Shown: piece by piece, positions 1 to 64,000 of the stretch | Position numbering within the stretch: position 1 is the first letter of the stretch | How the letters are laid out: each line of letters opens with the position of its first letter | Sequence record: PV435126.1 | From: Escherichia phage EPFV3-03/2025 | Direction: 5' to 3' (one strand) | Length of the DNA stretch: 64,000 bases | Made by a program: the position numbers and the translations under genes | The notes under the pieces: model-generated | What the model saw: the letters and a program-made list of their open reading frames with translations, nothing else | Told to the model about the DNA's origin: nothing | Database searches by the model: none

Positions 1-29
1 CGTTTGCTCAACACGGCTCTCTCCTTTTG

Positions 30-263
30 TTAATCTTCGTAAATCAGGATCTCTGCTTTAGGTTTTCGTGCTTTCAGGTCCAGCTCTATCCAGTGCACCA
101 TAGCTGTTTCAAGAAAAACAGCCTGGATGCATCCGTCTTCAGCGTGTCCTACCAACATAACAAGATCTTCACCTTCGTCATCTTCATCACGAACATACAA
201 AATCTCTCCGGACTCAAAGTCTTTTACAACCTGATTATTAGATAATTTACGAATTTTTGCCAT
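30..263 (-). CDS. hypothetical protein (77 aa)
   Basis: ORF in co-oriented minus-strand array; no motif recognised. Confidence 0.35.
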   Translation of the reverse strand: MAKIRKLSNNQVVKDFESGEILYVRDEDDEGEDLVMLVGHAEDGCIQAVFLETAMVHWIELDLKARKPKAEILIYED

Positions 264-264
264 A

Positions 265-528
265 TCAGAAACCCTCTAAAAAGCTCTTGTAGAAAATAAT
301 CTCAGTATCTACACCAGTCACGATCTTGTCGTTCCTGATTTCATCTGTAAGATAGGTGTCAAAACGCAGAACCTGTGTGGTGTTGTCACACATCCACTCG
401 GCTGTGACCATGGCAAAAATCTTAGCATCTTCATTGTCCGGTGTGAATGTTACCACCTCACCGCATTTAAATTTTTCGATAGGCTGCGTGTTAGCTTTCG
501 GTTCTGCAATGGTGATTTTTGTGGTCAT
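265..528 (-). CDS. hypothetical protein (87 aa)
   Basis: ORF in co-oriented minus-strand array; no motif recognised. Confidence 0.35.
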   Translation of the reverse strand: MTTKITIAEPKANTQPIEKFKCGEVVTFTPDNEDAKIFAMVTAEWMCDNTTQVLRFDTYLTDEIRNDKIVTGVDTEIIFYKSFLEGF

Positions 529-794
529 TACTCTTCCTCCATAGTTTCACCAAATACTTCGATACGAGCGTCAAGCTCTGTTGCTTTCAGTTCTCCAACA
601 AAATCTTTCAGTTCTTTCTCGTCAAGATCATATGCCCACACACAAGATGAGCATGCAGATTTCACGATCAGCAGTGTAGATACACGGCCTGACTCTGTAA
701 TCATGCTCACAATGGTTCCTACAGGGAACGTGTTGATAGCTTTTTTAACTGGGCGTTCAGCTTTAATTACCACTTCTGTTGCCATAAATAACAT
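528..794 (-). CDS. hypothetical protein (88 aa)
   Basis: ORF whose stop abuts start of next ORF (coupled arrangement); no motif recognised. Confidence 0.4.
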   Translation of the reverse strand: MLFMATEVVIKAERPVKKAINTFPVGTIVSMITESGRVSTLLIVKSACSSCVWAYDLDEKELKDFVGELKATELDARIEVFGETMEEE

Positions 795-800
795 CCTCTC

Positions 801-2282
801 TTATTTGGCGTACTCGATTAATTCTACAGTTTTCCCAAAGCTTGGGATATAATTTTTATTATACCCTTCGGTGAGAACCCATAAAGTATCGTACTTTTTC
901 CACTTGTTGTCAACAGCCTTTTGTTCAAAGTTATGCTCAAAGTATAGGTCGGTCAGGACGATGACATCTTTTGCATTTGGTATGTTAGCGTCCAGATACT
1001 CGAACACGCAAGCGGCTGTTGTTCCCCATGTTGAGTGGACCTCATAGTTGATCATCTCGTCGATGTTCCCCCGAGTGTATACTTTAACCTCTCCAACCTC
1101 GGTTGACCAGCAGAACATCGTAACCTTGAACTCTTTATACAGATTGCACAACCCAGTGATCTCATTGAACATTTTCTTTAAAGTTCTTTGAGAGATCGAT
1201 CCAGAAACGTCTAGAGCCACCACAATATCTATAGTGTTTTCCGGATTACGGCCCGGAACAACAACGTGCTGATTCTTGTTTATAGCCCCAACTTTTCGCA
1301 TTGTGCTGGTCAAAGACCCAGATCGGCGACCGGGTTTTCTGTAGGTTAGTTCAGCCTTTCGTTTAGACAGCATACGTTGCTTAATGATGTCTATATAATT
1401 GATTACAGGCTTACCTCTGTTCTTGACAAACTCACGCACAGCCTCAGGGCAACGACCTCCGGAAGCCTGCATTGCTGCTTCCAACATGTCACCAGAGTCC
1501 TGCATGGCTTGATCTTTATCAGATTGGCTGATCACTGGTTGTGGCTGATCATACCCCATCGCCTTTCCAAGATCATCACTAGTGCCACCGTTACCACTCA
1601 TGTGATCATCGGTTTGTCGTTTATCTCCTTGAGAGTTCTCGCCTTTACCGTTCTTACTTTTACCACTATTCTGATCTCTTTGCTTATCAAGAACCGCATA
1701 GACGTTCTCAGCAATCCATCCATGGAACCTCATGTCACAGTAGCAACTAGCTAAGAAGCCAAAAGGCTTACCTTTTACGAACTCAGTGCTTTTCCCCTTC
1801 GGGAAGAAAACACAAGGAGGCTTGCTAAAGTCAACCACAAGACCTGTGTTGATAACGTGATCACAAGCAATATTGAACAGTTCCGGCTCAAAGCTTTTAC
1901 CACGGACCAAATGATCACAGATAATATGCCCCACCTCATGTGACAGAAGAAAGGCCACCTCTTTCACAGATTTTGGGGAATAGAAAACCTCAGCCATCTC
2001 AAACTGCTTGTCAGTCAGAGATGCTTTAAGAATGGTTTTACGCTCATCTGCCAGCCCCATAATGAACTCAGGGCTGTAGTAGATGCGTTTATGGTCTGTT
2101 GCCATAGTGGAGCACCATGTGTGGTTTTCTACGAACTGCAACCCTGACAACAGTGTGCCATAAAACGGCAGCTTTTCAAGAAGATACATGCGTGCTGCCT
2201 GCAGCATTCGCAAGGCGTCATCTTTTTGTGCGGCAATGATTTCTGAACTTCTGCTATCCATTAAAACTCCAGAAGGGGCCAA
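801..2282 (-). CDS. VWA-domain protein with HExxH metallopeptidase-like N-terminal region (493 aa)
   Basis: HEVGHIICDH zinc-peptidase-like motif; VVALDVSGSIS MIDAS-type von Willebrand A motif. Confidence 0.8.
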   Translation of the reverse strand: MAPSGVLMDSRSSEIIAAQKDDALRMLQAARMYLLEKLPFYGTLLSGLQFVENHTWCSTMATDHKRIYYSPEFIMGLADERKTILKASLTDKQFEMAEVFYSPKSVKEVAFLLSHEVGHIICDHLVRGKSFEPELFNIACDHVINTGLVVDFSKPPCVFFPKGKSTEFVKGKPFGFLASCYCDMRFHGWIAENVYAVLDKQRDQNSGKSKNGKGENSQGDKRQTDDHMSGNGGTSDDLGKAMGYDQPQPVISQSDKDQAMQDSGDMLEAAMQASGGRCPEAVREFVKNRGKPVINYIDIIKQRMLSKRKAELTYRKPGRRSGSLTSTMRKVGAINKNQHVVVPGRNPENTIDIVVALDVSGSISQRTLKKMFNEITGLCNLYKEFKVTMFCWSTEVGEVKVYTRGNIDEMINYEVHSTWGTTAACVFEYLDANIPNAKDVIVLTDLYFEHNFEQKAVDNKWKKYDTLWVLTEGYNKNYIPSFGKTVELIEYAK

Positions 2283-2294
2283 TGGCCCCTGTCA

Positions 2295-3350
2295 TTATTT
2301 AACGTGCTTGAAAATACCAGCCAACTCGGTCATTGTCATGCGAGTGGTCTTCATAAGGTCTGTCATAGCCTTCTCCATGATTGGAGATACTACCATAAAG
2401 TTACCCTTGGTGAAACCTTTATTCCAGTCGGTCACTAATAGTGGTTTAAGTCCGGCCCCGAGACGCTCACCAGTCAAAGCACAACATTTTCGGATGTATG
2501 TGCTCTTAAATTGACTGAATGACAGATCAACTTTCATACCTGCATCGTAGAACGTCTGGCAATAGAAAGTGTAAGCTTTGGCAATCTCAACATCGTCAGG
2601 CAGTGCAGGAACCTCTTCTGTAAGCTCTTCTTCGACCCCTTTAGGCTCTTTTTCCTCTTCGTAAGTCTGTTGCATCATCTCTTCAATCTCCTCTGCTACA
2701 GGCTCGTTTACAATGTCAGAAATGTGCTTGTTTGCTCCACGATTAGCCATGAAGTTTTTAAAATCCTGCATTGGTGACATATCTTCCTCCCATTCTTCGT
2801 CAAAGAGTGCTAGTTTATCCTCTTCCGTTCCATATTGCAAGATGAAATCTTCAAAAGTGTAATCACCTTTCAATTTCTCCATACGCTCTTCGCTCAGGTG
2901 GAGCATCATCTGCTGGACAATTTTTCGATCAGTTTTGTCTTTAATCAAGACTGCGGTCTTTTTATCTACCAGGCAGTCCTTTAGAGAGTTGCATCTCAAT
3001 CCCACCACACAACAATTATCAACAGCATAAGGACCTTCATCATCTATCCGCTCTAGGGAGGGGTAGAAAGGATTTCCCAGTCCGTTTTCATCTGTGTGCA
3101 TGTCGAAAGGTATAAGGGTATAGTCGCACACCCCCTCTCCTAAAAGTTTTTTACCAAATAGGAGGTATTCTTCCCATGACAGGTTGAACTCTATATCTCG
3201 TTTCCGTGCATTATTTTGTTTGCGTCTGTATTTTTTGAGCAGGCGCTCTAACTCTTCTGGTGTATAATATTTTTCAAGATTCATGAGTTGTCTCTTGTGC
3301 TCTGTAGGTGAAGAAATCTTATCAAGTGCCTCAACAGATGTCAACCTCAA
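2295..3350 (-). CDS. hypothetical protein (351 aa), possible degenerate HNH-like motif
   Basis: ERIDDEGPYAVDN...LRCNSLK resembles an HNH core with His replaced; acidic C-terminal half; function uncertain. Confidence 0.45.
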   Translation of the reverse strand: MRLTSVEALDKISSPTEHKRQLMNLEKYYTPEELERLLKKYRRKQNNARKRDIEFNLSWEEYLLFGKKLLGEGVCDYTLIPFDMHTDENGLGNPFYPSLERIDDEGPYAVDNCCVVGLRCNSLKDCLVDKKTAVLIKDKTDRKIVQQMMLHLSEERMEKLKGDYTFEDFILQYGTEEDKLALFDEEWEEDMSPMQDFKNFMANRGANKHISDIVNEPVAEEIEEMMQQTYEEEKEPKGVEEELTEEVPALPDDVEIAKAYTFYCQTFYDAGMKVDLSFSQFKSTYIRKCCALTGERLGAGLKPLLVTDWNKGFTKGNFMVVSPIMEKAMTDLMKTTRMTMTELAGIFKHVK

Positions 3351-3357
3351 AAACGTG

Positions 3358-3386
3358 TTGACTTTACCCTAAATCCACGATATAGT
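3358..3386 (+). promoter_or_regulatory. sigma70-type promoter
   Basis: -35 TTGACT 3358-3363, 17-bp spacer, -10 TATAGT 3381-3386; upstream of ORF 3427 at the divergence point. Confidence 0.5.
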
Positions 3387-3426
3387 TCACCCATTCGAAA
3401 GAAAACGAACACAGGAGTACTTAATC

Positions 3427-4326
3427 ATGGCAAATCTTAACAGCTTTAGCACTCGATGGAAACAAGATATCACAACCAATCTCTCTGCAGGCGATATCCT
3501 TTCTGCAATTTACGAGGCTTTGGATGATAAAGCTACTTCAAAATCGGTTTGTACCAACCCGTTAATTCCTATGGTAATGAAGGTGATTGAGCGTAGGTTG
3601 GTATCCGGATCTGATAAGTGGACATATCTGGATAATGGAGGCCACACTTACTCCAACGGCTATGTCGATATAAAAGTAGAATATGCGGTATCATATCGCC
3701 GGAGCGGCTCTGTAACTTTCAACTTCTCTGGTGGTTTCCGATCTCTGGCAACTTCACCTTTTGTTTCCTCAGAGGAGAAGTTTGAACTTCCGTTCCTTTG
3801 GATGATGGCTAACGCGACAGGCAAAACCCCTGTAAGCATTCGCGTAAAATACAACTACAACGGATCTAGTAAGATCTATGCTGAGAGTGTCTCAGCAAGT
3901 TTTTATTTTGTGATGGGGGATGGAATCCTCAAACATATAAAGATGTGCGATATGCATGATGTTATAAATGAAGTGACTGATAAGAATGTTCTGGTGAAGG
4001 ATCTCAACAATTTTTATACACCAGGGGACTATTACGTCAACCGTCCACTGTGCATCTTTAATGCTGCACACCCTTTAGGTGAGTATTTGATTGCCAATAG
4101 TGATATTGCCAATAACCGCTTCGAGGTAGCAAGAGTACAGAATGAGGTGTTGACATCTTGCAAGAGCGGTGATAAGTTTACCGAAGAAGAGATGGGTGTT
4201 TTAGAGATGATGGGATATAAGTGTAGCCTTTGGGTAGATGAGGTGTTTAATGACGGCATCTATGGACAGGATATTTACCCGTTAAAGAAGTATACTGATT
4301 CCAGTTTAATTTACGCGGGGATTTGA
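3427..4326 (+). CDS. hypothetical protein (299 aa)
   Basis: ORF with AGGAG 10 nt upstream of ATG; first gene of plus-strand block. Confidence 0.55.
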   Translation: MANLNSFSTRWKQDITTNLSAGDILSAIYEALDDKATSKSVCTNPLIPMVMKVIERRLVSGSDKWTYLDNGGHTYSNGYVDIKVEYAVSYRRSGSVTFNFSGGFRSLATSPFVSSEEKFELPFLWMMANATGKTPVSIRVKYNYNGSSKIYAESVSASFYFVMGDGILKHIKMCDMHDVINEVTDKNVLVKDLNNFYTPGDYYVNRPLCIFNAAHPLGEYLIANSDIANNRFEVARVQNEVLTSCKSGDKFTEEEMGVLEMMGYKCSLWVDEVFNDGIYGQDIYPLKKYTDSSLIYAGI

Positions 4327-4601
4327 CTATGATGAAGGCATGTGGTAGTGTATACTATGTGGGTGAAAATGTTCAGGCAGACAGTGTGTGGAAATCCATT
4401 AAGTCCACCACCGATGATGCCTTCTTGAGCGGGTTATGTTTCCCCAATCCCGGAGACATTCTCCCTTACCCTGGGGATTTTGTTGTCAACAAGACGGACG
4501 GTTATACCGTGTGCCTGATGGTAGAAAAAATCTTTTTAGACACTAGACACAATCACCGTCTTGTGTTAAAATTTCAAGAATGTAAAATGACAGTTGCCTA
4601 A
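4323..4601 (+). CDS. hypothetical protein (92 aa)
   Basis: ORF overlapping upstream stop by 4 nt; no motif recognised. Confidence 0.4.
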   Translation: MTMMKACGSVYYVGENVQADSVWKSIKSTTDDAFLSGLCFPNPGDILPYPGDFVVNKTDGYTVCLMVEKIFLDTRHNHRLVLKFQECKMTVA

Positions 4602-4613
4602 GGAGGCCTACCA

Positions 4614-4970
4614 ATGTCTAAAGTTACTTATCGTGCAGCTATTTACTGCAATGAGCAACCAATCAATAATGATGGTCACTGCTTTTTTAAAGAAAATCAG
4701 TTGGGCTGTATTGCCCTCCTTGATGAAGGGGAAGGTTATATGATTGCATTGACAGGGTTTGAGCCTGAAGCCTTGGAAGCCAATCTGGACTACCTGGTAG
4801 AGAAGGGTGCTGCAGACCTGGTTGCCAATGGCCTCTCCATAAGCCTTGAAGAAGTGGAGCGCTTCATGGGCAATTACCGTGTAGTGCGTGAGTTTACTAT
4901 CGAGGTGGAAACTCCGGAGTGGGGTAGCACTGAAACTAATGCTGAAGAAAAAGAAGAGGGGGTAGAATAA
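4614..4970 (+). CDS. hypothetical acidic protein (118 aa)
   Basis: ORF preceded by AAGGAGG; acidic C-terminus. Confidence 0.5.
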   Translation: MSKVTYRAAIYCNEQPINNDGHCFFKENQLGCIALLDEGEGYMIALTGFEPEALEANLDYLVEKGAADLVANGLSISLEEVERFMGNYRVVREFTIEVETPEWGSTETNAEEKEEGVE

Positions 4971-5227
4971 TGAAAGTGCAGATCTTGACTAATGCCGAGA
5001 AGATGTTTATCGAAGATACGCCTTTTGAAACTGGTGAGCTACAGTTTGTATATTTTGTTGACTTAGATAAGGTTTTTCCTGCGCTGAATCTGGGTTTGGA
5101 GAAAGTACCTTATAAAACTCTATGCCAGGTTGTCCGTGCCTTAGCCGCAGATGGGGAGTTCCACACCCTTGAAGATATCCAGACCTATGGGTATCTTGAA
5201 CTGCAACGAGAAGAAGAGGTAGACTGA
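4970..5227 (+). CDS. hypothetical protein (85 aa)
   Basis: ORF with ATGA start/stop overlap with upstream gene. Confidence 0.45.
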   Translation: MKVQILTNAEKMFIEDTPFETGELQFVYFVDLDKVFPALNLGLEKVPYKTLCQVVRALAADGEFHTLEDIQTYGYLELQREEEVD

Positions 5228-5229
5228 TA

Positions 5230-5610
5230 ATGGCCCAGTGGAAGACAACAGTTGACCTTCATGATCAGTGGTTAGGACGCATAACTGAAGACGGGAAACT
5301 GGTAGAGTGGGACAACAAGCATGTTAGCGAGTTGGCAAGTATTGTGGCTGGCAAGTTACGCTCCAAGTTCCCTGAACAACTGGATCCTGATAGTTCAAAG
5401 TTCGATCCTGAGTTGGAGGATGTTGTATACTACTTCGACACCGTGGATGACTACGATGCGTGGTTTGCAGCACTGGAGTTATACCCACAAGGATCCGCTA
5501 TGCGCCGGATGGAAGAAGATTACCCTCCGTGTGAGCAATTCAATAGTGCAATGACTTGCCTTTATGATTGGGCAGATAAGAACCTTGTCTGGATTCGGAC
5601 TGCATTTTAG
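5230..5610 (+). CDS. hypothetical protein (126 aa)
   Basis: ORF in operon-like array; no motif recognised. Confidence 0.5.
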   Translation: MAQWKTTVDLHDQWLGRITEDGKLVEWDNKHVSELASIVAGKLRSKFPEQLDPDSSKFDPELEDVVYYFDTVDDYDAWFAALELYPQGSAMRRMEEDYPPCEQFNSAMTCLYDWADKNLVWIRTAF

Positions 5611-5654
5611 TGGGTAGGGATGGCGGCAAGGATGCTGCTTAAGGAGCAGTAGAG

Positions 5655-5924
5655 ATGTTATACCAGCAGTACGAACTTCGTGCAGAAAAAGAATTAAATT
5701 TTGACAAAGATATTCACAGATATTATTATGGGAAAGTTAGAGGGCAAGCAAGAAAGTGTACTCCAACACTCTTTCATGCCAGCAGACGACTAGCTCCAGA
5801 AGAGGCAACAGCAGAAAGGGTTGCATATGGCTGGAGAGTTGCGTATGATATTGACAGATCCGATGTGATGTCTGTTTTGGAAAACTTTGAAAACACTTAC
5901 ACACAAGTAGAGGACTTTTACTAA
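5655..5924 (+). CDS. hypothetical protein (89 aa)
   Basis: ORF in operon-like array; stop overlaps next start. Confidence 0.45.
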   Translation: MLYQQYELRAEKELNFDKDIHRYYYGKVRGQARKCTPTLFHASRRLAPEEATAERVAYGWRVAYDIDRSDVMSVLENFENTYTQVEDFY

Positions 5925-7108
5925 TGTCAAGAAACGTATTCGAAAGTGGTCAAATCACTGTCCGCGAGTTGCCAGCTATTATTCAATTTGCCCAGCGTCA
6001 TAACCGATCTGTCCTGATTTTAGGACCGATGGGTGTGGGGAAGAGCCAGGTGATGAAGCAGATTGCTGATAATATGTTCGGTGAGCGAGATGACAACCTG
6101 GTTGACGTGCGGCTGTCAGATAAAGATCCTGCTGACTTGTCTGGACTGCCTATCCCTGTAGAGGCAGATGGAACTACACGCACAGTGTTTGCAATTCCAG
6201 AATTTTGGCCTGCAGACTCGGACTGGAGCGGAATTATCTTTCTGGATGAGCTTACTCATGCAGATAACTACCTGCAGAAGGTTGCAATGCAAATTATGCT
6301 CGACCACAAGTGCGGCACCTATGCATTTCCTAAGGGCTCTGTTTTTGTAGCTGCAGGTAACCGTGCTACAGATGGTGCTGTTCTTTCAGCGCTCGAAGCT
6401 CCTCTGGCTAACCGCTTTATCATTGTAGAAGTTACAAGCAATGCAGAGGTATTTATTGAGGACTACGCCTTCCTTAATGGTGTGCATTCCTCTGTAATTG
6501 GATATCTGAAAAGAGTTCCATCAGCTATCGATAATTATGAGGCTATGGCTGAGATTAATTGTCCATCTTTTGCCACACCGCGATCTTGGGTTGCTGCATC
6601 TGACATCCTGCACGATTTTGACAGCGGCATTATTTCTGACGCTATGGCTCGTGTTCTTCTGCAAGGTGCTATTGGTCACACTGCAGCGGTAGAAATCTGG
6701 ACCTACCACACCAAGAAACGAAACTTGCCAGAAATCGGTCGGATTATGGCAGGGGGTTGCAAAGAATATGTAGGTCCTAAGCAGCCAGATATCTTGTGGA
6801 TTCTTGGGTCTGAAGGCTGTATTGCTATTCGGAATATGATGGAAAATGCAAGTGTCTCAGATGAAGATCTTGTTAGCTGCGTGGCAAACTTCCTTGATTT
6901 CCTTTGGGAAAATTTCAAGGATGAGAACCGAGACTTTGTATTCTCAGTCTTTATGGCGATGATGAAACCCAACGCCCTAGGAAATGCCTTACTTATTGGT
7001 AAAGGTCGGGACAAGATCGTTGCTCAGCTGATCAAAGCATACCCGAACCTGATGAAGATTGTAAAAGAGTTTGGTGAAGAGTTTAGCGCCATTTTAGCTA
7101 AAGCTTGA
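5924..7108 (+). CDS. MoxR-like AAA+ ATPase (394 aa)
   Basis: Walker A GPMGVGKSQ, Walker B IIFLDELTHA, MoxR-like spacing and length. Confidence 0.85.
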   Translation: MSRNVFESGQITVRELPAIIQFAQRHNRSVLILGPMGVGKSQVMKQIADNMFGERDDNLVDVRLSDKDPADLSGLPIPVEADGTTRTVFAIPEFWPADSDWSGIIFLDELTHADNYLQKVAMQIMLDHKCGTYAFPKGSVFVAAGNRATDGAVLSALEAPLANRFIIVEVTSNAEVFIEDYAFLNGVHSSVIGYLKRVPSAIDNYEAMAEINCPSFATPRSWVAASDILHDFDSGIISDAMARVLLQGAIGHTAAVEIWTYHTKKRNLPEIGRIMAGGCKEYVGPKQPDILWILGSEGCIAIRNMMENASVSDEDLVSCVANFLDFLWENFKDENRDFVFSVFMAMMKPNALGNALLIGKGRDKIVAQLIKAYPNLMKIVKEFGEEFSAILAKA

Positions 7109-7117
7109 GGAGGTTGT

Positions 7118-7498
7118 ATGGCTAAAGTAGGTAAGCGGGGAAACTACTTGGTGGTATTGACAGAGGAGCCGGAGAAGGAGTACGAATGCAGCTCCACTTG
7201 CGTGATCGATATCCGAGAAAAAGATGTAGATGAAATCTGGTTTAAAATATTAGACGCTTGCGACAGCAGTGACTATTTCTTCATCTATGTCAACGATAAA
7301 GCGGGATTCTTCCATGACGATGGAGAGTTACCGTATGAAATCTATGAGCTTGTAGAGGCTTGTCATCGTGGAGATGCGGAGTTGTTTGGCCTACGGCTGA
7401 AAAGCGGTAAATTCTTCTACCAAGACGAGTGCATGAATCTTCACAACTTCGTAGAGGGAACTTGCAACGATGGAGAGATTCTGGCACACTACGACTAA
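7118..7498 (+). CDS. hypothetical protein (126 aa)
   Basis: ORF followed by intrinsic terminator. Confidence 0.5.
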   Translation: MAKVGKRGNYLVVLTEEPEKEYECSSTCVIDIREKDVDEIWFKILDACDSSDYFFIYVNDKAGFFHDDGELPYEIYELVEACHRGDAELFGLRLKSGKFFYQDECMNLHNFVEGTCNDGEILAHYD

Positions 7499-7511
7499 TT
7501 TCTAAGACCAC

Positions 7512-7538
7512 CCCCGCTTCGGCGGGGATTTTCTATTT
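7512..7538 (+). terminator. rho-independent terminator
   Basis: GC stem CCCCGC/GCGGGG with UUCG-type tetraloop, then ATTTTCTATTT. Confidence 0.7.
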
Positions 7539-7547
7539 GGAGTTATT

Positions 7548-8048
7548 GTGAAAATTAAAATCTTTGCTATTATTTTGAGCGCATTTTTATCGCTGCCTGT
7601 TGTTGCAGCACCAAAACAAAAAGTATACCACACCTGCAAGCCATCGGATACTAAGGAGAACATTCTGGCATGCAATATCTACAGGGAAGCCAGAGGAGAT
7701 GGCACGATGGGTATGCTGGCATCTGGGTTTGCCACACTAAACAGGAAATCTCACCCTAAATACCCAGACACTATAAGAAAGATTGTCTACCAACCTAACC
7801 AGTTTTCGTGGACAAACCACGGCAAAACTTTTAAGGTGACAGAAAAAGATTCATGGGATCACGCTAAAAGTCTTGCAAAGATGCTTCTAAAGGTCTATAA
7901 TAACAACCATGTTGCATACATGGCTATGGATATAACAGGTGGAGCAACACACTATCATACAACAAAAGTACGACCGGAATGGGCAAAAAAGATGCAGAGG
8001 ACAGCTCAATTCGGGAGTCATATCTACTACAAGGAGCGCAATAAATGA
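7548..8048 (+). CDS. secreted SleB-like cell wall hydrolase (166 aa)
   Basis: N-terminal signal peptide MKIKIFAIILSAFLSLPVVAAP; YREARGDG...LNR...QPNQFS matches SleB/Hydrolase_2 signature; GTG start. Confidence 0.7.
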   Translation: MKIKIFAIILSAFLSLPVVAAPKQKVYHTCKPSDTKENILACNIYREARGDGTMGMLASGFATLNRKSHPKYPDTIRKIVYQPNQFSWTNHGKTFKVTEKDSWDHAKSLAKMLLKVYNNNHVAYMAMDITGGATHYHTTKVRPEWAKKMQRTAQFGSHIYYKERNK

Positions 8049-10027
8049 TTGTAAACAGTAATGAAACTAAAGCAGTGCTAACTGGGAATTTGGAGGTCAC
8101 AAGGGGATCAATTTCTCTGAACAAAGAGACTTTTGGGTTAATCATTAAAGGGATTTATGAAGATAAGGTGCTGGCAAGCTGCCGTGAACCAATCTTCAAT
8201 GCTGTAGACTCCCATGTTGAGTCTGGACGTGGTGATGTTCCGATCATCATTCACTCCCCTACAGATCTTGAACCATACTTCTTTGTGCAGGACGTTGGCC
8301 TCGGTATGTCAGAAGAGATGGTCCGCAACACTTTCATGAACCTCGGTGAGTCAACCAAGCGCAACAGCAACGCTCTGGTAGGCAATAAAGGTGTTGGTTC
8401 AAAGGCCCCGTTCAGCATGGTGGACACTTTCGATGTAATCAGTGTGCACAATGGTGTGGAAAGCACATATCTATTGTTCTTGGATCAGGGTATCCCAAAT
8501 GTCACCAAGATCCGTGAGCGGAAGACTGAAGAGCACAACGGGGTAAAAGTTCAGTTTCATGTTAAGAAAGAGCATGTTCTGAAATATCGCACTGCTATTG
8601 CATCATGTCTGCGCTATGCAAAATTTCCGTTCACTGTCACCGATCCGATGACGAGCAAGATGCTGGAGGGAGACAAAGTAGAGGCGCAGTATTATTATGA
8701 AAAAGATGGTTGGAAGATGACCATCCTGAAGGGCTATACCAGCTCTGACGAGAGTCGTGTGGTAATGGGTCACCAACCTTACCGTTCTAAGTTCCTGGAA
8801 ACACTAACAGATTATCCTGCAATTTGTGTAGAGATCCCTATCGGAGATTGCAATATTAACCCAGGGCGTGAGTGGACCATAGAAGGTCACGACGATGGTG
8901 GATTCCAAGATCGTTTGGAAGCTTTTGTCAAAGAAGGCATTCGCCTTCGTGGAGCAGAAGTTGTTGCAGAACTGGAGACAGCAAAAACATCCTCAGAAGC
9001 ACGCGAGATGATGAAGAACAGTGGAGTGTTCGGGCACATTTTCGGCAAGAATTTTATGTATGACCGCTGGGAAGAAACAGGGTTAGGGAGTTTGGGGGAC
9101 TGCGAGATCTTCGCTGGCGGCTTAAATAAAGGCCGCATAGGTTACGCCTGCTACGGAAAGGTAGAATTCTTACGGGGAGTTTATTTAGTATTTAACGACG
9201 GAGACGGCAAATATAACCGGAATAAGTGTAACTACTTAAGCGAGATCACCGGACGCAACGTTTTCTATTGCCGGAACACGGATCTGGTAAAAGAGTTTAA
9301 AGAGGCGGCACACCATCCGTTCTTTGCAGATACGGTCAAATTGTTATCAGAGCTCCCTCGCCGACCTGTGAAGAAAGGTGAAACAAAAACTCGTTATGAG
9401 CCCGGTTATTGGGTTAAAAAACTTGAGAAGGATGGTTACTTCCGTCGTGAGCGTATTACCAAGGCAGAGTTCAGGAAGATTAAGCACTGCATACCATATG
9501 AGGGGGATATCCAACGTGGAAGTTGTTGGCTAGGTCAGATGAGTAACATCTACCAGCAAAATTATGACCGTGTGCGTGCGGCACTCCAGATCCCTGAAGG
9601 GGAAGATCTATACCTGGTATCGGAATCTCGTCTGCTTTGGACTGATCCTGATTGCCAGTATGTTACAGAGAAGAATGTGGAACATTTGTTGAAAGAGGAT
9701 GCTTGGAAATTCTTACTGACTCGCGCAGCAAATGAAACTTCATATGACAGCCTGTATAGACAGTTGGGAAAAATTATCCCTATGCAAGATTTTGGAAATT
9801 ATAAGCCACATTTCCACAAGTGGGAAGGTAACACCACGTGGAAGTACGGTGAGCTGAATCATCGTGCCAAAATCTTAATCGCCAACCGGGTTAAGTGCGG
9901 GAAGGCATATATTGCGAGACTGGAAAAGAAATATCCACTTTTGAAGCATGTAGGCTTGAAATATTGGGACACTCCTGCTATGATTGAATACCGTGAACTG
10001 ATTGATACAAAGAATAACATCAAATAA
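8045..10027 (+). CDS. Hsp90-like GHKL ATPase domain protein (660 aa)
   Basis: Bergerat-fold motifs FNAVDSHVE (N box), DVGLGMSEEMV (G1), NLGESTKRNS, GNKGVGSKAPFS (G2); C-terminal about 500 aa unassigned. Confidence 0.6.
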   Translation: MIVNSNETKAVLTGNLEVTRGSISLNKETFGLIIKGIYEDKVLASCREPIFNAVDSHVESGRGDVPIIIHSPTDLEPYFFVQDVGLGMSEEMVRNTFMNLGESTKRNSNALVGNKGVGSKAPFSMVDTFDVISVHNGVESTYLLFLDQGIPNVTKIRERKTEEHNGVKVQFHVKKEHVLKYRTAIASCLRYAKFPFTVTDPMTSKMLEGDKVEAQYYYEKDGWKMTILKGYTSSDESRVVMGHQPYRSKFLETLTDYPAICVEIPIGDCNINPGREWTIEGHDDGGFQDRLEAFVKEGIRLRGAEVVAELETAKTSSEAREMMKNSGVFGHIFGKNFMYDRWEETGLGSLGDCEIFAGGLNKGRIGYACYGKVEFLRGVYLVFNDGDGKYNRNKCNYLSEITGRNVFYCRNTDLVKEFKEAAHHPFFADTVKLLSELPRRPVKKGETKTRYEPGYWVKKLEKDGYFRRERITKAEFRKIKHCIPYEGDIQRGSCWLGQMSNIYQQNYDRVRAALQIPEGEDLYLVSESRLLWTDPDCQYVTEKNVEHLLKEDAWKFLLTRAANETSYDSLYRQLGKIIPMQDFGNYKPHFHKWEGNTTWKYGELNHRAKILIANRVKCGKAYIARLEKKYPLLKHVGLKYWDTPAMIEYRELIDTKNNIK

Positions 10028-10037
10028 GGAGACCAAG

Positions 10038-11243
10038 ATGATTTTCATCTACGAACATTTCAAAACCCGTAAAGAAGCACGAGACCGCCGTGCAGAACTT
10101 GAGAAGAAGGGTTTCACATGCGCTATTGAGAAAGGTAACACAACCTGGACACTGGCCGTGGGTGCCCCAGAGGTGTTCGATCCTGACCGTGACAGCGTTT
10201 GTTACACCCGTGAGGATTTTGAAACCCGTGAAGAGGCCCGTTTATTTCGATATGGGCTGGAAGACAACGGCAAGTACGCCATGATCTTGGATTTAGGGGA
10301 GGAGTCCTTTAAACGCTGGGGAGTGGTATACCCGCTGTGCGTTGTTCACGGTGTGGGGTTCACTGGGGTAGCAGTTAAGTCAGAAGAACCTTCGGTAGAA
10401 GTCAAAGATCCGGTTCTGGAGGTGGTGAGCAGTGTGTCTCAGCAACAGACTCGAAGCATCGAGCCTCTGGTAGTTATTTGTGGGGAACTCTTGCAGATCA
10501 CTTGCAACGAAGGCATTTTTGAAATTCGCCGCAGTGAAAGTGGGGAAGTTTACCAGAAAGTCTTCAACCATATCTCTGTTCAGGAGTATGACGAGGCAAT
10601 TGGTGAAATCCTTGTCTGGCTGGAACGCAAGAATGAGTTCACTACACTGGCAGACAACCTGATCATGAAAGATGGTAAGCTCTACTACTACGGTGTAGAG
10701 ATGCGATCTACCATTGCAAAGAAAATTGAGAAAGATTATGCAGATGGAACACTGGATGACCGCTATGTGAAATTCCTAGTTCGCCTGTTACGCAATCCGT
10801 CTGCAAAATCTGTAAACATGCTCTACGATTTTATGCAGGCAAACGACATTCAGATTGCAGAAGATGGTCGAATCATTTGCTACAAAGGGGTTCAGTTTAA
10901 CGGTAACAAGTGGGTGGATTGGCACAGCGGTAAAGTCCCACAATACCAGGGAGCTTTTGTATCCATGCCTCGTAACTTTGTAGAGGATGATCCGGAAGCT
11001 GCATGCTCTTATGGCCTGCACTGTGCCAGCAAAGAGTATGCAAAGAGCTACGGCACTGTGATGACGGTTATGGTTGACCCTGCCGATGTGGTCAGCGTAC
11101 CTTACCAACACAACAGCGCTAAGTGCCGTGCATGCCGCTACGAAATCGTAGTAGCTCCAGAATCGCGCAAAGATGGAGACCCAATCGAGTACGTGGTTGA
11201 CCGCGACGGCAACACTATCGACACTATCTACGAGGAGGCGTAA
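10038..11243 (+). CDS. hypothetical protein (401 aa)
   Basis: ORF; start moved to ATG 10038 with AGGAG upstream; no motif recognised. Confidence 0.5.
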   Translation: MIFIYEHFKTRKEARDRRAELEKKGFTCAIEKGNTTWTLAVGAPEVFDPDRDSVCYTREDFETREEARLFRYGLEDNGKYAMILDLGEESFKRWGVVYPLCVVHGVGFTGVAVKSEEPSVEVKDPVLEVVSSVSQQQTRSIEPLVVICGELLQITCNEGIFEIRRSESGEVYQKVFNHISVQEYDEAIGEILVWLERKNEFTTLADNLIMKDGKLYYYGVEMRSTIAKKIEKDYADGTLDDRYVKFLVRLLRNPSAKSVNMLYDFMQANDIQIAEDGRIICYKGVQFNGNKWVDWHSGKVPQYQGAFVSMPRNFVEDDPEAACSYGLHCASKEYAKSYGTVMTVMVDPADVVSVPYQHNSAKCRACRYEIVVAPESRKDGDPIEYVVDRDGNTIDTIYEEA

Positions 11244-12613
11244 TGGAAAAAGGGCAGTACGATGTAGGCACAGATGCTGCCCTTGTTGCAATCATGAGTG
11301 GTGAGAATGTCTTCGTAAGTGGACCTGGTGGAACCGGGAAGACATATCTTATCAACATGATCCAGTCCATGTATGGAGACTCTTGCATAACGGTTGCCCC
11401 GACAGGGGTAGCCGCTTTAAACGTTAATGGAGCAACAGCGCACCGAACTTTCGATCTTGCCGCAGGTGTGAGCATGGAGTCAGACTGGACAGCAATAAGG
11501 GCAAAAACAGCAAAGCCTCTGAAAAGCAAGGCATTTACCATCCTAATTATCGATGAAATCTCTATGATCCGTGCTGACAAGTTCATAGAGATGGATAGAA
11601 AACTCCGCTTTCTTCGGAAAAATGACAAACCTTTCGGAGGCATTCAGGTGTTATTGTTTGGAGATTTCTACCAAGCGCCTCCAGTTGTCTCTTCCATGGA
11701 GAAAGAAGCCTACTTCAACTTCTACCACACAGATCTGTGTTGCTATACAGAATCTTGGGAGGATCTTAATCTTCACAATATAGCCTTAGTAGACCAGTTC
11801 CGTCAGGAATCTGTTCGCTTCGCCACAATGTTGAACTGTGTTCGTGAAGGTCGTCGCATAAAAGAGGTTGTAGCAGAGCTTAACACTCGTTGCTATCATG
11901 GAGGTGTCCCAACAGATGCTTTGACTATCTGCGCCACCAATAAGCAAGCAGAGGAGGTGAACAGACGTTTCTATGATGCCATTCAGGCCCCAGAGAAGAC
12001 CTACATTGGTAAAATGAAGGGTAAGTTCCCTTCCACACTGCCTGTGGAGCAGGAAATGAGGCTGAAGATAGGGATGAAGGTTATGATAACCTCAAACGAT
12101 GTTGACCCTACTCACAAAGTTCCGTATTATGTCAACGGTACACGTGCCACAGTGGTAAAATTCAAGACTAAATCCGTGATAGTTGAGCTAGAAGACGGGA
12201 CACAGGTTGAAATTGAGCCGAGATTGTGGGAGAATAACGAGTACAAACCTTCCCAGAGGTACAATATTGCCGAAAGGAAGATGGAGAAGTTCATAGAGAG
12301 GGTTGTGATCGGGTCTTATGAGCAACTCCCTTTGAAATCTGGGTACGCAGTAACATCGCATAAAAGTCAAGGACTTACGCTAGATTGTTACAACCTAGAC
12401 CTCGGAAAGAACGGAGCTTTCTCTCCCGGAATGACGTATGTTGCCTTGAGTCGGGTTAAGACGATACAAGGAATAAACTTGTTGCGTCCATTAAGAGAGG
12501 TGGATATTATTGTTGACCCGCGAGTCGTAGAGTTTTATAATACAACTTTCCCTGGCTTAGACGAGAAAGTCAGGAAAGATTTTGAAACTAGAGCAGAAAA
12601 GGGGGACGTATGA
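11243..12613 (+). CDS. Pif1/RecD/Dda-type superfamily 1 DNA helicase (456 aa)
   Basis: Walker A VSGPGGTGKTYL, Walker B IIDEISM, C-terminal GYAVTSHKSQGLTLD. Confidence 0.85.
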   Translation: MEKGQYDVGTDAALVAIMSGENVFVSGPGGTGKTYLINMIQSMYGDSCITVAPTGVAALNVNGATAHRTFDLAAGVSMESDWTAIRAKTAKPLKSKAFTILIIDEISMIRADKFIEMDRKLRFLRKNDKPFGGIQVLLFGDFYQAPPVVSSMEKEAYFNFYHTDLCCYTESWEDLNLHNIALVDQFRQESVRFATMLNCVREGRRIKEVVAELNTRCYHGGVPTDALTICATNKQAEEVNRRFYDAIQAPEKTYIGKMKGKFPSTLPVEQEMRLKIGMKVMITSNDVDPTHKVPYYVNGTRATVVKFKTKSVIVELEDGTQVEIEPRLWENNEYKPSQRYNIAERKMEKFIERVVIGSYEQLPLKSGYAVTSHKSQGLTLDCYNLDLGKNGAFSPGMTYVALSRVKTIQGINLLRPLREVDIIVDPRVVEFYNTTFPGLDEKVRKDFETRAEKGDV

Positions 12614-12948
12614 GTTTGTGGAGAAATATAGTTAACTACGTGTGTGGAAATCCAAATCCTGAAGAGAAGGCTGTTGTGATTCACGATTTTACTAAAAGAT
12701 CTCGTGAAAAAGACCTCCTGCTAACAAAGGTGATCGATAAAGACCCTGTAGGGGACTGGGCAGGGTTTGCGTTTACATCTGACAAATACACCTTTAACAA
12801 AGGTGACTACCTTGTTGTGGATTTTAACGAAGACATCGAGGGTGCTGAACCTTACTATCAGACCCTTGTCGTTGCGGAGTGTGTTGAGCTCTCTGCAAAC
12901 ATGCACAGTTTGATTCTTTTTGAGCTTGACTCTGAAGACCTTCAGTAG
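12610..12948 (+). CDS. hypothetical protein (112 aa)
   Basis: ORF with ATGA overlap with helicase stop. Confidence 0.45.
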   Translation: MSLWRNIVNYVCGNPNPEEKAVVIHDFTKRSREKDLLLTKVIDKDPVGDWAGFAFTSDKYTFNKGDYLVVDFNEDIEGAEPYYQTLVVAECVELSANMHSLILFELDSEDLQ

Positions 12949-13008
12949 TAAGATGTGAGCATAAAGGGGAGGAACTCCTCCCCACAAAACTGAGGAGAGC
13001 ACCAAACG

Positions 13009-13311
13009 ATGAAGCGTTACAAACCATACACTTTTGAAATCGATTTCGAACTTGACGATATGCTCACTGTAGAAGCTCAGGCAGTTGTCCAGTTGCCAGA
13101 TCCGGAGTGCCGTGATTCTGATGTTGATTATTATGGATTTAGACAGATTACCGATTTACATGTTTACCACAACGGAGAGGAGGTGGACTTTCACCAACTC
13201 CCGAACGATCTGCGACACTCTATTTACAAACGTGCAGCCCGTGAACTAGAATCATATCTGGATGCAGCGACAACAGCAGCAGCATTTGCTGAAGAAGTAG
13301 GGGGATTCTAA
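13009..13311 (+). CDS. hypothetical protein (100 aa)
   Basis: ORF in co-oriented array. Confidence 0.45.
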   Translation: MKRYKPYTFEIDFELDDMLTVEAQAVVQLPDPECRDSDVDYYGFRQITDLHVYHNGEEVDFHQLPNDLRHSIYKRAARELESYLDAATTAAAFAEEVGGF

Positions 13312-13706
13312 TGATTACGGATGTGAAGATTATCCAATACCACTTAACCAAATTGGAAGATGCTGAAAAAGAGCTTGCAGAAGTTCTGAATAGCGGGTAT
13401 ACTTTATTGACATGCTCCTGTTCAGACACATACATTGTGTGGACACTTGCTAAGAAGGGAGAACCAGCAGGAATCTTGGTGCCAAACCCTAAGATTATTA
13501 GTGAGGTGGACGACTACTCTCAGGATGGCCTGCCAGAGTGTTGGGAAGCATGGGAAGGTGGTGAAAACCCTGCACCAGGTAAGTGGGTAAAATACAAGCT
13601 ACGTAGCGGTGCACAGTATGCTGACTACTCTGATGACCTAGACTGGAGTCACGCTTCACCAGGATCGTCTGCAAGTGCATATGATATCGTTGCTTTTCAG
13701 GAATAA
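13311..13706 (+). CDS. hypothetical protein (131 aa)
   Basis: ORF in co-oriented array. Confidence 0.45.
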   Translation: MITDVKIIQYHLTKLEDAEKELAEVLNSGYTLLTCSCSDTYIVWTLAKKGEPAGILVPNPKIISEVDDYSQDGLPECWEAWEGGENPAPGKWVKYKLRSGAQYADYSDDLDWSHASPGSSASAYDIVAFQE

Positions 13707-13718
13707 TGGGAGAGTGTT

Positions 13719-14201
13719 ATGTCAGATTTCATGTGGAAGGTAGGCTATGCCTCTCCTGAAATGTGCGAGGCCTGCTTTGTGAAAATAGGCCGCGAGGATA
13801 TCGACAAAGTGATCCTTAAGTTTCGTGATGTGTCTGTGATCGGCAACCGAGTGCTTAAGCACTTAAAGAATCTGAAGCTCACCAAGAAGAAGTTCTTCGG
13901 ACTTTTCGAAGAGAAAGTCGATGCTTGGACCCATTGCATTCAGGAAGCTAAATCTCACTATAGTGCTATCGTTACCCCAGAACGGGTAGCCAAGATGGAA
14001 GGATTTATCAACAGCACAGAGTTTGAGTGCCTAAAGGCTGCCCTTGATAGCTATCCAAAGTGCCTCAAACACCTTGACAAGTATGTAGAAAAGGATGGGG
14101 AAATGTATCTCACCCTGGACGCATACTATGAGATGCAAGAAATTTTAAATTTAGATTTGACATTGGTATCCACCGAGTATACAATAGGTATCCGGGTTTA
14201 A
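13719..14201 (+). CDS. hypothetical protein (160 aa)
   Basis: ORF followed by intrinsic terminator. Confidence 0.5.
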   Translation: MSDFMWKVGYASPEMCEACFVKIGREDIDKVILKFRDVSVIGNRVLKHLKNLKLTKKKFFGLFEEKVDAWTHCIQEAKSHYSAIVTPERVAKMEGFINSTEFECLKAALDSYPKCLKHLDKYVEKDGEMYLTLDAYYEMQEILNLDLTLVSTEYTIGIRV

Positions 14202-14209
14202 CACTAGGT

Positions 14210-14234
14210 CCTGCCCGAAAGGGTGGGGCTTTTT
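14210..14234 (+). terminator. rho-independent terminator (copy 1 of duplicated hairpin)
   Basis: CCTGCCC-GAAA-GGGTGGG stem-loop followed by GCTTTTT; same hairpin recurs at 25612. Confidence 0.65.
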
Positions 14235-14252
14235 GCATTAGGAGACAGCAAA

Positions 14253-15017
14253 TTGAAATTTATCTACAAAGAACACCACCACAAAGGTGTTGTGTGGAGT
14301 CTATTTGATGGGTCTGGTGGTGCAGTCATTGACTGGGCAAAAGCTGGGTATCTGTGCCTGTGCTTTAATGCAGAAGGTGCTGACCATGGTAGCTATGCAG
14401 AGGTGATAACCGATCATCCCAACATTCACTACGTGGATTATTGGATTGACCCGTGGTTCCCTCAAGAAACTTTTTGCATGTACCCAGCTCCAGACTTTAT
14501 TCTTGCATTTCCTCCGTGCACGCATTTAGCAGTATCAGGTGCTGCACATTTTAAGAAAAAGCTGGCTAAGGACCCCCTGATCCAAATTAATGCTGTAAAA
14601 GATGCTCGGGTTGCGGAAGAGCTGGGAGAGATCTACGATTGCCCGTGGCATGTAGAGAATCCTGTGGGTGTTATGTCCACACTGTGGCGCAAACCTGATT
14701 ACCGTTTTCACCCTTCGGATTATGGCGGGTATTTACCGGAAGATGATGTAAACCCATGGTTTCCTGAATTTATAGCTCCACGTGATGCCTATCCAAAAAT
14801 AACTTGCGGATGGATAGGTAACGGATTTATAATCCCGGCCACAAAACCTGTCCCGCAGATAGTGGATGCGGTTAGTGGTTATTCTATGCAACACGCTAAG
14901 CTAGGTGGAAAGAGTGCAAGGACGAAGATGATTCGAAGCCTTACACCACGTGGCTGGGCTAAAGCTGTATTCTTAGCAAACGAGCCTGCAGTAAGGAGCA
15001 GAATTAATGGGCAGTAA
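14253..15017 (+). CDS. DNA cytosine-5 methyltransferase-like protein (about 254 aa)
   Basis: Motif I LFDGSGG, motif IV AFPPCTHLAVSG (PC-Thr instead of PCQ), motif VI HVENPVG; start placed at TTG 14253 after AGGAG because ORF-track start lies inside the terminator. Confidence 0.5.
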   Translation: MKFIYKEHHHKGVVWSLFDGSGGAVIDWAKAGYLCLCFNAEGADHGSYAEVITDHPNIHYVDYWIDPWFPQETFCMYPAPDFILAFPPCTHLAVSGAAHFKKKLAKDPLIQINAVKDARVAEELGEIYDCPWHVENPVGVMSTLWRKPDYRFHPSDYGGYLPEDDVNPWFPEFIAPRDAYPKITCGWIGNGFIIPATKPVPQIVDAVSGYSMQHAKLGGKSARTKMIRSLTPRGWAKAVFLANEPAVRSRINGQ

Positions 15018-17085
15018 ATTCATGGCATCTGCATACAACCGTTTCGGTGAGCCAAACCCGAAAGCAACCAAATATAAAAGTGGGGGGAGTGTGAAACGAG
15101 ACTATCGTGATGAAAAAGAGGTCGAAACTGTAGAGACTGTTTTAGAAAATACTAAAATTGTCCCTGTTCCACAACAAAATATCGGACTGATGGCTGCACA
15201 ATACTTCGGTGTGCGATCAGCATTGTCTCAAGAAGATGGGGTAACGGTCACTGCAACATATTTCCCATATTACGACCGCTACGGTAATCTATCTGGCTTT
15301 AAAAAGCGCGACTGGACAATCCCTAAAGAGCAAAGGGGCCATTTCTCAGTTGTTGGCATAGTAAAGGCCAACTCTCAGATGTTTGGTCAAAAGCTGTGTG
15401 CATCCTCCAACAACCGTAAACAGATTAACGTTTGCGAGGGGGAGGGTGATGTTATTGCAGCATGGCAAGCTGCATATCAGATACAAGTGAAAGGTATTCT
15501 CACCAATGCTAAAGCCCCAGCGAAGGTGAAGCAGTGGGCTAAAGAAGTTCAAGATGGGATTGATGCAGTTATCGACGGCGGGGATCTGGCAGGAAAACCC
15601 TGCCTGCCTTTTGTTGGAATTAACTGCGGGTGTGCAAACGCCGTAGATACTTTTGCTAACAATGAGAAATTTATCCGTAGCTACGGAACAGTGGTCCTTG
15701 CAATGGACAACGATGCAGCTAACGAGGTAGAGAAGCAAAAACACGTTATCAAAGGTGTTGAGGCCACACATAATATCGCAGCATTTTTGATGGCTGATAA
15801 CGTTTACCACGTGGAATACCCTGGTGAAGTAAACGATCCTGATGGTGTAAAAGACATTCGTGACATGCTGAAGGCTAAAAAGCTGGAAGATATTGTCAAC
15901 ATGTTCCGTCACCCAGTCAAATATGTGCCTGATGCTGTATCTGATTTAGAAGACTTCTCCATTGAGTCTCTTCGTAAGAAGACTTCCAATGGCGTAGATA
16001 TCAGTGCGGAGTTCCCTAAATTGCAGAAGATGCTGAAAGGGCTCCACAAAGGCACCTTGATGATGCTGACAGGCCCATCTGGCGGTGGTAAAACAACTGT
16101 AGCCAAGAAGCTGGAACACTGTATTGCAAGATACTTGATGGATCCAACATGCCCTAAAGCTGATGACTATGAAGAGGATGATCGCCTGTGCCTGATTCAC
16201 CTTGAAGAGGATCCTGAGGAAGCAATCAACTCTCTATACGCCAACCAGCTGGGATTTGATGTTAAAGAGTTTGTTGAAGACCCCAGTCAGTTCCTTACCG
16301 ACCAGGAGCACGCTGAGATCCATCAATCTTGGGCCAAGGCCGGAAAAATTAAAGTGTTCAAGCATTTCGGCTCCATCCCTGTGGATGAGCTGATCACTAA
16401 GCTTAAACAAATGGTGTGTCTGTATCACTGCCGTTACATTGTGCTGGATCACCTGTCCATGGTGATTTCAGGGCTTAATGTTAAGGATGAGCGCAAAGAA
16501 CTTGACATGGCTATGACTCAACTAGCTGCGTTCTGTAAGCAGTTTAATGTGTTTATCTTGGTTATTGCTCACCTGAAGCGCACAGAGATTATACCTCCTA
16601 AGGATAAGGATGGGAATCCGTTGCCTTTCTGGTATCCTGTACGAAAAGAGAACCTTCGTGGTAGTGCCGGATTGGAGCAACTCAGCTGGGTAGTTGTTGG
16701 GGTAGAGGCAGAAGAGATGGTGGATCGTTCTCGTGGGCGTGTCCGACTAGTAGGTCTTAAAAACCGCCCAGCAAAAACGTTAGGTATTGCGGACACTTTG
16801 GTTATGGATCCTCACACAGGCAAGTTCCACGATGCCAGCAATTGGTATTGGGATAAAGAAATGCAGATGTTTACAGACGGAGAAGGTGGGGAGGTTGTTT
16901 GGAGACCTCAGGCTATGTTTGAGGATCAGGATCATGCAGTTGTGGAAACACCCATGGGTAAGGTTGTGGCTGATAAGGTTGTAACTCCTACTGTTACCCC
17001 AGTTGACACGCAGGAAGATCCTCAGTATGATGATCCGTCCTCTAACCACGTCCCCGGTTTTGAAGACGACGAAACACCTTTTTAA
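15007..17085 (+). CDS. Toprim primase / DnaB-like helicase fusion (692 aa)
   Basis: Toprim motifs VCEGEGD and VLAMDNDAANE; Walker A MLTGPSGGGKTT; DnaB-like C-terminal region. Confidence 0.85.
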   Translation: MGSKFMASAYNRFGEPNPKATKYKSGGSVKRDYRDEKEVETVETVLENTKIVPVPQQNIGLMAAQYFGVRSALSQEDGVTVTATYFPYYDRYGNLSGFKKRDWTIPKEQRGHFSVVGIVKANSQMFGQKLCASSNNRKQINVCEGEGDVIAAWQAAYQIQVKGILTNAKAPAKVKQWAKEVQDGIDAVIDGGDLAGKPCLPFVGINCGCANAVDTFANNEKFIRSYGTVVLAMDNDAANEVEKQKHVIKGVEATHNIAAFLMADNVYHVEYPGEVNDPDGVKDIRDMLKAKKLEDIVNMFRHPVKYVPDAVSDLEDFSIESLRKKTSNGVDISAEFPKLQKMLKGLHKGTLMMLTGPSGGGKTTVAKKLEHCIARYLMDPTCPKADDYEEDDRLCLIHLEEDPEEAINSLYANQLGFDVKEFVEDPSQFLTDQEHAEIHQSWAKAGKIKVFKHFGSIPVDELITKLKQMVCLYHCRYIVLDHLSMVISGLNVKDERKELDMAMTQLAAFCKQFNVFILVIAHLKRTEIIPPKDKDGNPLPFWYPVRKENLRGSAGLEQLSWVVVGVEAEEMVDRSRGRVRLVGLKNRPAKTLGIADTLVMDPHTGKFHDASNWYWDKEMQMFTDGEGGEVVWRPQAMFEDQDHAVVETPMGKVVADKVVTPTVTPVDTQEDPQYDDPSSNHVPGFEDDETPF

Positions 17086-17143
17086 TGTTTAACCAAGAGT
17101 GGGAGGGGTAGTACAACCGCCTCCCCTTTAAGGAGAACTGTAT

Positions 17144-20100
17144 ATGAGCATGTGGTCGTTCGATTTTGAGGCCTCTGGCTTGCTGGAAGACCCAGATCTT
17201 TATTATCACTGCGGTTTGTTTAAAGAGCTGAATAAGAACCGTTTTATGCTGTTCCTCCCCCTAAATGACCGCACACACTACTCTGAAGAGGATGTGGAGA
17301 AAGCTAAGAACTTCATTCTGGCAAAAAAGACCCTTTATACAGATTTTGAGGCTCGCATAGCAGATTTTTCAGAGTTGGAAGGCTGGCTTACAGGTAATTC
17401 AGATTGGTCACCTACGGCTTTGAACTGTCATAACTGCTACAGCTACGACTTTATGCTGATGGAAAGATTATCCGGTATTCATTTTGATATGTTCCGTGAT
17501 CCTAAATGCATGGGAACTATCAACGACCACCAGGTTAATCTGTTTGATACGTTAGCGATGAGTCGAATCTTGTGGCCTGACCGCCCTTTGCCAAAAGGTT
17601 GTCCGGACGCAGTATTCAATCCAGTTACCAAGAAAATGCAGCCTGTTGGGCCTCATGGCCTTATGGCATGGGGCTATGCCCTTGGTAACCAGAAAGTTCA
17701 AATCGATGACTGGCGTGAGCTTCCGCTGTGGAAGTATGTGGATCGTGTGTTCGAGGACGTTATCATTCAGGAGTTGCTCTGGAAGGAGTTGGTAGCTGAA
17801 TCAAAAGGTGTATTCTACGGCAAATCTGACATGCAGAACTTTATGTATGACCCTGCCAAAGAGAAGCCTAAAGGATTCAAGAAGATTACCTGGAAGAATG
17901 CATTACGCCGAGGCATGCTGCAGCATTTCCTGATGGAGCTGCAGGCTCGACAGGGTGTGTATTTCGACATAGATGGGGCTATTGCTTTACGTGACCGCTG
18001 CGATGCGTGGATGAAAGAGATCGCTGATCGTGTTGAACCACAACTTCCTTTAAAAGAGTTATCAATGTCTCAGCGGCCTAAGTTCCCTGAAAAGCCGTTT
18101 AACCAGGATGGGACAATCTCTAATAACGGTTGGAAATGGTTAAAAGACAAGCTTGGCTATCCTGTGGATATGGGTGCTTTAGAATTCAAAGCTCCGCCTA
18201 AGCGAGCCTTTACCTCCACAGGAGATGTCAGCAAAATGGGGATAAAATGGTGTGAAGAGATGGGCTGCAAAGACCCCGATAAGATGGCTGATTTCTTAAG
18301 GGGGTATATTAAAGGAACCTCTACACCGCACCCTTTACCTAAAGAACTAATGGATCAGGCAATAAGTGATCTGCAGCAGAAGCGGATGCCTGACTGCAAG
18401 ATACCTATGAAGATCAGCAACCAGGACGACATCAAGCGATACCTGATCAGTGCTGGTTGGCTCCCAACAATGTGGAGAACTAAGGATGTAACTAAAGACA
18501 GCAAGAAGAAAGCTTTACCTGATGCAGATGTTGATGCACGAGTATATGCATATATGGACGAGCTTTTGGAGTCAGAGTATTGTGACCTGATTATCAACTT
18601 CTGGAACAAAACTGATGCCAAGTTCCAGACAACCGTGCACAAGTTCCGAAGCTTCCCTAACTCAGAAAGGATTAAAAAGGAAGTGTTTGGGAAGATACGT
18701 AGAAAAGCCAGAGCGCTTATTACTTCTCCGCAACTGAAAGATACGTTTGGACACCTGTGCCCGAATCTTGAAAAATTGAACGGGGAGATGGCTAAAGATA
18801 TCGTTTTGTGGTTATCATTGCGAAACCGCAGATCGGTCCTTGATCCAATCAAGGAGGATAAGGTTGATACTGGTCTTCTTAATCATCCACGTTTGAAGAT
18901 TGACCATAAGCTTCCTGCTAAAAGTTCTGGATTAACAAACACTTCAAGACAGAAACACAGCATTTGTGCAAACATGCCTAAACCATCTCCTAAAGTGGTT
19001 ATGGGTAAAGAGATGCGTAGTCTGTGGGGTGTTCCTCCAGGATACTTTGAGATCGGTATTGACGGGTCTAACTTAGAGCAGCTTATTGGGGCTTGGGGTG
19101 CCTTTGAGTTTGACAACGGCCTGTATTATGATGTTGTAAGTAACGGCGATGCACACTGTTATTCAGGAGATACACAAATTCTCACGGAGAAAGGGTGGGT
19201 GAGGTTTGAAGATCTTGATCCGGGAACACAAGTGTTCCAGTACGATCACAACACCTCGTCGATGAACCTTGTTACTCCATTAAATTACGTTAAGCGTAGT
19301 TATTGTGGGGATATGTATCATTTCCACAACAGCAGTGTGGATTTTATGGTTACAGATCAACACAGGATGCTGACCGTGGATCACAGAAGCAATAAATTGT
19401 TTGAAGATTTGGCAAAAGACCTGAAAGCAGGTAAAGGGTCTAATTCAGGAAGAAGGTTTATCCATGCGGCAGAGTTTTATGGGAATACAACCTTATCTCC
19501 TGCCCAGGTTAATTTGCTTATTGCTATTCACGATGATGGGTACTTGCATACAAATAAGGACGGCAGCATCGTGTGCAGGATTCAGGCCGGGAAGGGCAGA
19601 AAAGTTGCAACGCTTTTAGATACTTTTTCTGCTCTAAGCCTTAGTTATGTAGAGCAGAGCGGGAAAACCACAAAAGGAGGCTTACTGGCGAGAAGGTTCC
19701 AATTCCACGTTCCGTCCTGGGTATTTGAGTTTTTGGACAGCAATAAGGATTTCACCTACAACCTGATGGACCTTGATAAAGAATCTAAAAACCTGTTTAT
19801 AGCTTCTTTATCTAACTGGGACGGGTGGGTATCTCCCGAAGGTGGAAAAGTTGCCTACTACTCTCAGGCCGAGTGCAGGAAGAAATCTGTAGAGGTTGTG
19901 TCTGCGCTGGCTACTCAGTGTGGTTTACGGAATAATACGGTGGCGATTCACAAAAAAGGTCGTTCCGTACAGCACAGAATCACGATTGGTAGCAAACAGA
20001 GAGCAGGGTTGCTGACACTATCTAAAGAGCCTGTCGGGGTGAGCGGTTCTTTGGTTTATTGCGTTACCGTCCCTTCTGGAGCAATCATTGTGAGAAGGAA

Positions 20101-20536
20101 TGGTAAAGTGGCAGTGTGCGGTAACTGTAATAACGCCAAAGCTTACTCTTCTGTAGCAGGCAAGGAGATTTCCCGTAACGATGGTAAGCCTGTCACGTAC
20201 GGTGTTATGTACGGGGCACAAAAAGATAAAGTTGCAGACATGCTGGATATCTCTCCAGAGTTGGGGCAAAGGGTAATCGATGCGCTTTGGGATGCCAACC
20301 CAGGTCTTAAGGGGCGTAAAGAGGATCTGGAGAAATTCTGGGAAGCAACAGGTAAGAAATTTATCTACTCTTTTGACGGTCATGCCATCTGGACCCGATC
20401 TAAACACTCTTTACTTAATGCATACCAACAGAATGGTGGTGCATCGTTGTGTGACTTAGTTGGGATACTCATGCACCACCAAATGGTGAAGCGTGGGTGG
20501 TACGATGAAGGTGTCCGTCGTATTATTTATTACCAT
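17144..20536 (+). CDS. family A DNA polymerase, exon 1 (contains intein)
   Basis: 3'-5' exo motif SFDFEASG; motif A-like DGSNLEQL...GDAH; T7-like motif B RNDGKPVTYGVMYGAQ after the intein; ORF lacks motif C unless spliced to exon 2. Confidence 0.9.
19157..20125 (+). mobile_element. intein (323 codons) with LAGLIDADG-like endonuclease motifs inside DNA polymerase
   Basis: Begins CYSGDTQIL (block A), TDQH (block B), LLIAIHDDGY and FIASLSNWDGW (LAGLIDADG-like), ends ...VYCVTV...RRNGKVAVCGN followed by Cys. Confidence 0.75.
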
Positions 20537-20812
20537 AAATAACATTGTGGCTTCATAGAGTAATCTATGTCGAATAACCTCTTTAACTGCGGGAAGCCTA
20601 AACCTTATGGCAAGGTAATCCGCAACGAAGCGCTCAAAAGAGCGAACGCTCAGAGGCCATTCCGAAAGGAAGTAGACCAGCAAGTGCGGTCGAAATGGGA
20701 GGATTCCTGTGGTTGCTTATCATAGGAATATGAGATGGTCCGATCCTACGTGAAAACGTATGGCTATGCACGTAATGGTGCGGGGTAGCTTAACGACCTA
20801 CCTGAACTATTG
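20537..20812 (+). mobile_element. group I intron (276 nt, no ORF) in DNA polymerase gene
   Basis: Starts after exon U (cat|), ends with G before gat; P-like aactgcgggaag 20585-20596, Q-like aatccgcaac 20617-20626, S-like gagatggtccga 20732-20743; splicing restores in-frame HDE motif C. Confidence 0.6.
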
Positions 20813-21166
20813 GATGAGTACCAACTTCAAGTCCCTGACACGCCTAAGTATAAGACTGTGTACACCTTCGACACAATTGAAGAACTGGAAGCATTTAAGG
20901 CAGAACAGGAGGCCAAACTTCATGTGTTTGACGGTCATAAGTACAAAAAGGCACGCAAGGATGAGAACGGAAACGAAGTGGTTGACAGAGACGGAAACAC
21001 GGTGTACGATCCTATTCTGAACGATGACGGAAAGCTTGAACTTATCTGGAGCCCTGTGGGTGAAATGGTGGTGCATTGCTTCTGGCAAGCTTCTAAAATG
21101 ATGGGCGTCCCGTTCCAGATCACAGGTGAATACCTGTGCGGTCGTAATTGGGGTGATTGTCACTAA
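20813..21166 (+). CDS. family A DNA polymerase, exon 2 (C-terminal 117 aa)
   Basis: Same frame as exon 1; DEYQLQV completes YYH-DE motif C; C-terminus VPFQITGEYLCGRNWGDCH resembles Pol I terminal G-NW-H. Confidence 0.7.
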   Translation, partial: DEYQLQVPDTPKYKTVYTFDTIEELEAFKAEQEAKLHVFDGHKYKKARKDENGNEVVDRDGNTVYDPILNDDGKLELIWSPVGEMVVHCFWQASKMMGVPFQITGEYLCGRNWGDCH

Positions 21167-21215
21167 TGTAAACTATCAACACATGGAAGTGTTGTTGAGC
21201 AAAGAGGAGACTTTT

Positions 21216-21500
21216 ATGGTAGTAGAACCGACAAAAACATTTACCTCCATGACTATTCCTGTTATTATGCAGGTAGAGTGCGTTCAGGTGTCCCAAGTGT
21301 GGCCAGGTACTAAAATTCCAACAGGGCCTGATTTCTTCCAGGTTGGAAAGGTGTACAATGTATGGAAGGCACCGGATTGTTACCCTTTCATTAAAGATGA
21401 CCGTGGAATGTTATGGTATCTGGGAAATGATTTGACACTACATCTTGGAAATGCTATTATTGCAGTGTTCCGGCTCAACAAGAAGGGGGCAGATCAATGA
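21216..21500 (+). CDS. hypothetical protein (94 aa), KDDxG-W paralogue family
   Basis: Start moved to ATG 21216 after AAGAGGAG; contains IKDDRGMLWYL. Confidence 0.45.
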   Translation: MVVEPTKTFTSMTIPVIMQVECVQVSQVWPGTKIPTGPDFFQVGKVYNVWKAPDCYPFIKDDRGMLWYLGNDLTLHLGNAIIAVFRLNKKGADQ

Positions 21501-21724
21501 CAACTTTGGTTAAAGCTACGTTTGTAGAAGAAAAGATGACAGGCTTGTCATTCTTTAAAGAAGGAAAGACCTACAAGGTTTATTACGATAAGGATCGCGG
21601 AAACAATATGATCGAAGACGAGGAAGGTATTTCCTGGTATATCTCTCACCTGGCAAATGGTGAGTATCATATCTATGGAACCACCCTACTTGCCAAGTTT
21701 GTAGCTGCTGAAGAGGATCTATGA
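21497..21724 (+). CDS. hypothetical protein (75 aa), KDDxG-W paralogue family
   Basis: IEDEEGISWYI motif; ATGA overlap with neighbours. Confidence 0.45.
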   Translation: MTTLVKATFVEEKMTGLSFFKEGKTYKVYYDKDRGNNMIEDEEGISWYISHLANGEYHIYGTTLLAKFVAAEEDL

Positions 21725-21915
21725 AAGTAAAGTATCTGGCTGAAGGTATGAGTAGGTATTTTACCCTTGGAGAAGAGTATTGGCCCTTTACGGAAAATGG
21801 AGATGTATACGTGAAGGATGACCAAGGTGTGCCGTGGTTTCTGCACCATAATGGGTTGGGGTATTCCATCTACTGCGGTGCAGTGAACAACACAACCCTT
21901 GCAGAGTTTGTCTAG
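21721..21915 (+). CDS. hypothetical protein (64 aa), KDDxG-W paralogue family
   Basis: VKDDQGVPWFL motif. Confidence 0.45.
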   Translation: MKVKYLAEGMSRYFTLGEEYWPFTENGDVYVKDDQGVPWFLHHNGLGYSIYCGAVNNTTLAEFV

Positions 21916-21925
21916 AGGAGGCAGA

Positions 21926-22297
21926 ATGTTAGTAAAAGGTACCCACACAGTCAAGCAACGTATTGAGGTTGAGATTGATGATTGTGAGCTGAAGCATATC
22001 TTACGGTCGTGCTCCAACGTTTTGCTCCTCAGTATTCTCCAGGAGCGAGCGGAGAACGAGTTCTTAAATGCACTGGCAGGCCGTCCTGGGGACTTCTGTG
22101 TGCGTAAGCGTGAAGATCATAAGTCATGGTTGTGGGAAATCGATGCCGACTGGGATTACCACAAAAATGAGGGCATAGATGAGCCTATTCGTGAATTGAC
22201 AGATAAAGAGATTCAGATGTACAATGAAGTTTGTCATTGGGCAAAACGCCAACAAATTTACCTCGACCCTGCGTGGATGATTGAAAATAGCCATTGA
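21926..22297 (+). CDS. hypothetical protein (123 aa)
   Basis: Start moved to ATG 21926 after GAGGAGG. Confidence 0.45.
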   Translation: MLVKGTHTVKQRIEVEIDDCELKHILRSCSNVLLLSILQERAENEFLNALAGRPGDFCVRKREDHKSWLWEIDADWDYHKNEGIDEPIRELTDKEIQMYNEVCHWAKRQQIYLDPAWMIENSH

Positions 22298-22322
22298 CAA
22301 GAAGTAAGATTGGGTATAAGAT
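22294..22322 (+). promoter_or_regulatory. sigma70-type promoter
   Basis: -35 TTGACA 22294-22299, 17-bp spacer, -10 TAAGAT 22317-22322. Confidence 0.4.
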
Positions 22323-22373
22323 GCTTCACACAAACAGAGAGTTTATTTTTAAATAATTAAGGAGACTGCTAAG

Positions 22374-22628
22374 ATGAAAATCACTTTGAAGCCAGAATGT
22401 GTTGCAAATGACCGAGCTTTTAAAGATTGCACAATCGGTGCAATTTATGAAGCAGAGTTTTGTGAGAACCCTCTGGTAAAAGCCCTTCTGGAAGAAGGGG
22501 CACCTTTATCACAAGAAGAACTTGATGAGTTGGAAAACTCAGCCCAGTGCCTTACCTTTAAAGATGATGAAGGAGATTCTGTCTGGTGCACTGTTAACGA
22601 AGTAGTTTTTGTAAAACCTGAGCATTAA
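22374..22628 (+). CDS. hypothetical protein (84 aa), paralogue of 22692..22964
   Basis: LKPECVANDRAFKDCT...FKDDEGDSVWCT parallels the next ORF. Confidence 0.5.
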   Translation: MKITLKPECVANDRAFKDCTIGAIYEAEFCENPLVKALLEEGAPLSQEELDELENSAQCLTFKDDEGDSVWCTVNEVVFVKPEH

Positions 22629-22631
22629 TAC

Positions 22632-22660
22632 TTGACAACATCGATAGGGCCTAATACAAT
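22632..22660 (+). promoter_or_regulatory. sigma70-type promoter
   Basis: -35 TTGACA 22632-22637, 17-bp spacer, -10 TACAAT 22655-22660. Confidence 0.5.
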
Positions 22661-22691
22661 GGCTCTATCAAAACGGAAGGGGACCACAACA

Positions 22692-22964
22692 ATGACCAAA
22701 CAGTATCAACGAATTAAAGCCAAGGTTAAGCCAGATTACTTAGAGAAGGACTCTGCTTTTCGGGACTGCACTGCAGATAAAGTTTACACAGGTGCTGTTC
22801 TGTTAAACGATAAATTTGAAGTGGATGGGCTTGGCAAAGAGGCTACTATCAAGGATGACCAGGGAGATTATGTTTGCTGCACCACACGCGAGCTAGAAAT
22901 CTTAGAATACTTCGGTGAAATCTTCACCTCTCTTGATGATTACTTAGATGACGAGGCAGAGTGA
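22692..22964 (+). CDS. hypothetical protein (90 aa), paralogue of 22374..22628
   Basis: Start at ATG 22692; VKPDYLEKDSAFRDCT...IKDDQGDYVCCT. Confidence 0.5.
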   Translation: MTKQYQRIKAKVKPDYLEKDSAFRDCTADKVYTGAVLLNDKFEVDGLGKEATIKDDQGDYVCCTTRELEILEYFGEIFTSLDDYLDDEAE

Positions 22965-23365
22965 TGAAAAACATTTGGGATATCAATATCTTTGAAGCCT
23001 CTGAGCTTGACGGTGCCGATGGGGTTATTATAGTTTCTGATGGAAAGGCAACACTGACCTCTGGACTGACCTATGAGGACACTACCTACGCATTGGGCGA
23101 TCTTGCCTTGTTGAAATCAACAGGCGACTCTCTGGAAGAACGTCTGCAAGGATTTGCCTTTAAAGAAGGCACAAACACCACACTGATGTGCACTACACGC
23201 ACTGTTCAGTTGGGCAACGGGGTATATATGGTCATTGCAGTGTGCCCCAAATTCAGCAACATTAATAAAGATGATGCTGACGCTGTCAACGACGTGGTTG
23301 TCCTATTCGTGGGTGACGCTATGGCAGATCTGATGAATGCAGGAGAAGCAGCAAATGAAGACTGA
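22961..23365 (+). CDS. hypothetical protein (134 aa)
   Basis: ORF with ATGA overlap with upstream gene. Confidence 0.45.
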   Translation: MMKNIWDINIFEASELDGADGVIIVSDGKATLTSGLTYEDTTYALGDLALLKSTGDSLEERLQGFAFKEGTNTTLMCTTRTVQLGNGVYMVIAVCPKFSNINKDDADAVNDVVVLFVGDAMADLMNAGEAANED

Positions 23366-23657
23366 AAACATTACACCAGAAGGATTCCTGAAAGTATACC
23401 GTGAACTATTGTATACCACAGAGGATAGTGTTCTAGAGTACCCAGAATATCTTTTGCTATATAAGTATCTGCAGGAAGCTGGTGAAAATCTTCCAATTAG
23501 CGCAGAAGGGGGTCCAAACTGGGTCTACAGTGCATGGAGAAAGGTTGACATTCTCCCAGATCCCGGTAAAGATATGGTAGTTTGGCAGCTTATCAACAAC
23601 ATCGGGATTCCAATCTTTGATGAAGCTGTTAAAATCTATTTTGAACTTGACGATTAA
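23355..23657 (+). CDS. hypothetical protein (100 aa)
   Basis: Start moved to ATG 23355 after AGGAGAAG. Confidence 0.45.
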   Translation: MKTENITPEGFLKVYRELLYTTEDSVLEYPEYLLLYKYLQEAGENLPISAEGGPNWVYSAWRKVDILPDPGKDMVVWQLINNIGIPIFDEAVKIYFELDD

Positions 23658-23674
23658 TATCAGGAGACCTTAAG

Positions 23675-23920
23675 ATGGCTGAAGTAGTTGCTCGTGCAGG
23701 ACAGAAAGTGCGTTGTGTTGAAGTGGGTTTTGGTGGCAAAGGGTGTCAAAACTTGACTCAAGGTAAGGAATACACTGTTGTTTCTGGCGGTGGTGACAAA
23801 AGTATTGTGTTCGATGACCATATTCTGGATGTTGAAAACTTTGAAATAATTGACGATGATGGTGATCCAATCACCTGCCTGCTGGACGGGAATTGGGGAA
23901 CTTTTGAAGTGATTGGCTAA
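23675..23920 (+). CDS. hypothetical protein (81 aa)
   Basis: ORF in co-oriented array. Confidence 0.45.
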   Translation: MAEVVARAGQKVRCVEVGFGGKGCQNLTQGKEYTVVSGGGDKSIVFDDHILDVENFEIIDDDGDPITCLLDGNWGTFEVIG

Positions 23921-23957
23921 CAAATACCTGTTGTAATTTACAGAAGGAGATGCTAAA

Positions 23958-24368
23958 ATGGTGTCTCCTTTATGTTGTTCAAATAAAATCGGAGATTCCA
24001 TAATGGAACAAATGAACGATCAAGCGTCGGTTGCGATGAACGAGCAAGAACAACCTCAAGAATTTTTCTTAGGGTTAAGCAAAGATCAGGTGTCTCTCCT
24101 GCTAGTGCTCTCTTCTTTCATGGGGAGACTTCAGGAGCTCACACAACAACCAGAGGCTGAACAATTATTTCAGGCTCTGCGCGAAGAAGAAAAATATCGT
24201 CGTTTGGATTATGCCTTAGGTTGGGTAGCTCAGCAACGAGATATGCTAATGGCCCTTTCTGGGACGACAAGTTTTGCAATGGGCCTGTTGGCTCAAGTGC
24301 AAGACAAATTAATTCAAGCAGGGTTTGCACACACAGCAAACACCAACGAAGAACAAGGAGACAAATAA
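23958..24368 (+). CDS. hypothetical protein (136 aa)
   Basis: ORF preceded by AAGGAG. Confidence 0.45.
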   Translation: MVSPLCCSNKIGDSIMEQMNDQASVAMNEQEQPQEFFLGLSKDQVSLLLVLSSFMGRLQELTQQPEAEQLFQALREEEKYRRLDYALGWVAQQRDMLMALSGTTSFAMGLLAQVQDKLIQAGFAHTANTNEEQGDK

Positions 24369-25594
24369 TGAGCGTTATTCAACAATTTGCCAACCCGATG
24401 AATCCGCGTGAAACTGTTTTACTGGCTCACGGTATGATTAAACGTGTCAGCATCAAACCTATCAAAGGTGCTGATCCTACAACAGGTATTAAAACCACTG
24501 TGTGGCAAGGTAAGAAAATCGAGTCCAGTCACACCATCTCTTTACTGATTTCTGAACTGGATTCTTCTGATAACCTACTTCAAGGTGGTGAAGAAGTTTG
24601 GATCAGCATGGGTGATAAATTGCTCAAACCAGGTCATCAAGATTCCGTCTCTGTTAAAATTGATGACAAGTGGGAAACAGTAACGCCGGGATGGATCGTA
24701 AATATCCCTTTAAAGGCAAATGAGCATAACGGTAAGACCTACTACAAAGGCTCATTGGCTAAAATGGTTAAGCTGGGGGCAGGAGAGGCTCCAGCAGCAC
24801 CACAGCAACAAAAACAGCAACAAGGCACACAATCACAAGGCCAGAAGCAGAAACCTCAGCAGAATGCCAATCAGGACGTTTTACGCATCTATGGTGATGT
24901 GACTCAGATTGTTGGCAATGTGGTTACTGTCAATGACCACAAGATCGGTGAAGGTGCTATGGTTGTCTCCGATGAGCAGCTTAAAGACCTGATAGTTGGC
25001 GGTCGTGTTGCAGCTATTGTTGACAAAGACACCGGGAATATTATCAGCGGCTTTAAGGCCTACCCACCTAAAGCAGAGAACGGCACTCAAGGTTCTGGTG
25101 GCAAGCGTAAATCCTCTTACGACCCTATTGGTGTAGAGACGGGGCACAGCATCAATGCGTTGCAAATCATCCTAGATCGCGGATTCAAGGTTGACAGCCC
25201 TTTAGATGTGGCTAAAACATTGCACGTGGTCACCATCGAGCTTAAGAAAGAGTACGCTCAAGCCACCAACCGGACCGAAGATGAAGTAGGTGCCAGTGTT
25301 GGTAACGCGGTATTGAACGCTTGTCGCCGTATTGACAAGAAAACGAAAGTTGATGATTTTGCAGCAGCAATTACTGCAGAGGCAAAAGATGTCTTGACTA
25401 ATCTTGCTGAACCGTTGTATGATTGGATCAAGAACGGTGCTGGAGCCACTGACCATCAAGAGCCTCAAGCTGCCAAACAGGAAGGCGCTCCACAGCAAAA
25501 CACTGTAGACGCCCCTCCTGTAGATGATGACGGAGATGACCCGATGGATCAGAATCCAGCACAGTATGACTTCTGTGATGACATACCTTTTTAA
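24368..25594 (+). CDS. SSB-like protein with canonical SSB C-terminal tip (408 aa)
   Basis: Ends ...YDFCDDIPF (bacterial SSB-Ct DDIPF motif); Gln-rich linker; start at ATG 24368 after AAGGAG; N-terminal fold not verified. Confidence 0.6.
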   Translation: MSVIQQFANPMNPRETVLLAHGMIKRVSIKPIKGADPTTGIKTTVWQGKKIESSHTISLLISELDSSDNLLQGGEEVWISMGDKLLKPGHQDSVSVKIDDKWETVTPGWIVNIPLKANEHNGKTYYKGSLAKMVKLGAGEAPAAPQQQKQQQGTQSQGQKQKPQQNANQDVLRIYGDVTQIVGNVVTVNDHKIGEGAMVVSDEQLKDLIVGGRVAAIVDKDTGNIISGFKAYPPKAENGTQGSGGKRKSSYDPIGVETGHSINALQIILDRGFKVDSPLDVAKTLHVVTIELKKEYAQATNRTEDEVGASVGNAVLNACRRIDKKTKVDDFAAAITAEAKDVLTNLAEPLYDWIKNGAGATDHQEPQAAKQEGAPQQNTVDAPPVDDDGDDPMDQNPAQYDFCDDIPF

Positions 25595-25611
25595 CATCTA
25601 GTTAACATAGC

Positions 25612-25637
25612 CCTGCCCGAAAGGGTGGGGCATTTTT
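25612..25637 (+). terminator. rho-independent terminator (copy 2 of duplicated hairpin)
   Basis: CCTGCCC-GAAA-GGGTGGG stem-loop then GCATTTTT; identical hairpin to 14210. Confidence 0.65.
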
Positions 25638-25656
25638 GTATAAGGAGATCTGAAAA

Positions 25657-26073
25657 ATGACACTAGAAGATATCATTGTTAAACCTGAGAACTATGACCA
25701 ATACAATCTATCAACTCAATCTGTAGATCTTGGATGCGCCACTGTCAGTGCGTGGCTGGTTAACGGAAAAGAGCTGGATAAATGCTTAGAAGCTCACATG
25801 ACTGTTAACAAGTTCCTGGATGAAAATACTCACTGGCTGGAAGGTGCAGGTGTATACGCTTCGTGGCTGGAGAGCATGGGATTTGACTACCAGTCTGAAG
25901 AAGGGTGGTGGAGCTATTTAGCTATCTGTCCAGAGACGTTGAAATGCTTCATGAAATATTCTGAAGATTTGGAGTACCGGGCGGTGGTTGATAGTGCTAT
26001 TGCCCGTTATAGCCGCAAACCTTTTTCCCACGACATTAAAACTGTGGAAGAATTTGTTGAAGTTTTCTGTTGA
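25657..26073 (+). CDS. hypothetical protein (138 aa)
   Basis: ORF preceded by AAGGAG. Confidence 0.5.
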   Translation: MTLEDIIVKPENYDQYNLSTQSVDLGCATVSAWLVNGKELDKCLEAHMTVNKFLDENTHWLEGAGVYASWLESMGFDYQSEEGWWSYLAICPETLKCFMKYSEDLEYRAVVDSAIARYSRKPFSHDIKTVEEFVEVFC

Positions 26074-26098
26074 CACAGGTTGGAAGGTGTGCAATTAT
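26070..26098 (+). promoter_or_regulatory. possible sigma70-type promoter
   Basis: -35 TTGACA 26070-26075; weak -10 AATTAT 26093-26098. Confidence 0.3.
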
Positions 26099-26169
26099 AA
26101 CCTTGCAGAGCTGGAGGGTGTGATGAACGAAGAAAACTGGGATGTGTAACTAACAGGAGGCCACTGCCC

Positions 26170-26367
26170 ATGATTTATCGAATCCGTGTAAGAGAAGATG
26201 CACCAGGCTGTTACTTTGACTGGCGTGGGTGGTGGTTTCTCCACCCGATGGATGGACTCACAGATAGAATGCTGGATGCTGCCCTTTATACAGATACAGA
26301 CATAGAATATAATCTCTATCTGAAGGACGGTATAGATAACGGTCTATTTGAAGCAATTCCTGTGTAA
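26170..26367 (+). CDS. hypothetical protein (65 aa)
   Basis: ORF preceded by AGGAGG. Confidence 0.4.
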   Translation: MIYRIRVREDAPGCYFDWRGWWFLHPMDGLTDRMLDAALYTDTDIEYNLYLKDGIDNGLFEAIPV

Positions 26368-26435
26368 GAGGATGTGATAGCCATGTTTTATGATCTTCCT
26401 ATAGCGCCACCACCTGTTGAACCCGGAGAACTAAG

Positions 26436-26861
26436 ATGACCTATGAAATGCCAAAACTGATTCGTGATGATGCCCAAAACGCTCACACCATTATTATGGG
26501 CAAACGCATGGATATTATTTGTCATAAAGATTTCTGGGAAGGAAGTTACTTCACAGAGTATTTTGGTAAACTGGACAATGGTCTGCTGATCCAGTTCTAC
26601 ACCGATGCGGAAAACAACATTCACTGGGAGTTCGAAACTGAAGATATTCATAAACTTTTCACCTTCCTCGGTATTAAGGTTGAGGCCAAGTTTGAAGAAG
26701 GCGAGTGCGACGATTGTGGATTCTACGAGGTAACAGATTTCTATCTCCCAAGTGGTGAGAACCTTTACTATGAAAGCCACTTCGGCAACTCAAATATGCC
26801 ACAAGGTTGGGATGAGTTTTTTGAAATTGCGGAAGAGGAGCTGGCATACCGTGATTATTGA
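26436..26861 (+). CDS. hypothetical protein (141 aa)
   Basis: ORF whose stop overlaps the start of the macro-domain gene. Confidence 0.5.
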   Translation: MTYEMPKLIRDDAQNAHTIIMGKRMDIICHKDFWEGSYFTEYFGKLDNGLLIQFYTDAENNIHWEFETEDIHKLFTFLGIKVEAKFEEGECDDCGFYEVTDFYLPSGENLYYESHFGNSNMPQGWDEFFEIAEEELAYRDY

Positions 26862-27309
26862 TACTGTAGAGGGAGATTTAATCTCCCTTTTTAAGAGCGG
26901 TGCTGGTCACCTGATCCACGGTTGTAACTGCTTCCACACAATGGGCAAGGGGATAGCAAAACAGATTGCCCGTGAGTTCCCTCAAGCATTGGCAGCTGAC
27001 AAAGAGACCAGACACGGTTGCCTAAGTAAACTGGGTGCGTTCTCCCGATGGGAGCACTTATCTCCGAGAGGTATTGTCTACGGAATCAATCTGTATACTC
27101 AGTTCTACCCAGGACCTAATGCTGAATATTTCTCAATCCTGAAAGGCTTTGAGCTAGTCAATGAGGTATTCAGTGGATCGACTTTACCATTCTACATCCC
27201 TAAGATCGGGTGCGGCATAGGCGGTTTGAAGTGGGAGCACGTAGAGGACGTTATTAACCTTGCCACTTTTGATATGAATATTATCGTGGTGGAGTACAAA
27301 AAGTGTTGA
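26851..27309 (+). CDS. macro-domain (ADP-ribose binding/processing) protein (152 aa)
   Basis: HGCNCFHTMGKGIAKQI and IPKIGCGIGGLKWE resemble the two glycine-rich macro-domain motifs; GTG start 26851 after GAAGAGGAG. Confidence 0.55.
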   Translation: MIIDTVEGDLISLFKSGAGHLIHGCNCFHTMGKGIAKQIAREFPQALAADKETRHGCLSKLGAFSRWEHLSPRGIVYGINLYTQFYPGPNAEYFSILKGFELVNEVFSGSTLPFYIPKIGCGIGGLKWEHVEDVINLATFDMNIIVVEYKKC

Positions 27310-27334
27310 CAGCGGGTTTTTGAGATGGTATAGT
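27306..27334 (+). promoter_or_regulatory. sigma70-type promoter
   Basis: -35 TTGACA 27306-27311, 17-bp spacer, -10 TATAGT 27329-27334. Confidence 0.5.
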
Positions 27335-27362
27335 CACCACAACGATTGAGAGAGGGAGCACT

Positions 27363-27533
27363 ATGGAGACTAAAATCTTAATTCTGGCTGTGATAGATAC
27401 AACCGAAGGGGCTGTGTTCGAATCTGCAGGAGGGTATTTCTACCTACCCTACGGAAAAAGAACTGCTGAACCAGGTAGAGATTCAATCATCAAAGTGTTC
27501 CCGTGTGCTTTCTGGCTGGAGATTTTGGTATAA
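27363..27533 (+). CDS. hypothetical small protein (56 aa)
   Basis: ORF below ORF-track cutoff, downstream of promoter 27306 with GAGAGGGAG upstream. Confidence 0.3.
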   Translation: METKILILAVIDTTEGAVFESAGGYFYLPYGKRTAEPGRDSIIKVFPCAFWLEILV

Positions 27534-27559
27534 GATTGCAGAGGATTTGGGAGAGAATT

Positions 27560-27754
27560 ATGAGAAACAAGAGAGAGCTTTACTCTGGCGAGTGGATAAA
27601 CGATCAACAGGTTGGAGAGGTAACCTGCTTCCGGTGTTTTACTCGGTACAATCTTAAAACTGCACCAAAAAGTGTTCCAAAGACTGATGGTTATTACATA
27701 AAAGAGCCTCATTGCCCGAAATGTAAATGCCGAGTATACTGGAGTAACCTGTAA
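27560..27754 (+). CDS. hypothetical zinc-ribbon protein (64 aa)
   Basis: CFRC...CPKCKC cysteine pairs; start at ATG 27560. Confidence 0.45.
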   Translation: MRNKRELYSGEWINDQQVGEVTCFRCFTRYNLKTAPKSVPKTDGYYIKEPHCPKCKCRVYWSNL

Positions 27755-27758
27755 AAGA

Positions 27759-27786
27759 TTGACATCTGAAAACTACAGTGTATAAT
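27759..27786 (+). promoter_or_regulatory. sigma70-type promoter (consensus)
   Basis: -35 TTGACA 27759-27764, 16-bp spacer, -10 TATAAT 27781-27786. Confidence 0.6.
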
Positions 27787-27817
27787 ATACGCACAGACTA
27801 ACAGAGAGCGACGTATT

Positions 27818-28009
27818 ATGGTAATTTTTAACCGGGATGGCATCATAGTTAGACAGCACCCCTTCCTTGAATACTATCAAATTGAGCAATGGTGCTACGG
27901 AGATTGCAGTCACTCCTATGGGCAAAGTTGGGGATATCGCACAGTTTTTGAATCAACAGACCTTGACAAAGTAAGACAGAAAGTTTTAGAACTTATTAAC
28001 AACAAGTGA
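27818..28009 (+). CDS. hypothetical protein (63 aa)
   Basis: ORF downstream of consensus promoter. Confidence 0.45.
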   Translation: MVIFNRDGIIVRQHPFLEYYQIEQWCYGDCSHSYGQSWGYRTVFESTDLDKVRQKVLELINNK

Positions 28010-28019
28010 GTATCGTGCC

Positions 28020-28352
28020 ATGGTAACATTGGAAAGACGTAAAGCTATCGCCGCCACACTGGCAGACATCTTTTGGGATTGCAACTTAAAAGATACCCGA
28101 AATTGTGGCGCATCTGTAGATGTATTATTCCCACGGCCCACCATTGTTGCTATGGGAAACCTGTTAAACGTAGTGTACGGAGCATGGGACAAAGAAGGTG
28201 GATTCTATATCTGGCAACCTGACTACGGAGCCTGGAAAGAGGTAAGGGGTGCGGATGACTTTGGGCCTACAGTTGCTAAGATGGATGGCTGGGAAATTTA
28301 TGTTGGAAACGACATGAGGCTGAAAGGCGAGATTGTTTACTGGTTACCTTAA
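28020..28352 (+). CDS. hypothetical protein (110 aa)
   Basis: ORF in co-oriented array. Confidence 0.45.
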   Translation: MVTLERRKAIAATLADIFWDCNLKDTRNCGASVDVLFPRPTIVAMGNLLNVVYGAWDKEGGFYIWQPDYGAWKEVRGADDFGPTVAKMDGWEIYVGNDMRLKGEIVYWLP

Positions 28353-28372
28353 GAAAGTGCAGGAGATAAAGT

Positions 28373-28618
28373 ATGAACAAAGGGTGGACATTTGTAGACG
28401 GCGTTAAAAACATGCCTCTAGGAAAGTATATCGTAGCCATGACTGATGAGGATGGCAATGTAGATTTCGGAGCTTGCGAGGTTGTTCTTGCAGGGTCTGG
28501 TAACTATGTGGACAAAACTGGGATAATTAACGGTCAGTTCTACTTTGATCACAACCCTGTTGTAGCGTATATGGCTATGCCAGAGTTCAAGTTCCCAAAG
28601 GGGGGTGCCGATGTTTAA
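28373..28618 (+). CDS. hypothetical protein (81 aa)
   Basis: ORF preceded by AGGAG. Confidence 0.45.
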   Translation: MNKGWTFVDGVKNMPLGKYIVAMTDEDGNVDFGACEVVLAGSGNYVDKTGIINGQFYFDHNPVVAYMAMPEFKFPKGGADV

Positions 28619-28805
28619 GCTTAAATCTGCATGGAACATTGCTGTAGGTGATGAGATCCGCATTCCAGGTGGTAAAACTATTATGAAAATATCTCGTATC
28701 GAGTACGAAGGTGACCGTGTATTCCACATCTTTGCAGAAGATGGTCGAGAAATTTATATACAGGCAGGCTCACACATCTATATTCGTAAATGGGATGACA
28801 AATGA
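28605..28805 (+). CDS. hypothetical protein (66 aa)
   Basis: ORF overlapping neighbours at both ends. Confidence 0.4.
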   Translation: MPMFKLKSAWNIAVGDEIRIPGGKTIMKISRIEYEGDRVFHIFAEDGREIYIQAGSHIYIRKWDDK

Positions 28806-29131
28806 CAGAGATCATCATTTCAACTGCAGGATATGTATTCCTGACAATCATTGCGCTGATCATCTTGGTGGTGGTGTATGGATTTGTTATCCTGCCTATT
28901 CTTGAGACATTTAGTTTGTGTCGGTGTTGGAGAAAGGCTTACGGACCACAGCCGTGGAGAGACTGGCCCCACCTGTTACGCATAGCGTTCTCTTATGCCT
29001 ATGATCACTCCAGTAGTGCATGCATAACCGGGTATCACGCCCACAACTGGAACTGGGAAGGGCTGGGGAGATGGAGTGTTATAAAAACTATACCTCTACG
29101 CATGTACAAGCCTAAAAACAAAGATAGTTGA
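28802..29131 (+). CDS. hypothetical membrane protein (109 aa)
   Basis: N-terminal hydrophobic stretch YVFLTIIALIILVVVYGFVILPIL. Confidence 0.45.
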   Translation: MTEIIISTAGYVFLTIIALIILVVVYGFVILPILETFSLCRCWRKAYGPQPWRDWPHLLRIAFSYAYDHSSSACITGYHAHNWNWEGLGRWSVIKTIPLRMYKPKNKDS

Positions 29132-29134
29132 TAC

Positions 29135-29431
29135 TTGAAAATCCCTGGCACATCAAGTATAAGGGGGATTTCTAAAATGGATTTCCTCCTTTTGATATTT
29201 TACCTAGCCGGATATTTTAAAATTCCTAGAAAATCAGAAAATGGATCGAAAACTAAAATGGATTTTTTCAAGACAGGCACGATAAGCTGCGCTGCTCATT
29301 CTATCATTCGCACCGTACTCCAAATCACCGTTCCAGATTTTCCGCACACACTCTCGCCCTTCTACCAGAACTTTCCCAACTTACCTTCGGCCTTTTATGA
29401 CAATAAGTTAATTATTATCAGTAAGTTTTGA
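29135..29431 (+). CDS. hypothetical protein (98 aa), doubtful
   Basis: ORF-track ORF with non-ATG start; low-complexity; adjacent to repeat region. Confidence 0.25.
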   Translation: MKIPGTSSIRGISKMDFLLLIFYLAGYFKIPRKSENGSKTKMDFFKTGTISCAAHSIIRTVLQITVPDFPHTLSPFYQNFPNLPSAFYDNKLIIISKF

Positions 29432-29444
29432 TACATCTCTCTCA

Positions 29445-29625
29445 GTACTCGATCTGTTTTTCATTTCAAAGATTGGATTTTCTGAAAAATTTTCTCGATA
29501 AATTTTTCGGTACTCGATCTGTTTTTCGTTTTCTGAATCAGATTTTCTGGAAATCGTTCCGGCGCTCGACCTGAAATTTTTGGGGACGAAATCGATTTTT
29601 CGTTTTCAGAAACGGATTTTTAAAA
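29445..29625. repeat. AT-rich degenerate tandem repeats (about 65-bp unit, 3-4 copies)
   Basis: Units beginning gtactcgatctgtttttc at 29445 and 29510, degenerate copies near 29565 and 29590. Confidence 0.6.
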
Positions 29626-29734
29626 TTTCTATATGGGAATATTTTAGGAGGTATTATTTTATATAGAATTGTCACGGTAGGTAATTAGCATGCTAACTAA
29701 ATTTATGAAATGCGAAAAGTTCTCATTTAGAATT

Positions 29735-29753
29735 TTGAATGATAATCATTCTC
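29735..29753. promoter_or_regulatory. Fur-box-like site 1
   Basis: ttgaatgataatcattctc matches 15/19 of Fur consensus GATAATGATAATCATTATC. Confidence 0.3.
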
Positions 29754-29985
29754 GTTTGCAGAATAACGGGCACCCCCGGTGATTGTCTCCCGGCCCCTAC
29801 TGCCCCGGCTTGTTATTATAGTATCACACAGGACAAAGAAAGCAAGAAGTTTTTGCATAAATTTTTAGACGATAATGATAATCGTTCTCATTTCATGCAG
29901 CGCCCATCCCCGGTGGTTGTCTCCCCCGTCACCGGTGCCTGCCGTCCTTTCGATATGTATATTGTGCCACCTGGCGGGGCCGCTG
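29738..29985. repeat. two copies of an about 110-bp direct repeat (29738-29845 and 29871-29985)
   Basis: Each copy: gataatc(a/g)ttctc..gcag..ccccggtg(a/g)ttgtctccc..tat(t)at..ac. Confidence 0.6.
29871..29889. promoter_or_regulatory. Fur-box-like site 2
   Basis: gataatgataatcgttctc matches 17/19 of Fur consensus; overlaps a possible -10 downstream of TTGCAT 29854-29859. Confidence 0.35.
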
Positions 29986-30102
29986 TCAACACTTTTCAAA
30001 AAAAAAAATTCTAACCTGATGCGCTAACCGCTGCAACCTGGCGGGGCCAGCCTGGTGGGCCTACGCTATAGGATAGGCAACAATTGAAGAGGAGGTACAA
30101 AA

Positions 30103-30279
30103 ATGAAAGGTAATAGGATCCCCCTGGAAAATGTAGCTATTAATAACGCTGAGGCTATCGCCCTGGTTGAAAAGGCTATGGCGGGAGCGTTGGAACATAA
30201 AGAAGAGTACGAAAAAATGATGGTCAACCTAGCAGGGGCGGCGGCTGGAGAATTCTACCCAAAAAATAATTTTAACTAG
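30103..30279 (+). CDS. hypothetical small protein (58 aa)
   Basis: ORF below track cutoff; GAAGAGGAGG upstream of ATG 30103. Confidence 0.4.
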   Translation: MKGNRIPLENVAINNAEAIALVEKAMAGALEHKEEYEKMMVNLAGAAAGEFYPKNNFN

Positions 30280-30282
30280 TGG

Positions 30283-30311
30283 TTGACAGCTCGGACAGTT
30301 TTTGTTATTCT
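30283..30311 (+). promoter_or_regulatory. sigma70-type promoter
   Basis: -35 TTGACA 30283-30288, 17-bp spacer, -10 TATTCT 30306-30311. Confidence 0.45.
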
Positions 30312-30364
30312 TATCCTCGCAAGGTGAACAACACCACACTAATCAACAGAGAGGATAAAAAATC

Positions 30365-30562
30365 ATGAACGCCTACGGAATTAAAGTACGTCGCAGCACT
30401 CGCCAGGTGGTCACCGATCAAATGATTTGCCAGGTGGATGTGACCATCAACAACGGGCAAGGCCTTTATAAATTCCGTCGCGGTCAGAGCTATACCCGGC
30501 AACAGCTTAATCGTTGCGCCCTGACAAAAGGCCAGATCAACCACTGGTTTAATAAAAAATAA
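30365..30562 (+). CDS. hypothetical protein (65 aa)
   Basis: ORF with conserved leader agaggataaaaaatcATG. Confidence 0.5.
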   Translation: MNAYGIKVRRSTRQVVTDQMICQVDVTINNGQGLYKFRRGQSYTRQQLNRCALTKGQINHWFNKK

Positions 30563-30565
30563 GTA

Positions 30566-30594
30566 TTGACATATAGGCCGACACCAAATACACT
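30566..30594 (+). promoter_or_regulatory. sigma70-type promoter
   Basis: -35 TTGACA 30566-30571, 17-bp spacer, -10 TACACT 30589-30594. Confidence 0.45.
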
Positions 30595-30626
30595 AAAAGC
30601 ACAAAAGACACTGAGAGGATAAAATC

Positions 30627-31025
30627 ATGAAAACCACCACCTTTAATTTTGATAATGCGGACTTTTCTTTTTCTGATGTCAATAACTGCCGCCGTGATCG
30701 TGGATTTTACAAGGCCTATAATCTGGTGGGCCTGGATGATGACAATAATTTGCACGAAGTAGCTGAGATCCGGTATTATGCCGCCGCCAGCGGGAACACT
30801 CATTACTGCGTTTTTTGGATACACGACAACAAGAACAATAAGTACGGCTATACTGGCGGCAAGGCGAGCGGACACGGTTATGATAAAGCCAACGCAGCAC
30901 TTGAGAGCGCATTAAATGCTATGGGGATCACTGCCGACGGCTGGATCTACGAAGAAGAGTTTTTGTCGGCACTTGCTGACCGCCTGGGCTATAAAAAGCA
31001 CATTGTGACATGTGCCCACGAATAA
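30627..31025 (+). CDS. hypothetical protein (132 aa)
   Basis: ORF with conserved leader gagaggataaaatcATG. Confidence 0.5.
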   Translation: MKTTTFNFDNADFSFSDVNNCRRDRGFYKAYNLVGLDDDNNLHEVAEIRYYAAASGNTHYCVFWIHDNKNNKYGYTGGKASGHGYDKANAALESALNAMGITADGWIYEEEFLSALADRLGYKKHIVTCAHE

Positions 31026-31031
31026 AAATCA

Positions 31032-31059
31032 TTGACACGCTGCAAAATTCAAGTAAACT
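31032..31059 (+). promoter_or_regulatory. possible sigma70-type promoter
   Basis: -35 TTGACA 31032-31037; -10-like TAAACT 31054-31059; followed by leader hairpin ggcggga..tcccgcc. Confidence 0.35.
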
Positions 31060-31107
31060 AGGCACAAAAGGCGGGAATGTCTCCCGCCAACATAAAGGAA
31101 AAAGATC

Positions 31108-31512
31108 ATGAATAAGAACGTACGCCGCATCATGAACGAGCTGGCAAACGATGAAAAAATTATTGACATGCATTTGATCAACATTTGCCGCCGTTGTGTA
31201 ACATACAACAACCGCGCCGCAAAAGCGCGTGAGATGAACGCAAAAGGCACCTTAAAGCCATTTCAGGTGGTGGTAAAGGCCATTAAAGATGTAACTAATA
31301 CGGCAAACCAGGCACAGGAGAACACCAACGAGAGTACCAATATTGATCCGGCTTACATCATGAAACGGATCCGGATCTGTAAGAATAAAGAGCAGATATA
31401 TAACGTCATAGATTGGTTGGATTCTATGGGCGACGTGGTGTACAACAGGTTTTCTGCAGCTATTGAGATCCAGCTTGACAGGTTGGACGGGAAAGTACTG
31501 AAAACTTATTAA
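31108..31512 (+). CDS. hypothetical protein (134 aa)
   Basis: ORF in small-gene array. Confidence 0.5.
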   Translation: MNKNVRRIMNELANDEKIIDMHLINICRRCVTYNNRAAKAREMNAKGTLKPFQVVVKAIKDVTNTANQAQENTNESTNIDPAYIMKRIRICKNKEQIYNVIDWLDSMGDVVYNRFSAAIEIQLDRLDGKVLKTY

Positions 31513-31513
31513 G

Positions 31514-31559
31514 TTTATTTTTAGATGGCCTTGACTCCAGGGCCATCAATAAAGTAAAC
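31514..31559 (+). repeat. promoter-embedded palindromic repeat, copy 1
   Basis: tttatttttaGATGGCCttgactccagGGCCATCaataaagtaaac; 7-bp inverted repeat flanking TTGACT. Confidence 0.6.
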
Positions 31560-31592
31560 TAGTCTCAACTAAGCGAAAAAGGGGGCTTTAAG

Positions 31593-31712
31593 ATGAGCAC
31601 TACACGCCCATACACAAAGGTAACTATTATCGTTTGCGTTGTCGGTTACATCCTGGCGCAAATGTTAATGAGTAGCGCCAACAGTTTTGCAAAATTTTTC
31701 TTAAATTTTTAA
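31593..31712 (+). CDS. hypothetical small hydrophobic peptide (39 aa)
   Basis: ATG 31593 after AAGGGGG; TIIVCVVGYILAQMLM hydrophobic core; below track cutoff. Confidence 0.35.
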   Translation: MSTTRPYTKVTIIVCVVGYILAQMLMSSANSFAKFFLNF

Positions 31713-31740
31713 TTGACAAGCTAACCCAAATCAGTATACT
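31713..31740 (+). promoter_or_regulatory. sigma70-type promoter
   Basis: -35 TTGACA 31713-31718, 16-bp spacer, -10 TATACT 31735-31740. Confidence 0.55.
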
Positions 31741-31795
31741 TAAACACGTAAACGGGAAAACTTCCCAAAACACAAAAAAAAAAGGAGAAAACACC

Positions 31796-32137
31796 ATGAC
31801 TACTATGACCGCCGCAGAAAAAGCTATGCAGATCGCCGCGCTGAAAAAACAGATCGCAGACCTTGAGAACAAGATCGATAACTTTGAAATCGACGAGGAC
31901 AAGTACGACGAAAACTATGATGACTGGTTAGACGAGATCTACGGCGAAATTATGATCGGTAACATTTCTTTTCTTCCGTCGCGTATCCTCAAGGAGTTAG
32001 ATCCTATCGCTTACCGCTGCGGATTTAGCGACTACATCGACAGCTTGGATATTGAGGACGATGAAGAATATCAAGAATTGCAGGCAGAGCTGGAAGAAGT
32101 GAAAGAGGAGCTTTCAGAGCTGGAAGAAAACGAGTAA
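31796..32137 (+). CDS. hypothetical highly acidic protein (113 aa)
   Basis: Asp/Glu-rich throughout with coiled-coil-like heptads. Confidence 0.5.
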   Translation: MTTMTAAEKAMQIAALKKQIADLENKIDNFEIDEDKYDENYDDWLDEIYGEIMIGNISFLPSRILKELDPIAYRCGFSDYIDSLDIEDDEEYQELQAELEEVKEELSELEENE

Positions 32138-32139
32138 AA

Positions 32140-32185
32140 TTTATTTTTAGATGGCCTTGACTCTAGGGCCATCAATAAAGTAAAC
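32140..32185 (+). repeat. promoter-embedded palindromic repeat, copy 2
   Basis: tttatttttaGATGGCCttgactctagGGCCATCaataaagtaaac; upstream of ORF 32226. Confidence 0.6.
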
Positions 32186-32225
32186 TTTACACTGTTAACA
32201 CTGAACTGATGAGGAGTTAAAACCC

Positions 32226-32471
32226 ATGGCAGCACTAATCACAAAATATTATGCGCCCACCAACACCAAAAGCGCCCGTATCATGGTAAAAGGCTTCGGA
32301 CGTAAAAAGGTTTACGCCTGGGACTATTCCCTAGATATGGAAGACAATTATACCAACGTAATGACCGATTTTATTAATGATCTGAATAAACAGATCTTAA
32401 CCGACTACAAAGTGACCGATATTGCTTACATAGGTGAAGGCGGGATCTGTTTTGTAGGCATTGTGAAATAG
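32226..32471 (+). CDS. hypothetical protein (81 aa)
   Basis: ORF preceded by GAGGAG. Confidence 0.5.
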   Translation: MAALITKYYAPTNTKSARIMVKGFGRKKVYAWDYSLDMEDNYTNVMTDFINDLNKQILTDYKVTDIAYIGEGGICFVGIVK

Positions 32472-32472
32472 T

Positions 32473-32520
32473 TATTTTTTCGGTGGTCCTGGTTGCAGGG
32501 CCATCTATAAAGATAATTTA
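32473..32520 (+). repeat. promoter-embedded palindromic repeat, degenerate copy
   Basis: ttattttttcggtggtcctggttgcagGGCCATCtataaagataattta; upstream of ORF 32548. Confidence 0.4.
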
Positions 32521-32547
32521 TTAACACCATGAAAGGAGAAAGTACAC

Positions 32548-32901
32548 ATGATTAGCGGGGCTAGTTTTATTATTGGCGCTATTGCTACGGCTTTAATTGT
32601 AAACAAGATCCAGGATAAAAAGGAAAGAGGAAGTACCGCCCTTGCAGAATATCCATTTTGGACATTTAACGATAACGAAGATTATATTATAAAGTATAAA
32701 AATAAAGAAGGCGACCAAGTAACACCGCGACCGATCCCGGCTTACAAAATGCAGGAAACACTATACCGCTTGGAGGCGGGGGGCGCAAAAATTGTTGACT
32801 TTTGGGGATACGACCACACAGATCAGGAAGTTATAAAGCGCCGTATCCGGGCTATTCAGGCCAATATTGAGGTTAACAAGGGGGGAATATATGAAAATTA
32901 A
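32548..32901 (+). CDS. hypothetical protein with N-terminal hydrophobic segment (117 aa)
   Basis: MISGASFIIGAIATALIV hydrophobic N-terminus. Confidence 0.5.
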   Translation: MISGASFIIGAIATALIVNKIQDKKERGSTALAEYPFWTFNDNEDYIIKYKNKEGDQVTPRPIPAYKMQETLYRLEAGGAKIVDFWGYDHTDQEVIKRRIRAIQANIEVNKGGIYEN

Positions 32902-33088
32902 TTTCGAGAAAATTGTAAAGCGCCCTCATGATTCCGAAGAGTTGCCAGAACGCCGACAGCGCAACAATAAACTGAATAGGCCAAAAAGGTTTGGGAAGAT
33001 CTGGCGGAATCATTATGATCGTAAATTGCCCGGCCTACTTTTGGAACGTGAACGACAGGCAGAACGATACCGCCATAAAGACAAATAA
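32891..33088 (+). CDS. hypothetical basic protein (65 aa)
   Basis: Start at ATG 32891 after GGGGG; Arg/Lys-rich; followed by terminator. Confidence 0.4.
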   Translation: MKINFEKIVKRPHDSEELPERRQRNNKLNRPKRFGKIWRNHYDRKLPGLLLERERQAERYRHKDK

Positions 33089-33096
33089 CAACCAAC

Positions 33097-33126
33097 GCCC
33101 CGCCATTGTGCGGGGCTTTTTATTTC
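33097..33126 (+). terminator. rho-independent terminator
   Basis: GCCCCGC-cattgt-GCGGGGC stem-loop followed by TTTTTATTT. Confidence 0.75.
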
Positions 33127-33247
33127 TATCCTACGAATAGCGCCCCTGGTTGGCCCTGTAAGCGCCAAAAAGGCCCCCACCTATGCAATCGCCCCCCTTT
33201 AACCTGAAAGCATCGCCTAGGGCCGTTTTATAGCGTTAAAAATATCA

Positions 33248-33275
33248 TTGACATCGTCAACAGGTTAGCTATAAT
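33248..33275 (+). promoter_or_regulatory. sigma70-type promoter (consensus)
   Basis: -35 TTGACA 33248-33253, 16-bp spacer, -10 TATAAT 33270-33275. Confidence 0.6.
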
Positions 33276-33307
33276 AACCACATCAAAGAGAGAAAGGAGT
33301 AAACGCC

Positions 33308-33568
33308 ATGCGTAAATTAAAAAATTTTGATAAAGTTGATGTTATCCTGAATAATTTTTACTACTGCAACAACAAGGCTATTTGGTGGCGTGATAGTTCC
33401 ACCGATAAAGTCAGGGCGCGCTTTCTCCAAGGTCACTGGCAAGGCCGCCCAGTGATTAAAATCATGGGGCAATTGGTAGCGTTTAAAAATTGCCGCCGTG
33501 TTGATGACGTTGAAGAGATTTTAAACATTTTGCGCCACAATAATTTAAAAAATAGTGTTGACAAGTAA
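33308..33568 (+). CDS. hypothetical protein (86 aa)
   Basis: ORF downstream of consensus promoter. Confidence 0.5.
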   Translation: MRKLKNFDKVDVILNNFYYCNNKAIWWRDSSTDKVRARFLQGHWQGRPVIKIMGQLVAFKNCRRVDDVEEILNILRHNNLKNSVDK

Positions 33569-33585
33569 ATCTCAATAAGTATAAT
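33558..33585 (+). promoter_or_regulatory. sigma70-type promoter (consensus)
   Basis: -35 TTGACA 33558-33563, 16-bp spacer, -10 TATAAT 33580-33585; followed by leader hairpin ggcgggaaaacttcccgcc. Confidence 0.6.
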
Positions 33586-33642
33586 TAAACACACAGGCGG
33601 GAAAACTTCCCGCCACTAACAAAGAAAACAGGAGAAAATATC

Positions 33643-34266
33643 ATGACCACCGTTAACATTACCACAGGTTACAATTTACCTTTCGACGTGCTGACCGACG
33701 AACAAAAAGAAAAAGCCATTGAAATGGTACGCGAAAGAGAAGAACACAGCGGGGATAATTTTTTTGCAGAAAGCGTAATTGAACACTATAAAGAATATGT
33801 CTTTCCAGAGTACGGCCTTGAAGATACCGAAGTACATTGGTCCGGCTTTTGGTGTCAAGGCGATGGCGCATCGATCAGTGCTGAAAATGTAGACTTAGAA
33901 AAATTCTTGCGTAAAGTCAAGGCCCTGACCAAGTTCAGATCAATTCGTCACTTGTTCGGCACAATGCACGATGGCGAACTATCCGCCAGTATTGAACGCG
34001 ACAAGTACAGCCATTACAGCCATGAAAACACTGTAAGCGGGTACATTGATACCACATGGCTAGATCTGACCGCTAAACAAGAAAACAAAGTGGAAGACCT
34101 GGAAGAACTGATCACCGAGACGGTACGGGAGCTATCCCGCAAGGTTTACGTAGACCTGGAGCAAGCCTATCTTGAACAATTCACTACCGAAAACCTGATC
34201 GGCCTTATCGAGGCCAATGATTGGCGGTTTGATGTGGATGAATATGGCGAGATGACTTTTTCATAA
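33643..34266 (+). CDS. hypothetical protein (207 aa)
   Basis: ORF downstream of consensus promoter; acidic. Confidence 0.55.
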   Translation: MTTVNITTGYNLPFDVLTDEQKEKAIEMVREREEHSGDNFFAESVIEHYKEYVFPEYGLEDTEVHWSGFWCQGDGASISAENVDLEKFLRKVKALTKFRSIRHLFGTMHDGELSASIERDKYSHYSHENTVSGYIDTTWLDLTAKQENKVEDLEELITETVRELSRKVYVDLEQAYLEQFTTENLIGLIEANDWRFDVDEYGEMTFS

Positions 34267-34274
34267 ATAAAGTG

Positions 34275-34302
34275 TTGCAATAACCTAAAAACCTGCTATA
34301 TT
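34275..34302 (+). promoter_or_regulatory. sigma70-type promoter
   Basis: -35 TTGCAA 34275-34280, 16-bp spacer, -10 TATATT 34297-34302; leader hairpin gggggcaagacgtttgccccc follows. Confidence 0.45.
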
Positions 34303-34356
34303 AAAACTCAAGGGGGCAAGACGTTTGCCCCCACACAAAACAAAGAGGAAAACATC

Positions 34357-34737
34357 ATGAAAAACACTACTAAAGCTATTGACACCGTCATGTTTAACCT
34401 GGTTACCTTTCGCGAGGATATGAAAGATCTTCCACGTGAAACAGTGTGCGATCACATTGAAAACTATCGCAAACTAATCAAAGAGTTGCCTTTAAAACGT
34501 GATCAGTATGCGGCTAATGCCATGCTTAATGCCATGATCAAAAAGATGATCCAGTGTGATTTAACTCTGGCCTATGACTATGCGGGTGGTCGTTTTGCAG
34601 TATACAATCAGCCCGTGCCAGGTATGGGCACCACCGAAGAATTGCACGCGCTCAATCTAAAACAAGACGTGTGGGATAGTATGCCTCGCGTGGTGGTGTG
34701 GGCAGAAAGCGGAAAGATTTACGGCGATAATTTTTAA
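34357..34737 (+). CDS. hypothetical protein (126 aa)
   Basis: ORF followed by intrinsic terminator. Confidence 0.5.
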   Translation: MKNTTKAIDTVMFNLVTFREDMKDLPRETVCDHIENYRKLIKELPLKRDQYAANAMLNAMIKKMIQCDLTLAYDYAGGRFAVYNQPVPGMGTTEELHALNLKQDVWDSMPRVVVWAESGKIYGDNF

Positions 34738-34746
34738 TCAGGTAAC

Positions 34747-34773
34747 AGGCGGCATATTTGCCGCCTTATTGTT
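34747..34773 (+). terminator. rho-independent terminator
   Basis: AGGCGGC-atattt-GCCGCCT stem-loop followed by TATTGTT. Confidence 0.6.
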
Positions 34774-34801
34774 AAACAGAACTGCAAAAGAGGTACATAG
34801 A

Positions 34802-35173
34802 ATGGAATTTATTATTTTGGCTGTATTGGTTGCCTTGTTTAACGCCTGGATCGCTGGCAAGATGGGTAGATCCGCCTTTTTATGGTTTATTATATCTATT
34901 TTCCTGGGGGTGGTTGCAACTATTGTATTGGTTATCCTTGCAATTGTTGACAAGGGGAATAATAGAAAGGGTAAAGTATTTTCAGACCTGTACGACGCTC
35001 AAACGTTTGTCAACGCCTATTATAGTGATCTTCCGGTCTCCTTGCGTTGCAGCCTTGCACAACAAGTTTTCGATGAAGCTAAAACCAGAGATCAAGCCCA
35101 TGAGATATGTTTAACTGAGGCGGATCGCCTATTTGAGAGGAATAGAAAATATGTGGGCCAACCGTTTAAATAA
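34802..35173 (+). CDS. hypothetical membrane protein (123 aa)
   Basis: Start at ATG 34802 (ORF-track start lies in terminator); two hydrophobic helices. Confidence 0.5.
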   Translation: MEFIILAVLVALFNAWIAGKMGRSAFLWFIISIFLGVVATIVLVILAIVDKGNNRKGKVFSDLYDAQTFVNAYYSDLPVSLRCSLAQQVFDEAKTRDQAHEICLTEADRLFERNRKYVGQPFK

Positions 35174-35396
35174 TGCCATGTTAATTAATCCCTTTAGTGA
35201 AGATTTGAAGCCAGCCGCCTGGCGTGACGGATTCAATAACGAACGCTTTATTTTCAGGCCTGATCTTGAGGAATTTTATAACAATGGATCGAACAACAGC
35301 GGAGATAATTTTTCTTGTGATGTGCGTGGTGATGGTACTCCTGGGGGCCATTGTAAACCACGTCACTACTACCAGAAGGGAAGGGGGAGACGATGA
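35151..35396 (+). CDS. hypothetical protein (81 aa)
   Basis: Start at ATG 35151 after GAGAGG; overlaps upstream gene end. Confidence 0.4.
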   Translation: MWANRLNNAMLINPFSEDLKPAAWRDGFNNERFIFRPDLEEFYNNGSNNSGDNFSCDVRGDGTPGGHCKPRHYYQKGRGRR

Positions 35397-35512
35397 CACC
35401 CAAGGATAAGCCCCGCACCGATAAGGTGCGCCGCGTTATGGTATGGCTTGAGATTATCGCCCTTGAAATATTGCTGGGCGTAGGGATGTACTTTATCGCT
35501 GTAAGTAACTAA
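35393..35512 (+). CDS. hypothetical small membrane peptide (39 aa)
   Basis: ATGA overlap with upstream stop; VMVWLEIIALEILLGVGMYFIAV; followed by terminator. Confidence 0.35.
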   Translation: MTPKDKPRTDKVRRVMVWLEIIALEILLGVGMYFIAVSN

Positions 35513-35516
35513 GAAC

Positions 35517-35543
35517 GGCCCCCGATCATGGGGGCCTATCTTT
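35517..35543 (+). terminator. rho-independent terminator
   Basis: GGCCCCC-gatcat-GGGGGCC stem-loop followed by TATCTTT. Confidence 0.65.
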
Positions 35544-35648
35544 AAAAAAAATTCTTCCGGGGTGTTGCAATCCGGTCCGGAATGTGGATAATAACAATCA
35601 ACGGGGAGCTAATCCCCACCACCACAAAAACCAGAAAGGAGAAACAAA

Positions 35649-35849
35649 ATGAGCAACAATATCCGCGTTATTAACTTCAAAAAAGAAGAAAAAATTGCCG
35701 TGCTGATTGACGGTCAAGAAATCTTCAAGGGCGACTATGAAGATCATCAAACGGCGATTAGTATCACTCGCGTAATTGGTTATCATAATTTCTACCCCCA
35801 AGGCGCTGAGGCAGCAGTTAAACGAATCAAAGAGATTGTAGGCCTGTAA
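35649..35849 (+). CDS. hypothetical protein (66 aa)
   Basis: ORF preceded by AAGGAG. Confidence 0.5.
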   Translation: MSNNIRVINFKKEEKIAVLIDGQEIFKGDYEDHQTAISITRVIGYHNFYPQGAEAAVKRIKEIVGL

Positions 35850-35851
35850 AA

Positions 35852-35897
35852 TTTATTTTTAGATGGCCTTGACTTCAGGGCCATCAATAAAGTAAAT
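35852..35897 (+). repeat. promoter-embedded palindromic repeat, copy 3
   Basis: tttatttttaGATGGCCttgacttcagGGCCATCaataaagtaaat; upstream of ORF 35941. Confidence 0.6.
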
Positions 35898-35940
35898 TTA
35901 AACCCTGTTAAAATAATCAGTGCAAAAAGGAGCAATGATC

Positions 35941-36240
35941 ATGTTTATACCCGCCAATAATCTTTATTTCTTTGATGGTCAGATCGTAGACGGCGTGGAA
36001 GTTGAGATCACTGGGTGCCTCGGCGGTCAGGTTATGACTTTTCGGAATAATGCCTTTGATGATTCTCGTATCGTTATGAGAATGGAAGTTACGAAGCTGG
36101 ACGACAAGAAAGTACTTATTGACTATTCTGTGAAAGATCATCCAGACTACCACATGATCTATGGTGATTTGTGCATTGTTGACCGTGACAAAGTGGGCGG
36201 CATTGTGATCGCTATTGTGAACGATGTTTTCTCTGTATAG
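35941..36240 (+). CDS. hypothetical protein (99 aa)
   Basis: Start at ATG 35941, 8 nt after AAGGAG. Confidence 0.5.
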   Translation: MFIPANNLYFFDGQIVDGVEVEITGCLGGQVMTFRNNAFDDSRIVMRMEVTKLDDKKVLIDYSVKDHPDYHMIYGDLCIVDRDKVGGIVIAIVNDVFSV

Positions 36241-36301
36241 TTCCGGCAAATGATGCAAAATAAGGCCCCTAGCAGGGCCTGCAGCGATATAATCACATAA
36301 A

Positions 36302-36332
36302 GGCTATGCGGTTGCATGGCCTTTATTATTTT
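36302..36332 (+). terminator. rho-independent terminator
   Basis: GGCTATGC-ggtt-GCATGGCC stem-loop followed by TTTATTATTTT. Confidence 0.6.
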
Positions 36333-36464
36333 AGCGTTACAGCGGCCCCCAAGGCGCTTAAAAATTCTTTAAAGAAGTACTTGCATCAAGCCCTACAATA
36401 TGGATAATAGGACGTGTCAGGGGGGCGGCCCCAATCATTAACCGGATAGATAGGAGTTAAAACC

Positions 36465-36749
36465 ATGGCTATTGTTACCGCTGGCGATGTAGTAGAAATG
36501 GAAGCAAAATACTTAAAAGCGGGTATGCATATCTTACGGAATGATCAAGAGTTATTATTAACGATGGTCGACTATAATCCCGGCCAGGATTATCCAAGCA
36601 TCGACTACTTTTTTGAGTATGTTGATGAAGAATTAAAAGAGGATGAGGCCTATTGCGGTGAGTTCTGCAATTTCTTTTGTCCTGATGAGGTTGTAAAGGT
36701 TATCTATCAACCTGGCGTAGCTTTCCCGCTGCACGCTATCAATAAATAA
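36465..36749 (+). CDS. hypothetical protein (94 aa)
   Basis: ORF preceded by TAGGAG. Confidence 0.5.
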   Translation: MAIVTAGDVVEMEAKYLKAGMHILRNDQELLLTMVDYNPGQDYPSIDYFFEYVDEELKEDEAYCGEFCNFFCPDEVVKVIYQPGVAFPLHAINK

Positions 36750-36814
36750 ACCTGGCGGGGCCGAAAAGGCCCCTACAGCATAAAATCATAAAAAATAAAG
36801 AGAGGCAAATCATC

Positions 36815-37048
36815 ATGATGGAACAAATTAAACGCGCTGAGGCTATTAATGGCAATGTGATCTATTTTGTCAGCAAAAACGAAAAAGGCGTACCATATGC
36901 GGCGGTAATAGTACAGCCTGACGGAGATTATTGGTTTACTGTATACGGATCTTATTCTTTTGGGCGTCCAGTGCATGATAAAATTTTGAAAGTAGCGAAC
37001 CCCACCGGGAAGAATATCACGGCAGAAAAATTTTTTGAAAAGTGTTGA
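36815..37048 (+). CDS. hypothetical protein (77 aa)
   Basis: ORF with leader aagagaggcaaatcatcATG. Confidence 0.5.
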   Translation: MMEQIKRAEAINGNVIYFVSKNEKGVPYAAVIVQPDGDYWFTVYGSYSFGRPVHDKILKVANPTGKNITAEKFFEKC

Positions 37049-37075
37049 CATGACCATATAAAACTGTAGTATATA
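37045..37075 (+). promoter_or_regulatory. possible sigma70-type promoter
   Basis: -35 TTGACA 37045-37050; -10-like TATATA 37070-37075 with long spacer. Confidence 0.3.
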
Positions 37076-37123
37076 AATCAAAGGGGGCAACAAGCCCCAC
37101 CAACCACAAAGAGGATAAAAATC

Positions 37124-37303
37124 ATGGCTATTATTGCAAAAACTGAGATCGTAGGCTTAGATTCTATTCTCCTCGCATATGAGGAAGCTATAGAAATGTA
37201 TGTGGTTTCCTATGGTGAGTATATCCGTGAATATAAATCTATTGATCTGGCTTTTGAATGTTATATTCGCCAGGTAAATAAAGCATATGATGATTATCGT
37301 TAA
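37124..37303 (+). CDS. hypothetical protein (59 aa)
   Basis: ATG 37124 with leader aaagaggataaaaatcATG; below track cutoff. Confidence 0.45.
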   Translation: MAIIAKTEIVGLDSILLAYEEAIEMYVVSYGEYIREYKSIDLAFECYIRQVNKAYDDYR

Positions 37304-37394
37304 AATAGTTTGGCAACAAACAACCATCTAACAAAGCATAATACATAAGGTGGTAGAATGATCCTCCACCCGGAACAAAGAAGAGGTAAACACC

Positions 37395-37640
37395 ATGAAA
37401 AGCAATAAAGGTTATAACGGTTACAAAAACAAAACTCATTGGAATGTAAGCCTTTGGATTAATAACGATGAGTCATTGTACCGGTTGGCCCAAAGCTTTA
37501 TTAACGCTAATGCTAATCGTAATGATGCGGCGCGGGATATGATGCTTTTTCTGGAGCTAACCGGACAAGATAAGACCCCGGACGGCTTCAAGTACAGCAC
37601 TACGGCGATCCGCGCCGCTATGGTTGGAATGAAACACTAA
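37395..37640 (+). CDS. hypothetical protein (81 aa)
   Basis: ORF with leader agaggtaaacaccATG. Confidence 0.5.
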   Translation: MKSNKGYNGYKNKTHWNVSLWINNDESLYRLAQSFINANANRNDAARDMMLFLELTGQDKTPDGFKYSTTAIRAAMVGMKH

Positions 37641-37824
37641 TAGCCGCCTTACCCTGGGGCCGTGGCAGCGGCCCTATGAATAAGGTTACTAACAGAAGAG
37701 AATAAACACCATGAAACAAAAATTAATTGATGCTGTGATCCTGGTTATTGCCCTGGGTATTGGCCTGATTGCAACCATGGCTAATGTGATCTTGTCTTCC
37801 AACGGTATCGGGTGAGGTTGACAA

Positions 37825-38040
37825 ATGATCACTAACAAAACAGGCAAAACAGAATTTTTACGCAACTTACAGATCGGCAAGCCTGAGATCTGGTACTGCA
37901 CTAAAACACCGCGTGACGAAATGAAAGACTTCACCGCCACGCTGAAGCGGGTAAAGATATCCATTACGCAGAAAAAAGCCTTGATAGTGGTGGAAGGTGA
38001 GATCCCTCAAGCCGTTGTTATAGTTGAGCGTACAGCATAG
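37825..38040 (+). CDS. hypothetical protein (71 aa)
   Basis: ORF in small-gene array. Confidence 0.45.
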   Translation: MITNKTGKTEFLRNLQIGKPEIWYCTKTPRDEMKDFTATLKRVKISITQKKALIVVEGEIPQAVVIVERTA

Positions 38041-38129
38041 TTTAATCTATACCGTACGCCCCATTAACTAACAAAGCATAAACAGGCGGCGGTAACCGCC
38101 TTAAACGCAGCAGAAAGAGGATAGACAAC

Positions 38130-38414
38130 ATGAAAAAGATGATCGCAGTGGTTGCCCTGGTTATTGGACTTAATGCGCCTGTAATGGCTAAAGAGCTGGC
38201 AAAAGAGGTAGATCTAACTGATATCCATGCCGTCAATCAAATCGGTGTTACTTATCGGTTATGCCTTGCCGCAAAAACTTTCCAGGACGGCACAACAGAG
38301 TACTACGGATTCGAAGGCATCCGGTGCGGTGAGCTTGCTCGCGACCTTAAGGAAGATCCAGACCTGGAGGATCTGCCGATAACCGTAAACGGGAAAACTT
38401 ACGTGAACCGTTAA
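38130..38414 (+). CDS. hypothetical secreted protein (94 aa)
   Basis: Signal-peptide-like N-terminus MKKMIAVVALVIGLNAPVMA. Confidence 0.5.
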   Translation: MKKMIAVVALVIGLNAPVMAKELAKEVDLTDIHAVNQIGVTYRLCLAAKTFQDGTTEYYGFEGIRCGELARDLKEDPDLEDLPITVNGKTYVNR

Positions 38415-38416
38415 CC

Positions 38417-38551
38417 ATGAGAAAGATAATTATTACCATGGGGATCGTGGCGGCAATGTTGGCGATCTTTCCCTTTATGGTTAGGTATGTGCTGATCGGT
38501 GTTGTCCTGGTAGTCAGCGATCTGGTGTTATATATTAACTCATTGTTTTAG
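38417..38551 (+). CDS. hypothetical small membrane peptide (44 aa)
   Basis: ATG 38417 immediately after upstream stop; single hydrophobic helix. Confidence 0.35.
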   Translation: MRKIIITMGIVAAMLAIFPFMVRYVLIGVVLVVSDLVLYINSLF

Positions 38552-38559
38552 GTGCGATA

Positions 38560-38751
38560 ATGACAGCAGAAGAAGTTAAAAAAGTACTGGCGGTACTGCG
38601 TTATCATAATCATTGCAAGGTGAAGAATGATCCTGATTATCTTGATTCATCCCTTGAAGAGGATACACTACAAGCCATAAGCAACATGCAAGAATTGCTT
38701 AAGCGTATGACAGAGAAAAACCGACCGGACTATATAGGCGAAAAAGTATAA
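38560..38751 (+). CDS. hypothetical protein (63 aa)
   Basis: ORF in small-gene array. Confidence 0.45.
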   Translation: MTAEEVKKVLAVLRYHNHCKVKNDPDYLDSSLEEDTLQAISNMQELLKRMTEKNRPDYIGEKV

Positions 38752-38880
38752 TCTTTATAAACCATAAAACAGGGCTTGTAATGGTCCTGTTTTTTGTTAT
38801 ACTTGTTTCACGGGTGGCACCTGGCGACGGGGGGAGACAATCACCGGTGGTGCCTGTTATATAAAAAACTATAAAAACCG

Positions 38881-38909
38881 TTGACATCTGCCAGGTGGTG
38901 GGGTAACAT
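38881..38909 (+). promoter_or_regulatory. sigma70-type promoter
   Basis: -35 TTGACA 38881-38886, 17-bp spacer, -10 TAACAT 38904-38909. Confidence 0.45.
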
Positions 38910-38963
38910 TTATCTTGAAGGGGCAAAAGTGCCCACACAACAACCAGAAGAGAGGAAAACGCC

Positions 38964-39236
38964 GTGTCAAGCTGGATTAACCAAGAAGTCGAATCACGTT
39001 TTAATGCTATTTGGGATCTCATCGAAAAAGAGGACGGAACATCAAGCCCCTACCTTAATAATCTTGAATTCCATTTTGTGGAAGCGATGAACGCAGAACA
39101 TGATCACGAAGGCGGCGCGGATGAGTTCGCTAAAGGGTATGGCTTCACCAATGCCAACGAAATGATCGAGGCGGTTGTACTCCAGGCTGAGGAAGATTAT
39201 CAATTAAAAACACTTGAATTTTGCCGCCGTAAGTAA
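38964..39236 (+). CDS. hypothetical protein (90 aa)
   Basis: GTG start after AGAGAGG. Confidence 0.45.
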   Translation: MSSWINQEVESRFNAIWDLIEKEDGTSSPYLNNLEFHFVEAMNAEHDHEGGADEFAKGYGFTNANEMIEAVVLQAEEDYQLKTLEFCRRK

Positions 39237-39297
39237 TAAGATAATGACACGGGCCAAAAGGCCCACCAAACCAGAACCCCATAAAGAGGTAAACATC

Positions 39298-39561
39298 ATG
39301 AAACGTCTTGATCAGCTCAAACTAGTTCAGTACATGGCCTACAAAGTTCTTGAAGTCCAAAAAGGTAGCAAAAAAGAGGTTTGCGAGAAAGCATATAAGA
39401 TCTTTACCCGTAAAAAAGATGATTGGATGTTACGCCAGACCAAAAAGGCTGACATCTTGGGGTACCTGGAAGAAGAGATCCGGCTTGAAGAGCAAGAAGA
39501 GATCCGCCGCAGTGAGGCAGATTATCAGGCAGCTTGGGAAAGCTGGATGAGCAACAAATAA
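39298..39561 (+). CDS. hypothetical protein (87 aa)
   Basis: Start at ATG 39298 with leader aagaggtaaacatcATG. Confidence 0.5.
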   Translation: MKRLDQLKLVQYMAYKVLEVQKGSKKEVCEKAYKIFTRKKDDWMLRQTKKADILGYLEEEIRLEEQEEIRRSEADYQAAWESWMSNK

Positions 39562-39628
39562 TACAACAAGTTACGGTCAGGGGGGGCAATAAAGCCCCTT
39601 GATCACATAAAAATTATGCTATCCCTGG

Positions 39629-39657
39629 TTGACAGGGATCGGCAGTTTTGCTATATT
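39629..39657 (+). promoter_or_regulatory. sigma70-type promoter
   Basis: -35 TTGACA 39629-39634, 17-bp spacer, -10 TATATT 39652-39657. Confidence 0.55.
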
Positions 39658-39706
39658 CTTTTTTGAAGGGAAGTTGTAAGAAAATTAACTAAGAGGTAAA
39701 AACACC

Positions 39707-40126
39707 ATGAACATTAAATCTAATAATCCGGCATATAGCTTTGATAACGCTTTTTGTCACGGTCCGGCGGCGAAAGGATTCGAAATCGATGGTAAACTAA
39801 TTATTGTCAATGTTGACGGGGAAGAGGTTGCAGTATATCCGGTGGCAGACGTTAAAAGCCGTCTACAATGCCGCATGGATGTTACCGCCTATCAGCTTGA
39901 TCCGGTCCGCATAGTTGCCCTGGTCCTGGAAGAAGAAATTAAAGCAATGCACCACAGCAACAAGTTTATTGGTGACGCTCAAGATAATATGAAGGTATGC
40001 CGCCATAAAGTTAATGAAGTGCTTAAAGAATATGGCTTTAAAGATCTGATGATCAAACGTGAGGAAAAATTCCGCTACCGTAACGACCTGGCAAATCGGA
40101 TTTTTGAAATATACGAATCATTATAA
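39707..40126 (+). CDS. hypothetical protein (139 aa)
   Basis: Last gene of plus-strand block; followed by terminator. Confidence 0.55.
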   Translation: MNIKSNNPAYSFDNAFCHGPAAKGFEIDGKLIIVNVDGEEVAVYPVADVKSRLQCRMDVTAYQLDPVRIVALVLEEEIKAMHHSNKFIGDAQDNMKVCRHKVNEVLKEYGFKDLMIKREEKFRYRNDLANRIFEIYESL

Positions 40127-40144
40127 TTTTTTAACTGAATTATC

Positions 40145-40170
40145 AAGGGGCTTAGGCCCCTTTCTTTTTG
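40145..40170 (+). terminator. rho-independent terminator
   Basis: AAGGGG-cttagg-CCCCTT stem-loop followed by TCTTTTTG. Confidence 0.65.
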
Positions 40171-40779
40171 TCTGCTCTTCCCCATACCATAAACGGCCCT
40201 ACCTGACAAGTGGAATAATTGACGAGCCATCAATCCCGCACACTGTACAAATATACATGTAAAATAGCTATTGCATAACCTTTCATTGTGTGGTAGCGGT
40301 GCTATTTTTACCCGTTTTCTCTCCCAAAATTGCACGTAATGCAGCTATTGCACAAAATTTAACCTGATGCACATCTTCAGTATACTGTCAACAATTAAAA
40401 ATCTTTATAAGTCATACACTTACACAAACCAAAAAGCGTGTCCTACGTGAAAAATCGGGTGTAACTATAGCCGACAGATCTCAGAATCCACGTACAATCA
40501 CCATTCTATAGCCTGCAAAGTATTTATTCCAACCACAGAATAACGGAATAGTCAATACTTGTATAAAATAATTATTCGTGTAAACTGCATAACATAAATC
40601 TTCTCATGTGTCAACATTTTTCGTAAACAGTCCGAAATTGTCACGATAGGTTACTATAATCAGAGAAATCTTTAGTCGTCTAATGTTTACTGTACATAAC
40701 TATACTGACTGGAATCATTAGATGACTAAGAGAAAGATAAGAAATAATTAACAATGTAATTGTTTTATCTGCAACAATA

Positions 40780-41170
40780 AGGCAACTATGCAAACGAATG
40801 GCATGGCGCGACGGAGTCGCGACATAATATAAAAGCAGTAACCATCACCCCCGTGATAGTTTGTCTGCAATCTATTAATCAGATCATAGTTGCCTTGTAT
40901 TTAGTTAATCATGACATAACAAGCAGGGCAACTATAGATCTTCTAATAGTTGCCCTGCTTTTATATTATGTCATATATTATTAACTTGTCAATTGTCACC
41001 TTGCTAATTGTTTTCATGCAAACGAATGTCATGGCTTATCATCTCTGTGTAAACTGTCAATGTGTAAACAGTCTACGCAGGAACAATCTATACGTGAACA
41101 GTGAAACATGAAATAATAACAGTCGTTATTGTGTCGAAAGTGTCGTATTGTGTGACATTGTGTCAGACAA
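40780..41170. repeat. iteron/inverted-repeat cluster in non-coding region
   Basis: GGCAACTAT motif 4 times (40782, 40887 rc, 40927, 40946 rc) incl. perfect 15-bp inverted repeat 40921-40935/40946-40960; direct repeats tgcaaacgaatgNcatggc (40790, 41015), gtgtaaacNgtc x2, TTGTGTC x4. Confidence 0.7.
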
Positions 41171-42691
41171 GTTTTTCTCCTCTTTGTCAAGTGCTGCATG
41201 GAAAATTTACAATCTGGTATGGTAGCATTTTTGCGGCCCCGTTTACATGCATGAGTGTATGTATAATCCTTGTTGTGTGGGCGTTTAGACGTCTGGACGG
41301 TCAGAAGTCCGCAGGTTAATATCTAATCTATTGGTCGCTAACTATATCCACCACAAATAATAAGAAATACAATTGTTATATTCGTAAACAGTAACCCATG
41401 TTATCAATCCCTGTATGTATCGCCAGTGGTGCGCATAATGGGTATTATGTTAAATTGCCCGTAATGATAACGATTCTCACAATGATAAGTATTCTCATTC
41501 ATCCACACAAAATAGCTTGCAAATGTTGTGCCACTGTGTGAACGGCCTCGCCTATTAATTTGCCTCACTGCCCCGATATTTGAGAATTGTTATAAGAATG
41601 AGAAGTATTCCCATTCCGTCCGCCTGGCAGCACTCCAGTCGCTACCGGCTCCTGACAGGGTAGCACTCCTGTAGGACAAGCACAAAATCTGGGCATAACT
41701 GGACCTGTTCAGATATTTCTGGCTGACTCTTCAGGTCTGTGTGGGAAAAGCCAACCTCTCCGGCGGGGCAGGGGGGGTCTGCATGGCAGATTTCACCTGG
41801 AGCGAAACCCTTAAGGGTAAGATGGGGTGGTATTACAGGAAAAATTGCAGGTCAATTAAAAAATTTACGTGGTGTATGAAGCCCTCTTCAGGCAGGGCGT
41901 GTATTATGGGATGAAACCCTCTTCAGGTGATGATATTTGTGGGTGTGATATTTGCTGGAAAGCCAGATATGACGGGGCTCCCGGCGGGGATGGGGTAGTA
42001 CAGGCAGGGAAAATGTGGGGATGTGGTGTGGTAAATTGATCAGGCAGGTAGGATATGGAATATGTTACAAGTATGTTAAATATGGAGGTAGGATATTTGT
42101 AAGATTTGTGTGTAAAATCAAATACTTATGTGGTGTTGTGGTATTTTCTATAAATAATTCAAGTTTAATAGGTGATATTTGTCTCCATCTACTTTGTGTG
42201 GTAAACAGATTCTAATTGAATTGGTTTACAAGTGTATATAAAGTATACAAATTAAAGATATAAGAAACCCCCCTCCCCCCTTCGGCTACCATTCACCTTT
42301 TCCTCTGACTGGTACTTAAACACTTATTCAGACTCTTCAGGTTATCACCCATATATCATATGGCAGTGACTGGTGTCCTCCGGCCCCTCTTTCGTCACCC
42401 GTCCGCTTCGCCATGCTAATGCCATAGCTAACTGTTCGGTTGTTCACCCTGTTCACTCAGGTGTATCTCCATACCCCTTCAAACCGAAGAGAACAGAAAA
42501 CCCGAATTACTCGGTAAAAGAAAAGAGAAGAACTTAATTTTATCAGGATAGGCAAGAATGTCAAGGCATGACTGCTCACTAAACAAGCAAACAGTCATGT
42601 GTGGGAGGTAAGTGATTGTGGTGGTAGGAAATTTAGTTGAAAGATGTGTTATAGGTGCTTCCAGCACTTTAGCCTGGCAGCTAATTGTGTG

Positions 42692-42907
42692 TCAGTCCAG
42701 CGGTTCATCCTCTACTTCACTGAAATCAATGTTCATGGTCTCTTCCCAACCATCGATCTCAGCACAAGAGTGGAGTTCTTTAGGGTTTACTCCCAAAGCC
42801 TCAGCAACAGAGTCTATATTTAACACCTCTGGCAGGTATGATTCATCGAATTCAAGGTAAATCAGGCCACGAGTGTTGTCAGCTCCACCAAATATTTCTA
42901 TCTTCAT
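42692..42907 (-). CDS. hypothetical acidic protein (71 aa)
   Basis: Last ORF of minus-strand block. Confidence 0.4.
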   Translation of the reverse strand: MKIEIFGGADNTRGLIYLEFDESYLPEVLNIDSVAEALGVNPKELHSCAEIDGWEETMNIDFSEVEDEPLD

Positions 42908-43027
42908 AAAATCTCCTCTGGGAATGAGAGTGTGAACAGGATTATACGTTCCAATGCACTGGAATTTATATACGTTTGCCTCTTCAGGCCATGCTTTAGC
43001 ATGATAAACTTGTGTGGGCTCGGTGCT

Positions 43028-43363
43028 TCATAGTCTGCCACCTCTGAACTCTTCGTTCTCAGGCATGATAGAGAACCAGATGGCTATGATGTCCTCCCAC
43101 GTCAGGTCATCAGCCTCAGGGTCCACCTGGGACGGAGATAGAGAATCCTCAGAATTGAAGTTTTTCTCTGCGGTCGCTTCTTCAGATGTCTCTTTAGGTG
43201 CATGTGTGTTGGTCATGTTCCACCCGTGAGTATTCCGGCAACAGCCGCTATGGACGTAATGATCATCAGGATCACCACCAAAACCTCGGACAATGTTTTC
43301 ATTGCGTATTCCATATTCTTCAAACGATGTGAGGATACTATCACAGGAGCTGTAATGTGTCAA
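43028..43363 (-). CDS. hypothetical acidic protein (111 aa)
   Basis: ORF in co-oriented minus-strand array. Confidence 0.45.
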   Translation of the reverse strand: MTHYSSCDSILTSFEEYGIRNENIVRGFGGDPDDHYVHSGCCRNTHGWNMTNTHAPKETSEEATAEKNFNSEDSLSPSQVDPEADDLTWEDIIAIWFSIMPENEEFRGGRL

Positions 43364-43575
43364 CAGAAACGCCGCGAGGGTTGGTTAAAATCCGAGCGTA
43401 TGGTGATTTGGGTCAAAACGGACGTGCGTTCTCGCTACGCTCGAAATAGAGAGTTGTTTGTAAGCAGCTCTTAAACGCTCTGTAATGATATTAACTACCT
43501 AAGGTATGGAATCGTGCACCAGATAAAGAAAAGGACGCCACAGAGCGTCCTAGGTGCCTTAAATTTGATATTTTG

Positions 43576-43887
43576 CTATACCCATGAGGGCTTGTCTAGG
43601 TTGGAGTAGCTGAAGGGGGTCAAAAGGTGACTGTCAAAATCTTTCAAACTGTCCAAGTCTTTTTCCTCGTCCTGACACCATCTGTGCCTGCATTTATTGT
43701 TGTAGTGCATGGAATGCATAGCGTTCTGCAACTTAACAGGTACAAGTGATTCAGGAGTAGATAGAATTGTTGGGTATGCCAGGACTATCTCAAACAATGG
43801 AAACACATCGAAACTGAAGTCTATTTCTGCTGAGGTTGCTGGCATATAGGAGTATTTAGCTGTCGTTGTAGACATAATCCACCTCAC
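43576..43887 (-). CDS. hypothetical protein (103 aa)
   Basis: ORF in co-oriented array. Confidence 0.45.
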   Translation of the reverse strand: MRWIMSTTTAKYSYMPATSAEIDFSFDVFPLFEIVLAYPTILSTPESLVPVKLQNAMHSMHYNNKCRHRWCQDEEKDLDSLKDFDSHLLTPFSYSNLDKPSWV

Positions 43888-44210
43888 ACAGGCTTGATAA
43901 TACCTTCACCGAATAACTCTTCATATTTAATCTTATCAGGATCCCACTCCTGGATAATTTCGAAGACAATATCCAGCCCAGGGATAATCACTTCTCCGGT
44001 ATCAAGTCTGGCAAGAACAAAACCGGAAGGTTGAATGGTTTCCCAGTTGCGACGATTAGAATAGATAACTTCGAAAATATCGCCAACCGCAATCTGTTGA
44101 TCAAGGTGTTCAAGATTCTCTTTCATATAAACGCAGCGTATTTTCCGTGCAGGCCACAGGCCCCCTGCATCACGTTTATTTAGCTCTTTTACAGTAATCG
44201 GCATTAGCAT
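43884..44210 (-). CDS. hypothetical protein (108 aa)
   Basis: ORF with ATGA overlap with downstream gene. Confidence 0.45.
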   Translation of the reverse strand: MLMPITVKELNKRDAGGLWPARKIRCVYMKENLEHLDQQIAVGDIFEVIYSNRRNWETIQPSGFVLARLDTGEVIIPGLDIVFEIIQEWDPDKIKYEELFGEGIIKPV

Positions 44211-44263
44211 TTCTGATCTTCTCCATAGATAGTAAAAAGAGGGGCCAAGACCCCTCTTCGTTG

Positions 44264-44569
44264 TTATTCTGCAGAGCGTTTGAACAGAATGTCTGCTTCA
44301 GACATGTGCTCAACCTCTTCTTCGATTTTAGCTCGACGTTTTTCAGCTTCGTAGCGGATATCGAATTCGGTAGCCACCAATGACTTGATAAACTTAGGAG
44401 AATACAGGTGATCCTGTTTCTCGACAAGAATAATATCCTTGATAGCGTCTTTCAGATCTTTAATCTGAAGCTGAAGTTCCACCAGCTCTTCAATTGTTTT
44501 ACGGAGGCGATCACGCTCTGCAGTGTCAGAAGGCAGAGAGGTGAACAGTTCAACTTTAGATTTAGCCAT
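44264..44569 (-). CDS. hypothetical protein (101 aa)
   Basis: ORF in co-oriented array. Confidence 0.45.
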   Translation of the reverse strand: MAKSKVELFTSLPSDTAERDRLRKTIEELVELQLQIKDLKDAIKDIILVEKQDHLYSPKFIKSLVATEFDIRYEAEKRRAKIEEEVEHMSEADILFKRSAE

Positions 44570-44597
44570 AGTAAGAGTCTCCTTATATTGTTTTAAA

Positions 44598-44849
44598 TTA
44601 ACGTTCTACAAAAATACCATTCAGTTCGATAACCAGGAATTTCTGATCTTCACTATCGTCACGTGCTAGCACCTCACAGACGTAACGGTCATCTCCGTCA
44701 TCATCACAGTCAAATACAAGGCTGAGGACTTTATCATGATAAATCTTCGACACTACTGCCTCGTAAGTATTGCCGATTGTGAATCCAAGATAATCCCCGA
44801 TGCATTTGACAACAACATGGTCGCCAGCATTTAAGTCAATCTTCGTCAT
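44598..44849 (-). CDS. hypothetical protein (83 aa)
   Basis: Start moved to ATG 44849 after AAGGAG. Confidence 0.45.
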   Translation of the reverse strand: MTKIDLNAGDHVVVKCIGDYLGFTIGNTYEAVVSKIYHDKVLSLVFDCDDDGDDRYVCEVLARDDSEDQKFLVIELNGIFVER

Positions 44850-45004
44850 TACTGTGCTCCTTGGGTGATAATATGGTATGTAAAACTTTAACCAGAGATG
44901 TGAATAACGCCCCAAAACACACAGATAGCGCTAAAACGGATAAGGCCATCATTAAAGCTTCAGTAAAATCAGTCATTCCTCACCTCTTGTTAGTAACTAT
45001 ACTA

Positions 45005-45268
45005 TCATTTATCTTCGCCGTCAAGAACTTTTTTAAATATCTCAGGAATATCTCCTGTTCTTAGATAGCTCATGACCTCCCAAGGTTTCCACTTGAACTT
45101 CTTGCACAGTAAGGCAGCCGAGATCGTCTCGTTGCGAAAAGAAAGGATATTAATATCCCACTCTGAGAACCCCAATTTCCGAAGAGTGGCTATAGAAATC
45201 CTCACAGCAACCCAACAAGAGAGGCACGCAACAAACGCCACTGCCACAACCCACATCAGGATGTTCAT
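45005..45268 (-). CDS. hypothetical membrane-anchored protein (87 aa)
   Basis: N-terminal hydrophobic helix ILMWVVAVAFVACLSCWVAV. Confidence 0.45.
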   Translation of the reverse strand: MNILMWVVAVAFVACLSCWVAVRISIATLRKLGFSEWDINILSFRNETISAALLCKKFKWKPWEVMSYLRTGDIPEIFKKVLDGEDK

Positions 45269-45357
45269 ACAGCCCCCTTAATGAAATACAAGGCATAGTG
45301 TTAAGGTTGCTACCCAGCAAATAATTAACAGTGCCGTTGCAACCTTGGCAAGATTTA

Positions 45358-45645
45358 TCATAGTGTCTCTAAAATTTCATACCCTTCGGGTCGGAAAACA
45401 AGCCACTCAGGTGCTCCATTTGGTCGATACGCTTTATACAGAACAACCTGATCTCGGCACATGCACATGGCTACATAGTTTTCATCAACACCTGCCTCCT
45501 GCATTGCATCTTCTTCTCCGGCAACAGCCTTGCTTACAACTTCCTTGGTAGGCAGGTGGGCGATCAGCTCGTCACCATCGTTAATTCCAAAATGACTGAG
45601 TTCTCCATTGGTATCTTTAATCTTGATCTTAACCAAATCTTTCAT
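45358..45645 (-). CDS. hypothetical protein (95 aa)
   Basis: ORF in tandem small-gene array. Confidence 0.45.
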   Translation of the reverse strand: MKDLVKIKIKDTNGELSHFGINDGDELIAHLPTKEVVSKAVAGEEDAMQEAGVDENYVAMCMCRDQVVLYKAYRPNGAPEWLVFRPEGYEILETL

Positions 45646-45974
45646 TAGTCTTCCTCCAGGTTCAAAGGTCCTAAGATTTCATATGCTAGATTAGAAGTTA
45701 CCAGAGGGTCTTCTGCATCTTTAGTATTATACCATCCGTGAATAACCAGAGTCCCACTTTGCTTCATGTCTAACTGGAACTGTTCTGCCGTTTCCTCATC
45801 CATCTCCAAGATCTCCATGAGGTATTTGATGTTAGGAAGGTATGCAGCTGTTACAGTCCCCTCTACCAGGCCTTCAGGCCAACCTACATCCGGATGACAA
45901 GTAGGGACCAGAGAGGTCAGCTTGATAGTGTATGCTTTTTCTGCACGAGCCTTCAGTAACGGATCAATTTTCAT
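45645..45974 (-). CDS. hypothetical protein (109 aa)
   Basis: ORF in tandem small-gene array. Confidence 0.45.
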   Translation of the reverse strand: MKIDPLLKARAEKAYTIKLTSLVPTCHPDVGWPEGLVEGTVTAAYLPNIKYLMEILEMDEETAEQFQLDMKQSGTLVIHGWYNTKDAEDPLVTSNLAYEILGPLNLEED

Positions 45975-46324
45975 TATTCTTCCTCCTCTTCGGTGCCTGC
46001 TTCCAGTAGTAAGTTAAGAACATCTTCAGCAGAAGGTTCGTAGAACTCTTGGCCTTCGTTGTCGATGATGCGATAGTCATCACCCCGAATAATCAGAGGA
46101 TCGTCATCAAAACCTTCAAGACCTTTAACAACGACAACACGGTCGATTGCCATCATTGTAAGAACTTTATCGACATCTTCCTCTGCTACACCATACTGCA
46201 GCAGAATGTCTTTGGTAGGAGGGACAGCATCCACCACAACACCGTTACCAAAACCTTCCGGAAGTTTAGCTAAAATATCTTCCGGAACCACATTCATATC
46301 AAAACCTGTGATCTCTACTTTCAT
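45974..46324 (-). CDS. hypothetical highly acidic protein (116 aa)
   Basis: Strongly acidic, ends GTEEEEE. Confidence 0.5.
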   Translation of the reverse strand: MKVEITGFDMNVVPEDILAKLPEGFGNGVVVDAVPPTKDILLQYGVAEEDVDKVLTMMAIDRVVVVKGLEGFDDDPLIIRGDDYRIIDNEGQEFYEPSAEDVLNLLLEAGTEEEEE

Positions 46325-46585
46325 TTACAGAACCTCTTCGTCAACTACTTCATAAAAATGGCTTGGGATTGCAATGGCGTTCTCGCCTTCACCTAAGAAC
46401 ACTGTCCCACTAACGATTAACATTAGAAGAACGTCTGCGATACCTTCCTCGGGGACGTTGCCAAAACCTTTAATCAGCTCGTAGGTTGGAAGATTTACCT
46501 CTAAGATGTCACCATCTTTGGAGCGGAAATCAACACCATCCTGAATCTCTGCCGTTTCAAGGTTTTTCAATTTAATCTTCATCAA
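46325..46585 (-). CDS. hypothetical protein (86 aa)
   Basis: N-terminus MMKIKLKNL and C-terminus YEVVDEEVL shared with neighbouring small ORFs. Confidence 0.45.
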   Translation of the reverse strand: MMKIKLKNLETAEIQDGVDFRSKDGDILEVNLPTYELIKGFGNVPEEGIADVLLMLIVSGTVFLGEGENAIAIPSHFYEVVDEEVL

Positions 46586-46661
46586 TCAGTCTCCTGTCTT
46601 GTTAAGATGAAGGTATTATTGCACACAGGGTTGGTGTTGTCAACACCTGTGTGGAATAAAA

Positions 46662-47057
46662 TTACTGAAACAGTGCAGATAAATTACCTTCTGGTGGGAA
46701 CTTATCTGCCAAGAACGGAGTCAGAACAGTGGCCTTCTGAAGATCTGGAGTCCACTCGTTGTTCAGAACATCCCAGTAGTACGCAATGTTGCTGTGTGGG
46801 TGCCGCATTACGAACTTTTTCCCTTCGTAGTCAGTTGAAACCTCTACAGAAGAAATAACAACAGAATCTTCAAGAGTTTCTTCATAGAAAGATCCACCCT
46901 CGAATTTCCAACGAGATGCAAGAGCTCCTGCCTTAAACGCTGCAGATAACGGACTGTCGGCAAGAACATACATTTCTTGCACTCTGTCGCTACGATCTTT
47001 GCTTCTTACGTTGTATACAGTATCTGAGCTATACTCAACACGGTATAGACTTACCAT
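46662..47057 (-). CDS. hypothetical protein (131 aa), paralogue of 48860..49258
   Basis: Shares HP-S..YYW..WTP segment with 48860..49258. Confidence 0.5.
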   Translation of the reverse strand: MVSLYRVEYSSDTVYNVRSKDRSDRVQEMYVLADSPLSAAFKAGALASRWKFEGGSFYEETLEDSVVISSVEVSTDYEGKKFVMRHPHSNIAYYWDVLNNEWTPDLQKATVLTPFLADKFPPEGNLSALFQ

Positions 47058-47389
47058 TACCGCACCTCCTCAATAACTTCCACATCTGAACCTACCACAA
47101 ATGCAAAAGGGCAGGTTTCATGAAAGACATCCGGATCGCCGCCAAGCTTGCTAACTATTTCTCCACCACTAATAAACACAAGCTCACCGATATTCATCAG
47201 ATTGCTGAAATAGTATCCATAATGATTAAAGAATGCAGCAGGGTCAGGCAGACTAGTAGCCTCAAGCTCTACATCGGTTGAGATTACTTTCTTATCATAC
47301 CCTCTGGCCTTTTGAGATGCAAGATCTGCAGAATCCTCAGGCGACCGGAGATGCACAGGAATTGTTTCACCAATAAAGCGTACTTTCAT
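47057..47389 (-). CDS. hypothetical protein (about 110 aa)
   Basis: Start moved to internal ATG (MKVRFIGE); C-terminus VGSDVEVIEEVR. Confidence 0.45.
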   Translation of the reverse strand: MKVRFIGETIPVHLRSPEDSADLASQKARGYDKKVISTDVELEATSLPDPAAFFNHYGYYFSNLMNIGELVFISGGEIVSKLGGDPDVFHETCPFAFVVGSDVEVIEEVR

Positions 47390-47393
47390 ATTC

Positions 47394-47657
47394 TCACCCA
47401 ACAACCATAGCTTCAAAAGGGGTCATAAACGAATAAACAGCATTATCATCTGCTTCAGGAAATGCCCCCAAAGACTTCATGTCTGAGCCCTTGACAAATA
47501 CAAGGTTCTGATCAAAAGCTTCTTGTGGATCAATCCGATACATATTTCGTAGGGTATCACTTACCTCATCATCAAGAGGCGAGTATGCTGTGCACGTTTT
47601 TCCAATCAAGCTTTGAGAATCAGGGTATCCACCTGAAGTTTTAAAATAAACAATCAT
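47394..47657 (-). CDS. hypothetical protein (87 aa), GxDLxxAGA-like family
   Basis: VFVKGSDMKSLGAFPE resembles the shared motif of family at 49271/49515/53168. Confidence 0.45.
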   Translation of the reverse strand: MIVYFKTSGGYPDSQSLIGKTCTAYSPLDDEVSDTLRNMYRIDPQEAFDQNLVFVKGSDMKSLGAFPEADDNAVYSFMTPFEAMVVG

Positions 47658-47745
47658 ACAGTATCACCTCTGGTAAGAGATGGGGATTCCTTTCCCACAA
47701 ATAATTACAAACCTTTCTTGTCGAGGAAGTATGGCTAACCCAAGA

Positions 47746-48015
47746 TTACTCCTCTACAACCTCATACACATCCGGAGTTACAATCAACTCTTCTCCGTTG
47801 CCTGGAGCAACAAACACTACCAAACCTTCCGGTGTGTGCTTTTTAGCCATCTCGATGACATCTTCTCGCAGAGCTGGCTCCATCAAATCAAAACCTTCAC
47901 CCAGAGCATCACGAACCACCTTCATGTAGTCCACTGGTTGTGCTTCAACGATCATGCCTTCAACCAGTCCGCAGTTTTTGTCTGCCAGCTCAGTTTTGAA
48001 TAATTTAATTTTCAT
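47746..48015 (-). CDS. hypothetical protein (89 aa)
   Basis: N-terminus MKIKLFKT and C-terminus YEVVEE as in neighbouring small ORFs. Confidence 0.5.
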   Translation of the reverse strand: MKIKLFKTELADKNCGLVEGMIVEAQPVDYMKVVRDALGEGFDLMEPALREDVIEMAKKHTPEGLVVFVAPGNGEELIVTPDVYEVVEE

Positions 48016-48152
48016 TTAGAGGTCTCCTCAATTATTTGATATTAATAGCCGTAACCTAACACATTAACTACAACTGCGATTGCAAACATAATTTCAAAGC
48101 ATGCAATCTCTACATTTGGGACTAATTTCTTAATCATACCCATTGTAGCACC

Positions 48153-48470
48153 TCAATCCCAAAAGTCAATCTTTACTTTACCTTTTCCCTTACCTTTCTT
48201 TCCACCGCATTTAGCCAACTGGCGTGCTGCAACATCCACCATACGGTCAGTTGCCTCGTAAGCATCGCTACCTTTAGCTTTGGCGATAACTTCTTTCCCA
48301 GAATTGTCAAAAATAAAAGCCATAACTTCCTGGTGATCATTTTCAACTTTTACACTCACACGTGCATAGTTGGCAGATGGGTGCAAACGCTCCAGTTTGG
48401 ACATTTTGTGGGAAATGAAAGACACCATACCTTCAGTGATCTCTACGTTGCCAGTGATTTCAATCTGCAT
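48153..48470 (-). CDS. hpf: ribosome hibernation promoting factor (HPF/YfiA-family) homologue (105 aa)
   Basis: MQIEITGNVEITEGM..KLERL...VSVKVEN and GSDAYEATDRMVDVAARQLAK align along the length with E. coli HPF (MQLNITGNNVEITEAL...VVLKVEK...GQDMYAAIDGLIDKLARQLTK), recalled from memory. Confidence 0.75.
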   Translation of the reverse strand: MQIEITGNVEITEGMVSFISHKMSKLERLHPSANYARVSVKVENDHQEVMAFIFDNSGKEVIAKAKGSDAYEATDRMVDVAARQLAKCGGKKGKGKGKVKIDFWD

Positions 48471-48551
48471 AACGTGCTCCTTTTAAAGAAGAGGGAACCA
48501 AACCCTCTTTGAAAATAATGATACTAAAGATCAAATGTTGTGTCAACAGTT

Positions 48552-48842
48552 TTACAGCTTGTCGTCGATAGTTTTTAAAATATCTACTGCAAGATCTGCC
48601 ATTTTACGAACATACTCTGCAAACTCAACAGGATCCTTGATCAATGAGTTCACAGGGTCGTACCCTAGAGCGTTCAAAATGGCTGCAGCATCTACAACCT
48701 TCTCATCATTTGCGAAGATCTCTCCGTCAAACTTGTAGGTCCATTTTGAGTCAATCTTGGCAGGGAAGGATTGGTCAACGCTTGTTACACCATCCTTTTT
48801 AAACGCTCCGGGGTTATCAGTGTCCAGAACTAAATCCATCAT
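48552..48842 (-). CDS. hypothetical protein (96 aa)
   Basis: ORF in co-oriented array. Confidence 0.45.
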   Translation of the reverse strand: MMDLVLDTDNPGAFKKDGVTSVDQSFPAKIDSKWTYKFDGEIFANDEKVVDAAAILNALGYDPVNSLIKDPVEFAEYVRKMADLAVDILKTIDDKL

Positions 48843-48859
48843 GTTAGTACCTCACTGTT

Positions 48860-49258
48860 TCAGTTTAGCTTTTCTTCAACAACCCCATAACTTGGGGCAG
48901 AGTCAAGAGCTTTCTGGTTTAAAAGTGGCGTAGCAGAATCTGCAAACGGTGTCCAAGTTTTTGTTCTGGCATTCCAGTAATGCTTCACTCTAGAATCTGG
49001 ATGCACTATAACAAAAACTTTTTCACTTGTCAACACATTAATTTCTTCCACACCCTTGCTGATAATTTCTCCGTCATATCCTCCGGTCTGGTATCCTTCG
49101 TACCAGGTTCTTGCATAGGCATAGCCAGCCTGCCAGCATGCAGCCTCCTCCGAGGTGGAGACTACGTAGAAGTCTTTCTCAAATTCTGGGATACGCCCTT
49201 GCTTTACGCTCCAAGCTCCGCGAATTTTCATTGTAACTTTGAACAGTTTGTTTTTCAC
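48860..49258 (-). CDS. hypothetical protein (132 aa), paralogue of 46662..47057
   Basis: VIVHPDSRVKHYWNARTKTWTP parallels VMRHPHSNIAYYWDVLNNEWTP. Confidence 0.5.
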   Translation of the reverse strand: MKNKLFKVTMKIRGAWSVKQGRIPEFEKDFYVVSTSEEAACWQAGYAYARTWYEGYQTGGYDGEIISKGVEEINVLTSEKVFVIVHPDSRVKHYWNARTKTWTPFADSATPLLNQKALDSAPSYGVVEEKLN

Positions 49259-49270
49259 AACGGTTACCTA

Positions 49271-49525
49271 TTACAGCTCTACAATATCTGCATCTGACCC
49301 TGCCCCAAAGGCATAATAGGACTCTTTCCCGAAATAATATTCAGGTGCACCAGCGGCGATCAGGTCTGATCCTAAGATAAACACCACGTTGTGGCCTACA
49401 TAACTATGATGTTGCCGCACAGGATCATCCCACGGTAACCCTTCAAAGTATACCGCAGGAACGACCTTTCCCTTCAGGAAGGATTGTCCCAAGTAGACGT
49501 TAGAATCAAGAATTTTAACCTTCAT
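49271..49525 (-). CDS. hypothetical protein (84 aa), GxDLxxAGA family
   Basis: MKVKILDSNVYLGQ...ILGSDLIAAGA...DIVEL. Confidence 0.5.
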   Translation of the reverse strand: MKVKILDSNVYLGQSFLKGKVVPAVYFEGLPWDDPVRQHHSYVGHNVVFILGSDLIAAGAPEYYFGKESYYAFGAGSDADIVEL

Positions 49526-49742
49526 GATCGTCCTCCACTATCTCTACATCCTCACCTAGGGCAAAGTTGTAGGTCCACTGACTGTCAAAGCAGTCCTGAG
49601 ATGCACCAGCGGCAATAAGATCTGCTCCTTTTATTTTTAAAAGGTCAGGGTAATCTTCGTTAGGGACAGCAGTAAACACTTTTCCTACTAAAGGCTCCTG
49701 ACCAATATAGAAGCTTGAATCTAAAACTTTAACTTTCATCAA
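49515..49742 (-). CDS. hypothetical protein (75 aa), GxDLxxAGA family
   Basis: MMKVKVLDSSFYIGQ...IKGADLIAAGA...EIVEDD; tandem to 49271..49525. Confidence 0.5.
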   Translation of the reverse strand: MMKVKVLDSSFYIGQEPLVGKVFTAVPNEDYPDLLKIKGADLIAAGASQDCFDSQWTYNFALGEDVEIVEDDHEG

Positions 49743-50026
49743 CGGTCTCCATCAGGTGGTTGTGGGACGTAAACACTGTTACGAATATCGTCCGCAGTAT
49801 AGTAATAAGTGTCTCCAACCCTATCTCTGGCTGCAATGTACTCTGCTATACCAATAAGTGCCATTGATTTGGTGGCGTATCTTCCCAACTCGTTAGCTCC
49901 CCAGTAGAATTTAGACCAATAGGGAATAAGACCGAACAAATATACCTTTTGACGAACTTCCCAGTAAGTGCCTTTCCCGACAAGTTTAAACTCGACTTCA
50001 CCACTGTTAATCTTTTTCATTATCAA
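49739..50026 (-). CDS. hypothetical protein (95 aa)
   Basis: ORF with ATGA overlap. Confidence 0.45.
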   Translation of the reverse strand: MIMKKINSGEVEFKLVGKGTYWEVRQKVYLFGLIPYWSKFYWGANELGRYATKSMALIGIAEYIAARDRVGDTYYYTADDIRNSVYVPQPPDGDR

Positions 50027-50319
50027 TCTCCCTCCACCGTGGTCGGATTGTCAGTAAGAAATTGAGCATTAGCTGGAGGCACACCTGACATTTTCCACAC
50101 AACCATAAGTTTGTAACCCGGAACCCTATTAAGTGCAGATCGAGTAGAGTTTGTGCACGTATACTTTCGCTTTCCAAACCCGTTCTCCATCATAATCCAG
50201 TACCCAGTATCTTTGTCACCAGGTATCGGTAGACCACCTTCATCAACCCACTGAATGGACCACGGCACGATGGCTACAGCTTTATATTTAAACTTTTTAA
50301 ACCACTCAAAAAGTTTCAT
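50023..50319 (-). CDS. hypothetical protein (98 aa)
   Basis: ORF with ATGA overlap. Confidence 0.45.
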   Translation of the reverse strand: MKLFEWFKKFKYKAVAIVPWSIQWVDEGGLPIPGDKDTGYWIMMENGFGKRKYTCTNSTRSALNRVPGYKLMVVWKMSGVPPANAQFLTDNPTTVEGD

Positions 50320-50414
50320 AATTCAGCCCCGCATAGACATAATCACTATAAACAGGCAAATAATAAATCCGAATGCCACGCCACCCATAAACGTTAATAT
50401 TGATGCAATCATAG

Positions 50415-50600
50415 TCAATCAGCCTCGCTTGGCAACTCTTCTACCTTAACATGCCGAAAAGTGTTACCGTAATGGTTGATCCATGACATCAGCTCGCTTT
50501 CTTGCTCTTCCTCTGGGATGAACTCTCGAATGCTGACAAGTTTTAAGAAAACCCAATCACAATCTGCACCCATTCTACCAGACAGGCAATAGTGCTTCAT
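50415..50600 (-). CDS. hypothetical protein (61 aa)
   Basis: ORF in co-oriented array. Confidence 0.35.
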   Translation of the reverse strand: MKHYCLSGRMGADCDWVFLKLVSIREFIPEEEQESELMSWINHYGNTFRHVKVEELPSEAD

Positions 50601-50618
50601 AAAACCCTCCCGCCTGGT

Positions 50619-50813
50619 TTAGAATATTGCTTCTTCCATTGCACCTGAGAGCAACAAAGAGGTGATCTGGCTAACATTCATCTCAGACTCTACTTCCTCC
50701 CCTTTGAAAGGTTCGCGGCAGAATAGGACTGTTTCAGGACTTTTACTTCGAACAATATAATACAAATCATTCAATGTGTTGTAGTAATAAGTGTTAAAAC
50801 GTAAGTTTTTCAT
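50619..50813 (-). CDS. hypothetical protein (64 aa)
   Basis: ORF in co-oriented array. Confidence 0.35.
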   Translation of the reverse strand: MKNLRFNTYYYNTLNDLYYIVRSKSPETVLFCREPFKGEEVESEMNVSQITSLLLSGAMEEAIF

Positions 50814-51097
50814 TTTCTAGTCCCCTTCTTAGATTTTTGTGTAGAAACGCTTTCTGCAATACGAGACAAACGTTCTTCTGAAGCCTTGCCTATTCCAGGT
50901 TTTTTGAGTGGATTATCTTTATGACCACAATCCAATTGGATATTGGATACCTCTCCAACCTTGTAAGTCAATTCTAGCAAAAGGTTGTCGTCCTTGTCAA
51001 ATGTTCTTACGATAAATTTTTTATCGTTCTCCTGAACTTCATATCTGGTACCTGCAGTATACAGCATGGTGCCATCAGCATAGGATATCCAGATCAT
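50810..51097 (-). CDS. hypothetical protein (95 aa)
   Basis: ORF with ATGA overlap at both ends. Confidence 0.45.
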   Translation of the reverse strand: MIWISYADGTMLYTAGTRYEVQENDKKFIVRTFDKDDNLLLELTYKVGEVSNIQLDCGHKDNPLKKPGIGKASEERLSRIAESVSTQKSKKGTRK

Positions 51098-51459
51098 TGA
51101 GCCTCCTTCTGCTGCAACAGCATTAACTCTTTGTTAGAGATCTTTACTGCTGTTTTTATTGTTCCGTCTTTACGGAACCACGACCAGAACTCTACAGTGT
51201 CCCCACTATCAAGCAAAGCATACCCGTGGTAGAAGTCTTTGTCCTTAGACAGTTTCTCATCTATGTCTGCATCGACACATTCGTGATCCATAGCATTTTG
51301 CCTGAATGCATCGGTTATGCCAATGCACGCCTTGCTCTCAAGACTGGTATATCCGGTATCTTTTAATTCGGTTTCCCAAACCCAGTATCCTGCAAAAGCT
51401 ACGACAGTTACCAGCCCCATAGCAGCTACCAACTTTAATACCGATTTAATCTTTGCCAT
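51094..51459 (-). CDS. hypothetical membrane-anchored or secreted protein (121 aa)
   Basis: N-terminal hydrophobic segment LKLVAAMGLVTVVAFAGYWVW. Confidence 0.45.
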   Translation of the reverse strand: MAKIKSVLKLVAAMGLVTVVAFAGYWVWETELKDTGYTSLESKACIGITDAFRQNAMDHECVDADIDEKLSKDKDFYHGYALLDSGDTVEFWSWFRKDGTIKTAVKISNKELMLLQQKEAQ

Positions 51460-51519
51460 TCTCTCTACCTCTTTCTTAACTTATTTAACTATGGCACATC
51501 CTTTGTGCCTCATTGCACA

Positions 51520-51981
51520 CTACTTAAACAACAATTCAAAATAGTGAAAAATTAACAGAAGTTGAATTACGCCCAGCACAACGGCAAGTATGTTAATCTT
51601 AGAATCAAAAAACTTCTTAACTTTTACTCTAAAAGGTTCCTTAATGTCCTTTACGATCCTATCTATAGATGACCTCATATCTCTGATTACCATCCTGAAC
51701 ATTAAAGACGGATGATCCTTCTCTGTAACGGAATCGAAAACATACTCTCTTTGATCATAAGGGCCGCCAGCTCTGCGTATTAACCTCTCCACAGAGACCT
51801 CGAACGTCACACCTGTAACGTAATCATCTATGACAAGTAGTGACGGGTCTTTACCATCAAGAGGCATCAAAGTTATCTTTCCAGATTTTGTTAAAATTTC
51901 TCCTTTTTCAAGTAAGGTGTACCAATGCTCTCTGCCAAGGCTGTTGAGGCACGTTTTTACATATTTAACAAACATCGTCAC
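51520..51981 (-). CDS. hypothetical protein with C-terminal hydrophobic helix (153 aa)
   Basis: C-terminal ILAVVLGVIQLLLIFHYF. Confidence 0.45.
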   Translation of the reverse strand: MTMFVKYVKTCLNSLGREHWYTLLEKGEILTKSGKITLMPLDGKDPSLLVIDDYVTGVTFEVSVERLIRRAGGPYDQREYVFDSVTEKDHPSLMFRMVIRDMRSSIDRIVKDIKEPFRVKVKKFFDSKINILAVVLGVIQLLLIFHYFELLFK

Positions 51982-52181
51982 CCCTCATCGCACGTCTGAT
52001 ATAACCACTCTATGAAATCTTGATACCATTCGCCCTCTGAGCGCTCCGTAGGCCAATAATCTTCACCCTCTCGTGCATTAAAATCTGAGTATTCAACTTT
52101 CCACTCCTTTACCAGCTCGTGGAGAAGGTTTTCAGCCTGCTCTAAAGATTTATTTTTTACCATTGCTGTCTCCTTTTTCAA
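51978..52181 (-). CDS. hypothetical protein (67 aa)
   Basis: ORF with ATGA overlap. Confidence 0.4.
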   Translation of the reverse strand: MKKETAMVKNKSLEQAENLLHELVKEWKVEYSDFNAREGEDYWPTERSEGEWYQDFIEWLYQTCDEG

Positions 52182-52382
52182 GATAGTTATACATCAGAAC
52201 TGCACCACCTAAGATGGCTACCAGTAACAATATCCCAGATAGCATCTCAATAAACATGGCTTGAAACACTGAAAGGTCTCCCTAAATTAACGCACCATTT
52301 TAAATACATGCTCTTTTCCCATAAAGGTGCCTGGCTAAGATCTGCGTAGAACGCAATCTCTTTAAGAACAGTATAGATAGTT

Positions 52383-52610
52383 TTAGGTGCGGTCTCCATC
52401 CCTACTCTCCTTCCGGATATTCTTGTAGTAATCGACTAGGCACATTATTACGATGAAGATAACAACAGGCCAAAAAGGTGCAGCAGTGATGATGGTGATA
52501 AAATCATCAAACTTCACCCTTCGTCTGGACACGATGCATATACCTGTCAAGAATACCGCTGTTATAACGGATATTACCAAGTAACCTATTAGCACAACAT
52601 TTATACTCAT
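52383..52610 (-). CDS. hypothetical membrane protein (75 aa)
   Basis: Two hydrophobic helices. Confidence 0.4.
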   Translation of the reverse strand: MSINVVLIGYLVISVITAVFLTGICIVSRRRVKFDDFITIITAAPFWPVVIFIVIMCLVDYYKNIRKESRDGDRT

Positions 52611-52640
52611 TAGCCCTCCCTTTGTAGGTTAAATTTTATA

Positions 52641-53171
52641 CTACAGATGGTTGCTTATGGTGTCAAGAAAATTATCCCGTTCTTTCTTGGAGTTTTCACG
52701 GGTGTAGCTGAAAAACATATCTAGAATAACCTTATTGATATATTCCAGCTCCTCTGTGTTCAGGTACTTAGCAGGATCTACAATGACATCCCAAGTCTCA
52801 TACAGACCGCACTCATGATAACCCCAACGCTGCTCAATTGTCAAGCTGAGCGGCAAATCTTTACCGTCACAAACAACCTTCCATCTACAAATGCTGGTAT
52901 CTGGGCACACCTGTGTACGGTATACCTGTACAAAATCCAATCTGAATTTGAGGTACTCGTCATACAATTTAAGCACAAAGCTCTCGATTTGTGGAGACAC
53001 TTTTGCAGCAAACTGTGCGTATTTATACTTGCACTGGATGATCTTTCTGCGTTTTGCAGTTAAATTTTTTGCAGCCAGTTGTTCTTCAGTGTATCTCCAC
53101 CGATCAACAAACGCAACAGGGTCTTTGTCCCCATAAAGGTCTTCCCAGTTAATCAGAAGCATACCTGTCAC
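52641..53171 (-). CDS. hypothetical protein (176 aa)
   Basis: ORF in co-oriented array. Confidence 0.5.
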   Translation of the reverse strand: MTGMLLINWEDLYGDKDPVAFVDRWRYTEEQLAAKNLTAKRRKIIQCKYKYAQFAAKVSPQIESFVLKLYDEYLKFRLDFVQVYRTQVCPDTSICRWKVVCDGKDLPLSLTIEQRWGYHECGLYETWDVIVDPAKYLNTEELEYINKVILDMFFSYTRENSKKERDNFLDTISNHL

Positions 53172-53401
53172 TCCTCCACAACTTCAAGACCTTTACCGCC
53201 TCGCTCTGGCAGATTACTTAAAGACAGGTAATACGTATAGTCAGGAGAGATCCTGCCAGACTCTGCACCTGCAGATAGTAAATCTTTTCCCTTAACCATG
53301 ACAACATTATCGTTTGCAGATAGTCGTTTTGCTTCCACAATTTTACCAACGCAGTCAACCAAGGAAGGGTACCCTAAATCTGTAAGAAATTTAACTTTCA
53401 T
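53168..53401 (-). CDS. hypothetical protein (77 aa), GxDLxxAGA family
   Basis: MKVKFLTDLGY...VKGKDLLSAGA...LEVVEE. Confidence 0.5.
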   Translation of the reverse strand: MKVKFLTDLGYPSLVDCVGKIVEAKRLSANDNVVMVKGKDLLSAGAESGRISPDYTYYLSLSNLPERGGKGLEVVEE

Positions 53402-53440
53402 GCTACCTCCTACTTCTACCGTCCCTGGTAAGATAAATTA

Positions 53441-53839
53441 TTACTGAACAAAGCGCGGAGCTGGGAAGGATAACTCTTCTAAAGAGAAGATTTCATTCCC
53501 CACAATCCATGTTGCAGGATCATCTGGGTTGACTGGATAGATAATCATCACCTCGTCAGTGTTACATACCCGCTTTTTACCTGTGGAGTCATCAGCAACC
53601 AGCATGCGCGGTTCTTCAGAAATGCACAAGTATCCTCCTCGGCCCACTGTTCCTTCCACAGGATCTTGTCCTTTGATCACGATGATTATCTTCTCTCCTG
53701 AGGCGATATTACCTTGCACACTCACCGTTTGACCAACCTTGGATGTGCCAATCTTAGTGACTTCGAACATTACATCCCGAATTACTGTTGCATAATCGCC
53801 AGACACTTTCTTACCTTCTTTAGTGATCTCAATCTTCAT
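53441..53839 (-). CDS. hypothetical protein (132 aa)
   Basis: ORF in co-oriented array. Confidence 0.5.
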   Translation of the reverse strand: MKIEITKEGKKVSGDYATVIRDVMFEVTKIGTSKVGQTVSVQGNIASGEKIIIVIKGQDPVEGTVGRGGYLCISEEPRMLVADDSTGKKRVCNTDEVMIIYPVNPDDPATWIVGNEIFSLEELSFPAPRFVQ

Positions 53840-54075
53840 ACACTGGGCTCCTTAAATGAATCTATGTAATCAATTAAATCCCAAGCATCCCTATGACCTG
53901 TCAGAGGGTATACTTCTCCAAGAGGGATCATAGCAATAAGTCTATCAAAAACCCAGTCTGGACGCAACATTTTATGATGATATTCCCACTCACCTTCTAC
54001 AGACTTTTTCTGAGTGATCAGAATCTCTGTGTAGTGTTTTGCCTGTCTTGAGTAGATTGAAAATGACTTGTACAT
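53836..54075 (-). CDS. hypothetical protein (79 aa)
   Basis: ORF with ATGA overlap. Confidence 0.4.
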   Translation of the reverse strand: MYKSFSIYSRQAKHYTEILITQKKSVEGEWEYHHKMLRPDWVFDRLIAMIPLGEVYPLTGHRDAWDLIDYIDSFKEPSV

Positions 54076-54112
54076 AGATGACCCCCCCTCTTGTTGAAAA
54101 CAAAATACACTA

Positions 54113-54397
54113 CTACCAGGTTACTGTCAAGTAGGCAACCGTGTTATTTTTCTCCGGAGAGATGCCAACAACATCCACCTGCAGACCTCCTGCCCTCAAA
54201 TCCCCAACGATGTGTGGGAAGTAGTCTGAGAGGTGCGATGGGAGATTTATCGAAAATCCGCATCCCAGAAAGCCTGCTAACGCTTTATTTTGTATCTCCC
54301 CTACAATCGCATCATAAATGGAGTTAAGCTCGTCAGGGAGCGTTACAGGGCGTTTTAGCGCTAACTGGTGCAACTTGTCCTTAGCACTCATTTTCAT
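54113..54397 (-). CDS. hypothetical protein (94 aa)
   Basis: Start moved to ATG 54397 giving ATGA overlap with methyltransferase stop. Confidence 0.45.
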   Translation of the reverse strand: MKMSAKDKLHQLALKRPVTLPDELNSIYDAIVGEIQNKALAGFLGCGFSINLPSHLSDYFPHIVGDLRAGGLQVDVVGISPEKNNTVAYLTVTW

Positions 54398-54927
54398 TTC
54401 AGGTCTACCTCTGGAGGTGCCAACCACATAAATGGCGGCAGGTCTAAACGGTTCTTCTTGTCCCACACAAAATATGCATATGCTTGCCCGTCAGTTCTGC
54501 CATTTGATTGGAATGATGGACGCTTAGATATTGTGATCACAGTGGTAGGTGCATTATCAAGCCACCATTCAAATCTGGCTTTGCTTTCCAGAAAATTAAG
54601 ACGCAAAAGCATAATAACTACGTCAGCATCTTTCAACGCCTTGTCTACAAACTCACGAGCCAGGCTGTACGGTGGGTTGGTGATAATACAGTCAACATGG
54701 TTGTATTCTGTATTCAGATAGTCAACACCTTCTTGGATTTCTCCCCATGCAGATCCTAACGGCATACGGGAGTAGAACACACCTGAGGCGCTATTTCTGC
54801 AAGGCTCTAGGTAGGTCCAGTCTTCTGGGAACGGAATAAGGTCATACAGCCCTTCTGCACACCACTCCGGTGTCACATACTCGTCGTAAGCGTTACGTTG
54901 TTCATCAGGTTTTCTAGCACAAGTCAT
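54394..54927 (-). CDS. putative DNA N6-adenine methyltransferase, phage Dam-like (177 aa)
   Basis: TPEW...LEPC...CIITNPPYS catalytic NPPY motif. Confidence 0.5.
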   Translation of the reverse strand: MTCARKPDEQRNAYDEYVTPEWCAEGLYDLIPFPEDWTYLEPCRNSASGVFYSRMPLGSAWGEIQEGVDYLNTEYNHVDCIITNPPYSLAREFVDKALKDADVVIMLLRLNFLESKARFEWWLDNAPTTVITISKRPSFQSNGRTDGQAYAYFVWDKKNRLDLPPFMWLAPPEVDLK

Positions 54928-54978
54928 GCAAATCTCCAGATCATAAAAGCCCTCCGAAGAGGGCTTTAGAATTAATGT

Positions 54979-56028
54979 TTAAGCTTCTTCGACAATTCCT
55001 GCACCCAGGATTTTTTCATTGAGCTCTTTTGCTGTTTTAATAATATTGTCCACCAGACGCTTGCGGGTCTTATCTTTAACCTGAACTTCTTCACCTCCGT
55101 TCAGGGTGGTTTTCAATTGGGACAAAATGTCCTGAAGCTCTACCACAGAGAATCGCTGCAGATCTTCCGAGGTAATCTCACCAAGTGCAATCTTAACGGT
55201 CTCACCGCTCTCCATCTGTAGATTCAGGAACACAGTGTGAACATCACCTTTCACACCATTTGCTTTTGCAGACTCAACAGCATGAACCAGCTCGTCCAGA
55301 GATGTGCATTGGTGAATCTCTGGCAGGCCTGCTTCACCTAGCACACCTTCTTCATCACTTTTTGCCAAAAGCTTTTTCGGTTTCTGTCCATTCTGAATGC
55401 GCTGAATGTTTTCATCGTCCAGAATGATAGCACCAGTTCGAGATGCCAGCTCTTCTCCATCTAACCACACTTCGCCACCAGCTGTGATGGATGCGATTTC
55501 ATCTTCTGTTAACACCCCACCGTAGTATTTTTCAATCAGGCGTTCAAAACGTTTCTTCCAGTAGTTGATCTGGGTATTCATGTTCACACCGTTACCATAG
55601 GTGCCACCTTGATAGTAGTGGAACATAAATTCTGTGTCCGGAGCTACAGTTCGTTCTTTGCAACCCAGCCATAAGATTGTTCCTGCCGAGCAGCACATCC
55701 CTTCAGCGTGTACAACAACGCTTGCCTGAGACTCGCGGAATGCCTGCAAATACGCCATAGCAATGTGAACGCAACCACCGGGGCTGTTAATGATTACACG
55801 GATACTTTCTTCTGGCTGTGCCATACGAATTGTTTGCAAACGGGACATATGATCCTGCAAATCTTCAAGATCGTCAATATAAAGAACGTGGTCAACAACA
55901 GGTGTTGGGTAGCTGTATGTTTCCATAATACCACCCGGCATACCAAACATTTTGTTACTCATAGGTTCGAAACCGTTCTGTTTTTCTTTCATGCCGTGTA
56001 CCATGGTGCTGCGAGGTGTTAAATTCAT
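54979..56028 (-). CDS. ClpP-family serine protease with C-terminal extension (349 aa)
   Basis: IRVIINSPGG, GMCCSAGTIL (Ser nucleophile) and FMFHYYQGG (His) parallel ClpP INSPGG / GQAASMGAFLL / VMIHQPLGG. Confidence 0.75.
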   Translation of the reverse strand: MNLTPRSTMVHGMKEKQNGFEPMSNKMFGMPGGIMETYSYPTPVVDHVLYIDDLEDLQDHMSRLQTIRMAQPEESIRVIINSPGGCVHIAMAYLQAFRESQASVVVHAEGMCCSAGTILWLGCKERTVAPDTEFMFHYYQGGTYGNGVNMNTQINYWKKRFERLIEKYYGGVLTEDEIASITAGGEVWLDGEELASRTGAIILDDENIQRIQNGQKPKKLLAKSDEEGVLGEAGLPEIHQCTSLDELVHAVESAKANGVKGDVHTVFLNLQMESGETVKIALGEITSEDLQRFSVVELQDILSQLKTTLNGGEEVQVKDKTRKRLVDNIIKTAKELNEKILGAGIVEEA

Positions 56029-56088
56029 GAGAAATCCTTAATATTGGAAGTTGAAAGCTATTTATTTAAACCTGATTCACATTTACCT

Positions 56089-56400
56089 TTATTTAGCAAT
56101 CACTATAGAATACTTACGATTGTCAGAAGCATCACAGCTCAATGATTGCCAGTCTACCACATACCACGTATCATTGTCAACAATTACTTTATCGCCTGTT
56201 CTGTAGCAGGTGCTGCTTTCAATAATCCTAGACTCGATAAAGAATCTGTGTCGGCGCTCACGTAGCAACGCTAAGTTGATTATATTACCACCACTGTCCT
56301 TGGTCCACACATTCTTGGATCCTTTATTTGCCAAAATTGTCTCGCCGTTATATACAAACAGGCAGTATATTTTATTCAGTCTCTCTTGTATTGTAGCCAT
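56089..56400 (-). CDS. hypothetical protein (103 aa)
   Basis: Start moved to ATG 56400 after AAGGAGAAGG and downstream of promoter 56431-56459. Confidence 0.45.
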   Translation of the reverse strand: MATIQERLNKIYCLFVYNGETILANKGSKNVWTKDSGGNIINLALLRERRHRFFIESRIIESSTCYRTGDKVIVDNDTWYVVDWQSLSCDASDNRKYSIVIAK

Positions 56401-56430
56401 ACTGTGTCCTTCTCCTTGTTTTGTCCAATA

Positions 56431-56459
56431 ATAATATCTAAAGCTCACCTGTTTGTCAA
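56431..56459 (-). promoter_or_regulatory. sigma70-type promoter (minus strand)
   Basis: -35 TTGACA (rc of 56454-56459), 17-bp spacer, -10 TATTAT (rc of 56431-56436). Confidence 0.5.
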
Positions 56460-56503
56460 CAACTGTTTTAGATATTTAAGGGTGGAATAACCACCCTTCT
56501 GTA

Positions 56504-57292
56504 TTACTCGGAAACAGGAGTCCAAATATGATTTGCACGATCCTCAATAAGATTGAGTGCAATCTGACGGCCTAACCCGGAACGAACGACATCGTCTGGA
56601 CTATCAAAGCTAATCATTCCAACCTCAGGATCTGGATGACGCGTAAAGAAATCTGTCACCCATGCAAGGCCAGATTTACCAGGGATGTCACGTTGGCTGT
56701 TATCGCCCATAATTACAAGGGTGGCCTGATCAGAGATCCTTGTGATAATTGACAACATTTCTTCAGGATTGGTTTGCTGTGCTTCATCAATAAGGACAAA
56801 GCATCGTTCATCAAAACTACGACCACGAATGCTTTCAACCTCACAAATCTCGATACGGCTGTTCTGACCGTCCCCAAGCATTGCTGCAAAAGCACCTTTG
56901 CCAACACGACGACAAATCGTGTCCATCATGCTTCTAAGATAGGGCCACAGTTTCTGCATTGCATTTCCAGGTTTAAATCCTGAAGTCTTTCCTGTCTGAA
57001 CGTAAGGGCGTGCAACAATGATCTTATCAATCTCGTTCTTGCGCAGAAGATCCCCCGCATATGCAGATGCCATGAATGTCTTACCGGATCCAAACACACC
57101 GTTTACAATGATAATCTTACGCGACCCTAGATAATCAAGATACTTTTGCTGCTTTTTATTCATTGGTCGGAGAGCTGGAGCGGTGTGCTCTCGTTCGTCA
57201 GCAAATTTTTCAGCAGCCTTACGCAGGCGATCAGATTTGCGAGCCTCTCTAGCTTCATCACGCATGCGTTTTGTTTCTTTAGCTCGACCCAT
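56504..57292 (-). CDS. phoH: PhoH-like ATPase (262 aa)
   Basis: Walker A GVFGSGKTFMA; VLIDEAQQT; PhoH-like conserved C-terminal region. Confidence 0.85.
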   Translation of the reverse strand: MGRAKETKRMRDEAREARKSDRLRKAAEKFADEREHTAPALRPMNKKQQKYLDYLGSRKIIIVNGVFGSGKTFMASAYAGDLLRKNEIDKIIVARPYVQTGKTSGFKPGNAMQKLWPYLRSMMDTICRRVGKGAFAAMLGDGQNSRIEICEVESIRGRSFDERCFVLIDEAQQTNPEEMLSIITRISDQATLVIMGDNSQRDIPGKSGLAWVTDFFTRHPDPEVGMISFDSPDDVVRSGLGRQIALNLIEDRANHIWTPVSE

Positions 57293-57330
57293 GTTGGGAC
57301 TCCTTTCAGATTGAGATGTGCCAAGTACTT

Positions 57331-57681
57331 TTACTGCAATAGTTTTTCAATAGCCGCTTCCATGCTGCTTGCAACAGCCTGAACTCGGATATTCATCTCT
57401 TCTTGGTGGATCAGCTCCTTAAGCTCTTTAATGGTAAATTCTTTAGAGAAACCTTCCACCATAATCTTGTGTAAGGCTTCTTGCGTATCTACCTGCAAGA
57501 ACTTTTCCAGTTTGTTGGCAGAGGCTTCTAAATCAGCCCGAATACGAGGGTCATCTGTGCGATTCAGCATCAGGCGTAAGCCATCAAGATTAGTAGAAAT
57601 AGCGTCTGCATGTTGAGTAACTAACCGTGGCAAAATGAGATCTACAAACTTATTAGCCAAATCGATACGTTCTTGTGTCAC
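57331..57681 (-). CDS. hypothetical protein (116 aa)
   Basis: GTG start overlapping stop of upstream small peptide ORF. Confidence 0.45.
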   Translation of the reverse strand: MTQERIDLANKFVDLILPRLVTQHADAISTNLDGLRLMLNRTDDPRIRADLEASANKLEKFLQVDTQEALHKIMVEGFSKEFTIKELKELIHQEEMNIRVQAVASSMEAAIEKLLQ

Positions 57682-57791
57682 TGTTGCACCCCCTCTTCAT
57701 CCTCATGATGTTTCTTTTCACGCTTGTGTTTTTTCTTAAGCTCAAGCGCAATCTCTTTTTTGTACGCCTTCTTCAAGGCCTTTTTAGCCAT
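57678..57791 (-). CDS. hypothetical small basic peptide (37 aa)
   Basis: ATG 57791 after GAGGAGG; Lys-rich; GTGA overlap with next gene; downstream of promoter 57821-57850. Confidence 0.35.
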   Translation of the reverse strand: MAKKALKKAYKKEIALELKKKHKREKKHHEDEEGVQQ

Positions 57792-57820
57792 TTGGCACCT
57801 CCTCTGCTTTCATTACGCTA

Positions 57821-57850
57821 ATTATAACCAACTTAACAAGACTTTGTCAA
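57821..57850 (-). promoter_or_regulatory. sigma70-type promoter (minus strand)
   Basis: -35 TTGACA (rc of 57845-57850), 18-bp spacer, -10 TATAAT (rc of 57821-57826). Confidence 0.5.
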
Positions 57851-57853
57851 CAA

Positions 57854-58327
57854 TTAGTCAACCTGAACCCAACCGCCTGCTACCTTTTTAAACATTCTTT
57901 GGTTATCGCTGCCTCGGAATGGTTTCTTGGTTGGTAAATCTTTTACATACTTTCCATCAATGACGATATCAGCCAGTTTAAGAACATCACTAGAGATATG
58001 CTCAAATGTGAACCCAGTATACACAAGAATAGTTTTCTTGTCACCAAACTTTTCCTTAATTCTCCTCATAAGGTCAATAATACCTGGCTCATTATAAGTA
58101 GCCAAAGGCTCTCCACCAAGTAAAGAAATACCGCATACAGATTCATTGTCTAAATCCAACAAAATTTTCTGCAAATCTTCTTCGGTGAACTCTCTTCCTT
58201 TATCTTTTGACCAAAATGCTTGATTAAAGCAACCAGGACAAGCGTGTGGGCACCCAGATACCCACAAAGCTGTCCTAATACCTGGTCCCTCGGTGTAAGA
58301 TATCTCTGTATACCCGACAATATTCAT
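57854..58327 (-). CDS. nrdG: anaerobic ribonucleotide reductase activating protein NrdG (radical SAM)
   Basis: MNIVGY...EGPGIRTALWVSGCPHACPGCFN matches NrdG N-terminal CxxxCxxC cluster; start taken at ATG 58327. Confidence 0.85.
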   Translation of the reverse strand: MNIVGYTEISYTEGPGIRTALWVSGCPHACPGCFNQAFWSKDKGREFTEEDLQKILLDLDNESVCGISLLGGEPLATYNEPGIIDLMRRIKEKFGDKKTILVYTGFTFEHISSDVLKLADIVIDGKYVKDLPTKKPFRGSDNQRMFKKVAGGWVQVD

Positions 58328-58440
58328 ACATACTCCGCATCGCATTTAGGACAATGCCAAATAAAATCGTCCAGTGCCTTACACCAACGAAGATTGCAAT
58401 GACAACCACACTTGCAAATTTTATAAATACCTGTAGACAT
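58324..58440 (-). CDS. hypothetical Cys-rich small peptide (38 aa)
   Basis: ATG 58440 after AGGAGG; CKCGCHC...HCPKC; ATGA overlap with nrdG start. Confidence 0.35.
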   Translation of the reverse strand: MSTGIYKICKCGCHCNLRWCKALDDFIWHCPKCDAEYV

Positions 58441-58503
58441 ACTGCACCTCCTAGTTTACTGTGTAACAACAATATGCCACATCCTTGTGACTTTTGTCAA
58501 GTA

Positions 58504-59466
58504 TCAGCAACCACAACTTCCGTAGTGCTTAACCCGTTCTATAACCTCCGCTTGCTTACCTTTATTGTAAGGACGAGAGTTTGGACTGGACAGATACCCG
58601 GATACGCGTCTGATCACACTGATCGTTCCTTCTTCATGGTTTCCACATTCTGGGCATACAAAGCCTTTAGCTGTTGCACTGAACTCACCAGAGAATCCAC
58701 ACTTAAGACATTTATCCACAGGCTGGTTAATACCAAAATACATAATGTGTTTATATCCGAAATCAACAAGAGCTTCCAAAGCATCTAAGTTGTTTTTCAG
58801 ATTTGGTGTCTCTATGTACCCAATGTTGCCACCAGAGGAGATCATAGCAAAACCTTCCTCATACTTCCACTTATCAAAAGGCGAGCTATTGATCCATACT
58901 GGCTGATGGAAACTGTTGGTGAGGTATTCATGCTCGTGCTTCAACACTTCTGGGTATTCACGATCCAGACAGGTTGCAGCTTTATAGCATAAACTCTCAG
59001 AAGGTGTGCCGTACAAGCTAAATGCTAGTCCACTTTCCTTCTTGTATCGCTCACAAGCATCTTTCATGTGCTGAAGGATTCCAAGAGCTAAAGCCTTGTC
59101 ACCCTCTCTGCCCAAAATCTGACAGGTTTCATACACACCAATATACCCAATACTGATGGAAGCGTACCCGTCATAGAAGAGTTTATCGATACTCTCTTCA
59201 GGATCCAGGCGAGCAAGAGCTCCTTCACACCACATGATAGGGTTCTGCCCTGCCTTTGTTCCTTTTAGACGGTTAACCCTTACAAGGTGAGCCTCATATG
59301 CCAAATCCAAATATTCGTCAAGAACTGCAAAGAAATCAACACCTTCCGTTTTAGCTTTTGCCGCAATCATTGGTAGGTTAAGGCTAACAACACCCAAGTT
59401 GAATCTGCCAAGGTATTTCTCCTCGCCTGTTACAGGGTCGCTATATTTCGATAAGAAACTTCTACA
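58504..59466 (-). CDS. nrdD: anaerobic ribonucleoside-triphosphate reductase NrdD, exon 2
   Basis: Begins CRSFLSKYSD...GRFNLGVVSLNLP; C-terminal glycyl-radical motif RRVSGYL and Cys cluster. Confidence 0.85.
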   Translation of the reverse strand, partial: CRSFLSKYSDPVTGEEKYLGRFNLGVVSLNLPMIAAKAKTEGVDFFAVLDEYLDLAYEAHLVRVNRLKGTKAGQNPIMWCEGALARLDPEESIDKLFYDGYASISIGYIGVYETCQILGREGDKALALGILQHMKDACERYKKESGLAFSLYGTPSESLCYKAATCLDREYPEVLKHEHEYLTNSFHQPVWINSSPFDKWKYEEGFAMISSGGNIGYIETPNLKNNLDALEALVDFGYKHIMYFGINQPVDKCLKCGFSGEFSATAKGFVCPECGNHEEGTISVIRRVSGYLSSPNSRPYNKGKQAEVIERVKHYGSCGC

Positions 59467-60228
59467 CATTATGTTCAAGGTGGTTCGCAAGGCCACCCCC
59501 GCACCTTTACGTGCTGCTGCATGTCCCCATGCAGATCAGACTATATCTTCACACTTAGTGTGTCTACCATTTCGAGTGTCATCAGCTTACACCCTACACC
59601 GCTACATTCATCACGGTTAGTCGTTAGGCATTTCGTAACAGAACTCGTAATCATAGTTATTAGGTGCACCACGTTTCAGGATAGCAGATATTCTTTTTCT
59701 ATCTATTCCTAAAACATCAGCACAACATCTCAGACTCTTAAAGTGAATAACCACACCAGTTAATTTGTGGGTGGCTTTCACCCCGTGACATCTTGTGTAA
59801 AAAGCATAACAGTTGTTGTCGTATCCTTCTTGAGTATTGTCTGGGCAAGCTCCCCACTCAAGGTTGTATACGCTGTTATCTTTCCTGTTGTCACCTTTGT
59901 GCTTAACATATGGTAAATTGTCTGGATTTGGTAAAAACGCTTCAGCAACAAGTCTGTGAACCCTTAGGCAAACAGTCTTTTTGTTCTTGCGTATCCTGAC
60001 AAGACGGTAACCTGTGTTTATCTCTTCCCACGAATGAATAATTCTTTCATTTTCGTATCGGGTGCAATAAACATTGCCCATCTCGTCAATTTCATAACCT
60101 TCAAAATCACGAATTTGTTTTCTCATTTCAGGACTCCTCTTAGTCAGGAGTTCTGTTACGTTTAGCACGGGATTGTCCGTTCTGGAGTTTCCCCGTTTAG
60201 ATAGATTTTACATGAGCAGTTATAGTTT
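59467..60228 (-). mobile_element. group I intron in nrdD carrying an HNH homing endonuclease ORF
   Basis: Exon 1 ends ...TSMG (after U), exon 2 begins CRSFL (after G); S-like element aagatatagtct (rc of 59538-59549); splice joins two halves of a full-length NrdD. Confidence 0.65.
59617..60126 (-). CDS. HNH homing endonuclease (intron-encoded, 169 aa)
   Basis: VHRLVAEAF...NP...VKHKGDNRKDNSVYNLEWG HNH motif; ATG 60126 after AAGAGGAG. Confidence 0.8.
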   Translation of the reverse strand: MRKQIRDFEGYEIDEMGNVYCTRYENERIIHSWEEINTGYRLVRIRKNKKTVCLRVHRLVAEAFLPNPDNLPYVKHKGDNRKDNSVYNLEWGACPDNTQEGYDNNCYAFYTRCHGVKATHKLTGVVIHFKSLRCCADVLGIDRKRISAILKRGAPNNYDYEFCYEMPND

Positions 60229-61389
60229 ACCCATGCTTGTTACTTTGCCGTCTGTTGAACCTGTCACTTTACGATTCAGCGGAACAGAAACAAAGTCAGG
60301 ATAAATCCGCTCTGCAGAACATTCTAGAGCCAATCGTTTCAAATCGTAGTTAGGATCCCCAGGGTTCATGTTGACACCCTCCTCTAAGAAGAACAGCACT
60401 TTAGGGAACACAGGTGTGATCCGTTCTTCACCAAGACCCATTTTGTGAACTTTCAAGTAGTTTTTGGTAATCATTCTACCAAAGACCGAGGTATCTAGCC
60501 CTAAACTTAATGTGATGAATGGAGTTTGCCCGTTGACAGAAGTTAACGTATTGATTTGGTAGAGCAAAGTTTGCATACTATCAAACACGTCTTTATCTGT
60601 CATTTGCATTGCAACAGTCTCAGCATCTGGCAACCAATGTTCCTGACAAAATTTAAGGTTCTTCTCGTAGGTTGCTTCAGCATACTGTGCCAGATAATGA
60701 TCAATATGGCTCATGGTCTGACCACCATATTGAGCACTAGCTACTGCACTAGAGATTTGGCTAAGGATTGTTGTTGCAACCCCTATTGACTTCGGCTTAC
60801 TGACATGGGCGTTGCCAATGTTGAATCCGTTTTCCAGCATATCCGGATAATTTACCAAACAACAGTTTGTTAACGGACTGATCAGGTAGTCAAGATCATG
60901 CACATGGATGAAGCCTTTGTTGTGCTCTTCGGAGACACGGTCTGGCAGGATCTGTGTTGATGCAAGATGTTTGCTAAGGATTCCTGCAAGCAGGTCACGA
61001 TGAGTGTGTACATGATTAGTAGGCTTATTTGCGTTTTCTTTTGTAAATTCATCACAAGTACGATCCAAGAAGCCGCTAATATCTGCAAGCAGTTTTCCAC
61101 CTGCCTCTCTGTTATTATCCCTTGTCTGTCTATACTGGATGTATTCTCTGGCTGCACATTTTAAACCCATATCCATAAGAGCATCTTCAACAAGGATATG
61201 GATATTTTTTACAGAGATCGTGCACTGGTCAGTTGGCAGATTGTTGGCAACAACTTCATTAACCGCACAGGCAATCCGGTAAGCTTCTTCTTCAGTATGT
61301 CCAGACTCAAGTAAGGCGGACTCTGCCGCCTTGATCACCTTAATTCCGTTATAAAACTCTTCTCTACCGTCCCGTTTTACAACTTTCAC
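60229..61389 (-). CDS. nrdD: anaerobic ribonucleoside-triphosphate reductase NrdD, exon 1
   Basis: N-terminal ATP-cone-like MKVVKRDGREEFYNGIKV; ends ...KVTSMG at the splice site. Confidence 0.85.
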
Positions 61390-61664
61390 TTTTTCTCTCC
61401 AAAACCATTCTTAACAAAAGAGATGAAATCGTCAGCACCACCTATGTGGATACTGTCAAGGTTGCTTTCCAAGAAGATCTGAGGCAACGTTCTGGGAACA
61501 AATGGGCTACACTTCTCGATAAGCTCTTCTTTTGTGTATCCTTCACCTAGCGTCTTGTATACGAAAGGTATGCCTTTACTGACTGCAAATTCTTTTGCTC
61601 TTACACAATGTGGGCAGTTATCCTTACCGTAAATGATGATGAAAAAAGATTTTTCGCAGCTCAT
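61386..61664 (-). CDS. glutaredoxin/thioredoxin-like protein (92 aa)
   Basis: CPHC active-site motif near N-terminus (IIIYGKDNCPHCVRAK); sits between nrdD and nrdB. Confidence 0.7.
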   Translation of the reverse strand: MSCEKSFFIIIYGKDNCPHCVRAKEFAVSKGIPFVYKTLGEGYTKEELIEKCSPFVPRTLPQIFLESNLDSIHIGGADDFISFVKNGFGEKK

Positions 61665-61667
61665 ATA

Positions 61668-62756
61668 TTAAAACTCCCAAATTTCTTCTTCAGCGTCGTT
61701 AACAGTTGTGTTGACGCGGTAGTCAGTGTTCGACATTTCTTGGTTCGCCGTCTGTTGCAATGAAGGTTTCATCCACACCTGCATAAACGGTAGCGGGTCC
61801 TTTGTTGGCGGCACAAAGTCTTTGTCGATGTCGTAATAATCATAAATCGGTGAGCAGTTATAGTCAACCCATTCTTTAAGCAACGGTGAATTAAGACCTA
61901 TAATCGCTCTTCCTTCGCTGAAAATATAGTCACTCCAACCGTACTCCTTGGTCCGCACTTCGTCAAGAATTTCTTTTAACTCACCCTTAATCTCAAGAAA
62001 GCTTTGCTCCCATGCAGGATCATCAAGCAGGATATCGATGATAGCAAAATCACCTTTCGAATGCAGCATTTCATCAAGCATAATTTTTTGAACAAGTTGT
62101 GCCACTTGAACAAAAATACCTTGCTCAGCTACTGCGAACGTACATGCAAAACTTGCAATAAACTCAATACTTTCTAGAGCTAAAAGTGCAAAAAGTGCTC
62201 TAAGGATACATTTCCGTACAACATCTTCTTCAACACTGGAAGGATCCAGTCGGTATTTTGCACCAATAACCTCAAGCTCTTGCATATATTTGACAATAAC
62301 TCCAGATCTGCTCAGCACGTTCTGGTTTTCCTGAATCTCTTCTATAATCTCGCGAGCATTAGGAAGGCATTGTCTAACAATCTCTGAGTAAGTTAGTGCA
62401 TGAAGAACCTCAATCTCAGACTGCTTCATCAACAAGGTGAAAAGCTCACTGTTGGTGATAAATGGTGAAAACAGACAAATGATAGATCTTGCTGCAACAC
62501 TGTCTGCCTCCCATTGCCACATCAGTGTCTGCACCATCACATCGTAAGTTGACTTTGAGCATGTTACGAAATCAGAAATAGACTGTGACAAATCTACTTC
62601 GTCCTCTGCCCAATCTTGTTCTTTTTGTTTTTTGTATAGTTCAAACAGCTGTGGATACTTTTTGTTAATAGAGTCGTACATCCCCATCTGCTGTCCTAGA
62701 AACAGCGGATAATCACCAGTTTTATGAGCAGTGTTCTCAGTATTAAATACGGACAT
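61668..62756 (-). CDS. nrdB: ribonucleotide reductase class Ia beta subunit NrdB (362 aa)
   Basis: N-terminal similarity to NrdB; paired with nrdA upstream. Confidence 0.9.
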   Translation of the reverse strand: MSVFNTENTAHKTGDYPLFLGQQMGMYDSINKKYPQLFELYKKQKEQDWAEDEVDLSQSISDFVTCSKSTYDVMVQTLMWQWEADSVAARSIICLFSPFITNSELFTLLMKQSEIEVLHALTYSEIVRQCLPNAREIIEEIQENQNVLSRSGVIVKYMQELEVIGAKYRLDPSSVEEDVVRKCILRALFALLALESIEFIASFACTFAVAEQGIFVQVAQLVQKIMLDEMLHSKGDFAIIDILLDDPAWEQSFLEIKGELKEILDEVRTKEYGWSDYIFSEGRAIIGLNSPLLKEWVDYNCSPIYDYYDIDKDFVPPTKDPLPFMQVWMKPSLQQTANQEMSNTDYRVNTTVNDAEEEIWEF

Positions 62757-62794
62757 TATTCTACCTCTAAAATGGGGCCGAAGCCCCTTTTAAA

Positions 62795-64000
62795 TTACAG
62801 TGCACAACTTTCGCAATACGGATCTTCAACTGAACTATCTGCAATCAAAGGATAGTTCTTTCTTGTTTCATCTTCAGCCTGTTTCTTCGCGTGAAGCTCC
62901 TCTGTCAAAGAGTCACCAGCACCAACCCTAGAGTTTAAGTAATACCATGTCTTCATCCCGAATTTAGTAGCACGGATAAGATACCCAAGCTGCTCCTTCA
63001 TTGAAATTTTACCATCTTTCAACTTGGTGTAATCAATATATAGGTCAGCACTGATTGCCTGTCCTGTGAATTTTTGAATCACAGCATACATATCAATCAT
63101 GTCGTTAGTATCAACGTCCCAAGCCGAGGTATAATACTCTTTCAGTTCATCATATTCAGGAACGATAAACAGCACCTGTCCTTGTGGCGACTTTTTAAAG
63201 ATAATGTGCTCACGGACAGGATAAACCCCGTTAGTTGTGTTTGTTGCCAACGAGGAGCTTTCATTAGGCATATATGCTTCAAGAACGCTATTACGTAGTC
63301 CACCGTTTTCAATAATTTCTTTACGTAACCCTTCCCAATCCTGCTTAAGAGAAGGATCTTTCACCACACTATCGACCTCTTTGTTATAAGTGTCGATTGG
63401 TAACCAACCCTCTGGGTATTTTGTTTTATGCATCCACTCGCAGACACCACGCTCTTTTGCCAATCGTAAACTTGCCTTATGCAAGCTGTAGCTGTGAAGC
63501 TCTGCAAGATCGTGAACAAGCTGTTTACTTTCAGGAGACCCGTAAGCAACCTTGTGGCTGGCAATAAAATGTGCAATATTGGTAAGGCCAACCCCGATGG
63601 ATCTGCGTTTTTTAACAGTGCTCTCCATATTTTCATACGGATATGTCATGATTTCCATAACATTGTCAATCATAAGCACAGTGTAGTATGCAACATCCTC
63701 ATACTCCTCTGGGGTAACCCTTCCAGCTACAAGGGATGATAGGAAGCACAATGCAACCTCACCATCATCAGCATCGTACTTGAAGATATTACGCATATCT
63801 GAATAGCCTTTTGTCGGAAGGGCTATCTCTGCACACAGATTACTTGAATAGATTACATCTTTAAAAGGTGTATGCCTATTCATCTCATCTGTCCAGTACA
63901 CATACAGCCTGCCTACCTCGGTACGCTGCGTGATCAGTTCAACAGCAAGGTCTCTAGCACGGATCCATGTTTTAGGAATGCTGTCATCTTTAGCGATACG
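62795..64000 (-). CDS. nrdA: ribonucleotide reductase class Ia alpha subunit NrdA, C-terminal part (5' end outside window)
   Basis: SSNLCAEIALPT active-site segment; C-terminal ...CESCAL; frame open to window edge. Confidence 0.9.
   Translation of the reverse strand, partial: RIAKDDSIPKTWIRARDLAVELITQRTEVGRLYVYWTDEMNRHTPFKDVIYSSNLCAEIALPTKGYSDMRNIFKYDADDGEVALCFLSSLVAGRVTPEEYEDVAYYTVLMIDNVMEIMTYPYENMESTVKKRRSIGVGLTNIAHFIASHKVAYGSPESKQLVHDLAELHSYSLHKASLRLAKERGVCEWMHKTKYPEGWLPIDTYNKEVDSVVKDPSLKQDWEGLRKEIIENGGLRNSVLEAYMPNESSSLATNTTNGVYPVREHIIFKKSPQGQVLFIVPEYDELKEYYTSAWDVDTNDMIDMYAVIQKFTGQAISADLYIDYTKLKDGKISMKEQLGYLIRATKFGMKTWYYLNSRVGAGDSLTEELHAKKQAEDETRKNYPLIADSSVEDPYCESCAL

Follow-up and report, generated by a model that had tools for sequence, protein, structure and literature searches.

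A repeated element of about 50 nt lies between the small early genes of Escherichia phage EPFV3-03/2025, and the question that it raises is whether it acts as DNA, in the form of an operator or a promoter, or as a hairpin in the transcript. In the window, by which we mean the whole stretch of 64,000 nt that was analysed, three near-identical copies (E1, E2, and E3) and one diverged copy (Edeg) were found, and a covariance model run with its filters off recovered these (E-values from 1e-14 to 1e-11) and none further. A 35-mer search allowing up to three mismatches gave three matches in the window versus none in 100 shuffles. Both searches bear out the number and placement of the copies, one of them degenerate, in the original prediction. 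All four lie 0–2 nt past a stop codon and 33–43 nt ahead of the next start codon (Table 1).

Table 1. Copies of the repeated element, their structural parts, and neighbouring features, in window coordinates
Feature	Position	Strand	Folding energy (kcal/mol)	Score (bits)	Remarks
Copy E1	31511..31561	+	-25 (z -6.3)	80.6	starts within the TAA stop codon of gene 31108-31512
E1 lower stem	31511-31521 / 31551-31561				
E1 upper stem	31524-31533 / 31538-31547				
E1 internal loop	31522-31523 / 31548-31550				
E1 terminal loop	31534-31537				
E1 promoter-like match	31531..31560	+			TTGACT-18 nt-TAAACT, 9/12 match
Copy E2	32137..32187	+	-23	75.2	E1-type architecture; follows the stop codon of gene 31796-32137
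E2 upper stem	32150-32159 / 32164-32173				
E2 promoter-like match	32157-32186	+			equivalent to that in E1
Copy Edeg (diverged)	32469..32519	+	-24	66.7	follows the TAG stop codon of gene 32226-32471
Edeg upper stem					GGUGGUCCUG / CAGGGCCAUC; TTGAC absent
Copy E3	35849..35899	+	-23.6	80.1	follows the stop codon of gene 35649-35849
E3 upper stem	35862-35871 / 35876-35885				
E3 promoter-like match	35869-35898	+			equivalent to that in E1
Predicted promoter	31032..31059	+			near-consensus, TTGACA-16-TAAACT
Predicted promoter	31713..31740	+			near-consensus, TTGACA-16-TATACT; heads apparent operon 31796-33088 (holds E2 and Edeg)
Terminator-like hairpin	33097..33125	+			intrinsic type, with T-run; closes the operon holding E2 and Edeg
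Segment from E1 to E2	31561..32136	+			39-aa gene, promoter, 113-aa gene
Segment from E2 to Edeg	32187..32468	+			81-aa gene

The element had been described as GATGGCC, TTGACT, a single arbitrary base and GGCCATC, with the inverted repeat bracketing a -35 hexamer. Written in this way, the motif has no match in the window even at three mismatches; the actual spacing between TTGACT and GGCCATC is four bases. The core is GATGGCCTTG-ACNN-CAGGGCCATC, which forms a 10-bp stem with a 4-nt loop and one G·T, and the repeat does not bracket the hexamer because TTG falls within this stem and ACN within the loop. The T-rich run and the trailing sequence, previously regarded as separate flanks, are paired with each other, as the T-run and AAAGTAAAC make up a lower stem of 7–10 bp. 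Our own first reading of the T-run as an UP element and of TAAACT as a -10 hexamer was set aside once folding and covariation had revealed this mutual pairing. The hairpin consists of an A-U-rich lower stem, a 2x3 asymmetric internal loop that is present in all four copies, a G+C-rich upper stem, and a tetraloop.

This fold is specific to one strand. The sense-strand copies fold at -23 to -25 kcal/mol (z from -5 to -6), compared with -16.8 kcal/mol (z -2.9) for the antisense strand, and among 42 distinct variants from 17 genomes the sense RNA folds better in every one (mean -23.1 versus -14.7 kcal/mol). Within the 17 core pairs, the non-Watson-Crick oppositions are all G·T on the sense strand, occurring in six pair columns, with no A·C among them, and the advantage of about 8 kcal/mol for the sense RNA follows from this bias. 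In the alignment, 95.8% of the cells are paired versus 34–55% when partners are slid by 1–3 columns, although shuffle statistics are inflated by related rows. Changes on both sides were observed at four pairs (UA/AU, AU/UA, UA/CG, and the series AU-GU-GC), and this covariation rests on few independent events, namely the split between paralogues and two Edeg allele types. More specifically, Edeg has two lower-stem A-U pairs swapped relative to E1–E3, and both of its stems are kept through compensatory and wobble changes despite the loss of TTGAC; a mismatch at both swapped pairs occurs only in an E2/Edeg recombinant. RNAalifold independently recovers both helices, and the E2 and Edeg hairpins persist when folded in a context of 581 nt. 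In a divergent contig, E1 has a 5-nt loop and a 1-nt insert, leaving 20 nt between the equivalent hexamers, and its folding energy is nevertheless -22.6 kcal/mol. The repeat, its strand-specific and covarying fold, and its position are direct observations.

These observations bear first on the proposal that GATGGCC/GGCCATC is bound by a dimeric regulator over a -35 box, placing the downstream genes under common control. The overlap of the inverted repeat with a -35-like hexamer in three near-identical copies would suit such an operator, but a protein-bound DNA palindrome predicts none of the features described above: symmetry that runs for some 50 nt and reaches into the presumed UP and -10 regions, asymmetries that are all G·T on one strand, and an Edeg copy in which three bases of one half-site only are altered while RNA pairing is always kept. 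The geometry also implies half-site centres about 17 bp apart, off helical phase. PHROGs and Pfam searches of the seven flanking proteins returned only unknown functions besides coiled-coil noise, and no DNA-binding protein was recognisable among them. No regulator candidate was thus seen adjoining the copies. Neither the operator nor the co-regulated gene set finds support, and we consider this explanation very improbable. The element is most likely a sense-strand RNA hairpin rather than a protein-binding operator.

The copies lie inside apparent operons of two to four genes, as judged from the arrangement of genes and predicted signals, and each unit has a predicted promoter upstream and a terminator downstream, between which transcripts would read through. 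The promoter at 31032 is the likely source of a transcript reading through the preceding gene into E1, and the terminator-like hairpin at 33097 is annotated as a terminator in EdH4 and Alma. No other promoter-like site is present in the four gaps, in agreement with the original prediction that the genes behind the copies lack a separate TTGACA promoter. The element itself lacks the U-tract of an intrinsic terminator and is not one: AAUAAAG succeeds the upper stem, a terminator scan lists no copy, and no copy is among the terminators annotated in EdH4, Alma, and ECML-10, all of which upholds the earlier doubt about such a role. The annotation of phage isim includes a 'repeat_region', but this is intragenic and has no relation to the element.

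We propose that the element is an intercistronic RNA processing signal of the phage T7 early type that would be cut by host RNase III, and we give this a probability of roughly 0.5. Host RNA polymerase would transcribe from the near-consensus upstream promoters through the first gene of each small operon, and the transcript would fold from the stop codon of that gene into the hairpin of about 50 nt. Host RNase III would then bind this helix, which spans about two turns, and cleave it at the internal loop or close by, leaving the upstream message with a protective 3' hairpin and uncoupling the fates of the two cistrons. Read-through of the operons and cleavage by RNase III are steps that we infer. 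Within transcripts, E. coli RNase III has a preference for cutting intergenic regions (PMC6212723), and literature searches found no Vequintavirus transcriptomes, transcript ends, or RNase III sites.

Several features of the element agree with those of T7-type RNase III sites. With 10 bp in the upper stem and 7–10 bp in the lower one, the helix on the transcribed strand measures about two turns (roughly 20 bp) and is interrupted by an asymmetric internal loop. The distal and proximal box determinants have been defined in uR1.1 (PMC1540722). In E1–E3, the second and third base pairs counted from the loop are U:A and U:G, which is the exact distal box, in a register checked against T7 folds and shared with T7 R1.1; Edeg has C:G where U:G is preferred. 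The proximal box has A:U at position 2 and deviates from the uR1.1 optimum at position 1 (U:A for G:C) and position 3 (G:C for A:U). In our folds of the T7 sites, R0.3, R0.5, R1, and R1.1 have an upper stem of 9–10 bp and a loop of 4–5 nt. In R0.3, R0.5, and R1.1 these are accompanied by an internal loop that is asymmetric and a lower stem rich in A-U; R1 shows this in the centroid fold only, and R1.3, with an upper stem of 13 bp and a 3-nt loop, has neither. The element therefore shares with R0.3, R0.5, and R1.1 the full layout, including an internal loop longer by one base on its 3' side, although this loop is 2x3 in the element and 4x5 in the T7 sites. Both groups are families of related sense-strand hairpins of about 45–55 nt between cistrons of early operons transcribed by the host polymerase, as far as the apparent operons of the element go, and T7 R0.5 and R1 sit in short gaps after genes 0.4 and 0.7. 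On the other hand, the phage is an unrelated myovirus, the element has no sequence homology with the T7 sites (the covariance model found no match in T7), proximal-box positions 1 and 3 are non-canonical, and, unlike the T7 sites, the element contains a sigma-70-like -35/-10 match.

The same structural evidence, namely sense-strand folding, covariation, and RNAalifold, applies equally to a hairpin that acts without RNase III, whether as a barrier to 3'-exonucleases, as a REP-like, translation-coupled signal at the stop codon, or as a site for an RNA-binding protein of the phage or the host. The imperfect fit of the proximal box to RNase III rules favours such a role, and so does the start of the hairpin at the stop codon, since a terminating ribosome would melt the lower stem. 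However, a simple exonuclease barrier requires neither a length of two turns, nor an asymmetric internal loop, nor UA/UG at the T7 register, and no candidate RNA-binding protein was found among the seven flanking proteins by PHROGs and Pfam. We therefore regard these roles as possible but rather unlikely. REP and other intercistronic stabiliser hairpins of E. coli operons are, as the element appears to be, repeated imperfect palindromes placed directly past stop codons within operons that act on RNA. The element differs from them in sequence and in its two-stem geometry, and its family is phage-specific, with only four copies.

The sigma-70-like match raises the further possibility that the element is mainly an early promoter, made up of an A/T-rich upstream run, a -35 TTGACN, an 18-bp spacer, and a -10 TAAAYT, which would give the downstream gene its own transcript, with the hairpin secondary or incidental. 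The original prediction rightly recognised TTGACT as a -35-like hexamer, as far as a 9/12 match in the sequence goes. This match is correctly oriented, its -10 hexamer ends 33–43 nt ahead of the start codon in gaps that hold no other promoter, and most neighbouring genes have their own promoter at an equivalent relative place. Additionally, the likely promoter at 31032 has TAAACT for its -10, TTGAC is almost unchanged across E1–E3 with a freely variable sixth position, as in real -35 boxes, and PhagePromoter annotates E2 and E3 as promoters in the GenBank record of phage Gotham. However, chance alone yields many 9/12 matches (on average 33 in shuffles of the 14-kb region, both strands), the 18-bp spacer and the 4/6 -10 hexamer are weak elements, and the element is not among the listed rV5 promoters. 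The 5'-UTR hairpin that trails the clear promoters of this phage is also absent at the element. The 'spacer' is invariant within orthologous sets, which is not a promoter requirement, and loop position 3 has 3–4 alleles. Moreover, the supposed UP run covaries with the -10 in the manner of a helix, and the hairpin is kept both in Edeg, which loses the -35 box, and in the divergent E1, which loses the spacing. A mainly promoter function, with which an RNA role would be compatible, thus appears less probable than RNase III processing, yet it is the alternative that we would take most seriously.

Conservation of the distal box cannot separate the processing and promoter readings, because T8, T9, and G10 are also the TTG of the -35-like hexamer. 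It is possible that the embedded TTGACN-18-TAAAYT match may be a weak sigma-70 promoter as well, making the element a compressed hairpin-plus-promoter cassette. Somewhat doubtfully, two overlapping codes could then occupy the same 50 nt, the double-stranded DNA serving the downstream gene as a working sigma-70 promoter and the read-through RNA acting as an RNase III processing hairpin. The distal box U:A/U:G would coincide with the TTG of the -35, and the -10 hexamer with the 3' strand of the lower stem, in a maximally compressed cassette that would end one message, start the next, and also bound the loss of gene cassettes. A comparable combination is known from the PeSL (promoter-early stem-loop) cassettes of T4-like phages, in which a stem-loop lies just upstream of an early promoter (Arbiol 2010; Comeau 2014, PMC4122927). 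Like PeSLs, the copies are conserved intergenic repeats, about 50 nt long, within a plastic stretch of small early genes, they combine a stem-loop with a sigma-70-like promoter (only a match in the element), and they are located at indel boundaries between close relatives. Unlike PeSLs, the hairpin spans the promoter-like region rather than preceding it, its upper stem and loop taking in the -35 and its lower stem the -10; the resemblance to a promoter is also weak (9/12 with an 18-nt spacer, versus near-consensus with about 17 nt), and the phage is not T4-like.

The indel boundaries are precise. The segment from E1 to E2 is missing from phiWec189, ECP26, ECP32, and one IMG/VR contig, each of which has a single hybrid copy with E1 on its left and E2 on its right, while the segment from E2 to Edeg is missing from 241Ecol014PP, which carries an E2-left/Edeg-right hybrid. 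Comparison of these five related genomes shows that, as a side effect, the copies provide homology through which recombination deletes the intervening genes. Some isolates can do without the element, as indicated by these deletions and by a 5-nt loss in the E1 of Gotham. The hybrid junctions and the accompanying gene loss could suggest that the element is only a recombination or mobility boundary, in the manner of a PeSL-like cassette end, and plays no part in expression itself. However, any direct repeat of 46–60 nt would recombine in the same manner, and a boundary alone leaves unexplained the strand-specific pairing, the compensatory changes, and the conservation of Edeg, whose identity to the other copies is limited to short stretches. 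Where a lineage has retained the flanking genes, the stems are conserved instead of drifting neutrally. For these reasons, we consider it highly unlikely that the element is a boundary only.

The repeat family is confined to E. coli Vequintavirus (rV5-like) phages. Distant relatives were sought through the flanking genes (tblastn with the 134-aa and 66-aa proteins), and both proteins were likewise confined to Vequintavirus. A strict pattern scan of IMG/VR matched one contig, and a loose 16-mer gave 67 loci, among which the covariance model identified real copies only in two rV5-like contigs (three loci); the match L022 was a chance one. The covariance model detected no copy in the early regions of T7 and of a Phapecoctavirus. 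An Rfam scan of positions 29000–41000 with E-values up to 10 returned only sub-threshold chance matches; rhtB, the best on a copy, reached 23 bits where the gathering score is 55.

The rV5-like phages are widely isolated and are candidates for therapy and biocontrol, while their early gene expression is known only from promoter and terminator predictions. The element serves as a warning for annotation, as a promoter predictor has called it a promoter even though it is conserved in the manner of an RNA helix. Moreover, the copies show where dispensable early genes are deleted in nature, and genome engineering can make use of this. If the copies are indeed RNase III sites, the hairpins would mark which early genes are expressed as processed units, and the T7-style processing of early messages by a host nuclease would extend to an unrelated family of large myoviruses.

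Four copies of the element, three near-identical (E1, E2 and E3) and one diverged (Edeg), lie within a series of small + strand early genes that have no assigned function. A search with a 35-nt core at up to 3 mismatches gave 3 matches compared with 0 in 100 shuffles, and a covariance model run over the 64 kb with filters off returned E1, E2, E3 and Edeg and no more. This bears out the count of three near-identical copies and one degenerate copy in the original prediction. The motif as spelled there has 0 matches in the window, as the core is really GATGGCCTTG-ACNN-CAGGGCCATC. All four copies begin 0-2 nt from the stop codon of the preceding gene and end 33-43 nt ahead of the next start codon, and no second promoter-like site was found in the gaps that hold them, in agreement with the earlier statement that the downstream genes lack a separate TTGACA promoter. 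Each copy lies behind the opening gene, or the opening two genes, of an apparent unit that runs from a near-consensus promoter to a terminator-like hairpin.

Copies of the element, apparent early transcription units and promoter-plus-5'-hairpin cassettes in the window
Feature	Position	Strand	Description
E1	31511-31561	+	near-identical copy
E2	32137-32187	+	near-identical copy
E3	35849-35899	+	near-identical copy
Edeg	32469-32519	+	diverged copy
Unit with E1	promoter 31032		
Unit with E2 and Edeg	promoter 31713, terminator 33097		
Unit with E3	promoter 35565, terminator 36297		
Cassettes	31032-31090, 31713-31783, 33558-33628, 34275-34335, 37045-37100, 38881-38940		promoter plus 5' hairpin

The window shares ~92-95% identity with rV5-like myoviruses of Escherichia coli (Vequintavirus), among them FV3, ECP2303 and isim. 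A 61-mer search located the element in 120 phage records, every one Vequintavirus, at ~3 places per record, and IMG/VR added two further rV5-like contigs and no others. The genes flanking the copies are distributed as narrowly, within the same genus. No Rfam family matches the element, terminator annotations of related phage records pass over it, and Phapecoctavirus, of a related subfamily, has no copy in the early region searched and uses a different repeated cassette. We also noted ~17-22 GenBank records named 'Campylobacter phage' (MG0656xx) that share 91-95% identity with the rV5-like phages of E. coli; C15, the one record examined, carries an UNVERIFIED flag, and the Campylobacter host label is probably wrong.

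When folded as sense RNA, all copies adopt one common two-stem hairpin, in which the T-run pairs with AAAGTAAAC as a lower stem, followed by a 2x3 internal loop, a 10-bp upper stem and a tetraloop. The sense folds reach -23 to -25 kcal/mol (antisense at best -16.8 kcal/mol) with z of -5 to -6. In a set of 42 different 57-nt variants drawn from 17 genomes, the sense fold is better than the antisense in 42/42 (means -23.1 vs -14.7 kcal/mol), and 95.8% of cells are paired, compared with 34-55% after sliding the partners. Within the 17 core pairs, non-Watson-Crick oppositions fall in six pair columns and are always G·U, never A·C. Both-sided changes occur at four pairs: two adjacent A-U pairs are swapped in orientation between E1-E3 and Edeg, while Edeg alleles change U-A to C-G at one pair and pass through A-U, G·U and G-C at another. 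Both swapped pairs are broken in a single sequence, an E2/Edeg recombinant. Because few independent events underlie this covariation and the variant rows are related, its shuffle statistics overstate significance; the slid controls and the strand bias are firmer evidence. RNAalifold independently recovered both helices, and the hairpins are retained in a 581-nt context fold.

It is possible that the element is instead a sigma-70 promoter, or that a weak promoter coexists with the RNA helix. TTGACN-18-TAAAYT matches the consensus at 9/12 positions, TTGAC is nearly invariant in E1-E3 with any of the four nucleotides as the sixth base, most nearby genes have a TTGACA promoter of their own in the equivalent location, and PhagePromoter annotated E2 and E3 of phage Gotham as promoters. 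However, 9/12 matches are frequent by chance (51 sites in the 14-kb region vs a shuffle mean of 33). The 18-nt 'spacer' is unvarying within orthologous sets, the T-run and -10 covary as a helix, and Edeg retains the hairpin without TTGAC. In a divergent contig, E1 has gained one loop base and one internal-loop base, so that 20 nt separate the equivalent hexamers; its RNA nevertheless still folds the same way, at -22.6 kcal/mol. The rV5 genome paper includes the element among neither its promoters nor its terminators. From weighing these points, we conclude that selection acts on the RNA helix. The reading of the palindrome as a dimeric operator around a -35 hexamer is not supported.

Most clear early promoters in the window carry a short G+C-rich hairpin at ~+5 to +30 (e.g. 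GGCGGGAAAACTTCCCGCC), then a CA-rich tract and a ribosome-binding site, forming a repeated promoter-plus-5'-hairpin cassette; the four E copies are without this 5' hairpin. Ahead of small early genes in the Phapecoctavirus phage phiWec190 (440-9000), a conserved cassette, TTGACA-N17-TAAGAT-GTATCACGTAGGGCGGCAATGGTGCCGC, recurs at least 10 times as a stronger form of this design, and no E-type hairpin was found in that region. Immediately upstream of the early gene run, a ~300-nt T-rich stretch of low coding potential contains three ~47-nt direct repeats (29435-29620; ..GGTACTCGATCTGTTTTTCGTTTTC..GATTTT) spaced 65-74 nt apart, which might be iteron-like or regulatory.

Recombination between copies is evident among related phages. 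In phiWec189, ECP26, ECP32 and one IMG/VR contig, a single copy joins the left flank of E1 to the right flank of E2, whose start points are 626 nt apart, and the 576 nt between them (two genes and a promoter) are missing. Phage 241Ecol014PP carries an E2/Edeg hybrid with a crossover within ATAAAG and lacks an 81-aa gene; at this junction (2546-2600) two lower-stem pairs are broken, and TTGACA and GATAAT come to lie at 17-nt spacing, an 11/12 sigma-70 match. In phage Gotham, a deletion has removed five bases from the 3' arm of E1. The element also behaves like the promoter-early stem-loop (PeSL) cassettes of T4-like phages, for which comparable behaviour has been described (PMC4122927), in that its copies sit at the sites of deletions and hybrids; unlike PeSL, where the stem-loop is upstream of the promoter, its stem-loop lies over the promoter-like region. 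At loop position 3 of E1-E3 (31536, 32162 and 35874) and the two following bases, we observed a single loop base with 3-4 alleles at high frequency, the surrounding 45 nt being invariant among orthologous copies of 15-17 genomes. This suggests either that the hairpin loop is prone to mutation or that the copies often exchange sequence.

The five early RNase III sites of phage T7 were folded as a comparison. R0.3, R0.5, R1 and R1.1 each form a G+C-rich upper stem (9-10 bp) closed by a loop of 4-5 nt; an asymmetric internal loop and A-U-rich lower stem are also present in R0.3, R0.5 and R1.1, and in R1 in the centroid fold only, while R1.3 forms just one stem, of 13 bp, capped by a loop of 3 nt. 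R0.5 and R1 occupy short gaps behind genes 0.4 and 0.7. In T7, the minor E. coli promoter C has its annotated start (position 3113) at the base of the R1 hairpin on the 5' side (2699-2769 of the T7 comparison sequence); therefore, T7 too sets a weak host promoter beside a processing hairpin. For the R1.1 minimal substrate, Pertzev and Nicholson (PMC1540722) defined a set of RNase III determinants: a distal box (U:A followed by U:G), a middle box and a proximal box of four pairs, none of them more than 11 bp from the cleavage site. When the published pairs U12:G27, C13:G26 and A9:U30 are aligned to the T7 sequence, the distal box falls at base pairs 2 and 3, counted from the tetraloop. E1-E3 have U9:A16 and U8:G17 at exactly these positions, and A:U at proximal-box position 2. 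Their proximal-box position 4 lies inside the internal loop, which is also the case in native R1.1; positions 1 and 3 depart from the optimum. Edeg has C:G in place of the distal-box U:G, as does T7 R0.5.

Given this fold, the partial determinant match and the preference of E. coli RNase III for cutting intergenic regions within transcripts (PMC6212723), we propose that T7-like processing may occur at the element, by which the upstream message would keep a 3' hairpin. We class the element as a candidate new, genus-restricted member of a known group, the intercistronic processing or stabilising hairpins.

Follow-up and report, generated by a model that had tools for sequence, protein, structure and literature searches.

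A gene-free 2.5-kb region of an rV5-like phage genome is most likely the terminal region of its packaged DNA

The 2.5 kb between positions 40171 and 42691 of a Vequintavirus (rV5-like) genome, analysed here as a window of 64,000 nucleotides, are free of genes and are most likely the terminal region in which the packaged linear DNA begins and ends. We consider it probable that the region is both a concatemer junction and a terminal region, and that the DNA is packaged with short direct terminal repeats. By homology with relatives in which this has been shown, the virion DNA ends at the equivalents of positions 41166 and 41624, and on the same grounds the 459 bp between them are placed at both ends of the packaged molecule and once in the collapsed window. 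This core, the terminal repeat, is ordinary and already published for sister isolates; the modules that flank it are newly delimited here to the base.

Approximately 100 relatives share positions 40171–42691 at 86–96% identity, the annotation of most GenBank relatives is blank across them, and the rV5 paper of 2013 drew the region as a "non-coding" box. A preliminary description, made from the sequence, had presented a gene-free stretch with repeats between convergent gene blocks, the plus-strand block being closed by a terminator and the minus-strand block ending at 42692. This was borne out by ORF, PHROG and alignment checks, and both borders were located, as follows (here and below, strand is given where a feature has one):

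40145–40162, plus strand: intrinsic terminator, a G+C-rich stem of 7 bp (AAGGGGC/GCCCCTT) with a T run after it, which ends the plus-strand gene block
40171–40772: left-arm spacer, rich in A+T (35% G+C) and of moderate conservation (mean column conservation 0.84–0.95 in 18 genomes)
42692–42907, minus strand: last minus-strand gene (71 aa, phrog_12108), which borders the region on the right and has an annotation in nearly every relative

Terminators are annotated at the site equivalent to 40145–40162 in Gotham and HdK5. Conservation, promoters and ORF intactness were compared across 18 genomes, that is, the window and 17 aligned relatives, among which no conserved strong promoter was found in 40171–40772.

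Of the functions first suggested for the region, that of physical terminus or packaging site is supported by the mapping of a 459-bp repeat, by two papers and by at least nine records with the same edges. The records of Gotham and HdK5 have identical 459-bp repeats at both ends, of which positions 1–459 align with 41166–41624 ungapped and at 94% identity, and EdH4 and YN3 also have two repeat copies at their record ends. Records that start or end exactly at the 41166/41624 edges number at least nine and come from several laboratories (EdH4, HdK5, YN3, Gotham, ECP2309, ECP2303, Pr121LW, bov11CS3 and bov25_3). Terminal redundancy of 458 bp was described in EdH4 and HdK5 (PMC6563267), terminal repeats of 458/459 bp are reported for the genus in two papers (PMC6563267, PMC7471380), and for Gotham the literature reports fixed termini, with a read-start pile-up and approximately twofold coverage between. 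The repeat segment is 458–460 bp long and indel-free in about 117 records; both arms are indel-rich. The terminase gene should lie outside the window, judging from its position on the rV5 map. The repeat and the elements at its edges are:

41036–41165: left short-repeat arrays, abutting the terminal repeat, with GTGTAAAC(W)GTC-type units and, at 41129–41164, (T)TGTGTC-type units
41166–41624: homologue of the 459-bp direct terminal repeat, single copy in the collapsed/circularised sequence
41184–41213, plus strand: two-part motif TTGTCAAG-N16-TTTACAA, immediately within the left edge of the repeat
41463–41616: AATGATAA / TTCTCA(T) repeats inside the terminal repeat, with a tandem 18-mer at 41463–41497 and inverted copies at 41581–41616
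41626–41672: right short-repeat array, abutting the terminal repeat, GGCAGCACTCCAGT / GGTAGCACTCCTGT, with a copy number of one to three depending on the genome

The boundary is conserved in position, at least nine records having the same ends, and in sequence, with edge motifs common to Vequintavirus and Mydovirus; the edge sequences are conserved in the Mydovirus phages KPP-1 and DP. With a slash marking the edge, the left boundary reads GTGTCA/GACAAG..TTGTCAAG in the window against TTGCTA/AACACA..TTGTCAAG in KPP-1, and the right boundary TCCGTCCGCC/TGGCAGCAC against TGTCCGTC/TAGCAC. The two-part motif TTGTCAAG-N16-TTTACAA is conserved in Vequintavirus, Mydovirus and Seunavirus, the latter two having an inverted copy inside the right repeat edge. 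A sigma-70 promoter at 41184 (plus strand), which looks strong in this genome, was rejected as a general feature because it is not conserved, most Vequintaviruses reading TACAAG. The AATGATAA / TTCTCA(T) repeats are annotated as a 34-bp repeat_region in Danish isolates, and AATGAGAAT-type copies also occur in the KPP-1 and Seunavirus genomes.

The left arrays gain and lose whole units between genomes in the alignment, conservation falling to 0.42–0.57, and their GTGTAAACTGTCAA is also present in KPP-1 and 4MG. TTGTGTC, reported initially as four copies, occurs exactly at only two positions (41129 and 41158), the other two being degenerate (GTGTC/GTGTG), and this 7-mer has no window-wide enrichment. 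The KPP-1 analogue of the right array is a two-copy CACCATCTG(G/C)GGTG repeat that ends at that phage's own repeat edge.

To the left of these arrays lies a palindromic module, block A:

40773–40974: block A, near-invariant palindromic module with four GGCAACTAT half-sites, a 15-nt inverted repeat and several nested hairpins
40821–40838: 5' arm, GACATAATATAAAAGCAG, of an 18-nt perfect inverted repeat (partner 40955–40972), overlooked in the preliminary description
40955–40972: 3' arm, CTGCTTTTATATTATGTC, of the same inverted repeat (partner 40821–40838)

Block A contains invariant runs across the 18 genomes. The four half-sites and the perfect 15-nt inverted repeat at 40921–40935/40946–40960, both pointed out at the outset, are real: GGCAACTAT occurs five times in the 64-kb window (0.44 expected), four of these within 174 bp (40781+, 40886−, 40927+ and 40946−). 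Only here is the 15-nt repeat perfect; each of the 17 relatives has A at 40926 and thus 14/15 matches. Between half-sites 3 and 4 the spacer changes in length by 1 nt in magaca and LL12, which is more easily reconciled with the loop of a hairpin than with a site bound by a dimer, and as single-stranded DNA the block folds with z = −8.1 (plus) and −10.0 (minus). The 18-nt inverted repeat is homologous to a 20-bp helix of Mydovirus and Seunavirus. Across eight genomes all 18 core pairs of this helix remain paired, with nine two-sided changes, no one-sided change and no wobble states, a pattern that points to a requirement for pairing on both strands or at the level of the DNA. Template-switch correction of quasi-palindromes, with no fold under selection, can likewise give rise to inverted repeats whose changes are strictly compensated. 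Near block A, direct repeats come to one 20-mer pair, 228 bp apart. A sigma-70 promoter at 40992 (minus strand), which looks strong in this genome, was rejected as a general feature since it is not conserved in relatives.

The right arm comprises G-rich and A+T-rich segments and then a second near-invariant module, block B, with its promoter:

41700–42140, plus strand: G-rich segment (G 144, C 60), with CTCTTCAGG at 41727, 41884 and 41919 and CCGGCGGGGNNGGGG at 41760 and 41981
42140–42264: stretch rich in A+T (24% G+C); its invariant 33-nt block (42140–42172) contains TATAAATA
42265–42532, minus strand: body of block B, near-invariant and downstream of the promoter; candidate non-coding transcript of approximately 265 nt ending at GAAGGGGGGAGGGGGGUUUCUU
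42537–42564, minus strand: strong sigma-70 promoter, TTGACA-16-TGaTAAAAT (11/12 consensus bases plus TG), directed at the terminal repeat

The motif CTCTTCAGG is conserved and always in a single orientation, with seven copies in the window (0.7 expected), of which four in the region and a fifth at 42980 are all on the plus strand. Also conserved, in KPP-1, GAP31, 4MG and PVP-SE1, are GGCTGACWCTTCAGGTC and CTCCGG(G)CGGGG, while a 50-bp insertion at 41777–41826 within the G-rich segment is confined to a few genomes. The repeats gatatttg, ggtaggatat and gtgtggtaaa, listed in the preliminary description, are each present as a two-copy family. A leftward RNA from 41700–42140 would be C-rich and G-poor. 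Among candidate late promoters, the T4-late-like TATAAATA is not enriched; the rV5 'late' motif TGGTAAA is enriched window-wide, for which codon usage may account.

Blocks A and B and the conserved minus-strand promoter had all been overlooked in the preliminary description. Including its promoter side, near-invariance extends over 42265–42600, and block B is 97–99.7% identical in about 117 records against 86–95% for the rest of the region; its GAAGGGGGGAGGGGGGUUUCUU end is C6TC6 at 42268–42280 on the plus strand. The promoter at 42537–42564 is the only strong one found in 18/18 genomes, with invariant hexamers. Of the two findings that were to count against the preliminary description, a convincing ORF or a structured RNA filling the region, ORFs are absent, but a promoter-driven conserved transcript in 42265–42532 is possible. 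Such a transcript might be a stable non-coding RNA acting in trans (in host take-over or anti-defence, for example) and be unrelated to end formation, a reading that we regard as tenable, if somewhat short of an even chance. It is favoured by the universal promoter and the near-identity of the sequence downstream, although a DNA site would explain the near-invariance equally well. The minus strand folds better (−83 kcal/mol, z = −1.8) than the plus strand (z = −0.3), but a z-score of only −1.8 is joined by no pair changed on both sides; on the minus strand alone are substitutions wobble-compatible, six of nine variable paired columns keeping their pairing in this way. Functional non-coding RNAs have precedents in the subfamily and in ICP1, yet a clear terminator is absent, no homologue was found outside the genus, and Rfam gave no match at E up to 1 in 39000–44000, its hits in 42200–42620 being at chance level (E = 4.8).

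A replication origin in block A, block B or both would be compatible with the terminus reading, and we hold it to be possible but on the unlikely side. In one version the RNA from the promoter at 42564 would form a stable RNA–DNA hybrid at its G6AG6 run, beside the stretch of 24% G+C, and prime synthesis; in another, block A would be an origin-binding or unwinding element beside the A+T-rich spacer. The first draws on the sequence of elements itself, a strong conserved promoter followed by 265 near-invariant nucleotides ending in G6AG6 and then by 124 bp of 24% G+C, and the second on the spacer that adjoins block A, although A+T-rich stretches adjoining the blocks (40171–40772, 35% G+C; 42141–42264, 24% G+C) are not specific to origins. 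Sites resembling a DnaA box with one mismatch number ten in the 2.5 kb against about three expected from the rest of the window, but a perfect DnaA box is absent from the region and no initiator gene was identified, the flanking genes being small and without an assigned function in the PHROG scan. The iterons proposed in the preliminary description are not supported as such, the GGCAACTAT copies being 9-nt inverted half-sites, arranged as two inverted pairs in a hairpin-forming block and not as phased direct repeats, of which an iteron origin would have at least three, each of about 17–22 bp. Nor does GC skew, then put forward as a check, serve as origin evidence: the change here goes with the reversal of transcription, a point already made by the rV5 authors, and the cumulative peak is terminus-like and confounded by gene orientation. 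The phage replisome is of the T7/ICP1 type, and ICP1 has a late origin near its packaging site (PMC9040626). A search of KPP-1 by nhmmer with blocks A and B gave no match, so that an origin in block B would lack a homologue there; the repeat itself gave weak matches only.

Under the terminus reading, and by analogy with T7, replication would yield head-to-tail concatemers with one repeat copy per junction, and terminase would recognise sequences at and beside the repeat. Nicks between 41165 and 41166 on the top strand and between 41625 and 41624 on the bottom strand would leave 459-nt 5' overhangs, and strand-displacement synthesis from the two 3' ends would then provide each daughter molecule with a full copy of the repeat. 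The variable-copy arrays at each cut site may be recognition arrays; block A could act as folded DNA (hairpin or cruciform) in end processing or the start of replication; and the promoter at 42537–42564 would send a non-coding transcript towards the junction, to end short of the repeat in either the A+T-rich or the C-rich stretch. We infer how the nicks are oriented, that the ends are filled in and what the arrays and both blocks do. For sites recognised by terminase, the distances to the cuts are long, at 190–390 bp for block A and 640–975 bp for block B. More speculatively, and with considerable doubt, the two 1-kb arms might constitute a dedicated and hitherto undescribed control region for short-repeat packagers that have no RNA polymerase of their own, combining the folded DNA of block A, preserved in three genera as a strictly Watson–Crick helix, with the host-polymerase promoter of block B and its G-rich structured RNA directed at the junction; they would then time or prime either the doubling of the terminal repeat or a late round of replication that starts at the junction.

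Headful packaging from a pac site in this region, with circularly permuted DNA and the 459-bp record repeats as artefacts of assembly or end-calling, seems improbable. It would agree with PhageTerm calls of 'circular permutated' for bov isolates (PMC8407724) and of headful for BpE1AUH (PMC13211470), and with the description of PVP-SE1 and phiTE as circularly permuted (PMC3475682), although phiTE is a Certrevirus, a genus in which blastn found no homologue of the region. It is opposed by the agreement of independent laboratories on the same two boundaries to the base, by the twofold coverage of KPP-1 over its own repeat, and by boundary sequences conserved between genera and a repeat length kept amid indel-rich flanks. 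Unannotated small protein genes are very unlikely: some records annotate 1–16 hypothetical proteins in the region, and two block B ORFs (39 and 54 aa) have stayed open in 16 or 17 of the 18 genomes, but these are uninformative because they lie in near-invariant DNA, no ORF of at least 45 aa looks real and most are broken in the 17 aligned relatives, starts are mostly GTG/TTG with an odd Cys-rich composition, and in-region ORFs have no PHROG match where both flanking genes do.

A tRNA/tmRNA scan of the region found nothing, and there are no Chi sites in it. Host-derived sequence was rejected, since 5,426 E. coli genomes gave only chance matches of 46–48 nt. An equivalent of the phiTE pseudo-ToxI mimic of a type III antitoxin was also set aside, since in phiTE it is found not in a convergent gap but in a co-directional region of tRNAs close to the terminase gene, and a conserved 101-aa regulator gene failed as a synteny anchor for other genera, in which it is not syntenic.

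The approximately 120 public Vequintavirus records are mostly opened at arbitrary points with this stretch left blank; in a few of them it is populated with small genes that are spurious. Placing the ends at 41166 and 41624 would correct the genome start and account for the largest gene-free gap in phages that are candidates for therapy, and fixed ends speak against headful packaging and the generalised transduction that goes with it. Among the flanking modules are candidates for a packaging signal common to the whole subfamily and perhaps for its late origin, with uses in engineering and packageable vectors. Nothing in current understanding is overturned.

In T7 and T3, the concatemer junction contains the short terminal repeat once, with arrays of short imperfect repeats just outside it on both sides, a promoter firing towards the junction, and a nearby inverted repeat implicated in duplication of the repeat. 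The window resembles them in its single repeat per junction, its flanking short-repeat arrays, its junction-directed promoter and its nearby inverted repeat. It differs in that the promoter is of sigma-70 type, because the phage has no RNA polymerase of its own, in two non-coding arms that at about 1 kb greatly exceed those of T7, and in genes that on both sides are transcribed towards the ends, rather than all leading away from one end. In ICP1 of Vibrio cholerae a late origin is placed close to the packaging site and non-coding RNAs are abundant (PMC9040626), which offers a precedent both for an origin beside a packaging site and for conserved phage non-coding RNAs; the likeness lies in the type of replisome, a Pol I-like polymerase with a gp4-type helicase-primase (PMC9040626), whereas ICP1 is described as a headful packager.

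Closer are the Mydovirus KPP-1, with its 514-bp repeat, twofold coverage and T7-type PhageTerm call (PMC9862379), Klebsiella phage DP, in which the same 514-bp repeat is annotated, and the Seunavirus PVP-SE1, which has a homologous gap free of genes. The KPP-1 repeat is located in a convergent gene-poor gap, and all three phages share with the window the convergent blocks, a gap (1.8–2.2 kb) with the repeat in its middle, the edge motifs, TTGTCAAG..TTTACAA, the CWCTTCAGG motif and a homologous helix of 18–20 bp in the left arm. They are not BLAST-alignable to the window, however; the repeat is of 514 bp against 459 bp, the search for an equivalent of block B found none, and the repeat is faced by a promoter of another sequence. 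Gotham, EdH4 and HdK5 (PMC7471380, PMC6563267) differ from the window in that its repeat is single and internal, the sequence having been opened elsewhere, and their papers give the length of the repeat but not the flanks; they have the orthologous repeat, the same non-coding arms and the same convergent blocks.

Megablast matched 40171-42691, the gene-free 2.5 kb between convergent gene blocks, to 121 phage records, and 97 of these align to 80% or more of the query with 86–96% identity; every one of the 97 is an rV5-like coliphage in Vequintavirus, and the annotation beneath the match is empty in most records. The rV5 paper (2013) has a grey "non-coding" box between genes 163 and 164, with two transcription units converging there (PMC3606486), and the gene-free region has been on record since then with no function assigned. 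What the preliminary description observed here is borne out, subject to small corrections. Between the intrinsic terminator that closes the plus-strand block (40145-40162) and the end of the minus-strand block (42692) lies no credible ORF: ORFs of at least 45 aa start mostly with GTG or TTG, are odd in composition and are mostly disrupted among relatives in an 18-genome alignment, and none matched a PHROG family, while both flanking genes did. The intactness of the few unbroken ORFs is uninformative because the DNA around them is near-invariant. The left-flanking gene is polymorphic between genomes; whichever version is present, the non-coding DNA to the right of it is conserved. Some 18–19 'Campylobacter phage' records (MG0656xx, e.g. 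L016, MG065654.1; some UNVERIFIED) are Vequintavirus genomes, 87–90% identical to this coliphage region and placed under that genus by NCBI; the host named in these titles is probably an error or a sign of contamination. The principal features, with the arms being the non-coding DNA either side of the repeat, are:

39707-40126 (+), 139-aa ORF (phrog_12277) left of the region; carried by this window, rV5, LL12, MaxBurger, nomine and Mangalyan
Left of the region, 87-aa ORF annotated 'DNA translocase FtsK'; carried by nomo, APCEc02, pangalan, JeffSchatz and WM
40773-40974, block A, palindromic module in the left arm
Up to 41165, left array of GTGTAAAC(W)GTC/GTGAATAGT-type and (T)TGTGTC-type units
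41166-41624, homologue of the 459-bp terminal direct repeat
From 41626, right array of GGCAGCACTCCNGT, 1-3 copies by genome
42265-42600, block B in the right arm
42564-42537 (-), sigma-70 promoter directed towards the repeat: TTGACA 42564-42559, 16-nt spacer, TGaTAAAAT to 42537

Judged by alignment, the middle of the region is an orthologue of terminal repeats already published for Vequintavirus, so its central identity is known. The query is split at position 996 in several records, and the Gotham record annotates a 459-bp repeat_region at both ends. The two Gotham copies are identical to each other, as are the two of HdK5, and the repeats of both phages align over positions 1-459 without gaps to 41166-41624 at 94% identity. 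Korf et al. described EdH4 and HdK5 as having "short terminal redundancies of 458 bp" (PMC6563267). A search with the 459 bp found them at record position 1, with a second copy elsewhere in the record, in EdH4, HdK5 and YN3, while the ECP2303, bov11CS3 and bov25_3 records start or end exactly at the repeat edges. Across ~117 records the segment keeps a length of 458–460 bp, against flanks rich in indels. Two reports dissent, PhageTerm having called the bov isolates "circular permutated" (PMC8407724) and BpE1AUH headful (PMC13211470). Of the earlier interpretations, genome terminus and packaging are supported, and iterons are not.

In the 18-genome MAFFT alignment, short-unit arrays lie directly outside both repeat edges and vary in copy number among genomes. 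TTGTGTC, previously counted four times, has only two exact copies here and no window-wide enrichment. GGCAACTAT has five copies in the 64 kb, where 0.44 would be expected, and four of them fall inside 174 bp (40781(+), 40886(-), 40927(+), 40946(-)); the fifth, at 39911-39919 (-), lies within the 139-aa ORF, 860 bp left of this cluster. The 15-nt inverted repeat formed there is real, although its perfection is limited to this genome, all 17 relatives having A at 40926. CTCTTCAGG occurs seven times against 0.7 expected; five of these copies, all on the plus strand, lie between 41727 and 42988. The copy at 42980-42988 (+) shares the orientation of the four in-region copies and lies ~75 bp past the start of the gene at 42692-42907, in a stretch for which the gene list has only short ORFs; its minus-strand surroundings are a weak -35-like element on one side and a TATATA -10-like element on the other, an arrangement reminiscent of GAP31 and KPP-1, in which a promoter embeds the motif. 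TGGTAAA, core of the rV5-paper 'late' motif TggTAaAAtA, occurs 33 times in the whole window against 11.5 expected; its strand mostly tracks gene orientation, with two plus-strand copies in the right arm (42029, 42199), and codon usage (GGT AAA) is a possible cause of this surplus. About 50 bp at 41777-41826 are present, among the 18 aligned genomes, only here, in WM and in one IMG/VR contig, and are deleted in the others. An invariant 33-nt A+T-rich block at 42140-42172 carries plus-strand TATAAATA, the T4 late-promoter consensus; it faces away from the repeat, in antisense orientation to the minus-strand genes, and the window has no excess of this 8-mer (3 observed, 3.1 expected).

Block A is essentially invariant in the 18-genome alignment and holds the four GGCAACTAT half-sites and a perfect 18-nt inverted repeat (40821-38/40955-72). 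The corresponding left-arm module of ten Mydovirus and Seunavirus genomes forms nested helices of 58 pairs, and 99.3% of cells are paired. Both sides have changed in eight pairs and a single side in none; 0 of 500 shuffles reached these values and slid controls gave zero. In front of their outer 20-bp helix (GCGACACAATAACACGGGAG / CTCCCGTGTTATTGTGTCGC) lies TGGCGCGA..GCGAC, and the window's 18-nt inverted repeat has exactly the same arrangement. In an eight-genome mini-alignment of the arms, 18 core pairs are paired in every genome and nine have changed on both sides, six of which separate the window from the rest, with no wobble states. Because the helix is kept strictly Watson-Crick, we suggest that pairing is needed on both strands, as a cruciform or as hairpins on either strand; as single-stranded DNA, block A has a strong predicted fold on both (z = -8 and -10). 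A quasi-palindrome subject to mutational correction would look no different, and action of the helix as RNA is conceivable. The spacer between the half-sites at 40927 and 40946 differs by one base in two genomes, a variation easier to accommodate in a hairpin loop than in a binding site for a dimeric protein.

A 20-nt direct repeat, ATGCAAACGAATGKCATGGC (40788-40807 and 41016-41035, 95% identical, spacing 228 bp), brackets block A and keeps both copies in 18/18 genomes. Just after the conserved helix, rV5, LL12, APCEc02, C15 and WM carry a 33-nt hairpin-bearing insert beginning AACACCCGAAGGGGTGACCAAAGGTCACC (between 40974 and 40975), and a ~90-nt hairpin-bearing insert beginning CCAGATAAAGGGGATTCACAAAACCCC (L024 about 1455-1545, L034 about 1120-1205) is near-identical in PVP-SE1 (Seunavirus) and AV124 (Mydovirus), the AV124 copy being bordered by duplicated GTGTTATTGTGTC. 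These inserts look like a small mobile palindromic element.

Block B is 97–99.7% identical in ~117 records, against 86–95% for the rest of the region. A conservation-aware scan found one strong sigma-70 promoter, the minus-strand one listed, in 18/18 genomes; good-looking promoters at 40992 (-) and 41184 (+) in this genome are not conserved and were rejected. A minus-strand transcript from the conserved promoter is likely; it would start near 42532 and run through 265 near-invariant nt, with GAAGGGGGGAGGGGGGUUUCUU at its end. Next come 124 bp at 24% G+C and then 440 nt with 144 G and 60 C on the plus strand; the latter, C-rich and G-poor in minus-strand RNA, would be suited to termination by Rho ahead of the repeat. 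The predicted folding energy of the minus strand is -83 kcal/mol (z = -1.8; plus strand, -0.3). Of nine variable paired columns, six retain pairing through wobble on the minus strand only, and no pair has changed on both sides. Block B matched no Rfam family. Its RNA could act in trans, as a late-origin primer or R-loop, or through T7-like transcription towards the junction.

By analogy, we take the core mechanism to be T7-like. Concatemers would carry one repeat copy per junction, terminase would make staggered nicks (top strand 41165/41166, bottom strand 41625/41624; edges taken from relatives' records), and strand-displacement synthesis from both 3' ends would duplicate the 459 bp. Nick polarity and fill-in of the terminal repeat are established for T7, and both steps are proposed here from that knowledge and the geometry. 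We conjecture that the edge arrays serve terminase recognition and block A a folded-DNA step. A candidate binder of the conserved motifs is a 101-aa protein (44264-44569 (-), phrog_639 'transcriptional regulator'), 99% identical across Vequintavirus and 40–60% in Mydovirus, Seunavirus, Certrevirus and some Aeromonas phages; its gene lies 1.6 kb from the region here, whereas in KPP-1 ~36 kb separate it from the terminal repeat.

Literature searches, which covered open-access papers, yielded no description of the repeat's mapping to the middle of the gene-free gap, of the variable arrays at both edges, of the cross-genus edge motifs, of the compensated helix, of the conserved promoter with block B or of the oriented CTCTTCAGG motif. 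The core, known already, is ordinary by the standards of tailed phages, and the well-delimited flanks have candidate roles.

In other genera, a blastn search matched no Certrevirus record, and Certrevirus phiTE and CB7 are reported to be circularly permuted. The 514-bp repeat of Mydovirus KPP-1 shows twofold coverage and was called T7-type by PhageTerm (PMC9862379); it is located in a 1.8-kb gene-poor gap flanked by convergent blocks; Klebsiella phage DP has the same 514 bp annotated at its record end, and Seunavirus gene-free gaps, such as the 2.2-kb gap of PVP-SE1, are 70–77% identical to that of KPP-1. With slashes marking the repeat edges, the left edge reads ..CA/GACAAG..TTGTCAAG-N16-TTTACAA in the window and ..TA/AACACA..TTGTCAAG-N16-TTTACAAAATAT in KPP-1, and the right edge TCCGTCCGCC/TGGCAGCAC and TGTCCGTC/TAGCAC respectively. 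The window also shares with the other genera AATGAGAAT-type repeats within the terminal repeat, GTGTAAACTGTCAA in the left arm, right-arm CWCTTCAGG copies with a G-rich element, CTCCGG(G)CGGGG, and a repeat-facing promoter on the minus strand.

Follow-up and report, generated by a model that had tools for sequence, protein, structure and literature searches.

nrdD Is Interrupted Directly before the Codon of the Catalytic Cysteine

The window analyzed here is a 64-kb stretch of DNA from a Vequintavirus, an rV5/FV3-like phage of E. coli. The genes described below all lie on its minus strand. A glutaredoxin gene (61386..61664; Pfam Glutaredoxin), annotated likewise in relatives, is found upstream of nrdD, with its stop overlapping the nrdD start. 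The activase gene nrdG (57854..58345; Pfam Fer4_12 and Radical_SAM) lies downstream, completing an operon context. Between them are two open reading frames, 60220..61389 (389 aa) and 58504..59496 (330 aa), both of which match Pfam NRDD, the matches being split at the same profile position (1-263 versus 263-562 of 562). The initial annotation had taken the two frames for one NrdD of about 707 aa. Indeed, joining 61389..60229 to 59466..58504 yields 2124 nt that encode 707 aa in frame with no internal stop. Exon 1 (60229..61389) starts with GTG, encodes an ATP-cone and the N-terminal NrdD half (NRDD positions 1-263 of 562), and ends with AGC ATG GGT. Exon 2 (58504..59466, stop included) opens with TGT, the codon of catalytic Cys388, and encodes the rest of the profile (263-562) and the glycyl-radical domain (Pfam Gly_radical). 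The junction therefore reads KVTSMG|CRSFLSKY, with MG|C directly 5' of the catalytic cysteine codon.

Alignment to NrdD homologues, which had been proposed as a check, revealed no residue lost or duplicated at this junction. The joined protein aligns with T4 NrdD (1H78; E = 2e-168) without a gap across the junction, and nothing is missing or duplicated there in comparison with a second solved NrdD. In the intron-free phage ECP2303 the gene reads ATGGGA|TGTAGG uninterrupted, which fixes the boundaries to the nucleotide; exon 1 is 98.3% identical to this sequence up to position 60230. The gap between the exons is exactly 762 nt (60228..59467), as first noted. The last base of exon 1 is T (U), at 60229, and that of the insertion is G, at 59467, in keeping with the exon-U/intron-terminal-G rule; both the sequence and the comparison with the empty site identify G59467 as the terminal guanosine (omega-G).

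A scan of 57700..62000 for promoters and terminators returned sites no more than in shuffles, and no internal promoter could be proposed for the HNH gene described below. The possibility that nrdA, at the window edge (62795..63901), is also split was considered and rejected: the frame runs off the window, and nrdA of the close relative vB_EcoM_SYGMH1 is intact (771 aa).

The Insertion Folds as a Complete Group IA2 Ribozyme

The intron occupies 59467..60228 (minus strand, 762 nt, AAACUAUAA...ACAUAAUG). The end of exon 1, CAUGGGU (60229..60235), pairs at seven of seven positions with the internal guide sequence GCUCAUG (60211..60217) to form P1, placing a U60229·G60217 wobble at the 5' splice site. 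In six introns, 42 of 42 P1 cells are paired, and phage EC106 shows a compensatory change from C-G to G-C. The 2124-nt spliced coding sequence holds just two 7-mers that are able to pair with the guide, one of them being the actual 5' splice site. The P10 partner CUAUA (60221..60225) pairs with UGUAG, the first five nucleotides of exon 2; 15% of shuffles do as well as this 5-bp helix. The equivalent P10 of phages F95 and EC106 is 8 bp long despite differing exon sequences, and is matched by only 4-6 of 2000 shuffles.

Covariation supports the helices that follow. The segment 60167..60205 holds the P3 5' strand (60205..60200), J3/4 and P4-P5-P4'; P3 and P4 are each paired in 42 of 42 cells, with compensatory changes in four and two of their six pairs, respectively. 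Next come the 5' strand of P6 (GC), J6/6a and the P6a 5' strand GUAACAGAACUC (60148..60166), a perfect 12-bp complement to 59646..59635. The returning P6a 3' strand GAGUUCUGUUAC, J6a/6 and P6 3' strand (GC) occupy 59628..59646, all within HNH coding sequence, and five of six P6a pairs covary across the intron family. The P7 5' strand GACUA (59618..59622) overlaps the HNH stop codon TAA (59619..59617), pairs with UAGUC at 59543..59539 and matches P7 of Rfam RF00028; this helix is invariant in all seven introns, so covariation neither supports nor contradicts it. Between P7 and P3' stand the hairpins P7.1 and P7.2 (59574..59617), the subgroup IA extension by which the intron is assigned to IA2. 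P7.1 is paired in 34 of 35 cells with three of five pairs compensatory, P7.2 in 35 of 35 with three to four of five by two counts. The P3 3' strand GGUAGA (59568..59563) and the P8 hairpin (59562..59550; four of five pairs compensatory) make up 59550..59568. J8/7 and the P7 3' strand form the S element (59538..59549; AAGATATAGTCT / AAGAUAUAGUCU), which the initial annotation had called near-consensus and which matches the RF00028 consensus gAAGAUAUAGUCu exactly. The 3' end is made of P9, P9.1 and P9.2 (59479..59534), with compensatory changes in three of four P9.1 pairs and all five P9.2 pairs.

In seven related introns, taken over 13 helices and 67 pairs, pairing is seen in 96.8% of 462 cells, against 32-42% with slid partners; the alignment was put in register by hand to follow the proposed structure, and artificial GAAA loops took the place of the ORFs, which biases such paired-cell measures upward. 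It had been rebuilt segment by segment with N padding because MAFFT alone misregistered the variable hairpins of the ORF-deleted introns. Change on both sides of the pair was found in 35 of the 67 pairs, a count reached by 0 of 500 shuffles. We conclude that the insertion folds as a complete group IA2 ribozyme from P1 to P9.2, including the P3/P7 pseudoknot, and consider the covariation count decisive.

A covariance search, also put forward as a check, agrees with this fold. The window copy scores 32.9 bits on RF00028 (E = 1.9e-6) over 59517..59751, its 3' half, below the gathering score of 50 because the 510-nt ORF occupies the P6a hairpin loop; the 5' half of the model is forced onto ORF sequence. 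For the same reason, Rfam run over the whole window at the gathering threshold gave no match at the nrdD locus. That run also located a second intron, at 20527..20762. When phages FV3, navn, F95 and phiWec187 were searched at gathering, their ORF-bearing or divergent introns were likewise missed, and only the T4-type core passed.

A scan of IMG/VR with the HNH protein returned a single locus, matched over the last 12 residues only. It proved to be a natural ORF-deleted allele, L014, with a 290-nt intron (1402..1691) at the same MG|C site from which 479 nt of the homing endonuclease gene are deleted. This copy scores 70.4 bits on RF00028 (E = 3.8e-17, gathering 50), and its identity is 99.3% with the phiWec187 intron and about 91% with the core of the window's. 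Between the window core and a T4-type sunY intron, itself scoring 65.7 bits, identity is 73.6% over 190 nt. The minimum free energy fold of an ORF-less construct recovered P1 and P4-P9.2 (z = -4.6).

The HNH Gene Lies in the P6a Loop and Runs into the Ribozyme Core

The HNH ORF with its own ribosome-binding site, which had been noticed in the gap from the outset, is confirmed at 59617..60126 (minus strand; ATG at 60126, stop at 59617), in the P6a loop, with the Shine-Dalgarno AAGAGGAG 7 nt upstream of the ATG. It encodes 169 aa plus a stop, with its last 11 codons doubling as P6a 3', J6a/6, P6 3', J6/7 and P7 5'. The protein matches PHROG 59 (E = 4.5e-32) and PHROG 959 (E = 1.3e-25), and its closest solved structure is I-HmuI (PDB 1U3E; about 30% identity), to which it aligns over its full length (residues 3-166 to 4-172, E = 6e-8), taking in both the HNH motif (HRLVA...H...N...NLxW) and the DNA-binding part at the C terminus. 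The Pfam HNH_3 match, at 20.1 bits, is below the cutoff of 24.8. Compared with the phiWec187 homologue (91% amino acid identity), the gene has a dN/dS of 0.037 over its full length, showing that it is under purifying selection.

The His and both Asn residues of the motif align with those of I-HmuI (VKH...DN...YNLEW). The residue preceding the His is Lys in the window and in EC106, Cys in F95 and Asp in I-HmuI. In the I-HmuI structure this Asp reportedly binds metal, so its replacement by Lys means that endonuclease activity is not guaranteed.

A hairpin, ACUCCU-GACUAAG-AGGAGU (60133..60151), is predicted to bury the Shine-Dalgarno of the HNH gene (60141..60134), with a minimum free energy of -12.4 kcal/mol (z = -2.5). 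Hairpins sequestering the ribosome-binding site are also predicted in phiWec187, where the changes are compensatory, and in F95 and EC106. Translation through the ribozyme core is therefore probably restrained while the intron must fold.

The Intron Is Patchily Distributed and Linked to a 3'-Exon Tract

The same intron and HNH gene are found at the same MG|C site in GenBank records of phages vB_EcoM_SYGMH1 (99.1% identical to the window over a 3.1-kb region), HMD-6, YP-6 and navn, of Justusliebigvirus phiWec187, of Felixounavirus EC106 and of Vibrio phage F95. These copies are annotated as two nrdD genes plus an HNH homing endonuclease (EC106 carries the label "# Phage intron"), and none of them annotates the intron boundaries or joins the coding sequence. 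No paper describing this particular nrdD intron was found in searchable open-access text. The intron is lacking in ECP2303, FV3 and other Vequintavirus records, about 55 being intron-minus versus 17 intron-plus; its distribution is patchy among genomes that are more than 95% identical.

The 48 nt of exon 2 next to the intron (59419..59466) form a tract that includes one extra codon and is seen only with the intron: the intron-plus phages (window, SYGMH1, navn) share an identical version of it, from which the intron-minus ones (ECP2303, FV3) differ. This linkage is complete, with 17 records of the intron type and all 55 intronless records of the other type. The tract is a putative co-conversion tract or endonuclease-immune half of the target; its linkage could reflect selection for endonuclease immunity instead of co-conversion.

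Between Vequintavirus and Justusliebigvirus the intron is 85% identical and the flanking exons 67%. This intron with its HNH gene also stands at MG|C in the nrdD genes of Felixounavirus and of a Vibrio phage, which are only 25-36% identical at the protein level. Decay of the homing endonuclease gene is seen in relatives as well: that of EC106 is frameshifted, and L014 has lost 479 nt of it in a clean deletion. In V18, an imprecise loss or a cleavage scar is possible.

The Ribozyme, but Not the Endonuclease or the Site, Is Shared with the T4 sunY Intron

The T4 nrdD (sunY) intron, for which splicing has been demonstrated (PMC2988022), interrupts the same host gene and belongs to the same ribozyme lineage. 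Its segment architecture (P1, P3-P9.2 with P7.1/P7.2) is identical, its guide GCUCAUG, like that of the HY03 sunY intron, is the same, and long identical blocks such as AAAUGCCNAACGACUA and GAAGAUAUAGUCU are common to both introns. The ribosome-binding site of its endonuclease is sequestered in a hairpin (PMC2988022), likewise predicted here. The T4 element, however, is inserted inside codon Tyr180 (AYE|YEV, corresponding to L276|Y277 in the window) rather than between Gly387 and Cys388, which correspond to T4 G289|C290, 111 codons downstream. It is also longer (1033 versus 762 nt) and carries the GIY-YIG enzyme I-TevII in the P9.1 loop in place of an HNH enzyme in P6a. The window intron is thus not an orthologue of the sunY/I-TevII element, since site and endonuclease differ and only the ribozyme is homologous.

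Both sites fit the one guide: UAUGAGU| of the T4 type and CAUGGGU| in the window, 111 codons apart. A possible but rather unlikely reading is that a single ribozyme lineage with an unchanged guide came to occupy two nrdD sites by guide-directed transposition (reverse splicing or selected ectopic insertions), followed by independent capture of endonucleases. If so, the HNH gene would have built its last 11 codons from pre-existing core sequence, and relatives would display later stages of the homing cycle, namely the EC106 frameshift, the L014 deletion and possibly a scar in V18.

Other phage introns share single features with this one. In the T4 td intron, also of subgroup IA2, the ORF again lies in the P6a loop, and a hairpin hides its ribosome-binding site, holding translation back while the intron must fold (PMC2988022), like the arrangement predicted here. 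There the host gene encodes thymidylate synthase and the enzyme is the GIY-YIG endonuclease I-TevI; no late promoter or operator was identified in the window intron. I-HmuI is likewise encoded in a phage group I intron, that of the Bacillus phage SPO1 DNA polymerase gene, and differs in host gene and target. Closer to the window phage, Vequintavirinae phage CB7 has HNH-containing introns in terL, the DNA polymerase gene, nrdA and nrdB, with splicing confirmed by RT-PCR (PMC7344957). The introns of CB7 and rV5 are elements of the same type in the same subfamily that occupy other host genes, CB7 nrdD not being reported as interrupted; in its 3' part, the rV5 terL intron shares 78% identity with the window intron.

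Proposed Mechanism and Alternatives

From the established boundaries, covarying fold, protein relationships and population pattern, we conclude with a probability of roughly 0.93 that a mobile group I intron, of subgroup IA2, makes up the insertion in this Vequintavirus nrdD; splicing, the activity and site of cleavage, and translational control we infer. The initial reading of the locus, nrdD split by a group I intron with an HNH homing endonuclease, is supported on every point. The intron would be transcribed within the grx-nrdD-nrdG message and its RNA would fold into the P1-P9.2 ribozyme. External guanosine would then attack after U60229, held in its U·G pair by the guide GCUCAUG, and the freed exon 1 would attack after the terminal G59467, with P10 helping to align exon 2. 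Ligation would give GGU|UGU and a continuous 707-aa NrdD, the Cys388 codon being the first of exon 2. During folding, the buried ribosome-binding site would limit translation of the HNH gene through the ribozyme core. In a mixed infection, the endonuclease may nick or cut intron-free nrdD near MG|C, and repair by recombination with the intron-plus genome would then bring in both the intron and about 48 nt of 3' exon.

It is very unlikely that the insertion has lost splicing, or always lacked it, and that two NrdD polypeptides assemble into an active reductase. Phages with split yet functional ribonucleotide reductase genes are known (PMC3653736), the precedent being Aeromonas phage Aeh1 nrdA, split by mobE, and the last three bases of the intron supply an in-frame ATG directly before Cys388, which GenBank annotators chose as the start of the second fragment. 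This ATG, however, lacks a Shine-Dalgarno sequence and comes just after the P9.2 hairpin, and the break would fall between Gly387 and the catalytic Cys388. Moreover, the ribozyme helices are all intact and covarying, the guide matches the 5' splice site, just one other site in the coding sequence being compatible with it, and the ORF-deleted derivative retains the whole ribozyme, which makes sense only with splicing under selection. Less probable still, to the point of being negligible, is an intein or translational bypass element in place of an RNA intron. The DNA polymerase of the same genome does carry an intein-like insert, but at nrdD the exon-1 frame meets TAA two codons into the insertion (GKL*), and the HNH ORF is not fused in frame and brings its own start and ribosome-binding site; the in-frame stop and the separate ORF already refute this explanation, and the insertion is without a Hint domain and has the RNA fold of a group I intron.

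Of the three alternatives, the one with most in its favor, though we still judge it unlikely, holds that the intron splices but is immobile and spreads only vertically, its HNH protein being catalytically dead or put to another use, such as that of a maturase or regulator. The Lys that replaces the Asp of I-HmuI before the catalytic His, the sub-threshold HNH_3 match and the decay of the endonuclease gene in EC106 and L014 all point this way. Against it, the HNH gene is constrained over its full length relative to phiWec187 (dN/dS 0.037), and the K-H/C-H variant is common to intact homologues in three phage groups, which makes it a trait of the subfamily and not a lesion. The patchy presence of the intron among genomes more than 95% identical, its tightly linked exon tract and its conservation beyond that of the host gene across genera also argue for mobility.

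Implications for nrdD and Its Introns

For nrdD of this phage and of at least 17 sequenced relatives, the annotation should be a single joined coding sequence with an intron, not two reductase fragments and a stray endonuclease. The locus adds a clean case of phage introns and homing endonucleases targeting the most conserved, catalytically essential codons, the codon hit here being that of the thiyl-radical cysteine of the class III reductase. The window and T4 have the same ribozyme at two separate sites of one gene, with a different endonuclease at each, and the ORF-less, frameshifted and intron-free alleles of relatives offer handy material for studying the assembly and decay of mobile introns. 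The nrdD intron does not overturn current understanding; it is an ordinary, neatly documented example of a well-understood selfish element.

nrdD Is Interrupted by a 762-nt Insertion

The minus-strand gene order in this part of the window is nrdB, glutaredoxin, nrdD, nrdG. A nucleotide database search with a 3.1-kb region showed 99.1% identity to Escherichia phage vB_EcoM_SYGMH1 and 94–98% to other FV3/rV5-like phages (Vequintavirus). Of the 562 positions of the Pfam NRDD profile, one minus-strand ORF covers 1–263 and another 263–562; both therefore break at one profile position. The sequence of ECP2303, a phage that lacks the intron, aligns to window 61500..60230 and then again in exon 2, and reads ATGGGA|TGTAGG at the break. 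Exon 1 (61389..60229, minus strand) ends in ...AGC ATG GGT; the insertion follows from 60228 to 59467 (minus strand; 762 nt, AAACTATAA...ACATAATG), and exon 2 (59466..58504, minus strand) opens with TGT AGA. A U closes exon 1 and a G closes the insertion, in agreement with the exon-U/intron-terminal-G rule invoked in the initial annotation.

When joined, the exons give an in-frame CDS of 2,124 nt encoding 707 aa; with the contiguous ECP2303 allele, this bears out the proposal that the two ORFs make up one NrdD of about 707 aa. Alignment of the joined protein to NrdD homologues showed no gap at the junction (...VTSMG|CRSFLS...), either with T4 NrdD (1H78; E = 2e-168) or with another solved NrdD. 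The insertion separates the codons for Gly387 and Cys388 (the MG|C site), and in the alignment Cys388 corresponds to T4 Cys290, the thiyl-radical cysteine of the T4 enzyme.

The last three intron bases, 59467..59469 (minus strand), form an AUG in frame with exon 2, from which database annotators start a second "NrdD" fragment. This AUG has no Shine-Dalgarno sequence ahead of it. GenBank records already name the pieces "nrdD," "HNH homing endonuclease," and "nrdD," and the record of Felixounavirus EC106 carries the annotation "Phage intron." A search of open-access literature did not find a paper describing this nrdD intron. In the rV5 paper, terL introns are the only ones reported (PMC3606486), the window intron is not identifiable among the six split phage nrdD genes in the consulted part of an RNR survey (PMC3653736), and CB7 has sister introns in other genes, with splicing shown by RT-PCR (PMC7344957).

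The Insertion Folds as a Group I Intron

No match to the nrdD locus was detected in an Rfam scan at the gathering threshold. A permissive scan gave a match to the group I intron model RF00028 (32.9 bits, E = 1.9e-6) in which the 5' half of the model was forced onto ORF sequence, and P3', P8, J8/7 (GAAGAUAUAGUCU), P7', and P9 took their proper places in the 3'-terminal 150 nt. The J8/7 segment together with the 3' strand of P7 is the "S element" previously noticed in the gap. Read against its relatives, the sequence parses as a complete IA2 architecture, with helices P1, P10, P3, P4, P5, P6, P6a, P7, P7.1, P7.2, P8, P9, P9.1, and P9.2. P1 pairs exon CAUGGGU with intron GCUCAUG, leaving a U·G at the splice site; P10 pairs UGUAG with CUAUA; and the 12-bp P6a closes the ORF-bearing loop. 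With the ORF swapped for a tetraloop, the MFE fold recovered every nested helix unaided (-91 kcal/mol, z = -4.6). The spliced CDS holds only two guide-compatible 7-mers, one of them the real 5' splice site.

An ORF-less copy at the same MG|C site was found in an IMG/VR contig (UViG_2974717474_000001, positions 1402..1691). Through a clean deletion of 479 nt, this natural copy has lost 94% of the HNH gene along with its start codon and RBS. Over the 290 nt left, identity is 99.3% with the intron of Justusliebigvirus phiWec187 and ~91% with the core of the window intron. This copy, the nearest that RF00028 can span, passes the gathering threshold (70.4 bits, E = 3.8e-17), so that the covariance search for a group I fold suggested in the initial annotation succeeded on a close relative, and the Rfam alignment is consistent with our helix assignments. 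Judged from its sequence, the ribozyme of this copy is intact.

The same segment-by-segment architecture also parses in six other introns: those of phiWec187, Vibrio phage F95, and EC106 at the same nrdD site, T4 sunY, T4-like HY03 sunY, and an Aeromonas phage terL intron. In an alignment of the seven, which is biased in favor of the structure by being registered on it by hand with GAAA in place of ORF loops, standard pairs fill 96.8% of 462 cells, compared with 32–42% when partners are slid by 1–3 columns. Both sides have changed in 35 of the 67 pairs, and none of 500 shuffles equalled the alignment on any of five measures. P3, P4, P6a, P7.1, P7.2, P8, P9.1, and P9.2 covary, P7 is invariant, P1 has a compensatory change in EC106 (C-G to G-C), and P10 reaches 8 bp in F95 and EC106 despite differing exon sequences. 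The slid-partner control, together with the independent MFE fold, argues that the covariation is not an artefact.

An HNH Endonuclease Gene Occupies the P6a Loop

The loop contains a gene of 169 codons, running from ATG at 60126 to TAA at 59617 (minus strand), with AAGAGGAG 7 nt 5' of the ATG; the HNH ORF with its own RBS was thus correctly recognized at the outset. Two HNH endonuclease PHROGs match the product (E = 4.5e-32 and 1.3e-25), which can also be aligned along its whole length with I-HmuI (1U3E; E = 6e-8); its Pfam HNH_3 score falls slightly under the cutoff. The protein has the motif His and both Asn. The position preceding the His is occupied by Lys (VKHKGDN; window 59893..59904, residues about 74–77), whereas I-HmuI has Asp; EC106 likewise has Lys, and F95 has Cys. 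Because intact homologues in other phages have Lys or Cys, this looks like a subfamily trait. The metal-ligand arrangement of the subfamily may differ from that of I-HmuI.

The protein is 91% identical to its phiWec187 counterpart, with a dN/dS of 0.037. The final 11 codons of the gene (...Y E F C Y E M P N D stop) double as P6a 3', J6a/6, P6 3', J6/7, and P7 5'; T4 sunY has the nucleotides of these codons, yet no ORF at that place. The RBS lies in a predicted hairpin (ACUCCU/AGGAGU; -12.4 kcal/mol, z = -2.5) that would sequester it. Counterparts of this hairpin are predicted in all three other ORF-bearing relatives: phiWec187, where compensatory changes preserve it, F95, and EC106.

In EC106 (positions 1992..2470 of our comparison sequence), the homologous HNH gene is frameshifted after ...AKEGY, and its CDS is annotated as truncated (273 nt). 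Since J6a/6 of EC106 reads UAAAU, the ORF would end five codons earlier than that of the window regardless.

The DNA Polymerase Gene Contains a Second Intron and an Intein-like Insert

A second group I intron was detected at window 20527..20762 (plus strand; RF00028, 64.7 bits, E = 4e-14), at the 3' end of the DNA polymerase ORF. This intron, which probably extends to about 20808, is ORF-less, and the 3' tail (GCACGUAAUGGUGCGGGGUAGCUUAACGACCUACCUGAAC...) is similar to P9.1/P9.2 of the nrdD intron. In SYGMH1 the piece downstream of the polymerase intron is annotated as "hypothetical protein," so the truncated polymerase CDS is probably an annotation error. The window polymerase ORF (17144..20542, plus strand) encodes 1,132 aa, and that of SYGMH1 809 aa. 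The additional 324 aa (residues 672–995; window 19157..20128, plus strand) start with CYSGDTQILTEKG, end in ...VAVCGN followed by C, and are intein-like, with a weak Pfam Hint_2 match (E = 8.7e-4). With this insert and the group I intron, the polymerase gene apparently harbors an intein as well as an intron.

Origin and Probable Mobility of the nrdD Intron

By its sequence, the ribozyme is a member of the T4 sunY (nrdD) lineage: the intron is 73.6% identical to the HY03 sunY copy over 190 nt, and the guide GCUCAUG is identical in T4 sunY and the window intron. Identity with the T4 element itself was nevertheless rejected, since insertion site, endonuclease type, and loop all differ. T4 sunY is inserted inside Tyr180 (AYE|YEV, equivalent to L276|Y277 of the window protein), 111 codons upstream of the window intron, and encodes the GIY-YIG enzyme I-TevII in the P9.1 loop instead of an HNH gene in P6a. 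The single guide accommodates both 5'-exon sequences, UAUGAGU (T4) and CAUGGGU (window), which makes guide-directed transposition within nrdD conceivable.

Among Vequintavirus-like records, 17 are intron-plus and about 55 intron-minus, with flanking identity above 93%. In every intron-plus allele examined, exon 2 opens with the same distinctive 48-nt tract, one extra codon included, and position -1 is T where intron-minus alleles have A; the intron-minus alleles have the alternative exon 2 tract in common. This one-sided linkage would be expected if co-conversion had started at a break a short distance downstream of where the intron is inserted; the tract could alternatively be an endonuclease-immune variant of the target. 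The window and phiWec187 introns are 85% identical and their flanking exons 67%; F95 and EC106 carry the same intron and HNH gene at the identical MG|C position, with NrdD protein identity of only 25–36%. Stages of decay can be seen among the relatives, in the HNH frameshift of EC106 and the ORF deletion of the IMG/VR copy.

Escherichia phage V18 (KY683736; positions 151..285 of our comparison sequence) has no MG|C intron, yet has the intron-type 3'-exon tract. Two extra nucleotides lie exactly at the insertion site (ATGGGATATGTAGAAG versus spliced ATGGGTTGTAGAAG) and put nrdD out of frame; the record carries no annotation here. The excess could stem from imprecise intron loss, a scar of endonuclease-cleavage repair, or a sequencing error. 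About 25 unannotated GenBank "Campylobacter phage" records (MG0656xx, host C. jejuni) are 94–95% identical to window 58400..61500 and appear to be rV5-like coliphages that were mislabelled or present as contaminants.

In related phages, nrdD is a hot spot for insertions. At G287|Q288, FV3 has a different HNH-bearing insertion (1173..1970 of its comparison sequence) and navn an ORF-less, group I-like one (1172..1428; weak RF00028 match, 30.1 bits). The navn gene also has the MG|C intron and a third insertion near the C terminus (about 3470..4560) with a 933-nt ORF, and F95 nrdD, with three insertions, is in at least four pieces. The initial observation is confirmed, and the interpretation of nrdD as split by an HNH-carrying group I intron is supported; splicing, cleavage activity, and translational control are inferences. 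We conclude that the nrdD intron is a new, well-delimited example of a thoroughly known type of element.
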